A stretch of 64,000 bases of DNA from Okamejei kenojei (Eukaryota), in contig CM069148.1 of assembly GCA_035221665.1 (NCBI GenBank), positions 51,522,001 through 51,586,000 of the forward strand. Direction: 5' to 3'. Made by a program: the position numbers and the translations under genes. Below the pieces are notes generated by a model, which was not told the DNA's origin, did not search any database, and saw only the letters and a list, made by a program, of their open reading frames with translations. Below, piece after piece: positions 1 through 64,000 of the stretch. The stretch's first letter is position 1; the number at the start of each line of letters is the position of its first letter.

Positions 1-454
1 ATCTGTCATTTTGAATCCAGTTGTCCAGCTCACCTTGGACCCCGTTTTTAGTTTCATTTAGTTTAGTTTACCGAGGTGTAGTAAAAATCTTTTTGTTGCG
101 TGCTAACCAGTTAGCGGACTGTACATGATTAGTATTGAGCTGTCCACTGTGTACAGATGCAGGATAAAGGGAATAACGTTTAGTGCAAGATAAAATCCAG
201 TAAAGTCTGACTGAAGATACTGAGTTGGATGATCAGCCATGATCATATTGAATGGCGGTGCAGGCTCGAAGGGCCGAATGGCCTACTCTTACACCTATTT
301 TCTATGTTTCTATGTCTAAGATAATTGGCCTCTGTATAGGGGCTGGATGAGAAAGTGGGATAACATAAAACTAATGTGCGGGTGATCGATAGTCAACAGT
401 GGGCCGATGGGCCTGTATCTCAAAACTGAACTAAACTAAGCTAAAGTAAATGTG

Positions 455-770
455 ATCGATTGATGAAAGAAACAGCATGGAAACAGCCCCCTTGACCCAC
501 TGAGTCCACACCAACCATCGATCGCCCGTTCACACTAGGTCTGTGTTATCCCACTTCCCATCCACTCCCTACACACTAGACGCATGTTTACAGAAGGCCA
601 ATTGACTTACAAACCCGCATGTCTTTGCGATGGGGGATGAAATAGAAGGAAACCCACCCGGCTACAGGGAGTATGTGTAAAGCCCACACAGACAGCCACC
701 GAGGTCAGGATGGGCCCTGGGACTCTGCCGCTGTGAGGCAGCAGGTCTATTTGTTGCACCACTGTGCCTC
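455..770 (-). mobile_element. tRNA-derived SINE (HE1/V-SINE-like family)
   Basis: Reverse complement of the family consensus seen more than 20 times in the window (tRNA-like head, CCTACAAAC core, GGGCC..GGCCTGTTTCC tail). Confidence 0.8.
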
Positions 771-831
771 CGTAAATCCACATAATAGGCAATATCTTGT
801 GTTCTGGCTTGTACTCGTTTCACAGTGTGTG

Positions 832-1110
832 AGGCATGGTGGCACAGTGGTAGAGTTGCTGAGACCCGGGTTCAATCCTCACTACGGGTGCCATCTGTAT
901 GGAGTTTTTGCGTTCGCCCCGTGATGTGCGTGGGTTTTCTCTGGTTTCCTATCACACACCAAAGACGTACAGCTTTGTAGGCTAATTGGCTTTGATAAAA
1001 TGTGTAAATTGTCTCTAGTGTGTGTTGGATAGTGTTAGTGTGTGGGAATCACTGGTTTGTGCGGACTCGGTTGGCCAAAGGGCCTGTTTCCGAGCTGTAT
1101 CTCTAAACTA
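832..1110 (+). mobile_element. tRNA-derived SINE (HE1/V-SINE-like family)
   Basis: A-box-like GGCACAGTGG, B-box GGTTCAATCC, tail gggcctgtttcc..tgtatctctaaactaaa. Confidence 0.85.
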
Positions 1111-1650
1111 AAATAAGTGCCTTACCCATCTCTTGAAGGAGAAACCATACCTTACACCTCTAAACACTGGGATAGAGGGTGGACCTGTATGATTTTGGGG
1201 CAATGGTGGCTGCACTTTCTGGCCAGGACGTGCACTGTGAATGAAATTACCCGTACGCCAAAACAACCAGCATTCACTCTGGAGATTACTGCATTCCTGC
1301 ATGTTTAGAAGGATTATCTGTCTTGGATTACAGCCAATCTTTCTCCTCCTTTCTTTACTTGGATTTGTCTTTTACGTCTGTTCAACTCTTAAAGGTTCAG
1401 TAACCACAGCCTGGACAATAAAGGTGTTTGTGGAATCTGTGGAACCAGCTAATAATATGAAATTATAGGCAATTGCTGGCATTTGAGGGCTGGAAGGCTG
1501 GCACATAACAAAGATATTGTCTTTGCAGTGGCTTCTGGGTGATTGGGCAATCAGAGGTCTCGTTTACTTTGCTCCAGCCACAACCACGCTGAATCATGCA
1601 TGCACAAAGCAAATTAGCTGTCCATCCTACCCACAACTCTTTGGGTCAAA

Positions 1651-1870
1651 ACAGAAGGTGCTGGAGGAACTCAGCGGGTTGGGCAGCATCTGTGGAGGGA
1701 ATGGACGGGCAACGTTTTGGGTCAGTGACCCTTCTTCAGACCATCTTCAGTAGTTTCAAGAAGGGTCCTGACCCAAAACATCGTCTGTTCATTCCCTGCC
1801 ACAGATGCTGCCTGACCACCCGAGTTCCTCCAACACTTTGTTTTGCTTGACACTCCAGCATCTGCAGTCT
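1651..1870. mobile_element. Palindromic PLE terminal-repeat unit
   Basis: gtgctggaggaactcagcggg..ggcagcatctgtgg..gacccttcttcag followed by its reverse complement. Confidence 0.75.
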
Positions 1871-2024
1871 GTTGCATCTCCATATTCAGGTCCATTGGTA
1901 TCAACAGTGCAGGTGGGCATGACCCACGTCACGAGTGTTTTATTGTCATATGTCCCAAAATGGAACAATGAAATTCTTACTTTCAGCAGCGCAACACATA
2001 TATTACTCAGTAAAACTGATGCCA

Positions 2025-2068
2025 ATACACACACGCACGCACACACACACGCGCTTGCACACACACCA
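2025..2068. repeat. Imperfect (CA)n microsatellite
   Basis: acacacacgcacgcacacacacacgcgcttgcacacacac. Confidence 0.9.
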
Positions 2069-2164
2069 TAGATGAATGCATCTATGAGTTTGTGATCTGA
2101 CTTTATGTTTGAAACAGCAATGTTCTCAATGGCTGAAGTCTTTGATTGAATATAATAGGTGTGA

Positions 2165-2510
2165 AGCCAATTCTCCATATCCAGTTCCCCTTTCCCCCTA
2201 CCCTTTCACCTATATCCACTTTCACCTTCCATCTTCCTCTGGCTTCACACTTCACTTCTCTCATCACACGGCCTTTTGTCCTATCCTCTGGCCTTGGTCC
2301 ACCCATCTGTCAATGAACCCCCGCCTCACCTGCACCCACCTATCACTCACCAGGCTTGGTCCCGCCCCCACCTCACTCTTCCAGGTTTATCCCCCCGACT
2401 CTAATCAGTCTGTAGAAGGGTCCCTCCAGAGAGGCTGCCTGACCCGCTGAGTTACTCCAGCACCTTGTGCCTTTTTTTTTGTAAACCAGCATTTGCAGTT
2501 CCTTGCGTCG
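2165..2510 (+). mobile_element. PLE 3' end (pyrimidine-rich UTR plus terminal repeat)
   Basis: cccacctatcac..caggctt..cagtctgtagaagggtcc..gctgcctgacccgctgagttactccagca; same pattern at 57740-58025. Confidence 0.7.
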
Positions 2511-3261
2511 GTATCCTTTTGCCATCTCGGAATTCAATGCAGATGTGTACCAGGATTAATCTGGCAAAAGTACGATGACGGCAATACAGAATAACATAGA
2601 GGATAATGGAATTCCAAGCTAAATGTTGGTTTGTCCCAGTAGAAAGGAAAAGAAACTCCAGAGATGGTTTTAATGCATCCCAGCCGTACAACTGAAAGAC
2701 AACCACAACTGAACCACTCCGACATGATACAATTAATACTCTTTAATTAAAATGTTGAAATAAAGGTAATTAAAAGATGCGTCTGCCTGTGCCCATTATC
2801 TCTGGTTAGGAATTATCCCAAGATGTCTGTACTTGTTTATGCTTTGAGGGTCTGTGTGATACCTCCGTGGTTGCAAATGATAGGAGTGCTCAGTAGTCAG
2901 AGAAGCCCACACTAATCTGGGCAGAATTAAGCTCTTTGTAATTAACTGAGCAATATTACTCATATGGGAGTGTGCTGTCTTAAATTGAAAAAAGCACTTA
3001 TTTGCACTGAGCAGAAGCTAGCAGAAGCTGGGAAGTCTACAGGGAACTGTCTATGGTTTATTTTGACTACTAATTTCCCAGTTGCACTCTCAATTCTAAT
3101 ATGTACGTGTGATTATTCCAATGTAAGGGGAAAATGTACAATTGATGGCAAAGCCCTTAGCTGCTTTGATGTACAGAGAGATCTTTGGGTCCATGTCCAT
3201 AACTCCATAAGTCTACACAGGACAAGCAGATAGTGCGGGAAGAATGCATATTGTTTAGAAT

Positions 3262-3580
3262 CAAGGTTATTATCATGATGTATACCAAGGTATGGTTAAA
3301 AGCTTTGTTTTGCATGCCATCCAAACAGATCAGATATACTGTACCATACATTGATACAATTAAGTCCAACTCCTGTCCAATATGTAGAGCAGAGGGGAAG
3401 ATACAGAGTGCAGAATATAGTTCTCAGGATTCAGTTCCATGGACAAATGTCCAATGTCCGCCATGGGGTAGAGGTGAATCGGACAGTACCCTAGCTTATG
3501 GAAGGACCGTTCAGAAGCCCGATAACACAGGCTGTACCTGAGTCTGGTAGTCTGCTTTTTCAAGCATCTGTGCCTTCTGG
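3262..3580 (-). mobile_element. Rex1/Babar-type LINE 3' fragment
   Basis: Closely similar to 50215-50615, which encodes SHPGH..PSGKR..RNSFFP. Confidence 0.7.
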
Positions 3581-3719
3581 ACACTTTGGAATAACTTCTG
3601 TCATCGTGCAGGAAAAGTAGCATTCAATTTACGCAAAGCAACCCTGAACCAGTAGGCGATCAGGAAAGATATTTCAATGAAGTAGATTGTGGAATAATTC
3701 TTGTTTTTTTCCTCGTAAT

Positions 3720-3806
3720 TATTCCATGGGATGTTTTTATATCTGCCTGCGAGAGCTGGTTTCAATGGTTCACCTTGTGAGATGGCTCTTCACACATTCC
3801 CTTAAG
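3720..3806 (+). mobile_element. Possible old Deu-domain SINE relic (SacSINE1/AmnSINE1-like)
   Basis: ccatgggatgtttttatatctgcctgcgagagc..ggtttcaatgg..tcac..tgagatggc resembles the recalled Deu core GCCATGGGATCTTTTAC..CCACCTGAGAG..GGTTTAACGTCTCATCCGAAAGACGGC. Confidence 0.45.
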
Positions 3807-3810
3807 AGCT

Positions 3811-4166
3811 GGCACAGTGGTGGAACGGTAGAGTTGCCGTGTCACAGTGCCAGAGACCCGGCTTCAATCCCGTCTGTGCAGAGTTTACACATTTACCACG
3901 TGACTGTGTGGGTTTGCTCAGGGTGCTCCAGTTTCCTCCCACACTCCAAAGATGTGTAGCTTTGTAGGTTAATTGGCCTCTGTAAATTCCCTCTAGTGTA
4001 TAGGGAATGGATGAGAAAGTGGGATTAGTGTTTCAAAAAAATTGGTAAAAAATGATAAAATTGCCTCTATTCTGTAGGATAGAACTAGTGTATGGATGAT
4101 CGCTGGTTGGCATGGACCCGGTGGGCCAAAGGGGCCTGTTTCAATGCTGTATCTCTAATTTAAACT
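3811..4166 (+). mobile_element. tRNA-derived SINE (HE1-like)
   Basis: ggcacagtggtggaacggtagagttgc..gagacccggcttcaatcc..tail gggccaaaggggcctgtttc. Confidence 0.8.
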
Positions 4167-5097
4167 AAGTTGGCCAGACCGCAAACCTTCCAAGTAGGGT
4201 TTTGAAGGTACGAGGGTTGAGAATGTTAGTTTCAATTTGAGATTAGTTTGCTCCTTTAAGTCTCTTGTTGGCCCGGTTTACTTCGCCAGCTCCTGGCTAT
4301 ACAACACGATCTTATGTAACTGCTTGCTCCACATATGTCAGTAGGCAGACACACAGTGAGAACAGATGCACTCGTTCAACACCATCGGCAGCTTTTGTCA
4401 GCGAGTCTGCCTTCAGGGAACAATGAAGTTGTGCAGCGCACCGATCTCAGTAGACCTTTAAAAACTAAATTAACCCAATCAACAATATTCAATAGATACA
4501 GATTTAATAAATTGGAGGTTTGCTGAGATCTAATTTAGTTGTGTGATTCTCAGCGGCTCCGCACACGGAGGGGCTTGGGTTGCACGAGCAACGTTGTGTG
4601 TTACTTAACCTCGCATGAAAGATGCAATATTTGGCTTGGTCGTAGTGTCAAAGAACACCCATAGCTTGAGTTGCTGCGTGGCACACCCGTCAAACCCGTG
4701 CGTAGAGATTGGATCTCACTTCTCGACGAGTGCTGAGAGAGCTGTTAATCTCAGGAAACACTCAGAACTGTGCAATATCATCCTTCGCATTTTATCTGGA
4801 AGAAAATCTTCTTCGCAGAGATCATCACAGAAAGCCTGTTCATGCCGATCATCAATACTTTTTTTTGCATTCCCCTAATTCCATTTTCACAGAACTTTTA
4901 TGGCTTTAATGTAATAAGAATCGGGCCAATTTAGTTAGCAAAATTCACAAGAGACTTGCTCCTGGCTTTCAGGATGAAACCGTCATCGGCACGATCGCCT
5001 GAGTTAAGTTCCTGACATTTTCTGTGCAATGTCATTATTAAAAGAGCTTGTTGTCAGCAAAAGCCCCCATTGATCACGGACTGACTATGAATGAGGC

Positions 5098-5490
5098 AGA
5101 AGATAGACACAAAGTGCTGGAGTAACTCTGCAGGTCGGGCAGCATCTCTGGAGCAAAGGAATATGTGACGTTTCTGGTCAAGACGCTTCTTCAGACTGAG
5201 AGCCGGGGGGGGGGGGGGGGGAATTAGAGGTATGGTATGAAAAGGTATGGAGCAAATCAGAGCCGGCACCAATGACTCCAGAAAGGTAGTGCCCACAATG
5301 GTCCATTGTTGGCTGTGGAAGAGGTGATAACATAGGGGAACGTACAGTGAAACTAGTAGGATGATTATGGTGGGGGAGGGACAGATTGATAGGGAATGCA
5401 AATGTTATTTGAAATTAGAGAAAGCAAATTCATACCACTAGGTTGTAAGCTGCCCAAGTGCAATATGAGGTGCTGTTCCTCCAATTGGCA
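5098..5490 (-). mobile_element. PLE 3' end: GIY-YIG-region C-terminus, UTR and terminal repeat
   Basis: Minus strand 5489-5404 reads QLEEQHLILHLGSLQPSGMN (PLE ORF C-terminal motif). It is followed by a pyrimidine-rich UTR and CTGAAGAAGCGTCTTGACCAGAAACGTC (5194-5167). Confidence 0.8.
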
Positions 5491-5693
5491 TGTGTTTTGT
5501 GAATTTTGCAGCTTTTTGTGTTTATCTTCGATGTAAACCAGCATCTGCAGTTCCTTGCTCCACTTCTAGGGACCCCCAACCTAGCACCGTCTGGGCAATT
5601 GATGACTGATTTAAATATTATGTAGGCAGCAACTGCAGATGCTGCTTCATACCGAAGATAGACACAAAAAGCTGGAGTAACTCAGCGGGTCAG

Positions 5694-5990
5694 GTAAAAA
5701 TATCCACTAACTGGGCCTCCACAGCCCTCTGTGGCAATGAGTTCCACAGATTTACTACACACTGACTAAAAAAAGTTCCTCCTTGCCTCCTTTCCAAAAC
5801 AGTGCCCTTTAATTGTGAGGCTGTGACCTCTGGTCCTAGACTCTCCCGCCAGTGGACACATCCTATCCACATCCACTCTATCGATGCCTTTCATTATTCT
5901 GTAAGTTTCAATGAGGTTCCCCCTCAACCTTCTAAACCCCAGCGAGTAGAGGCCCAGTGCTGTCAAACGCTCACTTTATGCTAACCCACT
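5694..5990 (-). mobile_element. CR1-type LINE ORF2 3' fragment
   Basis: ORFs LGLYSLGFRRLRGNLIETYRIMKG..SRTRGHSL and VVNLWNSLPQRAVEA are typical of the CR1 C-terminus. Confidence 0.9.
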
Positions 5991-6020
5991 AGTGTCTCTT
6001 TTTCTTCTCTCTTTCAACAG

Positions 6021-6231
6021 GATAGTGACAACAACAAGGTCTGTTCCTTGTACTCCTTCCGCAATGCAACTACCTCACCACACAAGCCCGACGAAGGAGG
6101 CCGTGACCGCAGTGACATGATCTCTGGGGCAGCGTTTGGAACACCCGAACGACGCAAAGGAAGCTTAGCTGATGTAGTGGACACTCTCAAGCAGAAGAAG
6201 CTGGAGGAGATGACAAAGACTGAGCAAGATG
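6021..6231 (+). CDS. SOX6: Internal coding exon of SoxD transcription factor SOX6 (N-terminal region before the leucine zipper; corresponds to about human exon 3)
   Basis: Polypyrimidine tract plus CAACAG acceptor ending at 6020; GT donor at 6232 (g|gtaggc). 70 codons + 1 nt: [70 protein letters not shown]. The KQKKLEEMT and [16 protein letters not shown] motifs match SOX6 as recalled (SOX5 has KQRKMEELIK). Confidence 0.95.
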
Positions 6232-6299
6232 GTAGGCCTGGCTTCATTCTCCCTCTTCAGTTCATAAGTGGTGAGCAGAACCATCTCCAAGACCAGGAG

Positions 6300-6810
6300 T
6301 AGACAGTGGATGTGGAGAGGATGCTTCCACTACTGGGAGAGTCTAGGGCCGAGGGCACAGCCTCAGAGTAAAAGGACGTACCTTTGGAAAGGAGATGAGG
6401 AGGAATTTCTTTAGATGGAGGGTGGTGATTCTGTGGAATTCATTGGCAGCCGAGGCCAAGATATTGGGTATCGACAGGTTTGTCATTAGTGAGAGTATCA
6501 AGAACCACATCAGCAACATTGAATTTTGCACAAGGAACTCAGGATAAAAAGACGTGCCTTTAGAAAGGAGATGAGGAGGAATTTATTTCAGCCGAGTGTG
6601 ATGAATCTGTGGAATTCATTGCCACAAATGGTTGTGGAGGCTGTTATTGGGTATTTTTAAGATAGGGATGATAGATACTTGATTCGTAGTGGTTATGGGG
6701 AAAAGTCAGTAGAATAGGGTTGGGAGGGAAAGATAGACCAGCTATGATTGAATGGTGGAGTAGACTCGATGGTCCGAATGGTCAAACGTTGCTAATATGC
6801 CTTGTGGTCA
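6300..6810 (+). mobile_element. Two tandem CR1-type LINE 3' fragments (about 6300-6500 and 6538-6810)
   Basis: gtggatgtggagaggatg..gagtctagg..aaaggagatgaggaggaattt..ctgtggaattcattg; the later part occurs twice. Confidence 0.85.
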
Positions 6811-7237
6811 TATTTTGGTTGAGGAGTGACGTTGACATAGTTATAATGGATGGTTGCTGTAGTAATAATGCTTTGTGATCCATTAAAGAGTTCAAGGTCC
6901 ATTGGAGTGTTTAGTTTGCATCCTTTTTAATATATTGCTGACATCATGGAATACCAAAATTCTTCGATCTTCACTCTCTACCCCACCTTTGTTATTTGTG
7001 AGTAGCTTCAGGCTAATAAGGCCGATCTTATCTATAATTTACAATTTCATGCCAAGAAAAAAGATGTTGCACTGTATCATTCATGTTTCATGTCTGTGAT
7101 TGTGCGGACAGTCCCAACAGCTAATTCACATCCGTGACTAACTGGGTAGAGCAAGAGGAATTTCAGAGAAGCTCTATGTCAATGTATAGATAAAACTCTT
7201 TTGTATCAAGTTATAGCAGTACAGTTGTATCAATGAC

Positions 7238-7520
7238 TCAGTAGTGCAGGGGTAGAGTTGCTGCATTACATCGCCAGAGACCCGGGTTCGATCCTGACTA
7301 CGGAGTTTGTACGTACTCCCTGTGATCTGCGTGGGGTTTCTCCGGCAGCTCCAGTTTCCTCCCACCAAAGACGTGCAGGTTTGTAGGTTAATTGGCTTTG
7401 GTAAAATTGTAAATTGTCCCAAGTGTGTAGGATAGTGCTAGTGTACAGGGATCGCTGGTCGGCGCTGTCTCGGTGGGGTGAAGGGCATGTTAACGCACGG
7501 TATCTCTAAAGTCTAAAGTC
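7238..7520 (+). mobile_element. tRNA-derived SINE (HE1-like)
   Basis: B-box GGTTCGATCC near 7285; tail tatctctaaagtctaaagtc. Confidence 0.85.
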
Positions 7521-7754
7521 ATAAATAAACTTTGGTATGTTGATTTTCATTTGTAGTGTGCCATTTGTAAATGATGAGTCACAGACAAAGGCAGGAGGAA
7601 TTAGTTAATAGCTAGCCTTTCCACACAAAAGGCTTTGCTGAATTATAATTTTCGCCTTTTTTGGGAATGAAGAGACTTTTCAAGTTGGAGAAATGTCTAA
7701 TTAAAATATCTTTATATTGGCTGTCAGGAAAAATATTTTGTAATAAAAATTTAT

Positions 7755-8015
7755 AGTTAGCAGATGCTGGTTTACCAAGGAAAGAATCAAAACGCTGGAG
7801 TAACTCAATGGGTCAGGCAGCATCCGTGGAGAAATGTCACCTGTACATTTTCTCCGGAAATGCTGCCTGACCCGCTGAGTTACTCCAGCATTTTGTATCT
7901 ATCCCTGGAGAAAATCGATAGGTGGAATTTTGGGTCCCGACCCAAAGCATCACCTGTCCATGTTGTCCAGGGATGCTGCCTGACTCGGTGAGTTCCTCCA
8001 GCACTTTGTGTCTTA
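7755..8015. mobile_element. Rearranged or tandem PLE terminal-repeat units
   Basis: gctggagtaactca..gcagcatc followed by two gctgcctgac..gagtt.ctccagca copies. Confidence 0.7.
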
Positions 8016-8619
8016 CCCACAGTTTCTGGAATATAGTTCTCAGGACTGCATCGAATACACCAGTTCCATATTGGTACTGGCACTTCTTTCAAAGATTCGA
8101 ATGAAATTTCTGTGCAGGTTGCTATTTTAACCCATATCTTCTCCAATGACTACTAAAGTGGGAGCAGCAAATATGTCCCATCAACAGACCTCTCCCCCAA
8201 ATCCTTCTGTCTCCTGTTTGATAGATCACATCATAAAACTTCTAAGATTGATTTATTATTGGACTCGAATGTCGAGCGCTTGTGACACCAGAAACTGGGT
8301 TGGAATCTGCCAGATTTATTTTATGTTGGACTCTTAAAACTGATGGACGGCCAATCTTCTCTGCTGGATAGATATGCAGGTACTACAAAGTCCGTGCTGT
8401 TGTGAGCAGTTTACCAAACACCTCATTAGACTTCATCAATCAGTTAGATGTCCATAGAGTCCAGACCTACTCAAATTGTCTGAAGCCACCCTTCACTTTC
8501 TACAAGGTTCGCAAGGTTAACAACAAGCAATAACAATAATGCCAACTGGAATAGCAATTCACAGGGATTAGATTGCTATACAACGGACATAGACAGGTTT
8601 ATAACATCATAGAGGACAG

Positions 8620-8930
8620 AATGATACAGCACAGGAACTGGCCCTTTGGCCCACAATATCTGTGCCAAACATGATGCCAAGGTGAACTAACCTGCTCTGC
8701 CTGCATTTGGTCCATATCTATCCATTCCCTGAATAGCCATGTGCCTACTCCAAAATTCTCTTAAATGCCCCTATTGCATCTCCCTCCACCACCACCCCAG
8801 GCAGCACATTCCAGGCACACGCCACCACCTGTGTAAAAAGAATTGCCCCTTGCCATTTGCACCCTGGGAGAAAGGTTCTGACTGTTTATCCTATCTGTGC
8901 CTCTCATCATTTTATACACTTCTCTCAGGT
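8620..8930 (-). mobile_element. CR1-type LINE 3' fragment
   Basis: ORF EVYKMMRGTDRINSQNLSPRV; tail related to other CR1 ends in the window. Confidence 0.75.
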
Positions 8931-9739
8931 TCTTTCTGGAGTTCCCTGTTTCTGCCTGTGACCACAAGGGTTTCCTCCAGGTGATCTGGTTTCATCCCAC
9001 ATCCCAAAGATAAGCGGGCTTGTAGGTTAATCTGCCTCTGTAAAATGCCCTTAGTGTGTAGGAAGATGTGAAAGTGGAATAACATTATTGTGAATGTGTG
9101 ATCGATGGTCAACGTGGACTTGGTAGGCCGAAGGACCTGTTTCCATGTTGTATCTTTCAACAATATCCCCAAAAAAATCAAAAACATTTTAGAAGGGCTG
9201 ATACCGTAACAAAAAAAGCACTTTTTCCTTATACCATTACCCTAACTGAGATCCAACCGAAGAAGTTTCCCGTCCTGAAACATCACCTGTCCATGTTCTC
9301 CAGAGATGCTGCCTGAGTTACTCCAGCACACTGTGTCATTTATTTCCAACTGTTTTGTTCTGCTTTGAGTTGATCTCCTTTCTCTGTGGATAGTTTGCTC
9401 ACTCAGTGGCTGGTGGTTTTTCCCGCTATCCATTGAGGGAGCTCATGAGTTAGATTTGTTTATTGGAAACAGACCTTTCCGCCCACCGAAATGATCACCC
9501 ATACATTAGGGACAATTTACAGAGGGCCAAATATCCTCCAAACTCGTACGTCAGCGGAGTGTGGGAGGGAACCAGAGCACCTGGACAAAACCTACATGGT
9601 TACAGGGAGAACGTACAAACTCCATGCAGACAGCACCCATAGTCTGGATCGAACGCGGGTCTCTGACGCTGTATGGCAGCAACTCTACCGCTGCGCCACC
9701 GTGCCGTCCACACGTGGCAAGTGTGCCCTTCCATTTACT

Positions 9740-9939
9740 CACTGGAACTGGCAGCATCTCTGGAGAGAAGGAATGGGTGGTGTTTCAGTTTGAGACCCTT
9801 TTTCAGACTGAAGAAGGGTCCCGATCCGAAATGTCACCCATTCCTTCTCTCCAGAGATGCTGCCTGTCCTGCTGAGTTACTCTCGCATTTTGTGTCTATC
9901 TTCAGTTTAAATCAGCATCTGTAGCTCCTTCCTACACCT
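9740..9939. mobile_element. Palindromic PLE terminal-repeat unit with 11-bp TSD
   Basis: Palindrome centred on TCAGACTGA (about 9803-9811). TTCCATTTACT at 9729-9739 and 9940-9950. Confidence 0.85.
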
Positions 9940-12713
9940 TTCCATTTACTTGCTGTCCAACAGCATTTGTGATCAACACTACCCGGACTGTCCTGGCCAT
10001 TGTAGCTGTTACTCAAAGAACATTTTATGTCCATTTTCATTTTAAAGAAAAGGCCATTTTAAAAGATAAATCTTGAGCCATTTATTGAGTGTGAGCTGGA
10101 TACCCTTAACTCAGTTGGACTAAATGGCCAATGTAGCTCATATTCTCTGCTGTTTTTGATAACTGGGACCTTTAGTGAATCTGAAAGAGTCTTAAGTGCT
10201 TATGACCACAGTAATGAATCAAAATGGCTCCAGAGTACTCAGTTAGCTTGAATTGTCATGTGTTGCAAGAAAATGCTGTTCACACAAAGTGGAGCAAAAG
10301 CCCATAATACGGTATTTGCTTTACATATGTATTATTCATGAGGAGAAACGTGGCTGGTGACTGTCCCCATAACAAACAAAAAGATTTAGCTCCATTTTGA
10401 TTGAAATTGATTGCTAGATGCAGCATGGAACAAGGCCCTTCGCCCACTGAGTCCACACTGACCCGTTCACTCTAGTTCTGTGTTATCCCACTTTCCCATC
10501 CACTGCCTATACACTAGGGAGCAATTTACAGAGAGCCATTTCACCTACAAACCCGCACGTTTTGGGGATGTGGGAAGAAACCAGAGCACCTGGAGAAAAC
10601 CCACGTGATCACATGGAGAACATGCAAACTCCACATGGACAGCAGCCGAGGTCAGGATCGAACCCGGGTCTCTGGCACTGTGAGGCAGCGGCTCTACGAG
10701 TTGCGTGGCTATATAATGGGGTGATCGCTGGTCGGCGCCGACGGGCCTGTTGCCGCCTGGTATCTTGAAAGTCTAAAATAATTAAAACAAAAAAAATTCT
10801 AATATATTGAAGCATTAAAATGTACTCATGCACGCTGAAAACAATGAGACTTTTACTCCACTGTTAAATCAATGATCTGCTGGCTGGCGTTATGAGACCC
10901 CTTCATCAGACGGTTGTGCTTCTCCAGCTTACATCAGGGTGGGTTTAGCAGGCACGTTTCTGTGCCCAAGAGTTGGGAAGTCAGAGGGAATGTGTGCTCT
11001 CTCTCTGGTCTCTGGGGGCAGTGCTGCCATCCTGGTGCCAAGTCCTTGCTGGCGCAGAAGACAGTGTCTCTGTCTGGACATGGCAGCCCAGGCCTTCTGC
11101 TCGGTTAGGTGCTTAACAAGCGTCTAATCCAAAAGTGACCTGCCAACGTTTAACTAGACAATCTGCTCCTAAGAGGGCGAACATGGAACGTAGAACACAC
11201 AACATGGAACAGTACAGCACAGCACAGCACAGGAACAGGCCCTTCGGCCCACAATGTCCGTGCTGAATATGATGCCGGGATAAACTAAGTTAATCTGACT
11301 GCAAGTTCAACTAATCTTATTTGCACAGCAAGTGGTAGGTTGCTGGAACATGCAGCCCAGGGTGGTGGTGGAGCCAGATATAAGAGGCGCTTAGATAGGT
11401 GCCTAGATATACAGGGAATGGAGGGGTATGGCTCATGTGCGGGCAGAGGCGATTAGTTTACTTGGCATATGTTGGGCACAGACATTGTGGGCCAGTGGTT
11501 GTGTTCCTGTGTTGTACTGTTCTTGGTTCTACATTCTTGCTTTATTTGGAACTTCCAAGTACTTACAGCATAGTAAAACATATGCTAATTAGGGCCTTGG
11601 TGCCGTGGCTAATAATTAGAAAGGCTGAACAAAATCCAACAAAGCAATATAAAACAGAATGAAAACTGGTTTCAATATTAGTGTCACGGATACACAGGGT
11701 GGTCAAGAAGGCTTTTGATGCATTGGCCTTCAACAGTCAGGGTACTGAGTGTAGAAGTTGGGATGTTAAATTATGGCTGGTCGGCGCACACTCAGTGAAC
11801 TGAAGATCCTGTTTCCACGCTGTATCTCTAATGTCTGAGCATCTGACATACGTTTAAGGTGAGGGGCAACATTGTCACACAGAGAGGGTGGTATGTATAC
11901 GGAATGAGCTGCCAGAGGAGCTAGATAAGGCAGGTACTATAACAGCATTTAACAGACATTTGGACAAATGGAATGGTTTAGTGGGATATGGGCCAAACAC
12001 AGGGACTAGGGTAGATGGGGCATCTTAGTCAGCCTGTCCAAGTTGGGCCGAAGGGCCTGTTTCCCCGCTGTATGACTCTATGACTATATTGGGGAAATGT
12101 TATTCACTTACCATGGCAAATGATTTTCATTGCATCAAATGCTATGCCTTGCAGTTTAATTGCCATTGTAAAGAGAGGATGTTGCATTTAAAATAATCTG
12201 GATTAAAATATGCTTTCCAGAGGATTTTGCTGTGGATGCTGATTAGTATTATGGGGGGGCAGTAGCTGGGAGTGTGCCCTGAGACACAGAGTTCAGTCAT
12301 CACCATATGTAGTTCAGTAGATTGTTCAAGCCTGCAGGATTTGCCAGTCATATTGGCTTAAAAACTGATGACTGAATTCTCTGGCTGATGCAGCACATAG
12401 TTCAGATGCTGCCTTTAAATCCATATGTTGTTATTTTTGCAAACTGTTTGCATTTTAACTAGGTTTAATGTAAAGCATTTATATTTTGGATAAACTAAAA
12501 CAAAAATCTGTTCTGATTGTCGAGAAATGGCAGAGAAGTGGATGCGTTTGCATAATTGTTAGATCTACTGATGATCAATCAAGTATAAAGGGGATAATCG
12601 GTTTTTACATTCTAATTATTGTTACCATGTATTGTTCAGTAGATTGCTCAGCAGGTTGGAGAATATTCGTGCTGATTTTGGTTCCATTTCACTCCACGCT
12701 CCAATATTTTTTG

Positions 12714-13010
12714 GTTTAGAGATACAGCATGGAAACATGCCCTTTGGCCCACTGAGTCAACACCAACCATCGATCACCCATTCACACTGCTTCCACATTA
12801 TCCCACTTTCTCATCCTATGCTCCCAGGGGCAATTTATAGAGAGCCGATTAACCTACAAACCCGCACGTCTTTGGGATGTGTGAGGAAACCGGAGCACCC
12901 GGAGGAAACCCACGCTGGAGAACGTGCAAACTCCACGCACAGACAGCACCCGAGGACAGGATCAAACCCGCTTCTCTGGTGCTGAGAGGCTGCGGCTAAC
13001 TGTGCCACTC
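12714..13010 (-). mobile_element. tRNA-derived SINE (HE1-like)
   Basis: tttagagatacagcatggaaaca..aacctacaaacccgcacgtctttggg..caggatcaaacccg. Confidence 0.85.
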
Positions 13011-14434
13011 TCTCCATTATAATTATTCTTAGCTCTGTCTATAATTAGATTTCAGTGTACTAGCATTTTAAAATTATTGACAAGGGCATATTTATCAATC
13101 TTAACCTCGTCGGTGAAAAAGATTTCAGTTCTGATGAATCGAATGCAGTACTTCCAGTTGAAACGAGGACAATCATGGGGAAATTACAGCGGGGACAGAG
13201 GTATGCCCCAGTCTGACATCATGTTGGCTCCTTTGCAATCATGCTGTGGTTTTCTTGGCTCTCAGATGTGAAGGCTCCCTGACACAGCAAATCCTGCCAG
13301 ATCTGCTCAGGGAGCTGATGAGACCAAAGTCCACAGTTGTAAGGAGTGCACGATTCAATCAGTGCACATGCGTTTCTAGAGGGTTAAATGCAGAATGAAT
13401 TCAATATGTTTCCACAAGATACACGGTTTTTGTTCCATTTTTGTTCAAGCTTAGAGGCGGCATAGTGGTGCAGAGGTAGAAATCCGGGTTCAATCCTGAC
13501 CTCGGGTGCTGTCTGTGTGGAGTTTGCACGTTCTGCCCGTGACTGCGTGGGTTATTTGTAGGTTAATCGGCCCTCTGTAAATTGCCCCTGGTGTGCAGGG
13601 AGCAGTTGTGAAAATGGGAGAGCAGGACTGGTGTGAACGGGTGATTGATGGTCACCGTGTGGACTCGGGGGGTCGGACGGACTGCTTCCATGCTGTATCA
13701 CAAAATTAAAAAAAACAAATTGAAATAATTCACCCAAATAAACCAAGTAGATATATGGGGACTAGTGGAATCAATGGATATGGGGAGAAGGCAGGGTTAT
13801 TGATTGTGGATGATCAGCCATTATCACAATGAATGGCGGTGCTGGCTCAAGGGCCAAATGGCCTTCTCCTGCATCTATTTTCTACGTTTCTATGTTTCTA
13901 TGATAAAATATAGACTGTAATAAATATGGTGGCAAAGTCTTTAAACTTCTGCCTGTAGCATTCTTAAGTTAAATGGTGTTTCACTCCGAACACAAAAAAT
14001 GTTCTGAAAACAGAATTAGCTTGACCGCTTCAACACATAATTCATATGTGGTTCTAAGTTTGACAAGCGTTGCATTTAACATCATCCATTTTCAAGGTGA
14101 CCTGCCCCCTTAAGAGAAACCCTTTGAAATCTACATCTTTATTAGACCTTGGTTCTAACCCATGGAACTGTGGTTGAGAAATCATACACCACAGATGAGC
14201 CTTTCAGCCCACAATTTAAAAAAGTCTGATGGTATAAATAGAACAAATGGGTGCCAGCTGTGCACGATGCAGTGGCAGTGGTGAACATGCCCAAAGCAAC
14301 CAGCCGACAGTCACAGCGTGTGTAGAAGCTACAACTGTTGCACTTCTATAAGACGTTGGTGAAACCGCAGTTAGAGTATTGGGTTCAGTTTTTGCCACCA
14401 TGTTATAGTAAAGATGTACTATAAAAAAGTATAG

Positions 14435-14737
14435 TCAAGATGCAGCACAGAAACAGGCCCTTCGGCCCACCGAGTCCGTGCCGACCAGCAATCCCCGCAC
14501 ATTATCACTATCCTACACCCACTTGGGACAATTTTTACATTTACCAAGCCAATTAACCTACAAACCTGTACGTCTTTGGAATGTGGAAGGAAACCGAAGA
14601 TCTCGAAGAAAACCAACGCAGGTCACGGGGAGAACGTACAAACTCCGTACAGACAGCACCCGTAATCGGGATCGAACCCGGGTCTCCGGCGCTGCATTCG
14701 CAGTAAGGTAGCAACTCTGCCGCTGCGCCACCGTGAC
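14435..14737 (-). mobile_element. tRNA-derived SINE (HE1-like), CpG-rich copy inserted in a CR1 fragment
   Basis: Intact GGATCGAACCC (reverse B-box). CR1 sequence stops near 14418 and resumes near 14741. Confidence 0.9.
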
Positions 14738-14740
14738 TGC

Positions 14741-15260
14741 TGAAAGACGTGTTGTCAAGCTGGAAATGGTGCAGAGACAATTTACAAGGATGTTGCCAGG
14801 ACTCCAGGGTGTGAGCTACAGCGAGAAGTTGAGCAGGCTGGGTCTCTATTCCATGGAGCGCAGGAGGATTGGGGGTGATCGTATAGAGGTGCCCAAAATC
14901 ATGAGAGGAATAGATTGGGTAGACGCACAGAGTCTCTTGCCCAGAATAAGGGAATCGGGAACCAAAGGATATAGGTTCAAGGTGAAGGGGGAAAGGTTTA
15001 ATAGAACGTGAGGAGTAACTTTTTCATGCAAAGGGTGGTAGGTGTATGGAATGAGCTACCAGAGAAGGTAGTTGAGGCAGGAACAATTGTAATGTTTCAG
15101 AAACATTTAGATAGGTACATAGATAGGACAGGTTTAGAGGGATATGGGCCAAATAGTGTAAATGGGACATGTTGTATGGGAATAGTGTAAATGGGACAGG
15201 TTGGCCAGTGTGGGCAGTTGGGCCGAAGGGCCTGTCTCCACGCTGTAAGACGTCTATGAC
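14741..15260 (+). mobile_element. CR1-type LINE 3' end
   Basis: ORFs LEMVQRQFTRMLPGLQGVSYSEKLSRLGLYSMERRRIGGD and FFMQRVVGVWNELPEKVVEAG. Confidence 0.9.
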
Positions 15261-15390
15261 GCGAAAGGAACTGCAGATGCTGGTTAATACTGAAGATAAA
15301 CACAAAGTGCTGGAGTAACTCCATGGGTCTGGCAACATCTCTGGAAAAAAAAGGAATGGTGATATTTTGGGTCAGTACCTTTCTTCAGAC

Positions 15391-15664
15391 CCTCCTCCTA
15401 CTTGACAAGACCTCACAGCCACCTCCTCCTACTTGCCCCTGGACCATGGCCCCACAGATGAGCACCAGGCCATTATCTCTGAGACTATCTGTGATGTTTC
15501 TGCCCTCCACCGCCTACAACCTTATTGTTCCCCAGCCCCGCACCATCTACCTTCTCCCCAAAATCCATGAATAGAACTGCCTTGGCAAACCCATTGTTTC
15601 TGCCTGCTCCCGCCCCACTGAAATCATTTCCATGTACCTCGATTCCATCCTATCCCCCCTGGTG
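15391..15664 (+). pseudogene. Penelope-like reverse transcriptase N-terminal fragment
   Basis: Reads YNLIVPQPRTIYLLPKIHE*NCLGKPIVSACSRPTEIISMYLDSILSPLV (PLE YxLPKIHK..GRPIVS motif, with a stop). Abuts an inverted terminal repeat at 15266-15390. Confidence 0.85.
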
Positions 15665-17066
15665 TGTAGGGAGTAGATGAGAAAGTGGGATGGACTGTGT
15701 GATGGGCTGGGCTGCACCCACAGCTCTCTGCAATTTCTTGCAGTCTTTGGCAGAATTGTTCCCAAACCAAGCTGTGATACAACCCAACAGTATGGTTTCT
15801 ATTGCCGTTGAAAGGTCATCGACAGAGAAATGTTAATACTATTTCTCTTTCCATAGATGCTGCCTGACCTGCTGAGTATTTTGATCTGTTTTTGAATGGA
15901 AATTTCCGATTTCCATCATCAGCAGTGATCTAGCAATTTCCAGAGGACGTTTACAATTAGAAATTATCCTGGAGCCTCACTGATGTATGCGTGCTCTTGT
16001 CCATACATAACGTGCAACCCGTAAGTTCATTGGTGATAGGAACACAATTAGGCCATTCAGCCCAAGTCTACTCCGCCATTCAATTATGGGTGATCTATCC
16101 CTCCCTCTCCTGCCTTCTCCCCATAACCCCTGACACCCGTACTAATCAAGTATCTGTCATTCTCTGCCTTAGAAATATCCATTGACTTGGCCTCCACAGC
16201 CTTTTGTGGCAATGAATTCCACAGATTCACCACTCTCTGACTAAAGAAATTCGATGGATGACATTCTGAGTTTTAAAAATGGCATCAGATGTTCTGTGAA
16301 CAAATATATGAGATAGAAAGTCACCAGATTGGATGAATTCAACTAACTATTAAACCTGTACATCAAACGGAAATGTACCTGTAGCAAAGCGCAGGTACAC
16401 TTAATTGATACACTTACTGCCTATTGTGAAACCAAGAAGTCCCAGTTTGGATCTTGTCTCTGTTGCCTTTCCTGGATCTTAGTCAACTTATTTTTTCGGC
16501 ATTATAGTTGTCTCAACATTGGTAAGGTGCAAAACATTTCCAGCATACATTGAGCAAAGGGACTCAACCCCAAACGTTGCCTATCCATGTTCCCCAGAGA
16601 GAGATACAGTGTGGAAATACTTAGTTCTTGCCCGCAAGCAATCACCCGTATACTAGTTCTATCATGTTGAATAGCAGAATAGACTCAATGGGCCAAATGT
16701 CCTAATTCTACTCCAATGACTTATGGACATATGAACATATGACCACGCTGTTATAGTCATTTACTCAATAATGTATGTTGTTCTACTGGAACATATCCTT
16801 CTCTCTGCATTTATACCACTGTAAGGCATCTGCTAGGAGTGCTGATAAACTCTAACCATGAAACCAGTAATAGGACACTAGGCTAAACAAGGGAACATAC
16901 ATTAGGGTGTAGATTAGTATGGGTGTCAGTGGTTATGGGGAGAAGGCAGGAGAATGGGGTTGAAAGGGAAAGAGAGATAGACCAGTCATGATTGAATGGG
17001 CTTGATGGGCTGTGTGGTCTAACTCTGGTCCCATAACATGAATTTATAGGGCCCTTCTTCCGACTA

Positions 17067-17374
17067 AAGGACCTGTCCCACTATACGAGTTTACCCAAGA
17101 GCTCTCCCGAGTTAAAAAAAAATCAAACTCGTGGTAAGTACGTAGAATGTACGTAGCGGGTAAATCGGAGCGCGGGACGTCTCTTAGCGGCTCCTAACGC
17201 TAACGGCAGGTACTCGGGAAACGCGGTAAGCTCGTGAAGTTTTATCAACATGTTGAGAAATGTCCACGAGAGCCCCGAGTACTTATGAGCGGCTATTACC
17301 GTAATTCTCCGAGCTCGAATCAGGGGAAACTCGGGAGAACTCTTGAATTAGCTAGTACAATGGGGCAGGCCCTT
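17067..17374. mobile_element. MITE with about 47-bp imperfect TIRs, TA-flanked
   Basis: Left AAGGACCTGTCCCACTATACGAGTTTACCCAAGAGCTCTCCCGAGTT; right end reverse complement AAGGGCCTGCCCCATTGTACTAGCTAATTCAAGAGTTCTCCCGAGTT; TA at 17065-66 and 17375-76. Confidence 0.9.
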
Positions 17375-18627
17375 TAGGTGTTTCATATATTTTCCTGAGT
17401 TGCTGCCTACTTCACTGAGTTACTCCAGCACTGTGTGTGTCTTCTTTTTAGCTCCAGGGAGAGATTGGACAGACTTGATTTATTCTCTCTGAAATATTAG
17501 AGTTGAGGGGAGACCTGAGAGAAGAAAATTAATGTGTGAGTGGTATAGATAGGGTGGACAGTCACAAACGTCTTCTCAGGATGGAAATGTCAAGGATTAG
17601 AGGGCGTAGCATTACGGTAAGGGGGCAAAGTTTAAAGGAGATGTGCGTGGCAAGTTTTTCACATGGATAGTAGTGGGTGCCTGGAACATAGGGCACTGCA
17701 TAGTAGAGCACAAGAACTGGCCCTTTAGGCTCACAATGTCCATGCCGACCAAGATGCCAGGACCAAGGGTATTGTGGGGGTGGAGGGAGATGGATCATGT
17801 GAGGAGATTAGTTTAACCTGGTGTCATGTTCTGCAAAGACATTGTGGGCCCAATAGCCTGTCCCGAGGCTGCGTTGTTCTACATACTAATAGATAAAGGA
17901 ACAACAGCCTCTTAGGAGAAAGTAGATGTGTAATAAATGCAGCCTTGACAGATTGCTTACTTTCTGAGAATTAAAAAAAAAACAGTTGTTGAAGTAGTAA
18001 ATTTATGGGTGGTAGCTTAGGTTAAATTGAGTGCAATGCTCTTGAATAAATTAGAAAAACACAATACTTGCCTGGTATTATTTTAGCAGATATTGATCTG
18101 ATTGGCAGGGTGCAGGGAGCGTATTGATCAGGGCAAGATGAATCCTACTCCATGTCTTCTAATATATCTCTCACATTCCTCGACAAGACGCAGCTGAACA
18201 AAATGCTTCTCACATTTAATGTCCAGCTGCACTTTCCCCTGAGCTTTGCTCCCTCGTTCATCCAAAATTTCCTTCACATTTTCACTGCTCTGCCCATTCT
18301 CATAAAGTTTAAATTTGCAGTCTTAGAGGGTTTTTTTTCCTCATGGTTTTAAAACAAAGGAACTTCCTAACATTTTTCATAATTTCCTTCCAGATACAGC
18401 CCACCATTTTTTGAATCTTTCAATTTGTGTCATTTAATTGCAGTAGTTAATATACTTAATCTTCTGACCCTTTTTCTCCTTACGTATGATAATATCCTCT
18501 ATTTGTGGACCTTGGATCTTTGCCTGGATTTATCAGTATGTTTTTCTATAGAGAATTTTGATCATTTTTTATCTTTAAAGTATATTAACATATGTGAATG
18601 TGAAGTTCATTTATTCATTGGTAAAGC

Positions 18628-18870
18628 CACTGCCTCACAGCGCCAGTGACCCGGGTTCGATCCCGACTTTGGGTGTTGACTGTGCGGAGTTTGCATGTTC
18701 TCCCTGTGACCGAATGGGTTTCTTCCAGGTTTCCTCCCACATCCCAAAGACGTGCAGGTTTGTAGGTTAATTGGCCCTCTGTAAATTGTCCCTAATGTGT
18801 AGGGAGTGGATGCAAAAGTGGGATAACATAGTAGACTCGGTGAGCTGAAGGGCCCGTTTGCAGGCTGGGT
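18628..18870 (+). mobile_element. tRNA-derived SINE (HE1-like)
   Basis: gcctcacagcgccagtgacccgggttcgatcc head. Confidence 0.85.
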
Positions 18871-20190
18871 CGTTCAATCAATCAATCAGTCAATTCCAAT
18901 ACATAAATTATTCTAGCTATTTGCTTGAATTATACAGCATCATTCAACATCGCTTGGGTGAAACATAATCTAATTTTATAGACCTTTTACTTAGATTATC
19001 TGTTTAAAAAATAAAAACATTTTGATATCACATTGATAAAATATTACATTTCAGAGTTTTATGGCAGATGACAGACTTTATCTGGTTTATGACACTGCAT
19101 GGGTTTCAAAGTTATTGAATCCAATATGAAGGTGTAAATTGCACACCAGATCATAAACAGCTAAGATCCAGAAAGTAGAAGCAAGGAATGGCAGATGCTG
19201 GTTTATACCAAAGATAGACACAAAGTTCTGGAGTATCTCAGCAGATCAGGAAATAGCAGTTGCGGAAAAAAGGGATGGGTGACTTTTTGGGTCGGACCCC
19301 TTCTTCAGACGAACTGGAGTCTTGAGCGAAACACAAAGTGCAGGAGGGACTCAGCGGGTCAGGCAGCATCTGTAGAGAGAATGGACAGACGATATTTCAG
19401 CTCTTCACTTCTACAGTTTCAGATTCTTCAGATTCAGCGTAAATGTTTTGACTTTAATAATAGCTCAAGCACGTTGGAAAGTTCATTTAGTGAATGTTTC
19501 AATTTAGCGTGTAAAATTCTCTGGAGTGCAGGAAATATTTGCATTTATATAATAACATTTTCACTCAGATGGTGGTGGGTATTTGGAACAACATTTAAAA
19601 GACACTTGGATGGGTATGGATAGGAAAGGTTGAGAGGTGTATGGGCCAAATGCAGGCAAATGGGACGTCTTGGTCGCCACTGGGCTGAAAGGTCTGTTTC
19701 CGTGCTGTATAACTCTGACATCACACCCTATTGAAACACCTCCAAGCTTACACTCAACCATGTTGTAAAGCAATAAGAATAGTTGTCCAATGCATTAGTC
19801 CTTTGATGGAGTTTCACATTCGAGTGGAATACCACCAACGTACGATATCAGAAATAACATACATGTTGTTACTCAAGGATTTCTCTTGAGAACAATGAAG
19901 AGGAATAAATGGGCCCAACCAAACAGGCAAAGAAAATGTAATGTTCCTTTTATTTAACAATAGATCCAGGTGTCTAGATGAAATAATCGATATTATTGCA
20001 ATTAAGACAAAGACACAAGGGACTGCAGATGGTGGACTCTTGATGAAAAGACAGAGTTGGAGGAACTCAGCGTGTTAGGCAGCATCTGGGGAGGGAATGA
20101 GCAGTTGAAGTTTTGGGTCGGGACCCTTCTTCGCAATGAGTGGGGTCCCGACTCAAAACATCACCTATCCATGCTCTCCAGAGATGCTGC

Positions 20191-20566
20191 GTAAGTTCAT
20201 AGGTCATAGGAGCAGAATTAAGCCATTCGGCCCATCGAAATACTCTGCCATTCAACCATGGCTGATCTATCTTTCCCTCTCAAGCCCATTCTCCTGCCTT
20301 CTCCCCATAATCTTTGACACCCATGCTAATCAAAAATCTGTCGATCTCCCCTTCTTCTTCCTTGCGTATGGCGTGCACAGCCTAAAGTTGTAGGACAACT
20401 TGTTCTATTTGATCTTATTTGATTGTGCACGCCAGGTTGATTGCATTCGTCGAAACAACACAGACCACATGAAGGTTGCAATCTCCCACCCCGATCTCCC
20501 CTTGAGAAGTACCCACAGACTTGGTCTCCAATATCGCGTGTGACAATGGATTCCACAGATTCACCA
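20191..20566 (-). mobile_element. CR1-type 3' tail, inserted in a PLE palindrome and itself interrupted
   Basis: ataggagcagaattaagccattcggccc..ttctcctgccttctccccata..ttccacagattcacca. The host PLE repeat breaks at gagatgctgc (20190) and resumes near 20570. Confidence 0.8.
20354..20491 (-). mobile_element. 138-bp short retroposon with (AAG)n tail and 12-bp TSD
   Basis: CGATCTCCCCTT at 20342-20353 and 20492-20503. Minus strand ends GCCATACGCAAGGAAGAAG(AAG). Confidence 0.85.
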
Positions 20567-21446
20567 GCCGCTGCCAGATCCGCTGAGTTACTACAGCACT
20601 TTGTGTCCTTTTTGTTTCACAAGTGCTCTGCCTTTGCCCAGAGTGTGATGATTCCCTCCACAATTGCCCTTCTGTACAGGACCACAGTTACCCTCAGTAC
20701 GGAACTGCCTGTAATATATGCAGCTCTGCTCTCCTCCACAAATCAAAATAAGAATGGCTGCAATAAAAACCCATGTGAGGTTTTGCCTGAGCTCTCTCCG
20801 CTGTCAAAGCTGCTGCTCCCTGGAGCAATTCAAGTTGATTTAACATCACTCAGTTTCATTTTTCTCTCTTGTTTAATAATGTGCGGTTCACTCTGTCCAG
20901 CTTTGATTTAGACAACGTGCTTCTCTTGAAAGGGCCGATTCATTTGATCAGCGGCTTTGCCAGTGCTTTCCCCCATTGTGTGAAAAGAGGAGAGGAGTGC
21001 GCAATGTCCCGCCTGTCACTTTTGTCTGAATAGGTAATGTCGTCTTGTTCAGCTGAAGAGGCAGGGGCCCGAATCACTTGTTAAACCGTACGATCAAAAG
21101 TCACTCTCCTGCCTTCTCCCAATCAATCCTCTCCCTGCCCTGCTAGGCAGACATGAAATAGATTTTCCTTCTTCTGGTGAAAGCACTGAAGCATCTCGAC
21201 ATATGAAATGTTAACAAAATTCATAAGACACATTCCTTTGCGAGATGATTTGTTTAGCACCGTGCCATTTTGGTCCATGAGCTCGTACCGACTGCTTGCA
21301 GCAGTAATCGGCCTTTTGTAGAAGTTGGGGATTGTTCAGTTTTGCATTCATTTAGAACATAAAACACCTCTACCCCATTGCGGACATTGGACTTTGTCTC
21401 TAGAACTGATGCGCTACAATTGCTGTGAACTATATTCTGCACTCTT

Positions 21447-21748
21447 TAGTTTAGAGATACAAAGTGGAAACAGGCCCCTCAGCCCACCGGGTCCACAGCG
21501 ACCAGCGGATCCCCGCACATTAACACTATCCTACATGCACTTGGGTCAATTTTACATGTACACCAAGCCAATTAAGCTACAATCTTGTACGTCTTTGGAG
21601 TGTAGGAGGAAATTAAATCTGTTAGAGAAAACCCACGCAGGGCACGGGGAGGATGTACAAACTCCATAGAAACTGCACCCGTCGTCAGGATCGAACCCAG
21701 GTCTGTGGTGCTGTAAGGCAGCAACTCTACCGCTGCGCCACCGTGCCG
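21447..21748 (-). mobile_element. tRNA-derived SINE (HE1-like)
   Basis: tttagtttagagatac..caggatcgaaccc..ctctaccgctgcgccaccgtgcc. Confidence 0.88.
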
Positions 21749-22009
21749 CTCTGTTTGCTTCCCCTTTGCTCCACCTATTGTTCCACTTATCTTGATGCAC
21801 AGTCTTATCTGAACTGCTGGGACAGCACGTAAAACAGATCTTCACTGTACCTTGATAGACGTTACACCAATAAACTTAAACCAAAAGCTATCTATACCTA
21901 ACAAAGAAGGTCAAGGATATTAAATTAAGTACCAAGGTTGGTGGCAGGGCAGAGCACTGGGGAGTTCACGTTTAATCTTTCAAACCAATTCAATTCAATC
22001 AATTAGCTT

Positions 22010-22855
22010 AGAATAAGAACATAGAGCAGTACAGCACGGGAACAGGCCCTTCTGCCCACAATGTCCGTGCCGAACATGATGCCAAGATAAACTTACTTGG
22101 AAGTTTCAAATAAAACAAAGATGTAGAACAGAGAACAGTACATCGCAGGAACACAGCCTTTGGCCCACAGAGTCTGTGCCGAACATATGTCAAGGTAAAC
22201 TAATCTGCATGTGATCCATATCCCTCCATTGCCTGCACATCCATGTGCCTATCCAAAAGCCTCTTAAACATCACTATTGTGTTTGTCTTTCTATCTCTCA
22301 GTCGATCAACAATTCTAATACACAATGAATTCTAATTCATTCATAAACAATTCTAATAAATAATACATACCAGTTCTAGGTTTGTCTCCACCACCACCCC
22401 TGGCAGCGTGTTCCAGGCAAAAAAAACGTGCCCTGCACATCTCCATTAAACTTTGTCCTTCTGACCTTGTAAGCCATGTCTTTGACATTTCCACACTGGT
22501 AAAAAGGTTCTGACTGTCTACCCTATGAATGCCTCTCATAGTTCTGTATACTTCTATCAGATCTCCTCTCAGCCACACTCTTATCTCTGATGGTCCAGAG
22601 AAAATGGTTTGTTAGTCCAACATCTTCTTGCAGCTAATAACCTCTAATCCCGGCATCATTCTGGTAACTTCCTTTGCACCCTCTCCAAAGCCTCCACATC
22701 TTTCCTCTAAAGGGGATAACCAGAATTGCATGCAATACTCCAAATGTGGCGAAAACAAAGTCCTATAAAGTTGACTTCCTGACCCTAATTCCCAATGCTC
22801 TCTGATGAAGGCGAGCATACTATACGCCTTCTTTACCACCCCATCTACCTGTTTC
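22010..22855 (-). mobile_element. Fragmented CR1-type LINE 3' region
   Basis: ORFs VKKAYSMLAFI..LYRTLFSPHLEYCMQFW and LRGDLIEVYRTMRGIHRVDSQNLF. Confidence 0.85.
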
Positions 22856-24564
22856 CATTCTCATAATCTTGCCTTTCGTTGATAGAAACTGAAGAAATCT
22901 TGATCCCATCGGAATCACAGTAACCTGGCAGTGCAGCATCACTACCTGCTTAAATTATCTTTAGTTTAGAGATACAGCGTGGAAACAAACCCTTTGGCCC
23001 GCCGGGTCCACACCGACCATCGATCACCCATTCATAGACACAAAAAGCTGGAGTAACTCAGCGTGTCAAGCAGCATCTCTGGAGAAAATGTTTTGGGTCG
23101 AGACCCTTCTTCAGACTGAAAGTCAGAGGAGAGGGAAACTAGCATGGGATCACTAACATGGGTTCACACGAGTTCCATGTTATCCCACTTTCTCATCCTT
23201 TCCCTGCACATTAGAGGACAATTTACAGAGGTCCAATTAACCTACAAACCTACAGGGATTTTTTATCCTACCTATTTGCTAGTCTGCCTCCACCACCACC
23301 CCTAGTAGCATGTTCTTTGGGATGTGGAAGGAATGGATTAGTACGGCTGTCAGAGGTTATGGGGAGAAGGCAGGGGAATGGAATTAAGAGGGAGAGGTAG
23401 ATCAGCCATGATTGAATTGAAGAGTAGACTTGATGGGCTGAATCTGCTCCTATCACTTATGATCTTACAAAACTGGAGCACTTGGAGGAACCCCACACAA
23501 TCACAGGGAGAACGTGCAAACTCCACACAGGCAGCACCTGAGGTCAGGATCAAACCCGGGTCTCTGACGGTGTGAGGCAGCGACTCTACCCATCTGCACC
23601 ACAGTGCTGACTTGGTAATCATCTGGCGTCCTGCGTGTTTGCAGCTTCACAATAGTCATTATGAACTCTTTAGCACTAGTTGAGGTCATTGAGCAAAATA
23701 GATATTTTCATTAAAAAGATGCCGGGTTTCGATCCTACGGATAATATGATGTCACATTGTTTGCTCTCTCTGCCTCTATACGGTCCAGTTTGAGTTTCTG
23801 GGAGGTGCACCCAGTTGCATTGATGCTCCTTCCAAAAGCCATTTGAAAAGGAAGTGTTTCCTCCTTTTTAACAACGTAAACAAGGGCATCACTGTTGCGA
23901 AACAAACACCGTCTTTTTGATTTCTACATTACCAGTGTTCTCGTCCACACGGCGGACACTGTGCCCAGTTGGAGCCTTTGTACTTTGGGTGACATCATTG
24001 AGATGGTGTCACTTTTGGAATGGGCCCAGGCTCTACCAAGCATTGTGTGGCCTCTAATGGGCATGTGGGACAATGCCGGCCTTTTCAAACCTTCCGATAA
24101 AATCCTCATTTGAAAGGAAACGACGGTCTTCGAAGAACACAAAATACACTGTAAGTGGAATGCTTTAAAATGGAACATTTCAGCTTTAAGCAACTTTCCA
24201 CAATGGGTTTCAAGATTGCAGCTGGTCCTCCCATAGACTTGTTCTTTAGAACCCATCCATGTAAGCCTTCCACTGTCCCAACTTCTGTTTAATTAAAACC
24301 CAGTATTCATTGGTGAGTACAGTATGCCCTTCCATCTTTCCTCTTCCTCTCCTGCAACGGGTTCTCATCTTCTGACTACTGTGTTGCTTATGTATCCTAT
24401 TTTTGTACATCTTATTGTAACGGTCCTGCACCTGCGATGGGTGAGAGAATGCATTATTTAGCCGAGTTCCTTATTAACAAAGAAGAGGAAACTCGCTAAT
24501 GTGCTTTCCTGCCCCCGCTGAAGGCATCTGGGACATCTGCCGGACACGGGAACCATCCTTAAAA

Positions 24565-24780
24565 GGTTGCACAAAGATCTGCAGATACTGGAAACCCGAG
24601 CACAACACAAAGGGGTGGAGGAACGCAATGGATTGGGCAGCGTCTCTGGAGGGAATGGACAAGTGATGTTTTGCTTCGGGTTGGGATTGGTCTGAAGAAG
24701 GGTCCCGACCCGAAACGTCTCCTGTCCATTCCCTCCACCAATGCTGCCTGACCTACTGAGTTTCTACAGCACTTTGCATT
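24565..24780. mobile_element. Palindromic PLE terminal-repeat unit containing an intact hammerhead-like core (24692-24719)
   Basis: CTGAAGA-A-GGGT-CCCG-ACCC-GAAAC-GTC. Confidence 0.8.
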
Positions 24781-25657
24781 ATGTTTAAATGGCCATTCTT
24801 CATGAATCCAGAAAATGTGCAGGTTCATTGAAGTAGGAGTGCCTCATAAAGTAAAAGGTAGAACCTTGTATCCTACCAACCTGCTGATAAAACTAATGTT
24901 CTGTTCAGTAAAATCACAAGAGTTGAAAGCCTAGCCGATATTTACTCAACCCTCTTCCTTTCCATGTCCATACATTTAAAACCAAAGGTAAAGCTTCTAC
25001 AGTCCTTGGTAGGAGTATCAGACTTTGTCCATTATCCAGACCAAGACAAAAATGTTCTTTGATGACACAAGGAACTGTTGGTGCTGGAATCTTGCGAAAA
25101 GCACAAAGAGCTGGAGGAGCTCAACCGGTCAGGCAGAATCTGAGGAGGGAAAGAACGGGGGATGTTACAGGTCAGGACCCTTCATCAGAGCTGTTCTTTG
25201 GTTCTATGTTTCAGTATCACATCAGGAATGCAGATGCTAGATGAGATGTTGGAACATTAAGACTGATGACAATGGGATGTTGAGATCGAAGGTGGGAGAC
25301 TAATTGCACAACTATCATTGAGGTTTTTGGGGTGAAGTGCACAAGGGTTCAGAACTTACAGCTGATTATACTTGTTGATACTCGCCATTGACAAATGGCC
25401 ATGTTCTTCGTGGAACTTCCAATAAATATCTGCTGCAGGTGGGACTAGTGTAGATGGGACATGTTGGCCAGTGTGGGCAAGTTGGGTCGAAGGGCCTGTT
25501 TCCACGCTGTATCACTCTGTGACTATGAGTCCACAACATCATAGAACCTTCAAGTAATATCTGGCAGAATTTGCCCAGTGGGTTTGGGACTTAGACTTTT
25601 TTGCAAAGGAGTCCCAAACCGCCTGATTTTTGTGTGGGAGTAAATTCCCAGAAGTTT

Positions 25658-26145
25658 GGAGTATTGCGTGCACTTCTAGTCGCCCCATTAACGTGAGGAC
25701 GTAGTGGCTTTGCAGATGGTGCAGAGGGGGTTTTCCAGAATTCTGCCTGGATTAGAGGGTTTCAGCTTCAGGGAGAAGTTGGATAGACTTGGATTGTTTT
25801 CTCTAGAAATTGGAGATTGATGGGAGACTTGATAGATGTACTGTATAAAAAAATGATGTGCAGCATAGACAGGGTAGACAGTCAGAACCTTTCTCCCAGG
25901 GTGGGACACTGGAGGGCATAGCTCTAAGGTGAGAAAGGCAAAGTTGATTGGATATGTGCGGGGATATGTTTAACTGCAGGGGTGGTAGAGAAGGCAGCTA
26001 TGATACCGGCGTTTCGGAGGAAATAGAGGGATATGGATCAGGTACAGGCAGATGAGATCAGTTTAGCTTGGCATCATATTCAACACAAACATTGTAAGCT
26101 AAAGGACCAGTTCCTGTGCTGTACTGTTCTATGTTCTATGTTTCC
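25658..26145 (+). mobile_element. CR1-type LINE 3' region
   Basis: ttggagtattgcgtgcacttct..gtgcagagg..cttggattgttttctct; tail gttctatgttctatg. Confidence 0.85.
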
Positions 26146-27009
26146 AGCAGAATTTAATTGAATCAAATGCAGGTAAATGGAACGAGCTTTGATGGGACAT
26201 CTTGGCCAGCATGGATGAATTAGGCCAAAGGGCCTGTTCCCATGCTGTATGAATCACTTCCTGCCCATTCCACCATGCTGATTCATACATTCACACTGCC
26301 ACACATACTCTGGTACACACTCACAAACACTCACACCATCTCACCACACTGTGACAAATGCGAGCACAGCAAATCATTACAATATTCTATTTAAATTGTG
26401 TTTAAATGTTGACTTTGCGGTGGGAGTACAATCAGAACAGCAATTTAATGTCGGTATTTTAACAAAAAAGTTAGCATTTAAATCTAAACTTAGGAGCTTA
26501 TTAAAAAGCTTATTTGGTGCATTATAATAGCACAAAGAGCTTTAAATTTAGGTGAACAAAATTCATTCCTAATAGCTTATTCAGTGACTAATTGTTAATG
26601 ATGTAATGAAGGATTATGCAAATTTTGTGTTGAAATAACAGGTGGAAAGTTATTTAAAATACAAGGCAAAACTGGAACACAAATCAGCTTGAAGCCTTTG
26701 AGAACTTTCACTGGTGTGTCACTGGTCATGTGCATAAATATATGCATTTGATATTTAATTCAATACATATTCTGAGGAAATGACTTTAGACCATGATATT
26801 CACACATGTCAATTACATATTCCAATCATTCTCTTGATTATGTAACTTAATATGTACTGATTTATGTGAAGATTAAATAACATACGGCGATTATAAATAG
26901 ACACATAGTACCACAATGAGCCTGAACAAGTGTCCTCACCCTTACTTTAACTCCGGTCCATCTACACCATGCTGCTTCGGCAAGATCAGCAGTATAATCC
27001 CGCTCACTC

Positions 27010-27332
27010 CCTCTTCTCCCCTCTCCCATCAGGCTAGAGGTACAGTGTGTAAACATTGAGGGACACTTTCTTCCCAGCTGTTATCAGGCAACTGAACCAT
27101 CCTATCACCAACGAGAGAGTGGTCCTGACCTCCTATCTATCTAATGGGGGACCCTCGGGTTATCTTTAATCAGGACTTTACTGGACTTTATCTTGCACTA
27201 AACGTCATTCCCTTTATCCTGTATCTGTGCACTGTGGATGGCTCGATTGTAATCATGTATTGTCTTTCCTCTGACTGGTTAGCACGCAAAAAAAAAGGTT
27301 TTCAATGTACACGTGACAATAATAAACTAAAC
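27010..27332 (+). mobile_element. Rex1/Babar-type LINE 3' end
   Basis: ttcttcccagctgttatcaggcaactgaac..gacaataataaactaa. Same family at 78-215 (-) and 51320-51650 (+). Confidence 0.7.
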
Positions 27333-28002
27333 GGGCAGGGTAAGTGTGTTTGTGGGACCATGGTCTAGTTTGTGCTGGTCTTTTGCTCCTAAATCCCTTC
27401 AATAAAAAGGCTTATATTTGAACCTTTATTTTCAATGTAGTAATGACCGCCTTGCGTTCTCCTTGGTAAAATGTCCTTGTATGTTCATGTCTGGTTTAAT
27501 GTTTGAGAAGTGAACCCTATCTGATCACGATGATCTCCGAGGTGGATGCCATCGAGAGAGCACTGATGTTGGGAATCGGTGTAATATTAAAACCCCTAAA
27601 TCTGTCATTGTGTAATGGAGTCTGGTTCAGGGATAGCAGGTGTTTATTTTAGCTGAATAGTCAGTGTGAACAAGAACAGATGTTGATGTGTTTGACTTTA
27701 TCTGTTGTGATCCCAAGTGCCGAGGTCAGGGAGGCCAAATGTTAGGAATTGCACACAACATGCCAATAACAAAATTGCCTGTACAGCATTTCCCAGACTT
27801 AAGAGCTAAAAAAAAATCTTCCCTTCAAAATACTTTCAGTGCATAAGGACATTCCACAAGGCCACAAGGTTTGCATGACAGATGTTTAAATGTCACAGAA
27901 CCGATCTGAAGGAAACAGAGCAAATAATGTATCTCTGTGAAGAGAATGTAAATTCTGAGACATTGTGTGGCTTGTGTTCAGGGTAAGAACTCTGGAAGAT
28001 TT

Positions 28003-28302
28003 TGGACTTTAGACATTAGAGATGCAGCACGGAAACAGGCCCTTCGACCCACCGAGACGGTACCAATCCTGTAGAGTAGCACGATCCTACACACTAGGGA
28101 GAATTTACAAATTTTACCAATGCCAATTAACCTACAAACCTACATGTCTTTGGAGTGTGGGAGGAAACCGGAGAACCCGGAGAAAACCCACGCAGTCATT
28201 GGGAGAACCTGCAGACATTCGTACAGACATTACCTGTAGTCAGGATCGAACCGGGATCTCTGGTGCTGTAAGGCAGCAACTCTATTGCTGAGCCACTGTG
28301 CG
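28003..28302 (-). mobile_element. tRNA-derived SINE (HE1-like)
   Basis: Family consensus with reverse B-box GGATCGAACC. Confidence 0.85.
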
Positions 28303-29174
28303 TCCCAAAGATGCAGATTGTAATTTCATGCAAGTTTAGATTAGGGGTGAATCCTAATTCTGTGCTTTTATCTATTGTTAGTCTGCATTTATTCCCTGTC
28401 TTCTATGTTATTCCCTGGATTTAGCTTCACGTGTGTCTAGGGAGTGGATACGAAAGTGGGATAACATAGAACTAGTATGAACAGGCGATCGATGGTCAGC
28501 ATGGACACAGTGGGCCGAAGGGCCTGTTTCCATGCTGTATCTCTAAACTAAAGATTCAGTTGTTACCGGTGGAAGGAATGTGAGATGAATGTTAGACTGA
28601 ACATTGGTTAATAAATGGTTTGCCAATATTAACTGCCTGAAGTTATAGGAAGAATGTGCCAGCTGGGGTGAGATTTTACAAAGCATTCATTCACTGGAAT
28701 TGTGCAGCACCAACCACCAGAAAACATTAAAACTTCTGAATATGACTTTTAAGATAACATATGATAAGAGTTACATTATTGCACAGTCTAGAAATTAGGT
28801 TTAGTTTTGAGATACAGCATGGAAACAGGCTCTTCAGCCCACTGAGTCCACCCCGACCATTGATCACCCATTTTATGTTACCCCACTTTCTCATCCACTC
28901 CCTACACATGGGGGCAATTTACAGAGCGCTAATTAACCGCACGCTTTTGGGATGTGGGAGGAAACTGAAGCACCCGGAGGAAACCTATGTGATCACAGGG
29001 AGAACGTGCAAATTCCACACAGACAGCGCCTGCAATCAGGATGAAATCTAGGTCACTGGAGCTGCAAGGCTGAATTTTTTATTAAAAGACTGTGTTTAAA
29101 AAAAAAACACAAAACAAGAATTTCGAAGTGGCAGAGTGCCGATACATCAGTTGATGCTTTGGTAATTTGTGGGG

Positions 29175-29375
29175 CCAATGGTACAGGGGTCAAGTTACTG
29201 AATGGACTATTAAGGCCCGGGAGCATTGATCCAGAGATAAGAATATGAGTGGACCATCCCAACTGGGGAATTTACATTCATGTAATTCAATTAAAAAAAC
29301 ACACAATTAATAAAGCGTAACCATGGAGCTACTGGATCGCCAGAATGCAAAACATCTGGGTCACTTTTACGGGAC
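29175..29375 (+). mobile_element. Degraded copy of a second, older elasmobranch-type SINE family
   Basis: tggacta..gatccagaga..atgagt..tcccaactggggaatttacattca..accatggagctactggat..catctgggtcact resembles a recalled shark tRNA SINE. Confidence 0.5.
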
Positions 29376-30623
29376 TAATAGCTTTAATGTGAGAGGGGCA
29401 AAGACTAGCACAATGGCATAGCCTCACAGCGCCAGAGACCCCGGTTCGATCCTCACTTCAGGTGCTGTCTGTGTGGGGTTTGCACATTTTCCCTCTGACC
29501 ACGTGGGTTTCCTCAGGGTGCTCCGGTTTCTTCCCACAGCCTAAAGACACGTGTGTTTGTAGGTGAAATAGCTTCTGTACTAGTGAGAACCGGCAATCAT
29601 TGGTTGGCAGGCTGAAGAAGGGTCCTGACCTGAAACGTCACTTATCCTCCAGAGATGCTGCCTGATCCGTTGAGTTGCTCCAGCACTTTGTGTTCTACTC
29701 ATCTAATTAATACGCAGCAGGTATTTACGGCTCTAGTGTATTGGCCATGAGTCTGAACTTATCCAATTAACGGCTCAGCCCGTTCACTTACACAGCCTTT
29801 CAACCCTGAATTTGCATTAATGTAATTAATGATAAACTAGCCAGTTGCTGCTGGACTTGGTCAGATCGCTTTGAAGTACTGGTCTAACTTCTCCAGTTTA
29901 TTAGCCGTAGTCTTGAACGTGACCCGGCTATACAAACATGACCCAACATTGCACTTTTCTGGTCTTTTACCCTGGACAAACTTTCAGCAATCAATGTTCC
30001 AAATCCAATTTAGTTTATTTTTAGAGAAACAGCGTGGAAACTGGCCCTTCAGCCTGCACCAACCAGTGAGCCCCGCACATTACCACATTATCCTATGTAC
30101 TCTAGGGACAATTTATACTTATACCGAGCCAATTAACCTACACACCTGTACGTCTTTGCTTTACATTTACAGTAACAATGTTAAAACTTTGCAACACTCT
30201 AAACTTATCAAAAACTGAGTTTGTCAAAACCAAACCACCAGTTTGGAAGAAGATGGGTATTTTCTACATGTTCATACTTATTTTATTTCTAAACTTGTGC
30301 TATTTATACAGTTAGAACATTAATTTTCAGGACAATCATTCCTCTCAAGAATGTATGGGGCAGGTTTTTTACACAGAGGGTAGTGGGTCACTGGAACCTA
30401 GGGTGGTGGCGTTTATGAGGCTTTTGGATAGGTACGTGGATATGCAGGGAATGGAGGGATATGGGCGGATCTTGCACAGGGAGATGAGATCAGTTTAGCT
30501 TGGCATCATGTACGGCACAGACATTGTGGGCAGAAGGGTCAGTTCCTGTGCTGTACTGATCTATGTTCTTTTTTTTCATGATAAACAATTCAATTCCCTT
30601 CATCTGACATCTCTCCATAGCAT

Positions 30624-31282
30624 ATAGAAACATAGAAACATAGAAATTAGGTGCAGGAGTAGGCCATTTGGCCCTTCGAGCCTGCACCGCCATTCAATAT
30701 GATCATGGCTGATCATCCAACTCAGTATCCCGTACCTGCCTTCTCTCCATACCCTCTGATCCCCTTAGCCACAAGGGCCACATCTAACTCCCTCTTAAAT
30801 ATAGCCAATGAACTGGCCTCAACTACCCTCTGTGGCAGAGAGTTCCAGAGACTCACCACTCTCTGTGTGAAAAAAGTCTTCCTCATCTCAGTCTTAAAGG
30901 ATTTCCCCCTTATCCTTAAGCTGTGACCCCTTGTCCTGGACTTCCCCAACATCGGGAACAATCTTCCTGCATCTAGCCTGTCCAACCCCTTAAGAATTTT
31001 GTAAGTTTCTATAAGATCCCCTCTCAATCTCCTAAATTCTAGAGAGTATAAACCGAGTCTATCCAGTCTTTCTTCATAAGACAGTCCTGACATCCCAGGA
31101 ATCAGTCTGGTGAACCTTCTCTGCACTCCCTCTATGGCAATAATGTCCTTCCTCAGATTTGGAGACCAAAACTGTACGCAATACTCCAGGTGTGGTCTCA
31201 CCAAGACCCTGTACAACTGAAGTAGAACCTCCCTGCTCCTGTACTCAAATCCTTTTGCTATGAACGCCAACATACCATTCGC
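30624..31282 (-). mobile_element. 5'-truncated young CR1-type LINE
   Basis: Uninterrupted 183-aa ORF2 C-terminus (LYRVLVRPHLEYCVQFWSP..LWNSLPQRVVEA..GYGEKAGTGY*) and (TTTCTATG)n tail. Confidence 0.95.
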
Positions 31283-32471
31283 TCAAAACGAGCACAAAAC
31301 GAAATAAAAAATAATAGAGCTAAACTTCTTCAGTGTACTTTCATCTGCACAGAAGAGCACAAAGTCCTTTATCTCTAACGCAGAGAAGGGCAAATCACAC
31401 CACGTCAGTCACCCTGCACCTTTCCCTCTTCTTTCGGCTCGTCTCCCATCCCTGCCTCGCGTTTCTCTTTTATCCTCTTCCCCACCCCACAGTTCCCTTC
31501 CACCTATATTTATCGGGCAACCTTTTATCTCCTTTTCATCTCTAGCCTTTGTCTCCAGCTCCACACATCCCCAGTCTTTCCCTTTCCCCCTCACCTGAAA
31601 TCCACATATCACTTACCGGGTCCATTCTACCCTATCTCTCTTTTACAACTTTCTCCCTCCTTCTTCAGTCGAAAGAGAAGGGTCCCAACCCGAACAGTGT
31701 CTGTTTGTGTTAGGACCCTAATTAGTTTCTCTTCATACGGATTTAGTATAGTTTAGTTTAGTGTAGACATGCAGCGCAGAGAAAGGCACATCAGCAATCA
31801 CCTGTGCACTAGTTCTATCCTACACACTGGGGGGGGGGGCAATTTAACTATAACAATTAACCAATTACAGCAAGACCAGTCCGGCCGACCATTTGTTTTC
31901 CCCTAGTCCCACCTGCACAACCATACCCCTCCATGTCGATCCTGCCTCCACCACCTCTGCTGGATGTCTGAGTAAAGAAAAACTTCTGTCATGTCATGCC
32001 GTTTAATCTTCCCTACCCTCAATGGGGTAAATTGGGATGTGGGAGGAAACCGGAGCACCCGGAGGAAACCCACGCGGTCATAAAGAGAACGTGCAAACCC
32101 CACACAGACAGCATCCGAGGTCAGGATTGCACCCGGGTTTCTGGTGCTGCGTGGCAGCAGCTCTACCTGCTGCACCACTGGCTGATTTCTTCCAGCGGTT
32201 CTGTTCATGTCCAAGGTTCCAGCCTGTGCAGTTTTGTTCATATTCCATATTTAAATTTTATTTAGCACCAACTTCAGAACTACAGAAGGGATTACAAGCA
32301 TCCATTATTGAATGAACAGAGATTAATGAACTGCAGCATCTAGAATTATGAGAAAATCACAAAGTACTGGAGGAACTCACAGGGTCAGGCAGTAACTGTG
32401 GAAGGAATGGACAGACGACGTTTCGGGTTGGGACCCTTCTTCAGATTGAATAGAAATTGGTTGTTTTTCTA

Positions 32472-33060
32472 AATAAGCGAGTTCGGTATTTCGAAAAAAG
32501 CAAGGAATCATGGGATTTATCAAAGGTCACTCCCGATAAACATTTTCGGCAAATGTGCTGCTGCATGTACACAGACCTGCATTTCACCCGTAGACAGGAT
32601 CGAACCCGGGTCTCCGGCGCTCCAAGTGCTGTTGAATTGCTACTGGACCTTCCCCGTCCCCTCCCGAGTGTCCCATCCCTGTCCAGGGGCGGCCGGAGAT
32701 GTCCGGGGTGACCCTGGACTGACAGGGCAGTGGCTAACTCCAGCTCAACTCTGCCTGTCCCGCCGAGTTAACCGACAGTCCTGGACTGACAGTGGACTTA
32801 GCGCTTCTTCTCTGCGCTGGTTCTAAGCCTGGGGCCGCCACTGCTCCGGGCAGCCCCTGGACATGGATGGAACACTCGGGAGGGGACGGGGACGGTCCAG
32901 TAGCAATTCAACAGCACTTGCAGCGCCGGAGACCCAGGTTCGATCCTGACAACGGATGAAACGCAGGTCTGTAAACATGCACGAGCACAGTTTGCGAGAA
33001 TGTTTATCGCGAGTGACCTATGACATGGGCTGTGCTGTTGGAATACCAAACTCGCTGATT
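32472..33060. mobile_element. Foldback/MITE-like element with long inverted arms containing a SINE head fragment
   Basis: 32520-32698 is the approximate reverse complement of 32844-33023. Outer match aataagcgagttcggtatt (32472) / aataccaaactcgctgatt (33060). Confidence 0.85.
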
Positions 33061-33474
33061 ACAATCGCTGAAACGGTTTTGATGGATAATTACATATTTT
33101 AATTTTGAGATGAGAACAACTGACATTGTCAAATGTCTTAATTTTATGTTTTACAATGCCATTCAGGTAGGATCCTTATGGAATTCAGCTGCCAAAAGAT
33201 GAGTGTGGAAAAAATTCAATCTCACGTAATGGAAAAAAAAAGACAAAATGTGTTGATGCCTTTGGATGGTTTGTCCAGCATGGGGGTCATCTATATTGTC
33301 AATGGCATATTGATGCCTGTCATTTTAGCAATGAGTATTCTGTCTTGATGACTGTACTTGAAGAATTGCAAAGAAACATATTTGTAATAACGTAGTAACA
33401 TAAAAATCAGGAAGCATAAACGCAAAATGGGTGGACAGGTATAGAGGGATACAGGCCAAATGCAATGCTGCCAG

Positions 33475-34340
33475 GTCTTCTTCAGCGTGTAAGATGTCTG
33501 TAAGTTGGGGCGAAGGAGCTGGTATGGCTGTGTGATTTTATGACTACTGTCCTAGCTTGCTGGAGCATCTCAGGTAACGTGACCTGATACTCCAGCACTA
33601 CGCTAGCATCTGGTGGTAAAGGTGGCAGACGCTGAAGGGGCCCATTATGAGGATCCAGGGGGTTCACCTTCGTCGGGCCTTTGTGTCCAGCTGCGGCTGG
33701 GACTAAAATGAGCTGTCATGTACAAAAAAATGTATTCCACTGTACCTGGCACATGTAACAATTGACAAATTGACCATTGAAAATTGTTGATTTACTACAA
33801 TGGTGGTTGATTTTGATTTCGCTTTGTGGGTCTTTCCAATATTTTCATCCATCTTTTTAAGGTGTTCAGTGAAACTCATCTCCTTGGCCAAGTTGTTTGA
33901 CTTTCCCCTCGGTGTCAGACTTTGTCTGAGAAGCTGCAGTAAGGGGCGTAAGTGCCGAGTAAGCACTTATCAAGTCGCGTACTGAGGAGATGACCTTGCA
34001 GTGTATTGAAGTATGCCATCCTGGCACTTCACAGCTGCACACATGCCATCGATGAAGGCACAATCAGGCAAAGTCCGAACACCGGAGGCTGATACATATG
34101 TTGATTTTATATTTTATTCTTATGACATTAATCCTATTTGCCAGCTGTTCACCCAGCTGCTCAGCCCCTGCTCAGAGGAGATTGGAGTGATTGAAAAGGG
34201 GACAGTGAGGGTGAAGTCTTACAGCCTTTTAATTTTCCATTTGACTTGCAGTTTGCTTGTCAAAGTTGAGTTGTGGTTGGACATCAGGTTCATGTTTGTT
34301 CGAGGCATCCACTGACTACATGCAGAGTCCTGCCTAGATT
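33475..34340 (-). mobile_element. Probable old Ingi/Vingi-type LINE relic
   Basis: Degenerate minus-strand peptides SASGVRTL.., VPGWHTSIHCKVI, LSTRLDKCLLGT, SFTEHLKK resemble the Ingi-type post-RT region. Ends in ..acacgctgaagaag. Confidence 0.35.
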
Positions 34341-34502
34341 GAGGAGCATTGACTCACAAACTCTTCCAGCGTGACGCTTTGTTGAAGCTCTTCTACAACA
34401 GATATTCTTCGCCAGATCTAAACATCCAAGAGTCAAGAGAGAGTCAAATGTCCCGAAATGGAACTATCAGATTCTTACTTGCAGCAGCACTAAGGAAATA
34501 TA

Positions 34503-34806
34503 GACTTTAGGTTTAGAGATACAGCGTGGAAACAAGCCCTTCGGCCAACCGAGTTCGCATTGACCAGCGATCACCTCGCACACTAACACTATCCTTCACA
34601 CTAGGGACAATTTACAATTTACAGAAGGCAATTAATCTACAAACCTGCATGTCTTTGAAGTGTGGGAGGAAACCGGAGCACCTGGAGAAACCTCTCATGG
34701 TCATAGGGAGAACGCACAAACTCCTGACAGGCAGCACCCGTTGTCAGGATCCAACCTGGGTCTCTGGTGCTATGAGGCAGTAACTCTACTGCTGCGACAC
34801 AGTGCT
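34503..34806 (-). mobile_element. tRNA-derived SINE (HE1-like)
   Basis: Family consensus in reverse. Confidence 0.85.
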
Positions 34807-36094
34807 GCCAATAATCATGATAGTTTGTAAAACCCATAACAAACAACAGGGGAAAAAATAAAAAGACTGTTGGAATTCTTGAAGATCCCCATTCGTCCCA
34901 GATTTGAAAGTAATTGTATTGTTTGAAGAAAGGTCCCAAACCTATCCATCTTCTCCAGAGATGTTGCCTGGCTTGCTGAGTTACTCCGGCACTTTGCGTC
35001 TTTTTTTTGTAATCTACCAACTGCGGTTCCTTTATTCTCATCGCGACTTCTAAATTACTCCAAATGTCGAAACACAACAGTACGGCTACATGTAAAAAAA
35101 AGCCATTTTTACATAATCCATAAGATGCTGCCTGACCCGCTAAGGTACTCCAGCTCTTTGCATCTTCCTTTTTAGATAAGTCCATATTGAATTAAATGAA
35201 AACAGCTCTATGTCTTTCGGTGTTTGCAGCCGCAGATTTGGAAACAGTTAATCCATTTTAAAGCTTAAAATATCCTTAGGTTGAAAACATAAGTGAACAT
35301 GTCACTGTGGTCATGTAGACGGCAGCCACAGCCCTGCACAATAGGATTAGCACCTGTGTGGAAATCTGTTAGTGAAGTACATGGGTTTAAATTAACCTTG
35401 GCTGCGCTGAAGAATTGTTTCTCAAACCAACCATTTGGCATTAACTCTGCTCCTGCGGAATTAATAGACGATCCAGATGGTGTACACAGCAAGTTATGTG
35501 ACTAATAGTTCGGGAGTAAGTTATTGCCTGAGAACTACATTCCACGCACATGTGGTTTAAAAGGGCAGGTTATAACATCTTCAAAATATAAAATTACACG
35601 GTATCTTTATTATTGCTGAAGTAAATTAGCGGTACAGTGGAGCAGCCTTTAGAACTACTGCCTCACAGCGCCAGAAACTCGAGTTCGTACTTGGGTGATG
35701 TTTGTGTGGAGTTTGCGTTCTCACTGAGACCTCATGGGATTCCTCTGGAGTGCTCCGGTTTCCTCCCACATCCCCAAGACGTGTGGGTGTGTAGGTTAAT
35801 TGGCCCTCTGCAATTTGTTCCTTCAGCTTATTTAGCCAGTCCACCTTAGTCGTGTCCACCCTCATGCCAGCATTTGCAAGACACCTGCACAGGTACATAG
35901 ATAGAAAAGCTTTAGAGGGATAGGGGCCATACATGGGCAGGTGGGACTAGCGTAGATGAGGCATCTTGATACCTATGGATAAATAGGGCCAAAGAACCTG
36001 TTTCCGTGCTGTACGACTATGTTCTATTGCAATTGTCCTCATTTAAGTCGAAGACAGTGGTTTTGGTTCTGTGGTGTCCACCCTCAGATTGCAT

Positions 36095-36420
36095 CTGCAT
36101 TTGTATCATACTGCGGTCACTACCTCCTAGCAGACCTTCAACCACAAGCCCTCTTATTAATCTAATCCTTCCTCATTAGTCTTGACCAAATCTAAAGTCG
36201 CCTGTTCCTGTGCTGGGTCCGTAACAGACTGTTCTATGAAACAATCCCTGATACACTCCACTAATTCCTCTTCCACAGTATCCTTGCCAGTTTAGTTTTT
36301 TCGGTTAACATGCAAATTGAAATCTCCAAGACAATTGAAGTTCTCTGCAAATATGCCTGAGATACTTTCCCAGTGATCCTCTGCCCTATTTTGGCTTGTG
36401 GACCTCTCCTACATCTATAT
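36095..36420 (-). pseudogene. AP-endonuclease fragment of a CR1-type LINE ORF2
   Basis: Minus strand GDFNLH (36327-36310), DCFIEQSVTDPAQEQATLDLV, and LGGSDRSM (decayed SDH motif). Confidence 0.8.
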
Positions 36421-36453
36421 TCTTTCTATTATTCATGACCCATTCTATATTAT

Positions 36454-36630
36454 AGATAGACACGATGGAGTAAATGCTGGAGCGGGACAGGCAGCATCTC
36501 TGGAGAGAAGGAATAGGTGATGTTTCAGGTCGAGACTCTTCTACAGACCTAGAAGCTGCCTGTCCCGCTGTTACTCCAGCATTTTGTGTCTATTTTCGGT
36601 TTAAACCAGCATCTGCAGTTTCTTCCTACA
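36454..36630. mobile_element. PLE terminal-repeat unit with 14-bp TSD (1 mismatch)
   Basis: CCATTCTATATTAT 36440-36453 / CCATTCCATATTAT 36631-36644. Confidence 0.8.
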
Positions 36631-36999
36631 CCATTCCATATTATTTTCTCCTGCCTCCATCTCATGATTCAATACCACTCTGATACGTTCCTCGATTATC
36701 TCAGTGCTTTAGAACCTTCTATAACTTTGAATATTGACCATACGGAATATGAATATTGATCATAGAGTTTTACTGCATAGAAACAAAATCTTTGGCCCCA
36801 TTTGTCCATGCCAGCCAAGATGCTTCAACCAAACTGGTCCCTTTTGCCCAGGTTTGGTCCACATCCCTCTTAACTTTCCCATCCATGCACCCGTCCAAAG
36901 TTTAAAAAAAGATCTTGTTATTGTACCTGTCTCAACTACCTCCTCTGACAGCTGATTAGACATTTGCATTGATCCATATCCATCTTTTTGTGTGAAGAT

Positions 37000-37360
37000 G
37001 TCATTAAGCTGGAAAGGGTGTTGAGACATTTTATGAGGGTGAAAAAAATTATGCAAAGATTTATGAGGATGTTTCCAGAACTGGAGGGCCTGAGCTACAG
37101 GGAGAGGTTGAGCAGACCAGGACTTTATTCCTTGGAGCGCAGGAGGATGATGGGGTGATCTTATAGAGGTGTATAAGATCAAGAGAGGAATAGATAGGGT
37201 GAGTGCACAAAGTCTTTTACCCAGATTAGGGGGATCAAGAACCAGAGGACAGAGGGTTAAGGTGAGAGGGAAAGCTTTTATAGGAGCCTGACAAGCAATT
37301 TTTTTACACAAAGGGTGGATCGAAGGGCCTGTTTCCACACAGTATGACTCTATGGCTCTA
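37000..37360 (+). mobile_element. CR1-type LINE 3' fragment (an opposite-strand tail lies at about 36760-36960)
   Basis: gagggcctgagctacagggagaggttgag..ggggtgatcttatagaggtgtataagatc. Confidence 0.85.
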
Positions 37361-37789
37361 AGTATTTCCCAGTCTCGTATCCAAATGCTCTCTCTCTAAT
37401 TCCACAACATGTTCTCTTTTGTGACCCACCAACAGAGGAATTTATTTGACTGCATCTACTGAAGCTGTCTCATGTTCCAAATACTACAATTAGACCAATC
37501 TTTAAACTATTACATTCATTGCAACACAACCACCTCGTTGAAGCAAACTGTTTTCATTAATCAGCATTGTACCATTTTAATAACATGGTGAAAATCTTCA
37601 AGGAACACAATATTTCACACAAGACTATCTTTCCTCAATTGGTGTGCATAAATTGTGTGGTGTTCTCTCAATTAAATGAGTTCGGTGAAAAAGCGACTGA
37701 TAATTTTCAAAAATATCCAATAGTGGCATAATTGCGCAATCGTTACTGGTGTTGGCAATCCAGGGATCCAGGGTGCTGTCTTTATATGC

Positions 37790-38831
37790 CCAGTTAAATT
37801 CATCTTCTCTGTCTGCTCATGATCATATTCCCTGCATATCCATGTGCCTATCTAAAAGTCTCTCAAATGTCACTAATGTTTCTGCCTCCACCATCATCCC
37901 TGGTATCTGTGTAAAAAAACGCACTCCATGCATCTCCTTTAAAGGTATTCTCTCTCATTTCTAAAGCTCTGCCCACTAGTCTTTGACATTTCCACCCTGT
38001 GAAAAACATTTTGACCATCTACCCTATCTATGCCTCTCAGAAGTTTATGCACTTTATCAGGACTCCCTCAGCCTCCGACGTCCCAGAGAAAACAATCCAA
38101 GTTTGTCCAACCTCTCCTTGTAGCTAATACCCTCTAATCCAGCCATCATTCTGGAAAACCTCCTCTGCACCCTCTCCAAAGCCTCCATATCCTTTCTGTA
38201 ATGGGGCGACCAGAACTGCAGGCAATACTCCAAATGCAGCCTAACGGAAGTCCTATAAAGCTGACTTCCTGACTTCCTGACTTTCCTGTGATAGACTGGG
38301 TTTCTTCTAGGTACTCTGGTTTCCACCCAGATTTCCAATAGTAGTAGATTAATTTGCTACTCTAAATTGCCCTGAGGGTAAGTTCATAGGTTCTAGCAGC
38401 AGAATTAGACCATCAAGTCTACTCCTGGCTTGATGGCTGATCTATCTTTCCTTCTCAACCCCATTCTCCTGACTTCTCCCCATAACCCCTGACACCATTA
38501 CAAATCAAGAATCTGTCAATCTCAGCCTTAAAATTATCCACTGACTTGGCCTCCACGGCCTTCTGTGGCAATGAATTCCACAGATTCACCAACCTCTGAC
38601 TAAAAAAGATTCTCCTCATCTCCTTTCTAAAGGTGCATCCTTTTATTCTGAGGCTGTGACCACTAGTCCTAGACTCTCCTACTAGTGGAAACATCCTCTC
38701 TACTCACACTCTATCCAGGCCTTTCACTATTCGGTAAGTTTCAATGAGGTCCCCCCTCGTCCTTCTAAACTCCAGCGAGTACAGGCCCAGTGCTGTCAAG
38801 CGCTCATCATATGTTAACCCAGTCATTCCTG
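37790..38831 (-). mobile_element. Two CR1-type LINE 3' fragments (about 37790-38280 and 38378-38831)
   Basis: ORFs HLEYCLQFWSPHYRKDMEALERVQRRF and SRTSGHSLRIKG..LWNSLPQKAVEA. Confidence 0.9.
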
Positions 38832-40099
38832 GTGAGTCAGGGTGACGTATGTGAAGGGACAGGAAATTAGGAGCAATAGGAACGCTCAGTTAACTCAGAA
38901 GCAGACATAGTGGGCCAAAGGGCCTGTTCTTGAGCTGTGGTGTATTGTTCTATGTTCTGTGACTCAGTGGGCCAAATGCCCTCATTCTATATCCTCAGAG
39001 AACATACGATGCAATCCGATACAATCCGACACGATACGATAGAACTTTATTTAACCTGGGGGGGGGGGGTGGGATTGGTCTGCCATCAGTCATGAAACAC
39101 AACAAGATACATGAAACATGAAATTAAAATGACGAGTGGAAAGTCCATGGGGGGGGGGGGGGAAGAGTCAGTCTACTACACGATATAAGGTGGGGCAGTT
39201 GTACAATTTCATAGCCACAAGGAAAAAGGATCTCCTGTGGTGTTCTGTGCTGTGCTGAGAACATGTGAGCATAAGACCCATGGATTTTATGCAGATTGTA
39301 AACTAACTTGGTGCAAACTGTTTGCCATAACACTATGATCAGATGAACATCTAGAGCCTAACGGAAAAAAGAGTTTCATGTTAACTTTGGTTGCTATGGT
39401 ATTGTAGAAAATCTGTCAAACAACATATTCACAACAAACTCCCCAAAACTACAAGCTAACAGTGATAAAATAATATGTTTATAGTAATGTGAACAAGGGA
39501 AAAATATTGTTGAGGGCACTAGGGTTAAATCTGTATTTACAGTGTCTTTCCTACATTAGCTTCAATGGAAATTAATGTTAGTTGTATTATTTTCCTTCCT
39601 CCTCATCACTGCGCTTCTTTCAATGTTGGAAATCTCGCCTGAGATTTTTTGGCGTCTCATTATCCTGATACATTTTTTTTTGTTATTAATATGTGCCTTC
39701 TTTTGAGTGAGCAATGAGATTCCAAATATTTGGTCTCTGCTCCAATAAAAATGCAATCTTATTTTGGAATAAGCCTGAAGAATTTTCTGTCGAAAGGCTT
39801 CTTTTTAGGCAGTAAGATTCAATATAGTTTGGTAGGAGCGGTTCACTGGCCGTTAGAAATGGCAACAGACATGCAAAATATTGTAACCAATTTCCAAGCA
39901 AAAAGAATCTCTGTAACTCAGCAATTCAATTGATAACATTGAATGATGGTGCTGGCTAGAAGGGCCGAATGGCCTACTCCTGCACCTATTGTCTGTTGTC
40001 TATTGTCTAATGTTTTTTTTTAAATCCTAATTGCCCTTCAAGCTTTGGTCAAAGTTTGAAAGTTAGATCACTTCAACAATCTGCAATGTCCTGCCAATA

Positions 40100-40340
40100 G
40101 TTTAGTTTTGTTTAGTTTAGAGATACAGCGCGGAAACAAGCCCTTCGGCCTATCGAGTCCGCACCGACCAGCGATCCCCACACTTTAACACTATCCTACA
40201 CACATCTAAGGATAATTTACAATTGTACCAAGCCAATTAACCTACAAACCTGTACATCTTTGGAGTGTGGGAGGAAACGGGAACACCCGGAGAAAAGCCA
40301 CGCTGGTCACGGAGACAACGTACAAACTCCGTACAGACTT
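40100..40340 (-). mobile_element. tRNA-derived SINE (HE1-like), 5'-truncated
   Basis: tagtttagttttgtttagtttagagatacagc tail and family body. Confidence 0.85.
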
Positions 40341-40367
40341 GGGTTTAAGTTCAAACCAAATCAGAAA

Positions 40368-40840
40368 ATGGAACAAGGTAGAGAAGATTTACAAAGATAT
40401 TGCCAGGACTAAAGGCCCTGAGCTATAGGGAGAGGTTGGGCAGGCTAGGACTCTATCACTTGGAGCGCAGGAGGCTGAGGGGTGATCTTATAGAGGTTTA
40501 TAAAATCAAGAGGGCAACAGATAGGGTGCATGCACATAGTCTTTTACCAAGGGTAGGGGAATCAAGACCCAGAGTGCATGGGTGTAAGGTGAGAGGAGAA
40601 AGATTTAATAGGAACCTGAGGGGCAACATTTTCACAGAGGTTAGTGGGCATATGGATCTAGCTGCCAGAGGAGGTGGTTGAGGCAGGCACTATAACAGCA
40701 TTAAAAAATATAGGTACGTGGATAGGAAAAGTCTAGAGGTGTGTGGGCCAAATGAGACTAACTCATTGCATGTGGCACTACATGTTGGTGATCATGGACA
40801 AGTTGGGTGGAAGAGCCTGCATCCCAGCTCTATGACTCAA
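40368..40840 (+). mobile_element. CR1-type LINE 3' end
   Basis: ORF PGLKALSYRERLGRLGLYHLERRRLRGDLIEVYKI. Confidence 0.9.
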
Positions 40841-42967
40841 GGACTCCAAGGCAAATCGTCGCCTGGCTCTACTTTAATGGAACAGTACATTCCTATTTTC
40901 TAATTCAGCATTGAAAGAAAAGAACTCACAAGTGCAAATCAAAACAATCCAAATTTCCGAAGTTGAAATAAGCCAGTATTTGTGTTCTGATCCGTGTCTT
41001 TACCTCTCCTGTCCTAACGTTGACATCTTAAGCTTCTCCTGAAAGATCACATCGTTATTGCACTCAAAAATGCAGGCACCCTTGTGGAAAAGATTTATGT
41101 TAAAAAGTTCTTGTTATCATTGAGGATGAAATATATCACATAAAGTTATATGGCAGCCTTTATAAAAACCATCTGGTGAAATGTATAAGGCAAACCGTAT
41201 TGGAGGAGCAGAGAGCTGCATTTAAATGCAAACCTGACAAATAAATATGCCTTTAAAGCCAATGGAAGTAGTTCTAAATCACAAATTGTTTTTGTCTATA
41301 TCCACTATACCTGCTAATTTTAACTGGAGGGTTTGCTTTGATTAGTAGTAATATTTTTAATATTAAAATTAATATTAGTAGTAATAGTAGTAGTTTTGCT
41401 TTTTTCCCTGCTGTATTGCAAAGGATTGCATTAAGTTCTTCACATTCTGCAATGTCGGGGTTTCTACAGCAGATTTTTTTTAAATTAGCTACAGCGAACT
41501 GCATATTCTTTGTTTATCACTTCAAAGTGGCGTAACTGGTAGAGCCGCAGCTCTCACTGCCAGACACTCGGGTTCGATCCTGACCTCAGGCCCTGCCGTG
41601 AGTGGAGTTTGCACATTCTCCATGTGACCGTGTGGGTTTCCTCCGAGAGCTCCGGTTTCCTCCAACGCCCAAAAGCCGTGCGGGTTTGTAGGCTAATTGG
41701 CCTCTTTAAATTGCCCCTAGTGTGCAGATGCGAAATTGAGATAACATAGAACTAGTGTGAACGGGTGCACGGGTGACGGTTGGCATTGACTTGATGGGCT
41801 GAAGGACGTGTTTCCATGCTGTATCTCCAAACTAAACCTTCGAGCCAGCAGCGCCATTCAATATGTTCATGGCTGATCATCCAAAATCAGCACCCCGTTG
41901 CTGCCTTCTCCCCAGATCCCTTGATTCCCTTTGCCCTAATAGCTAAATCTAACTCTAACTAAATAGTATGAAGGGATGATTGATGGTCGCCGTGGGCTCG
42001 GTGGTCCGAAGGGCCTGTTTCATTCTGTATCTTTCAGTTAATGAATTGAAGGGAGCCTGGAACAGTTTCTGAAGTATAGAATAGGAATGAACTACAGATG
42101 CGGGTTTACACCAAAGATAGACACAAAAAGCTGGAGTAACTCAGTGGGTCAGGTAGCATCTCTGGAGAAAAGGAATCCTAGATGCTGCCTGACTCCCCTG
42201 AGTTACTCCAGCTTTTTGTGTTTATCTTCGGAAGTGTAGTGTTTTGAATGGGAATTTTGACTTATATCCCGCTGTAAAATGAACTCTAACATTACACACG
42301 ACGGGTCTGGTGTGTAAGCATTGTCTATTTATAGACAATTGACACAGTTGCTATTGGTGATCTGGGCACCACCTAAACGAAAACCTACAGGTGACTATTA
42401 GTTGTATTCATTAAGTGGAATAATGACGGATACTTGGCAGCATTGAAATCAGAATTCCCTGAGGTGCAGGTGCCTAGCAAAGTACTGACACATGTCAACT
42501 AGTGTAGGCACTTCACCCATGCATATGAACTGCATTTGCATATTAAAGAGGCCTGAAATTATTTAACTGAACTAAAGTCTTTTCAGAGATGATGGAGGTT
42601 ATTAAAACTGTTGACAAGAAAAGGGTAATTGCCAGAAAATGAGAGATCAGATTCTGTTGTACAGAGAGAATGTTGTTTTCCTTGCATTGTGCTAAACTGG
42701 TGGAGTCGAGCCTATTACATTCAGAATACTCTCTTGCAATTAAAGCTTTTTGTCTTGCATTCAATTAGACGGTGATTATGAGAGATTTGAAAACACTTGA
42801 TGTATGTTCCATTCTCTATTGTGATGCAACTTCAGCATCTCGAGTTTTTTTCCCCTTGCTGTTCCTTGAAAGTTTAAGATTATGATTTTGATTATAATTT
42901 TTATCACAGTGTGGTTCAGTACAGCGTGGCTGCTACTGTTTCCAGATGCCTTTCATATTCATAGAGT

Positions 42968-43255
42968 GGCACAGAGGCATAGTGGTAGAGTTGCAGCCTT
43001 ATAGCGCCAGAGACTGACTACAGGTGCTGTCTGTACGGAGTTTGCACGTTCTTCCCGTCACCACGTGGGTTTTCTCCGAGATCTTCAGTTTTTTCCCACT
43101 CTCTAAAGACGTGCAGACTTGTAGATTAATTGGGATGGTATAAATGTAAGTTGTCCCTAGTGTGTGTAGGATAGTGTTAATGTGCGGGGATCACTGGTCA
43201 GTGCCAGTGGGCAGAAGGGCCTGTTTCCATGTTGTGTCTCTAAACTAAAGGAAAG
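42968..43255 (+). mobile_element. tRNA-derived SINE (HE1-like)
   Basis: ggcacagaggcatagtggtagagttgc..gggcctgtttcc..tctctaaactaaa. Confidence 0.85.
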
Positions 43256-44042
43256 TAAACTAGATTCAACCGCATATCTATTCTCATTGCAGTTCAGGAT
43301 GGTTGACTGCAGGCTTGTAATTGTTTGAATAGGCTGTCTTATAGCACGCAAACAGGCCCTTCGGCCCAACGTGCCCACACTGACCGACATACCCCATCTA
43401 CACTAGTCCTACCTCCCTGCGTTTGTCCCATCTCCCTCTAAACCGATCCTATCCATGTACCTATCCAAATGTTTCTAAAACTTTGTGATAGTACCTACCT
43501 CGACGACCTCCCCCGACAGCTCTTTCAGTGCACCCACCATCATTTGTGCAAAACAATCACCCCTGAGGTTCCTATTAAATTAGGTCAGCACAGTGGCGGA
43601 GCGGTGGAGTTGCTGCCTTACGCTGCTTGCATCGTAACCCAGATTCACCCGAGTTCGATCCCGACCATTGACCATGGCTTGGTATAAATGTAACATTGTC
43701 GTTAGTGTGTGTAGGATAGTGTTAATGTGCGGGGATCGCTGATCGGTGCGGACTCGGTGAGGCGAAGGGCCTGTTTCCGTGCTCTATCTCTAAACCTAAA
43801 AACGAACAAAACTAAATCATCCCCCACCCACCTCACCTTAAACCTATAAACACCTAAAGCCTTTCCAGCTTCTCAACTTATTTTTTGAAATGGCCAAAGA
43901 GAGCTTTAACAAAATTAGGACACAAAGTGCTGGAGTAACCCAGTGAAGAGAAACGAGCTGCGTATTTCACAGATAGTTCTATAATGAGGGTAACTGTGAG
44001 GATAAATGTGAAGGAGGGCAATTGTGGCGGGAATCATCACAC

Positions 44043-44668
44043 TTGAATTGAATACATTTTATTTGCCAAATATGTATACATACAAGGAATTTGCCTTGGT
44101 GCTTTCCTCGCAAGCAATAACACGATATACCGTAGACAATTACAAATAAAACATAATAATTTAAACATGAGAAGAATAAAATAAAATACCAGAGTAAAAA
44201 GAGACTGCAGACATTTGGCTGTTGATTAGAGCTACTGCTCTTGGACAAAAGCTGTTTTTACGTCTGGCTGTGACAGTCCAGAGTCGCCTCCCAGAGGGAA
44301 GTGATTCAAAGAGTTTGTGGCCAGGGTGAGAGGGGTCAGAGATGATCTTACCCACTCGCTTCCTGACCCTTGCAGTGTACAGTTTGGTGATGGTGGGAAG
44401 GTTGCAGCTAACAACCATCTCGGCTGATGGAACAGTGCGCTGCAGACTCCGGATGTCGTGCTTGCCGGCTGAGCCAAACCAGGCCATGATGGAGAAGGTG
44501 AGGACAGACTCAATGATGGCCGTATAAAACTGGACCATCATTACCTGTGGCAGATTGTGTTTTCTCAGCTGCCGCAAGAAGTACATCCTCTGTTGGGCCT
44601 TTTTGACTGTGGTGTCGATGGTGGTCCCCCATTTAAGGTCCCTGGAGATGATAGCTCCAAGGAACCTG
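44043..44668 (-). mobile_element. 5'-truncated Rex1/Babar-clade LINE
   Basis: 174-aa ORF FLGAIISRDLKW..KKAQQRMYFLRQLRK..FYTAIIESVLTFSIMAWFG..DPSHPGHKLFESLPSGRR..KNSFCPRAVALIN; (TTCAA)n tail. Confidence 0.92.
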
Positions 44669-44772
44669 GGGCAACAGCAGAGCACTTGTTAAAGAAAACA
44701 CACAAAGTACTGGAGTAACTCTGTGGGTTAGACAGCATTGCATCTCTGGAGAACATGGATAGGTAATGTTTG

Positions 44773-45045
44773 GGGTTTAGTGTAGTTTAGAGATACAGCA
44801 TGGAAACAGGCCCTTTGGCCACCGAGTTTACGCCGACCAATGATCACCCGTATGCTAGTTCTATCCTACACACTGGGGATAATTTGCAGGTCAATTAACC
44901 TACAAAACTGCACATTTTTGGGATGTGAGAGAAACCCATGCGGCCGCGGGGAGAACGTACAAACTCCATACAGACAGCACCCGTAGTCAGGATCGAACGC
45001 GGGTCTCTGGCGCTGTGAGACAGTAACTGTGCCATCGTGCTGCCC
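44773..45045 (-). mobile_element. tRNA-derived SINE (HE1-like)
   Basis: Family consensus in reverse. Confidence 0.85.
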
Positions 45046-46018
45046 CTGCTGGGTGATCAGATCCTTCACAAAATTAAATTGCATTTGACTTGAACCCTGC
45101 CATAATGTTGGCCTTTAGTTTCAGACCTTTTGTTACATTTAACAAGTATCCGTATTTTGGATAATGGACCAAGCACCAAAACGTTAGATAGAAATAGAAA
45201 AACCTCAGGAAATCAATGAACTGCAGTTGCTGGAATCTTGAACAAAACACAAAGTGCTGGAGGAACTCAGAAGATCAGGCAGCATCTGTGGGGTGAATAG
45301 ATAGGTGACGTTGTGGTTCGGGACTCTTACAGAGTGATAAAGTGTGGAAGCAGGCCCTTCGGCCCGACTTGCACACACCGGCCAAAATGTCCCAACTACA
45401 CCAGTCCCACCTGACTGCGTTTGGCCCATATCCCTCCAAACCTGTCCTATCCATGTACCTGTCTAACTGTTTCTTAAATGTTGGGATATTCCCTGCCTCA
45501 ACTACCATTCTTTGTGCGAAAAGGTAGCCCCTCAGATTCCTATGAAATCTTTTCCCCTTCACCTTAAACCTGGTCCTCAATTCACCTACACTGGGCAAGA
45601 CACTGTGCATCTGTGACTCTTCTGTTAAAAGCCATGGGGTTCATGTATATTGTAAATAACAAAAAGTAAGCTCATCATTAATGTAAAGTTTCTCAAGAAA
45701 GAGTTGCACCACAGTGCCACCTCTTTGAAGTATGAAACAAAAACATAGCTCATTGCAAATAAATTCTGCTGTAGAATTCCCTACATTTCCCAGAACATGA
45801 AGAACTTAATGAAAACCTTTGAAATACAGCAGGGAAAAGAGCAAAACAAGTACATTACTACTAATCACAGCCATTCTTCCAGTTGCAATTAACAGGAGTA
45901 TCGTGGATATAGACAAAAACAGATTGTGTGAAAGTCTTTAACTATTGACAATTTCAACATTGCTTTTTTTGTTTGAAAATTGAAAGTAATTTACTGATAG
46001 GTGATGATGAGAGTTCTA

Positions 46019-46555
46019 AAGGGGCTGTCCCACTTGGGCGACCTAAGCCGCGTTTGCCCTCGACTCATACTCGCAGCATGGTCGACACGAGGTAGAAGGA
46101 GGTCTTTGTAACTCTCCTTCATGCCCGAGAGTAGTCCCTACGTACTCGAGGCCTCAGCTAGGTCACGGCGTATTTTTCAACGTTGAAAAATGCCCGTGAG
46201 TAAAAAAAGGTCGCCATGGAAAAAATCGATACTTTTTTTACTCGTAGGTTTAGTCATTGTAGGTCGTAGTAGGTTTGCACCTTAGTCGCAGGTAATCAAG
46301 GGTAGTTGAAGGTAGTCGAAGATAGTCGTAGATAGTCTTCATCATAGTCGAAGGGAGGTCGAAGGAGGTCGTCTTCACTCTCCACTATTCGGTGTCCAAT
46401 TTTCCCGGAGTTAGTTGAAGCTAGTCTTCAACATTGAAGGAGGTTGAAGGAGGTCTTCTACATAGTCGAAGGAGGTCTTCAACATGACATTTTTTCAAAC
46501 TCTCCTAAGCTCTTCTAAATTTGCCAATTAGGTTGAGCAAGTGGGACAGCCCCTT
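46019..46555. mobile_element. MITE with perfect 18-bp TIRs, TA-flanked
   Basis: AAGGGGCTGTCCCACTTG ... CAAGTGGGACAGCCCCTT; TA at 46017-18 and 46556-57; internal (AGTCGAAGG)-like repeats. Confidence 0.92.
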
Positions 46556-46634
46556 TAAGAAAGCTCTCACAAAACCTACCTGTGAGGGTACACTGCAAGT
46601 GATATGTGCTCAGTTTATCAGCTAAAGTTGACGG

Positions 46635-47168
46635 TGTTTGTCGGCACTGGGCCTGTACTCGCTGGAGTTTAGAAAAATGATGGGGAATCTCATTGAAACC
46701 TACAGAATAGTGAAAGGCTTGGATAGAGTGGATGTGGAGAGGATGTTTCCACTAGTGGGAGAGTCCAGGACTGGAGGTCATAGCCTCAGAATTAAAGGGC
46801 GTTCCTTCAGAAAAGAGATGAGGATGAATTTATTTAGTCAATGGGTGGTGAATCCTCCCATATAAGGGGGGAGAAGGCTGGAACAGGGTACTGATTGTGG
46901 ATGCTGGCTCGAAGGGCCTAATGGCCTACTCCTGCACCTATTGTCTTTTGTCTATTGAATCTGTGGAATTCTTTGTGGAGAGCAAGCCAATGGATATTTT
47001 TACAGTAGAGATAGATAGATTCTTGATTAGTACGCGTGTCAGGGGTTACGGGGAGAAGGCATGAGAATGGGGTTAGGTGGGAGAGATAGATCAGCCATGA
47101 TTGAATGACATAGACTTGAGGGGCCGAATGGCCTGATTTTGCTCCTATCACATGACCTTATGACTATA
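46635..47168 (+). mobile_element. CR1-type LINE 3' end with a nested short CR1 tail (46855-46955)
   Basis: ORF LGLYSLEFRKMMGNLIETYRIVKG. TGAATC duplicated at 46849-54 and 46956-61. Confidence 0.88.
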
Positions 47169-47471
47169 TGATAACGGAATGCTATCAATCCCGTGAAAGT
47201 TTTGCGTGTTTTTGAAATACTTAATTGTTTATTGCTTTGCAACTGTTATTGTAATACATTATTAATAATTGTATTCGTTTGTTACCTTCCCATGAAGGTG
47301 GTGACATAATGAAATATTGAAAAAGTTTATGGGGTCGAAAATTCATATGGCGAAAATATTCTTCCCCACCAACTAATTCAGAGTTAGACCAAACCTGGAC
47401 GTTTGTGCAGTGATAGTCAGTAAGTATAGTAAAATGCTTTAGCAAAGACAATATAACACAGTCCTAATGAA

Positions 47472-47576
47472 GATAGGCACGAAATGCTGGAGCAACTCTG
47501 CGGGACAGGCAGCATCTCTGGAGAGAATGAATGGGTGACGTTTTGGGTCGAGACCCTTCTTCAGACTGACTGAGCT
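47472..47576 (-). mobile_element. PLE terminal-repeat half unit with 13-bp TSD
   Basis: CAGTCCTAATGAA at 47459-47471 and 47577-47589. Confidence 0.88.
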
Positions 47577-47957
47577 CAGTCCTAATGAATACTTAGAGCT
47601 ACCATTCCAACATAATCATCAACGCCAATAAAGTATGATTGGAAGAAAGACTGAATTGTAATAAATGTTTTTATGTCAATGATGTCTAAGTGACACACAG
47701 AAGCATGGGCTCCCTACACCATTGATAGGTTCATGGCCATCAGAAGTTTGGAGTGATTGAAAAGGAAACACATTACAGAAGCTGTAATTCTGAAATAAAA
47801 GCAAAATGCTGGAAGTACGCAGCGTCTGTAGAGAGAGAAAGCAAATAAATGTTTCATCAGATGAGAAATAATCAGCCTGAAATATTGGTTCCTATCCGTC
47901 TCCACAAATGCTGCCTGGCCTGCTGAGTATTTCCAGTATTTTCTACTGTTATGTATT

Positions 47958-48370
47958 TTGAGAAAAGCAGCTAACATCGTGAAAGACGTGTCCCATCCCA
48001 GTCATTCCTCCTTCTCCCCGGTCCTGTCAGGCAGAAGGTGCAGAAGCTTGAAAGTGCGCACCACCAGGCTCAGGAACAGCTTCTTCCCCTCTGTTATCAG
48101 GCTTCTGAACGGCCCTTCCATAAGCTAGGGTACTGTCCGATTCACCTCTACCCCATTGCGGACGTCAGTCTTTGTCTCTGGAACTGATGCATTACAATAC
48201 TTAGAACTATATTCTGCACTCTGTATCTTCCCCTTTGCTCTACCTATTGTATTTGAATTGGACTTAATTGTATCTATGTATAGTATATCTGATCTGTTTG
48301 GATAGCATGCAAAACAAAGCTTCTCATTGTACTTCACTACACGTCATGATGGTAAACCTAAACCTAAATC
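47958..48370 (+). mobile_element. Rex1/Babar-type LINE 3' end
   Basis: aaagcagctaacatcgtgaaagac..caggaacagcttcttcccctctgttatcaggcttctgaac; (AAACCT)n tail. Confidence 0.85.
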
Positions 48371-49063
48371 GAATCTCACTGAGTTACTCCAGTGCTTTGT
48401 GTATTTTGTTCAGGTAGTATTGTCACCTGGGTATAAATCTGGAAGGCAATAAAGAAAAACTTAGCAAAGTTCTAATGCCAACAAGTCTCTTGCTTTGTTG
48501 TAAGGCTTCCAATCTTTGGTTCAGATTCGTAACTTGAATTATGGAATCAGATCATTTAGCTTCTAATGAGCTTACAGCTTCACTATAAATGTATTTCAAG
48601 CTTTAGATGATACGTACATCTTTTCCTGTTTATTGAAGTCAGGCTCTGATGAATTAAAGAAATAAAGAAACAATGAAAAAGCAATGCGTACAAATGAGAT
48701 GTGTGGGGCAAGTGTTTTACACAGAAAGTGGTGGGTGCTTGGAACGCACTACCAGGGGTGGTGGTGGAGGCAGATACGTCAGTGGTGTTTAAGAGGCTTT
48801 TAGATAGGCACATGGATATGCAGGGAATGGAGGGTTGTGGATCATACACAGCCAAATGAGATCAGTGTGGGAAGGAACTGCAGATGTTGGTTTAAACCGA
48901 AGATAGACACAAAATGCTGGAGTAACTAAGTGGGACAGGCAATATCTCTGTGGAGAAGGAATGGGTGGCATTTAGGGTCGAGACCGTTCTTCAGACTGAT
49001 GGACAAAGCTAGTCTAAAGGGAATTTGTTTTCCCCTGGAGGACACATGATGCTAGGCATCATG

Positions 49064-49223
49064 TGTAGGAAAGAACTGCAGATGCTGGTTTAAATCGGAG
49101 GTAGACTCAGAATGCTGGAGTAACTCAGCAGGACAGGTAGCATCTCTGGAGAGAAGGAATGGGCGACGTTTCGGGTCGACCCAAAACGTCCCGCTGAGTT
49201 ACTCCAGCATTTTGTGTCTACCC
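49064..49223. mobile_element. Centre-deleted palindromic PLE unit with 15-bp TSD
   Basis: ATGCTAGGCATCATG at 49049-49063 and 49224-49238. Confidence 0.9.
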
Positions 49224-49679
49224 ATGCTAGGCATCATGCTCAGCATAAACATTGTGGGCCGAAGGGCCCGTTCCTGTGCTGTACTACGTTCTATGTTCTC
49301 TACAATGTTTACAGATGATGGAGAAATTGTACTAAATTGGGATTGCTGTATTGCAGGCGAGAACTGGATGCTGCAACGTAATGTTTATTACAATGAGACG
49401 AAGCTAGTCTGAAGGGAATTAGTTTTCCCTAGAAGGGCACATGAAATTGCTAAGTCAAGTTCAGCATCAAACGGGCTTTGGATGCTTTATTGCCTATTAA
49501 AATTTATGTTCACTGAAAAAAAATGTTACTCCTAAAATGATTTGACATAGCTGCATCTGGAAGGTTAAACAAAGCCCTTTTTTATATAAAAGTATGATTT
49601 TTATTCAGTTGATAGTGACCATTTACTGTATTAAAATCCAACGGGTTCACATGAAAGCCATGTTTAAATCATGATTTAT

Positions 49680-50195
49680 TTTTTCTTTATTTTAATTTAA
49701 TACTTTTTGCATTTTCTGTTTCCAATTATCACAAAAAGTTCTCCTTTTTGTTTTGAGTTATTTTTCTCTTTCCCAAATCCTCCTTGCTCCCCTCAAACAT
49801 CCCTCCGATTCTCTCTTATTTTTAGTTAACTTTGTTCCCTTCCTTGGCCCTACACATTTTACTTTGCTTTCTTAAATGTTTAACTACAGCCTTCTCCCAA
49901 TTATTCACCCCATCTCTTATTCCCTTTTTTCTAATGCTCTTTGGTATTCATTATTTCTTCATCGCATCTTCTTCTGTTGGTTTTTTAACTTAATTCTCTT
50001 ATATTTCCTTTACTTGATTCTCTCCTTTGTTCTCTACTTCTTTTAATGAAATATTTTCTTGTTCAGCATTTGTCAAATCTTTTTTAGATCTTTTCTAGGT
50101 TCAATTATTCCGTGCATCATATTTCGCACTTCCACATTTTTTTTTCTCCCGTCGTCCAGTTTTTTCCAATTCAATTTTCCACCTCCTCTTTGCCT
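49680..50195. repeat. Pyrimidine-rich low-complexity tract
   Basis: About 500 bp dominated by T/C on the + strand. Confidence 0.7.
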
Positions 50196-50214
50196 GGGAA
50201 TAAAAAATGATTGG

Positions 50215-50615
50215 AAAGGTTAAGGTTTATTGTTGTCACGTGTACCAAGGTAGAGTTTCGCATGCTGGCCAATAAGATAATATCATACATAAACACAATC
50301 AAATCAGACTCAAGTACAACAGGTAGAGTAAAGGCGAAGATACAGAGTGCAGAATATAGTTCTCAGCATTGTAGCGCATCAGTTCCAGAGACAAAGACTG
50401 ATGTTCGCAATGGGGTAGTGGTGAATTGGACAGTGCCCCAGGTTATGGAAGGACCATTCAAAAGCCTGATAACAGAGGGGAAGAAGCTGTTCCTGAGTAT
50501 AGTGGTGCGCACCTTCAAGCTTCTACACCTTTTGCCTGACGGGACCGGGGAGAAGGAGAAATGACCGGGGTGGGACACGTCTTTGATGTTGTTAGCTGCT
50601 TTTCTCAGGCAGCTT
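50215..50615 (-). mobile_element. Rex1/Babar-type LINE 3' end
   Basis: ORF RKAANNIKDVSHPGHFSFSPVPSGKRCRSLKVRTTILRNSFFPSVIRLLNG. Confidence 0.88.
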
Positions 50616-53589
50616 GAGCAGCATCTGTGGAGGAAATGATCAAACAATGTTTTGGGTTGGGGCCCTTCTTCAGAGTGATGTAGGGGGGTGGGAGAAAGCT
50701 GGAAAAGAGAGGAGGGGGCAGGACAAAGTCGGGCAAGTGATGTGAAGCTAGTTAGGTTTCTTCACACCTGAAGCAAATCGTGATCTCAAGTGGTATCCAA
50801 TGTCCACAATGGGTAGAGGTGAATTAGCTTATGGAAGGACCATTCAGGTGCCATAACAGAGGGGGTGATTTCCAATTACCTTAATTTTTTTATTACTTTA
50901 ATTTCCCTGGTTACTGATGCCCGATTAATGGACATGCCTACATATGATTGAGCTCCCATAATATAAATGCATAAGTCTGACCTTCCTTCCTATGAATGAC
51001 AGAACTAGATTCTCCTCTCTCTCTCAACTTTTACTAATTGTTCTTTCTCACCAATTTTGTGTTTTTGAAGCCATTCTTTACAATCGTGTGGAAATATGGT
51101 TATCATATCAAGCAGGTTCTACGTATTTGCTCGACTCGACTCGAACCTATGCCTCCAATTTCTCACTTTCTCATTATTTTCTACTCCCCTCCACCTTCTT
51201 CTGAATCTGCTTTTCATCTCCTCTCAACGGTTCAGTGGTTCTTTATTGTCAAGTAATGCACAGCACAGTGAAATTCTTTTGCACAACCCAGCAGCATAAT
51301 GAAGGACGAGTCGCACCCTGGCCACTCCCTCTTCTCCCCTCTCTCTTCAACCAAAAGGTACAGAAGTGTCAAAATGCACACCACCAGATTCAGGGACAGT
51401 TTCTTCCCAGCTGTTATCAGGCAGCTGAATCATCCTACCACAACCAGAGAGCAGGGCTGAAGTACTATCTACCTCATTGGTGATCCTTGATCGGACTTTG
51501 CTGGCTTTACCTTGCACTAAACATTATTCCATTATCATGTATCTATACACTGTAAATGGCTCGATTGTAATTATGTTTTGTCATTCTGCTGACTGGTTCG
51601 CTCACAGCAAAAGCTTTTCCATGGTCCAGATGACAATTAACTAAACCGAACTAATGCACAGTCGCCATATTTTCGCGCCATTTTCAAAGGAAAAAAAAGT
51701 CCAAAGTCCAGAGTCTGGTACCCTTGTAGGAAGTACTGGAGCACACCCGATCCTGGTAGGCCCCAGGCTACTGCAGGCCCGATACCCAATGTCCCTCTCC
51801 GCACCCGACCGCCTCTGTGTACTGGGGGTGCCTCCTGCAGCCGACCTTGAAGGCACTGGAGACAGTACCCCGATGGTCTCTCTCCTCCTGGCCCACTCCT
51901 CACGTCTGTCACTGCCAAGCAGCTCCCTCCTCCTCCACCCTCCAGTCTTCGGGGCTACCTTGCTCCATTTTGCCCTTTTTCCCCCCTTGCTTCTTTCCTC
52001 TATCATGTCAGATAAAGGTCAGCTCAATCCTTGCTAACTCTGAGTGGCCTTTCTCGGGAATAGTGCAGGAGGGACATGCTTATTTTTCATTGCGGGCTAT
52101 TTTTAAAGGAGCATCATGTGAATTACAAGGAAGAATATCACTGAATGGAAGCAGATTGAAAGTTGGGAGTTAATTATTCCTGTATGGTATCGTCATTTTG
52201 GAATGTGCAAAATCTGTACCACTGTTCAAGAAACCAAATATGTGTTGATCTGTCAGCCAGCTGAGGTACTATTTGGAAATATGATCATGAATAATTATAC
52301 TTGCAAGATTGCTTAATTAACAGTATTCTAATAATAAACCGGAGATTGCTGACCTCGTCTTCGGATAGAATGGAAATGCTGCTATATTATCTTCCTGACC
52401 TACAGAGGTCTTTGCTGAGACAGATTAAGGAATCAAAAGTCTTCCCTTACTCTCTTGTTTCTCTTAAAAAAGAAACATATCAGTTGTTTGCAAGACTTCA
52501 AGCAGCTGCCCCACGGTTTTTGTGCGTCAAGTGGCTGTAGTCCCTAATAATGCCCCGCTCCTCAATACCGTGCAGAGAGACTCCGTTTATGGCATGTTTT
52601 ATTGAAAAGATATCTCGCACACAACACGAACAGGATCCGCAGAGATATTTTCAGCAGAATTGAGTGGCCTGCTTAGTAATTGAGAGAGAGTGAGGAAACA
52701 TCTCCTGTTTAATTTGTTTTGCCTGAGCCCTCAGCTTTGTAGACGTATGTATGCTTGGTTTTCTTCCCCCTCCTTGTTTAATAGAATTACTGGGGTTTTT
52801 TAGGGAATGCTATACTTTGAGGTAAATTACTATACATGGCTAAGTCTCATTAGTAGTCCTCATTTCAATGTAGTTTAATGCAGCAAAAAAAGCATGTTTT
52901 TGAATTAGGATTTGCCTACGTTCCCCGAAGTGTTGCATCCCTGTTTAGTTTCCTAAGTGGTCAGTAAGAAAACATAAGGGTTGGCTGAGATGTTGTTAGC
53001 GCTACAGGGCAAGGACTTGAAGGCAGATGGCGATGAATGTTTTATGCAGCAGCAATTGGGACGGAATACTAAAATATTATTTTGTAAATTTGATTAATAT
53101 GATAAAATATGGACAAGCCATACAGACCTACAGCAAGAACAGAATGTCTTCTTGGGAGACCGCTGCTAAAGAGGGCAAAGAGTCTAAAACAAAATTAAAA
53201 ATTGGGTGATGAAAATGTGATCTTTGTAATGTTAATGTATTGATCTGCGTGGCTTAGAACATCATTCTTCCGATAACAATAGTTAATTTGTTTGGTTCAA
53301 TTAGAGATTGGATGCATCCGAATGTAAAAAGTGCAGAGGGTTATTGAGGCAATTTTAGTGCAGTGTCTTCTGGCATAACAGGTGACAGTCCTTCAAGTCC
53401 TGGAATTTCTGGTTTAAATGCCAGTGATTCTTGCCTGTTAACAAGACTCAATTGACTGTGCTTTCAAAATAGTAGCCATTCTTACAGATTCCAGCAGTTC
53501 AGTGCCCTCGTACAGTTGTTCAGCATAGAAACAGGCCCTTCGGCCTACTTCATCCATACCGACCATGATTCCCCATCTAAGCTAGTTGA

Positions 53590-53857
53590 AAGATACAACA
53601 TGGAAACAGGAGCTTCGGCCCACCGAGTGCACGCCGACCATCGGTCACCCATTCACACTAGTTCCATGTTATCCCACTTTCTCATCCACTCCCTACACAC
53701 TAGGGGCAATTTACAGACGGCCGATTAACTTACAAACTGCACAGGTTTGAGATGTGGGAGGACGTGCAATCTCCACACAGACAGCACCTGAAGTCAGAAT
53801 CGAACCTGGGCCACTGGCGTTGTGAGGCAGCGGGTCTACCAGCTGTGCCACCGTGCC
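53590..53857 (-). mobile_element. tRNA-derived SINE (HE1-like)
   Basis: Family consensus in reverse. Confidence 0.85.
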
Positions 53858-54402
53858 AGTTTGCTAACATCCTTTAAGTTATTCTATCTCTGGTTACCTG
53901 TGCTTTACTTTTAGTGCTTGTTACCTATTCCCCAAATAAAGATGTTTACAAGGATTTAATTTGAGAAATTTCACACTTTACAACCGTTCTGTCAATAAAT
54001 GGCCTATGGACAGATTATAGCAAAATCTTGTTAATGAGTTAATTAATCTTGTTAATTGACATACTTTAGGGACATGGCAGAATGTACAGATTCACTGGTC
54101 ACTTAAATCATTTGACCAGGCTCACCTCGTTAACTTTTATTTAAATAGTTCACTTAATTTGAGAGAATTAAAATGTTTACATTTTTCCATGTTTTTGTTC
54201 TTCAACATCTAGGGAGTCAAGCGTGCAGACTAGTTCTCCAATATAGCTGAAACATTTGGGTACCTTTATAAAAAAAATAGAGACAGCGAACTGCAGATGC
54301 TGGAATCTTGTGAAGAGCATAAAGTGCTGGAGTAAGTCAATGGGACAGGCAACATCTCTGGAGGACATGGGTAGGTGACGTTTCAGGTTGGGACCCTGCT
54401 TA

Positions 54403-56313
54403 TAGAAACATAGAAAATAGGTGCAAGGGGAGGCCATTTGGCCCTTCGAGCCGGCACCGCCATTCATTGTGATCATGCCTGATCATCCACAATCAGTAAC
54501 CCATGCCTGCCCTCTCTCTATATCCCTTGATTCTGCTAGTCCCAAGAGTTCCATCAAACTCTCTTTTAAATTCATCCAGTGAATTGGCCTCTACTGCCTT
54601 CTGTGGCAGATATTTCCACAAACTCACAACTCTCTGGGTAAAAACGTTTTTTTCTCATCTCAGTTTTAAATGGCCTCCCCTTTATTCTTAGACTGTGGCC
54701 CCTGGTTCTGGGCTCCCCCAAAACTGGGAAACATATTCTTGCATCTAGCATGTCGAGTCCTTTTATTATTTTATATGTTTCTATAAGATCCCCTCTCATC
54801 TTTCTAAATTCCAGTGAATACAAGCCCAGTCTTTCCAATCTTTCCTCATATGACAGTCCCTCCATCCTGGGGATTAACCTCATGAACGTATGCTGCACTG
54901 CCTCAATAGCAAGAATATCCTTCCTCAAATTAGTAGACCAAAACTGCACACAATACTTCAGATGTGATCTCACCAGGGCCCCGTATAACTGCAGAAGAAC
55001 CTCTTTACTCCTATACTCAAATCCTCTCGTTATGAAGGCCAACATTTAGCTTTCTTCACTGCCTGCTGTACCTGCATGTTTACTTTCAGTGACTGGTGTA
55101 CAAGGACACCCAGGTCTCGTTGCACTTCCCTTTTTCCTAATCTGACACCAATGAGATAATAATGCACCTCCTTGTTCTTGCCGCCAAAGTGGATAACCTC
55201 ACATTTATCTACATTATACTGCATCTGCCATGTATCTGCCCACTCACCCAACCTGTCCAAGTCACCCTGCAACCTCCTAGCATTTTGTTTGCAGTTCACA
55301 CTGCCACCCAGCTTAGTGTCATCTGCAAATTTGCTAGTGTTCATTTTAATTCCATCATCTAAATCATTCATATATATTGTAAATAGTTGCGACCCCAGCA
55401 CCAAGCCTTGCGGCACTCCACTCATCACTGCCTGCCATTCTGACAGGGACCCGTTTATTCCTACTCTTTGTTTCCTGTCTGCCAACCAATTCTCTATCCA
55501 TGTCAATACCCTACCTCTAATACCAAGTGCTCTAATTTTGCCCACTAATCTCCTGTGTGGGATCTTATCAAAGGCTTTCTGAAACTCCAGATACACTACA
55601 TCCACTGGCTCTCCTTAATCCATTTTACTTGTGACATCTTCAAAAAATTCCAGAAGATTAGTCAAGCAGGATTTCCCCTTCATAAATCCATGCTGACTTG
55701 GACCAATCCTTTTTACTGCTGCCGTTTAATCCTTTTAATGTGCCGTTATTACTTCTTTAATGATTGACTCCAGCATCTTCCCCACCACCGATGACAGGCT
55801 AACTGGTCTATAATTCCCCGTTTTCACTCTCACTCCTTTCATGAAAAGTGGGATAACATTAGTTACCCTCCAATCCACAGGAACTGATCCTGAATCTATA
55901 GAACATTGGAAAATGGTCACCAATGCGTCCACAATTTCTAGAACCACCTCCTTGAATACCCTGGGATGCAGACCAACAGGCCCTGGGGATTTATCAACCT
56001 TCAGTCCCATCAGTCTACCCAATACTATTTATCACCTAATGCAAATTTCTTTCAGTTCCTCTGTCTCCCTAGATCCTCTGTCCTCTAATACATCTGGGAG
56101 ATTGTTTGTGTCTTCCTTTGTGAAGACAGAACCAAAGACCCTGTTCAACTCTTCTGCCATTTCTTGTTCCCCATAATAATTTCACCTGTTTCTGCCTTCA
56201 AGGGTCCCACATTTGTCTTTACTAATCTTTTTCTCTTAACATACCGAAAGAGGCTTCTACTATCCTTCTTTATATTCTTGGCCAGCTTACCTTCGTACTT
56301 CATCTTTTCACTC
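54403..56313 (-). mobile_element. About 1.9-kb 5'-truncated CR1-type LINE with full RT domain (frameshifted)
   Basis: ORFs DKSPGPVGLHPRV..NYRPVSLSSVVGKMLESI; VYLEFQKAFDKIPH..SGVPQGLVLG..SKFADDTKL; LVRSHLKYCVQFWS; (TTTCTATG) tail. Confidence 0.96.
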
Positions 56314-56839
56314 TTTTCCTGGGTGTGGGGGGGGGATGAGGGGGGTGCTGATGGGCAGATGGGCGAACAAAGATCAGAGATATAAAGGAGACTAGGGTAA
56401 GACAAGGAAGAGTGTGAGATATGAAGTGGAGTGAGAGGGAGGGATATGGACGTAGTTTGCTGGCGTCTACGAATGATAAGCTGTTGAAACAAATAACCCT
56501 GAAATATTAAGAGCTCACACAAGAAATGCAAAACACCCACTTTGGACATCCAGTTCCAATAAAGGGCCTGCATTTGTTCTGACTGGGCATCAGCCAGAGT
56601 TAGGAATTTGTCCAGCTTCCTTTCGACGCGTGTAGTGATTTGCACTCTCTGCAGGGGACCGCAACTAGTTCCAAAGCTGGGCAGACAAGAAAGCTGGCTG
56701 ACATCTCAGCTAGTGTGTTCCTTCAGTAATTCTGTGCCCTGGTTATCCCTGCTATATTCAACACCAATAATCTAGCCCACGTGCGTGTGCTTTCATCCTT
56801 CCACTTTCTGCGGTTCCTTGTGTGCTCCTAAAATTCGTG

Positions 56840-58025
56840 CTATTCTGAAGCCACGCACAAACTGGAAGAACAGGAATTAGTAGGTTAACCTATGATGAGC
56901 GTTTGTTGGCACTGGGCCTGTACTCGCTGGAGTTTAGATGAATGAGGGGGATCTTCAATTAAACTTCTAGAATAGTGAAAGGCTTGGATAGAATGGATGT
57001 GGAGAGGCTGTTTTCACTAGTGCGAGAGTCGAGGACTAGAGGTCATAGCCTCAGAATTAAAGGATGTTCTTTTAGGAAGATGAGGAGAAATTTATTTAGT
57101 CGGAGGATGGTGAATCTGTGGAATTCTTTGCCACGGAAGGCTGAAGAGGCCAAGTCAATGGATATTTTTAAGAGATAGATAGATCCTTGTTTAGTACAGG
57201 TGTCAGAGGTTATGGGGAGAAGGCAGGACAATGGTGTTAGGAGGGAGAGATAGATGCGCCATGATTGAATGACGGAGTAGACTTGATGGGCTGAATGGCC
57301 TAATTCTACTCCTATCACTTCTGACCTTATAACAACACTCATATACGCAGCAACCTAACAGTGTGAGCATTGAATTCTCCAATTTTAAGTAACATCCCGC
57401 TCCCTTTCCCCCCCCCTCATTCATTTCACACCAATTTTCACACCAATTTCTCCCACTATCCTGCCCCCCCACCCTCTCCCTCTCCCCTCCCCATCCCCTT
57501 CCACCAAATATGGAATTCTCTGCCACAGAAGGTAGTTGAGGCCAGTTCGTTGACCATATTTAAGAGGGAGTTGGATGTGGCCCTTGTGGCTGAAGGGATC
57601 AGGGGGTATGGAGAGAAGGCAGGTACAGGATACTGAGTTGGATGATCAGCCATGATCATATTGAATGGCGGTGCAGGCTCGAAGGGCCGAATGGCCTGCT
57701 CCTGCACCTAATTTCTATGTTTCTATGTTTCTATATCCCTGCCTCCGGCATTACACTCACTCTTACTCTCCTCTCCTTATCTAACACCCTTTTGTCTCCT
57801 TCTCATCGCTAACCTTTGTTGACCCCTCTCGCCTGTATCCACCTATCACTTGCCAGGCTCAGTCCTGCCCCCACCTCTCTTTACCAGCTCCCCCCACCCC
57901 CCCACCCCCCACCCCACCCTTACAGCATCAGTTTGGGGAAGGGTCATGACCTGAAACGTCACGCATCCATGTCCTCCAGACCCGCTGCCTGATCCGCTGA
58001 GTTACTCCAGCACTTTGTGTTCTAT
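56840..58025 (+). mobile_element. PLE 3' end interrupted by two CR1 fragments (about 56883-57328 and 57509-57734)
   Basis: EATHKLEEQ (about 56846-56872) resumes as QPNSVSIEFSNFK* (about 57350-57392), followed by the UTR and terminal repeat ending near 58022. Confidence 0.78.
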
Positions 58026-58363
58026 TCTGAAGTAAACCCTATTCCATAATTCTACCAGTTACATATGTATTTGTCTCAGTTGCAAACATAAGAACATATT
58101 TACATTGGCCACAGTTTCACACAGTATCCTCATCTCATCATTATAGATTATGAACGCAATGACACGACAAACACTTCCTGCAGATCTCACTCACAAATGT
58201 TCTCAATGCAAAATACCTACACTTATAACAACCAGTTTCGTTCGTACCATCGGGAAGAAGGCACAGGAGTCTGAAAACCGCGACCACCAGGTTTAAGAAC
58301 AGCTTCAGCTCAAGAACCATCAGGTTCTTGAACACTACCCAACCTCAACTAAACTATGGACTG

Positions 58364-58458
58364 AAGATAGACACAAAAAGCTGGAGTAACTCAGCGGGAC
58401 AGGTAGCATCTCTGGAGAGAAGGAAAGGGTGACATTTCGGGTCGAGACCCTTCTTCAG
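58364..58458 (-). mobile_element. PLE terminal-repeat half unit with 11-bp TSD, inside a Rex1/Babar tail
   Basis: ACTATGGACTG at 58353-58363 and 58459-58469. Confidence 0.88.
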
Positions 58459-59819
58459 ACTATGGACTGTGTTGGTTGTATCAAGGACTTTAGGCTTTTT
58501 TGCACTGCTATAGGAATTATTCATTTATTGAAATATTATCAATGAGTATTGCGTCTACAGGCTATTCTGCTGCTGCAAGTAAGAATTTCATTGTTCTGTT
58601 GTGGGTACATATGATAATTAGCACCGTGTAGGAAGGAACTGCAGATGTGGTTTACTCTGTAATTAGACACAAAATGCTGGAGTAACTCAGTGGGTCAGGC
58701 AACATCTCTGGAGAAAAGTAATAGGTGACATGTCTGATCGTGGCCCAACGTCAGACCTCGTTGGAGAGAGGAGGAGAATTTCTTCTGAAGAAGGGTCCCA
58801 ACCTGAAATGTCACCTATTCATTTCTTATAGATATGCTGCCTGACCCACTGAGTTACTCCAGCGTTTTGTGTCTGACAGTTAACACTCTTGACTCTTGTC
58901 TCTTCTTCAATGCAACCAGTTCCATTTCTGCTCAAATCCTACCCACCAATTTGATCCTGTCATTCAAAGTTCAGAAAATAGCTGTGCAACTTTTCATATT
59001 CTTCCTCACATCTTTATTTTTCTAACGGCAGGCAGCATCTTCATGAGTCCACGTCATACAGCCTCAACGGGATGGCGTTACAATTTCCACATGGCTCTCT
59101 ACATTACTCTGGCATATATATTTCTTTCACAATTTCATTCACACTCTGCAGTGTGACATTTTTCATGAGCTAAATAGTTTACAGCATTTTATAGGAGACT
59201 CATTAAGACAAAGAGGGTAATAGGAATCATTTTAAATGCATATCTACCACAATACTGTGATTGTTATGGCCTGTTTCCTTTATCATCGTTACTTTTTTGC
59301 ATATCTTTCATTTGTTGTTCTTTACCTCTCTACATCATTGTCTATATTTCTCAGTTCCTTCCAAAACATAAAATGAATGCATACTTTGCAGTTTAAAAAT
59401 GTCCCTTTGTGCATCCATTTAGAATGAGAACAAGGGAATTATCTTGGCCCAAAGCGAGGGTTTTGGATGCATAGTTTTTGCTTGTTCTCGAAGCATCTCA
59501 GTCAGAGCATGTCTTGGTTAAGGAAGTACAGGGAGAGGAAAGGTTTGCAGAGTCGACAGATCACCGAACAGCACTCTCACACTGAAGCAGCACAAGAAGG
59601 ATCACCAGTGCCTGCTTACTGAGGAGACTGAGCAAATTCAGCATGTTTTCAGTGACTTAGGTTAGATTTTTTTCGTTTAGAGATACAGAACGGAAACAGG
59701 ACCTTCGGCCCACCGGGTCTGTGCCGACCAACGGTCAACCCGTACACCACCACTATCCTACACACTAGGGACAATTTTTCCCCAAGCCAATTAACCTACA
59801 AACCTGCACATTTTTGGAG

Positions 59820-60230
59820 GTCCATCACACAGACCAGACTCCCCATCATTGACTCCATCTACACTTCAGAAAAGACTTGTCCCACCCTTCCTTCTTATTC
59901 CTACTTCGATCAGGTAGAAAACACGAAGCTTGAAATCGCGCACCACCAGACAGGAACAGCTTGGTCCCCATTGTTCGGAACTATACTGTCCGATTCATCT
60001 CAATCCCCTTGTGGACATTGGACTTTGTCTCTGGTGAACTACAATGCTGAGAACTACTTTCTGCACTCTGTATCTTCTCCTTTGCTCTGCATTGTGCTGA
60101 AGCTTGACTTGATTGTATCTATGTATGCTATTGTCTGATCCATTTGGATAACATGCAAAACAAAGCTTTTCACGGTAGCTCGGTACGTGTGACGATAATA
60201 AACTGAAGCCTAAATCTAAGCCTAAACCTA
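59820..60230 (+). mobile_element. Rex1/Babar-type LINE 3' end
   Basis: Similar to 47958-48370. Confidence 0.75.
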
Positions 60231-60504
60231 TTCAGATACTATTGCTCTCGGGAAAACACCTCAGCTCATTGCAGGCCAGCAAGAGGAATTTGTTTTCTAT
60301 AGGAAGGATATGTTCAGCACGTTTGACACAAAGTACAGTCATTATGGCACTGAAATGTCAGGCACTGTATGGATCACCAGGCGAGAAGACACGTTGGTTA
60401 ACGGTACTTGAATCTCCTTTCTGACAAACGTCTTGGCTTTACAGTATGTCCCTAATATGTTTAAGGGGGTCAGTGGGCATAATTATCAGTGAGATCAAAG
60501 GTTG

Positions 60505-60725
60505 TATAAAGAAGGAACAGCAGATGCTGGTTTAAACTGAAGATAGACACAAAATGCTGGAGTAACTCAGCGGGACAGGCAGCATCTCTGGAGAGAGGAA
60601 TAGGTGACGTTTCGGGTCGAGACCCTTCTTCAGTATCTAGTGTCTAATCTAGTGTCTCAAGAAGGGACCCGGCCAAAAATATCATCTGCCTGACCCACTG
60701 AGTTCCTCCAGCACTTTGTGTTTCG
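60505..60725. mobile_element. PLE terminal-repeat palindrome with consensus hammerhead-like core (60606-60633, minus strand)
   Basis: Reverse complement CTGAAGAAGGGTCTCGACCCGAAACGTC. Confidence 0.82.
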
Positions 60726-61654
60726 CTTAAGTGTTCCTCACAATCTGCTGTTAAGTATGAGTCTCTCTAAATATAGTTATCCCACTGTAAACTTCCCAAA
60801 AGCTCCAAGTACATTTTACAAGGTGGATCACTTTACATCAGAACTGCTTCTGTTGTGTTTTGGACAAATTGAGTAAAATGATTGCTTTGCGATCAGGTGT
60901 GAAGGCATACAAATTGAGTACACATTCTTAGTATCGAGAGAAATCGTATCATTTCTTGGCAAATCCATTATCAAAATGAGACTGTCTTCAGATGGTAATG
61001 CTTGATCCATGGGCTGTGAGCCTGATGGATGGAGTGTACTGTGTAGGAATGCACTTTGGTGCAATATTAAGGCGTGGGTCAGACTAATAAAAGGTTATAT
61101 TTGGACTTGCAATTGCCTGCATAACGCGGTGTAATTGACTGTACCTTTACTCATACCGGAAGCATCCAGCCTGTGGAAAATAAAAGCTCCATATTTGTTT
61201 CTGGGCTACGACTTGAATAAGCCATTGTTCCATGTTGGAAAGTTTCACCATGAGCCTGTTCCTGTTGCTTGGGATTACAATAATACATGGGAATCTTATG
61301 ACTCTGACAGTTGTGTTGGCAGCCTGCCATGGTTACTGGGTGAGGCTTGTCAATGGTACATTATGGTGAACAAGCACATGATGAGAGTTCTGAGTAGAAA
61401 CCGTTTCCTTTCTATGTATCTGTACCCCTAAAAACAAACGTTATTCACCAGGTCAGTGAGGGATATATAATTGTGGGATTAGCTCCAAACTCTAGAAACA
61501 AGGAACTGGGATGTTGCTTTACAAACTAGACACTAAGTACCAGGGCAACTCAGCAGGTCAGGCAGCATCTCTGGAGAACATGGGTGGTGACGTTTCTGGT
61601 CAGGACCCTTCTTCAGACTGACTCTGCCTGACTAGTCGGATGCTTTTCCACTTC

Positions 61655-62100
61655 TCAAGAGTCAAGAATGTTTAATTGTCATATGTACCGACGATGGAAC
61701 AATGACATTCTTACTTGCTGTAGCACAACAGGTTTGTAAACACAGTGTCCATAGATAATATATAACAGAGCAAAAAAATCAATAAATGAACAACCTCAAA
61801 ATTAGTGCAAAAAACCCGAAAGTCCTTACTGCAACCAAAGACAGTCCCTAGAGGTTTATAATTGAGCCTGGTGGTTGATGGGTTGAAGCTGCTCTTAAAC
61901 ATGGTGGTCATGGTTTGTAGACTCCTGTGCCCTCCTGTATGAGTGGGCTGAGAGCATGGCCACAGTGGTGTGGGTCTCTGATGATGCTGGCTGCCGTTTT
62001 GAGGCAGCGACTCCTGTAGATCCCTTCGATGGTGGGGAGGTGAGTACCCGTGATGGAGCGGGCAGTGTCTAGCACCTTCTGTAATGTCCTTCGTTCCTTG
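61655..62100 (-). mobile_element. Rex1/Babar-type LINE 3' end
   Basis: tgatgatgctggctgcc..gaggcagcg..gatcccttcgatggtggggagg; (TCTTGAC)n-type tail. Confidence 0.75.
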
Positions 62101-62459
62101 CGTTTGTGAAAAATAGTTAAATATATATATATTTTTTATTTTCTACTCATTTCCCGCAGAAGGTTGTGACATGCTGAGGGACAGTTCCTAAGGGACTGGA
62201 AACATTCCAGTTTCTCAATCAAGTAGAAATTTTTCAAGTATGGACATTAGGCACTGACAGACAATTTGGCTTCAAGGGACAATGCGTTGGTAACGGTCCT
62301 CATTGGAAAGCCACCAGGGGCAATTTGAGGCCAAAATCAGTCCACACAGAAGTGAAGAGAGAGTGGATCGGCCATGGTAAATTCTTCACCACTTCCAAGG
62401 AATAGTTATTCCTGTTGTAAGATGCCTCATCTCGAGGGATATATAGAGATCAAAATACA

Positions 62460-62738
62460 TCATGGAAACAGGCCCTTCGGCCCACCGAGTCCGCACCAAC
62501 CATCGATCACCCTGTACACTAGCACTATCCTACACACTGGGGACAATTTACAATTTACAGAAGCCATTGAACCTACAAAGCTGTCGTATTTTGAGTGTGG
62601 GAGGAAGCCGGGGAACCTGGAGAAAACTCATGTAGCCACAGGGAGAACGTATAAACCTGCGTAGACAGTTCTTGTACTCAGGATCAAACCCAGGTCTCTG
62701 GCACGTTAAGGCAGAACTCTACCCCTGCGCCACTGTGA
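62460..62738 (-). mobile_element. tRNA-derived SINE (HE1-like)
   Basis: Family consensus in reverse. Confidence 0.85.
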
Positions 62739-62829
62739 CGACCTGGCATGTCACATTGGAAGTTCTATACTTGCATCTAATCTAAATATGTTTTAAATAT
62801 TTGTACCAATATGATTCTTCTGGAGAAAT

Positions 62830-63580
62830 GTCATCCTTTTATCTTGTCGGGGTGTATACATGAGTTTAAAGCACATAATTGCAAGGTGTTGTATTTTGGT
62901 AAGACAACCCAACATAGGACTTGCACAATAAATGGTCGCGCTCTGTGTTACAGAACAGAGCGATCTCGGGGTGCAGGTAGATAGTTCCATGGAAGTGCTG
63001 ACACAGAGTGGTGACAATGCCATTTGGCATGCTTGCCTTTTATCGGTCAGGGCGCTGAGTATAGGAAAAAAGACACAAAGTGCTGGAGTAACTTAGTGGA
63101 TAATAGCCTGACCTGCTATGATACTCCAGCACCAAGTGTCCTTTTTGCAAACCAGCATCTGCAGTTCCTTGTTTCTACTTTCTGTAACTTTCTGACATGG
63201 ATAACAGTGCACATATGGAATGAGCTGCCAGAGGAAGTGGTGGGGCTGTTTAAGGTAGCAACATTTCAAAGGCCCTTGGTTACCTTCATGGGTGGGAGAG
63301 ATTTGGAGGGACATGGGCCATGCACAGGCAAGTGGGACTAGCTCGGTTAGGCAACTTGGTCAGCATGGACCAATGGGCCGAATGGCCTATTTGCATGCTC
63401 CTTGACTCGATGCCACTTAACAGGGTACTTAATCAGAAGGATCTCATATTTCAGACAGGTACATGGATAGGACACACTTAGATATGGGCCAAAAGCAGGC
63501 AGGTGGGACTAGTATAGATGGGGCATGTTGATTAGCATGAGCAAGTTGGACCGAAGGGCCTGTTTGCTTGCTGTATGACT
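62830..63580 (+). mobile_element. Fragmented CR1-type LINE pieces with a PLE unit at about 63068-63175
   Basis: cagagcgatctcggggtgcaggt..atgcttgccttt; tggaatgagctgccagaggaagtggt; two tails. Confidence 0.75.
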
Positions 63581-64000
63581 ACGTCATCTGATCCTTGCCA
63601 ACTATGGAATTTCTGATTTTATTAAAAGAAAAACCAGCCTTCAAATTCTTGTTTTCTCTCCACCCAGCAGTCTAGGAGAGTGTTCTACTGCAGGCATCTG
63701 AGCAGCCGACAGGGATTAGTTGCGATACTTTCCAAAGTTGATAATGTTGCTGACACTGCCTTGGCACAGGTGTGAAGTATGACTGACTCCGTGGGTGAGG
63801 CACTGAGGAACAACCTCTGAATCACTGGCCAGGGGAGAAGGAAGAGCACTGAGAAGGGGCGGGTGTGGCGAGACGGATGCATTAAAGGTCCCAAAGGTTG
63901 GGTGGCGCAGTGGCCAGAGACAAGGGTTCCATCCTGACTACGGATGCTGTCTGTGCGGAGTTTGTACGTACTCCCCATGACCACATGGGTTTCCCTGGGT

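Follow-up and report, generated by a model that had tools for sequence, protein, structure and literature searches.

Hammerhead motifs scattered through the introns of a gene raise the question of whether they cut that gene's transcript or are the remains of something else. We addressed it in a 64,000-nt stretch of the Okamejei kenojei genome (contig CM069148.1, positions 51,522,001 to 51,586,000; hereafter the window), where an initial annotation had marked nine copies of a 28-nt hammerhead motif. The motif is real and non-random, and its copies in the window are dead stubs. We consider it highly probable that it is a minimal hammerhead present in both terminal repeats of a Penelope-like element (PLE), and that the window copies are decaying stubs which likely do not cut the transcript of the surrounding SoxD gene. 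The motif and its host element are of a known kind, and the element family is new and very abundant. The interest lies in the mapping of insert ends, not in the SoxD intron. The role of the hammerhead for PLEs is stated as unclear by Craig et al. 2021 (PMC8557442), and the present family supplies young copies by the tens of thousands, with sharply defined ends. According to these ends, the cDNA was mostly copied from uncut RNA and often ended exactly at the first letters of the core.

Motif copies in the window

All nine sites were recovered at the coordinates and on the strands first assigned to them. Counted over its 24 specified letters, the motif occurred in the window in 3 exact copies, and in 7, 10, and 12 copies at up to one, two, and three mismatches, respectively. 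Markov controls (n = 20) yielded no copy at up to three mismatches. The whole genome contained 60,097 exact copies (30,217 + 29,880) and no match to a control pattern. The motif forms the 5′ boundary of a ~130-nt host repeat, and the window copies are stubs of 90–130 nt. A profile search found 54 pieces of this repeat in the window, 25 on the + strand and 29 on the − strand, covering 5,086 bases; no tandem array of the repeat was present there.

The CUGANGA, GAAA, and UH core is present at all nine sites, and helix I has 0–2 bp at each of them, never more. The core, four Watson–Crick helix II pairs, and the ACGU palindrome are kept together at three sites: 24692..24719 (+; helix I 0 bp), 32417..32444 (−; helix I 2 bp, antisense to the SoxD gene), and 60606..60633 (−; helix I 0 bp). 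The extra nucleotide after A9, the G10.1–C11.1 pair, and palindromic 15.2–16.2 were also found together at three of the nine sites. A stub begins with the 24692..24719 motif and is paired with an inverted copy at ~24568–24686 (−), and the 60606..60633 stub has its inverted partner at ~60659–60752 (+). The initial annotation had listed six core-intact copies, with a weakened helix II in the last two. The weakening in fact extends to three: 29612..29639 (+; G–U at the 10.1–11.1 pair, helix I 0 bp, stub reaching ~29721), 61589..61616 (−; one mismatch, at 10.1–11.1, helix I 2 bp), and 5167..5194 (−; two helix II mismatches, helix I 2 bp). The copies ending in GAAAT, which had been called near-intact, lie where they were placed, but they have lost the palindrome. 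These are 9808..9835 (+; helix I 0 bp, inverted partner ~9737–9806 on −), 58431..58458 (−; complete stub, helix I 2 bp), and 58785..58812 (+; G–U in helix II, helix I 1 bp, inverted partner ~58623–58746 on −). The complete stub at 58431..58458 is framed by a 12-bp target-site duplication, at the 5′ edge of the core and 66 nt past the cut.

Head-to-head stub pairs make up long hairpins at 1648–1873, 9737–9937, 24568–24781, 42077–42234, 58623–58919, and 60485–60752. An Rfam scan of the window returned 8 matches up to E 5, with no hammerhead family among them. Three of the hairpins matched Rfam miRNA models below the gathering thresholds; we rejected a miRNA identity, as these matches are fold-back stubs with scores below gathering. 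The window holds a second abundant short repeat family (e.g., 14438–14694, 10506–10697, and 40121–40378), which we take to be a SINE. Broken pieces of other, LINE-like elements lie at 30722–31282, 54572–56176, and 44161–44688, with an RVT_1 match (E 2e-20) at 55033–55614.

The element carrying the motif

Among 20 loci fetched for long frames, two were intact (L063 and L064, 98% identical). Each contains the motif, a 1,185-aa ORF, and a second motif, with the two motifs 3,954–3,955 nt apart, i.e., elements of ~3.95 kb. The first motif lies 126 nt upstream of the open frame, the ATG follows 134 nt past the predicted cut, and the second motif is found 234–235 nt downstream of the stop. About 500–900 nt of the 3′ end, motif included, are repeated before the ORF at 99% identity, so that both loci show a pseudo-LTR of the kind produced by a partial tandem. 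The single ORF combines an RT with a C-terminal GIY-YIG endonuclease, the hallmark of EN+ PLEs. It matched Pfam RVT_1 (E 5e-6) and GIY-YIG (E 0.004), both under the Pfam cut-off, and RT/HTH_animal/GIY-YIG clusters of the atlas (0.97). In longer copies, too, a frame encoding RT and GIY-YIG motifs lies upstream of the hammerhead. Between RT and endonuclease, the translated ORF has a CX4CxxC linker, within the CX2-5CxxC pattern of Neptune and Nematis elements, and this points to a candidate element of one of these two types. The inverted 5′-truncated copies and the optional 30–40-nt tail of EN+ PLEs were both found here.

Because the motif stands in both terminal repeats of the intact elements, it is, on sequence grounds, the known minimal type I hammerhead of PLEs. 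The earlier proposal of Penelope-derived terminal repeats is thus upheld by L063 and L064 and by the Pfam and atlas matches. The same holds for the hammerhead core with its vestigial palindromic helix III, to which the extra A can be added.

Three pieces of the window resemble parts of the element. The copy at 23038..23142 (−) keeps ~25 nt of the upstream UTR (blastn to the L064 unit, 75% over 117 nt) and thereby ties the stubs to the element. A broken fragment of the ORF lies at 15344..15664 (+; tblastn E 1.5e-15) and adjoins an inverted stub at ~15253–15388. A UTR piece without the motif is located at 59266..59358 (+; 84% over 93 nt). Elsewhere, four copies (L187, L189, L201, and L202) share an identical inverted-tail junction before the core, which points to a small amplified family in which the inversion is fixed.

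3′ ends of the inserts

The 3′ ends were mapped in 104 young copies, partly chosen for the ORF and required to have a tail of at least 40 nt. Measured from the predicted cut, 62 of the 104 ended at +62..67 and 30 at +97..101. These clusters match the two internal RT starts and the tail described by Frangieh et al. (PMC11167929). Starts at the cut itself accounted for <1% of copies. Since they are so rare, uncut RNA is likely the main template of the inserted cDNA. A purine replaced C17 in 282 copies, compared with 165 for the base before it and 37,133 native copies, so that the cut site stood 1.7-fold above the neighbouring base; 12 of 30 inspected purine-at-C17 copies were point mutants. A footprint of cleavage at the cut site, if any, is small and at most weakly expressed. 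In the mechanism we propose, the RT-endonuclease would nick the DNA and begin copying inside the RNA, at the +62..67 or +97..101 site, on a template that the ribozyme would have left uncut.

The copies bearing the ORF start (L293–L322, 30 of 511) had 3′ ends at +157..+323 and at +965..+1018 past the cut. The latter cluster comprised 7 copies, 5 of them at +985. These clusters suggest that the RT also starts at internal sites within the ORF.

5′ ends of the inserts

Among 25,144 exact young copies, 16,311 had the native four letters before C3 and 8,833 did not. We fetched 60 loci with non-native upstream letters, of which 53 passed the exact-core filter. At 38 of these the core adjoined unrelated DNA, at 14 an inverted copy, and at 1 a duplicated core; native UTR was found at none. 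The frequency of such ends was obtained from 84 young copies, chosen only by an exact 38-mer in the first 7.6 Mb of one contig; an intact core being required, stops inside the core are invisible in this sample. The 5′ end fell at −5..0 of the core in 32 of the 84 (38%; 95% interval 28–49%). The stop rate there was 0.064 per nt vs. 0.005 over the next 25 nt upstream and 0.001 beyond −100, corresponding to ratios of ~14 and ~50. A target-site duplication was seen in 11 of the 22 non-inverted stubs, and the other 10 of the 32 stubs were inverted. A tail-anchored sample, biased to long copies, gave a weaker pile-up, with 3 of 36 ends at −3..−1 and 9 spread over +5..+58. Sixteen of the 30 copies that bear the ORF start reach the core, where 9 stop at −5..+6 and 7 continue upstream. 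A single start site does not account for the 7 that run past the core unless there is also a second class of longer templates; alternatively, the RT pauses at the core and the stop is leaky.

We see roughly an even chance that the pile-up marks a transcription start inside the repeat, 2–3 nt before C3. A start at −3/−2 fits the 5′ edge, the 2-bp helix I, and the letters preceding the ends. In a hand count of the first 100 listed starts at −2, G preceded 47, vs. ~30 expected (p 0.0007), as a copied cap would give; before −3 starts the count was 36 of 100, which is not significant (p 0.09). The repeat was present in contigs of 8 sequencing runs (24 listed, 2 recorded as RNA), which carry no starts, ends, or strand. 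In four runs from other organisms, the depth rises at the same 5′ edge, and these runs may be DNA. According to the proposed mechanism, copying would stop at the core in about 4 of 10 events and leave a stub of 90–130 nt, most likely because the RNA begins 2–3 nt before C3. In the remaining events, copying would continue through longer templates and truncate at scattered points. More tentatively, the core may be the 5′ end of a capped transcript, which would account for the 2-bp helix I, the same 31 letters then acting as core promoter and as protein-assisted ribozyme. If so, thousands of stubs would form a genomic record of the start site.

The strongest competing explanation, to which we assign a lesser but real chance, is a leaky RT stop at the 5′ strand of the core, caused by RNA structure or a bound protein instead of an RNA start. 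In its favour, the stop fractions at −5..0 are similar for tail-primed (32/84) and ORF-primed (4/11) copies, and the inversions often turn at the core (10/32 stubs). Moreover, a predicted pairing joins the first strand of the core, from −3 on, to the tail segment that ends at the +98 RT start. This pairing (L064:2149–2290) is weak (z −1.5) and would hold the ribozyme off. The pile-up, however, is the same for the +62..67 and +98 starts, and is therefore independent of the +98 pairing. The upstream UTR folds no better than shuffles (z +0.99 across the stretch), and an excess of G at −3 would be unexpected from a pause. Something other than a start site or a pause is a still smaller prospect.

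Directly upstream of the core, L064:2090–2151 comprises a pyrimidine tract and an AG ending one base before C3, resembling a splice acceptor. No spliced retrocopy was present among the 53 inspected loci. A splice acceptor as the origin of the 5′ edge is not favoured, as the stubs adjoin target-site duplications or inverted copies and share no exon; an intron may still be present in the master transcripts. We found no description of the 5′ pile-up in print, in a search that covered few subscription journals.

Constraint on the hammerhead and its possible activity

Helix I of the master elements consists of U–G plus G–C only. The caveat that this helix is limited to about 2 bp was well placed, and it applies to the intact masters as well as to the window. 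A relaxed hammerhead descriptor gave 46 matches in the 664 kb around the window and 1–3 in controls. Helix I had at most 2 bp in 44 of the 46, shorter than the 4–5 bp expected of PLE hammerheads. A longer helix I in some part of the family was considered and rejected, as the natural 4-bp cases derive from flanking DNA or inversions. The active double-hammerhead fold was calculated at −6.7 kcal/mol, whereas the most stable dimer predicted for this short RNA reached −19.7 kcal/mol; the energy models leave out the non-canonical core contacts. Helix covariation was absent in 23 aligned copies, all dead and derived from masters whose stems are identical, and the sole stem change among subfamilies was a one-sided U–A/U–G.

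The letters of the motif, by comparison, are strikingly constant. In four to seven tail-defined subfamily majorities, obtained from 510 copies, 1 of 31 positions varied from −3 to C17 (in loop II) vs. 16–18 of 60 in the tail (p 0.002–0.009). The catalytic letters, the extra A, G10.1–C11.1, and the palindrome were kept in all of them, and the last three also in the intact masters. The motif proper did not vary among six subfamily majorities and is therefore required by the master elements, which are under constraint on the letters from −3 to C17. We predict an inactive ribozyme in free RNA, given the 2-bp helix I, the lack of helix III in the monomer, and a core strand that could pair with the tail; cleavage would be limited to master transcripts, where the dimer would be assisted by the protein.

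The same constancy could reflect another function, and there is a minor chance that the motif is no longer a ribozyme in this lineage, its letters being kept as a core promoter, a splice acceptor, or a protein-binding site. Even intact young masters have a 2-bp helix I, covariation is absent, the active dimer fold is the poorer one (−6.7 vs. −19.7 kcal/mol), and non-catalytic letters are as invariant across subfamilies as catalytic ones. The motif also presumably resembles the initiator and downstream promoter consensus, and a pyrimidine tract and AG stand just before the core. An internal promoter is present in the element of D. virilis. According to Cervera and De la Pena 2014 (PMC4209133), an intron in that species terminates at helix I, on its 5′ side. 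Against a loss of ribozyme function, every catalytic letter, the extra A, G10.1–C11.1, and the palindrome are retained, and the energy models leave the non-canonical core contacts unscored. A 2-bp helix I is likewise reported for D. virilis (PMC4209133), and the anole ribozyme, silent alone, is described as cutting with its protein (PMC11167929). Start site vs. pause, and protein-assisted cutting with a 2-bp helix I, are both directly testable in an intact young element. Dimer cleavage was reportedly treated by Luense et al. in 2017, work that may bear on the 2-bp helix I variants.

Copies in the SoxD gene

A coding exon of a SoxD gene lies at 6021..6231 (+), with a 62% paralog on another contig and a weak atlas match to SOX-5-like proteins (0.87). 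More exons and a split HMG box come downstream on this strand, at 112–344 kb counted from where the window begins. Over 42 residues, the HMG exon shows 5 differences from PDB SOX5; PDB searches with the SoxD exon and with the element ORF gave no matches. Judged by these exons, the window sits in a + strand SoxD gene. We assume this gene to be SOX6 rather than SOX5 or SOX13. The first description of the locus as a SOX6 intron was right as to a SoxD gene, but the sites span two introns: the 5167 site lies in the intron preceding exon 6021–6231, and the other eight in the next one.

Decay was followed in the 251 copies of the surrounding 664 kb that span both core and tail. At the two CpG positions G12 and G16.2, the G was kept in 155 of 246 copies (lost in 37%) and in 162 of 242, respectively. 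In individual copies, mismatches reached 4.9% at non-CpG core positions vs. 7.5% in the tail, and 25.8% at CpG core positions vs. 13.8% in the tail. We rejected selection on the core of individual copies as an explanation, since the profile was seeded on likeness to the core and the tail figure includes subfamily differences. Inside the SoxD gene there were 141 sense and 141 antisense pieces, and 15 sense vs. 7 antisense core-intact copies (p 0.13). Neither the pieces nor the core-intact copies were depleted on the sense strand of this gene. In one gene where intronic cleavage is perhaps tolerated, such strand counts indicate no selection against the copies, and do not speak against cutting. 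Copies in antisense are not hammerheads in the SoxD transcript, and the sole sense copy in the window with an intact core, helix II, and palindrome is 24692, where helix I has 0 bp. The claim of many self-cleavage sites in the intron is therefore not supported, given the lack of sense depletion, the CpG decay, and a single intact sense copy that has no helix I. A domesticated intronic hammerhead would be marked by a curated Rfam match and conservation at the locus; here, no Rfam hammerhead family matched and the copies decay.

That the dispersed copies are working cleavage sites which affect the SoxD pre-mRNA, possibly paired as dimers, we regard as very improbable: three window copies do retain core, helix II, and palindrome, the descriptor matches exceed the controls (46 vs. 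1–3 in 664 kb), and ~60,000 exact copies offer many potential dimer partners, but one of the three intact copies is sense and it lacks helix I, helix I is limited to 2 bp in 44 of the 46 matches, sense copies are not depleted, CpG decay hits G12 and the palindrome, and in print (PMC4209133) single minimal motifs are given as without cleavage and dimers as cleaving at a low level. The window stubs would thus likely not cut SoxD RNA, and for the SoxD gene the copies look irrelevant.

Comparison with known systems

The arrangement of the motif in the element is that described by Cervera and De la Pena 2014 (PMC4209133), who reported minimal type I hammerheads in the pLTRs of metazoan PLEs. Helix I has 2 bp here, against 4–5 in the S. 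mansoni families and 2 in D. virilis as given there, and helix II has 4 bp, against 7–8 and 6, respectively. A further difference is that no covariation was seen inside the genome here, and the 60,097 exact copies compare with ~4,000 and ~9,000 motifs in its richest vertebrates. Two of its three supplements contained no shark or skate terms, and our literature searches for hammerheads or PLEs in cartilaginous fish returned listings without such a description.

The Neptune and Nematis EN+ PLEs of Craig et al. 2021 (PMC8557442) are described with the same C-terminal GIY-YIG and a Zn-finger-like linker as the present element, and EN+ PLEs in that work likewise show partial tandems, inverted 5′-truncated copies, and a tail. 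Animal non-LTR retrozymes, according to a preprint (bioRxiv 10.64898/2026.07.22.740005) that places them in one chondrichthyan genome, share the type I hammerhead and the PLE origin. They are tandem arrays, whereas the stubs in the window are bounded by junctions of their own and by target-site duplications, and no array of hammerhead-bearing tandem units was present there.

By analogy, the closest tested case for ribozyme function is the Poseidon element PAc of Anolis carolinensis (Frangieh et al. 2024, PMC11167929). The present element differs from it as far as the PAc text describes: the ATG lies 134 nt past the cut here and inside the ribozyme in PAc, the CX4CxxC linker of the protein sets it apart from PAc, and the 5′ pile-up at the core has no description in the sections of that text considered here. 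The anole ribozyme is reported to cut only with its protein and not to be needed for insertion in vitro, and nicking by the RT-endonuclease followed by internal copying of the RNA was shown there in vitro. As in our element, PAc has two internal RT starts downstream of the cut, which define a 30–40-nt tail, and it is inserted from uncut RNA, with no reads at the cut.
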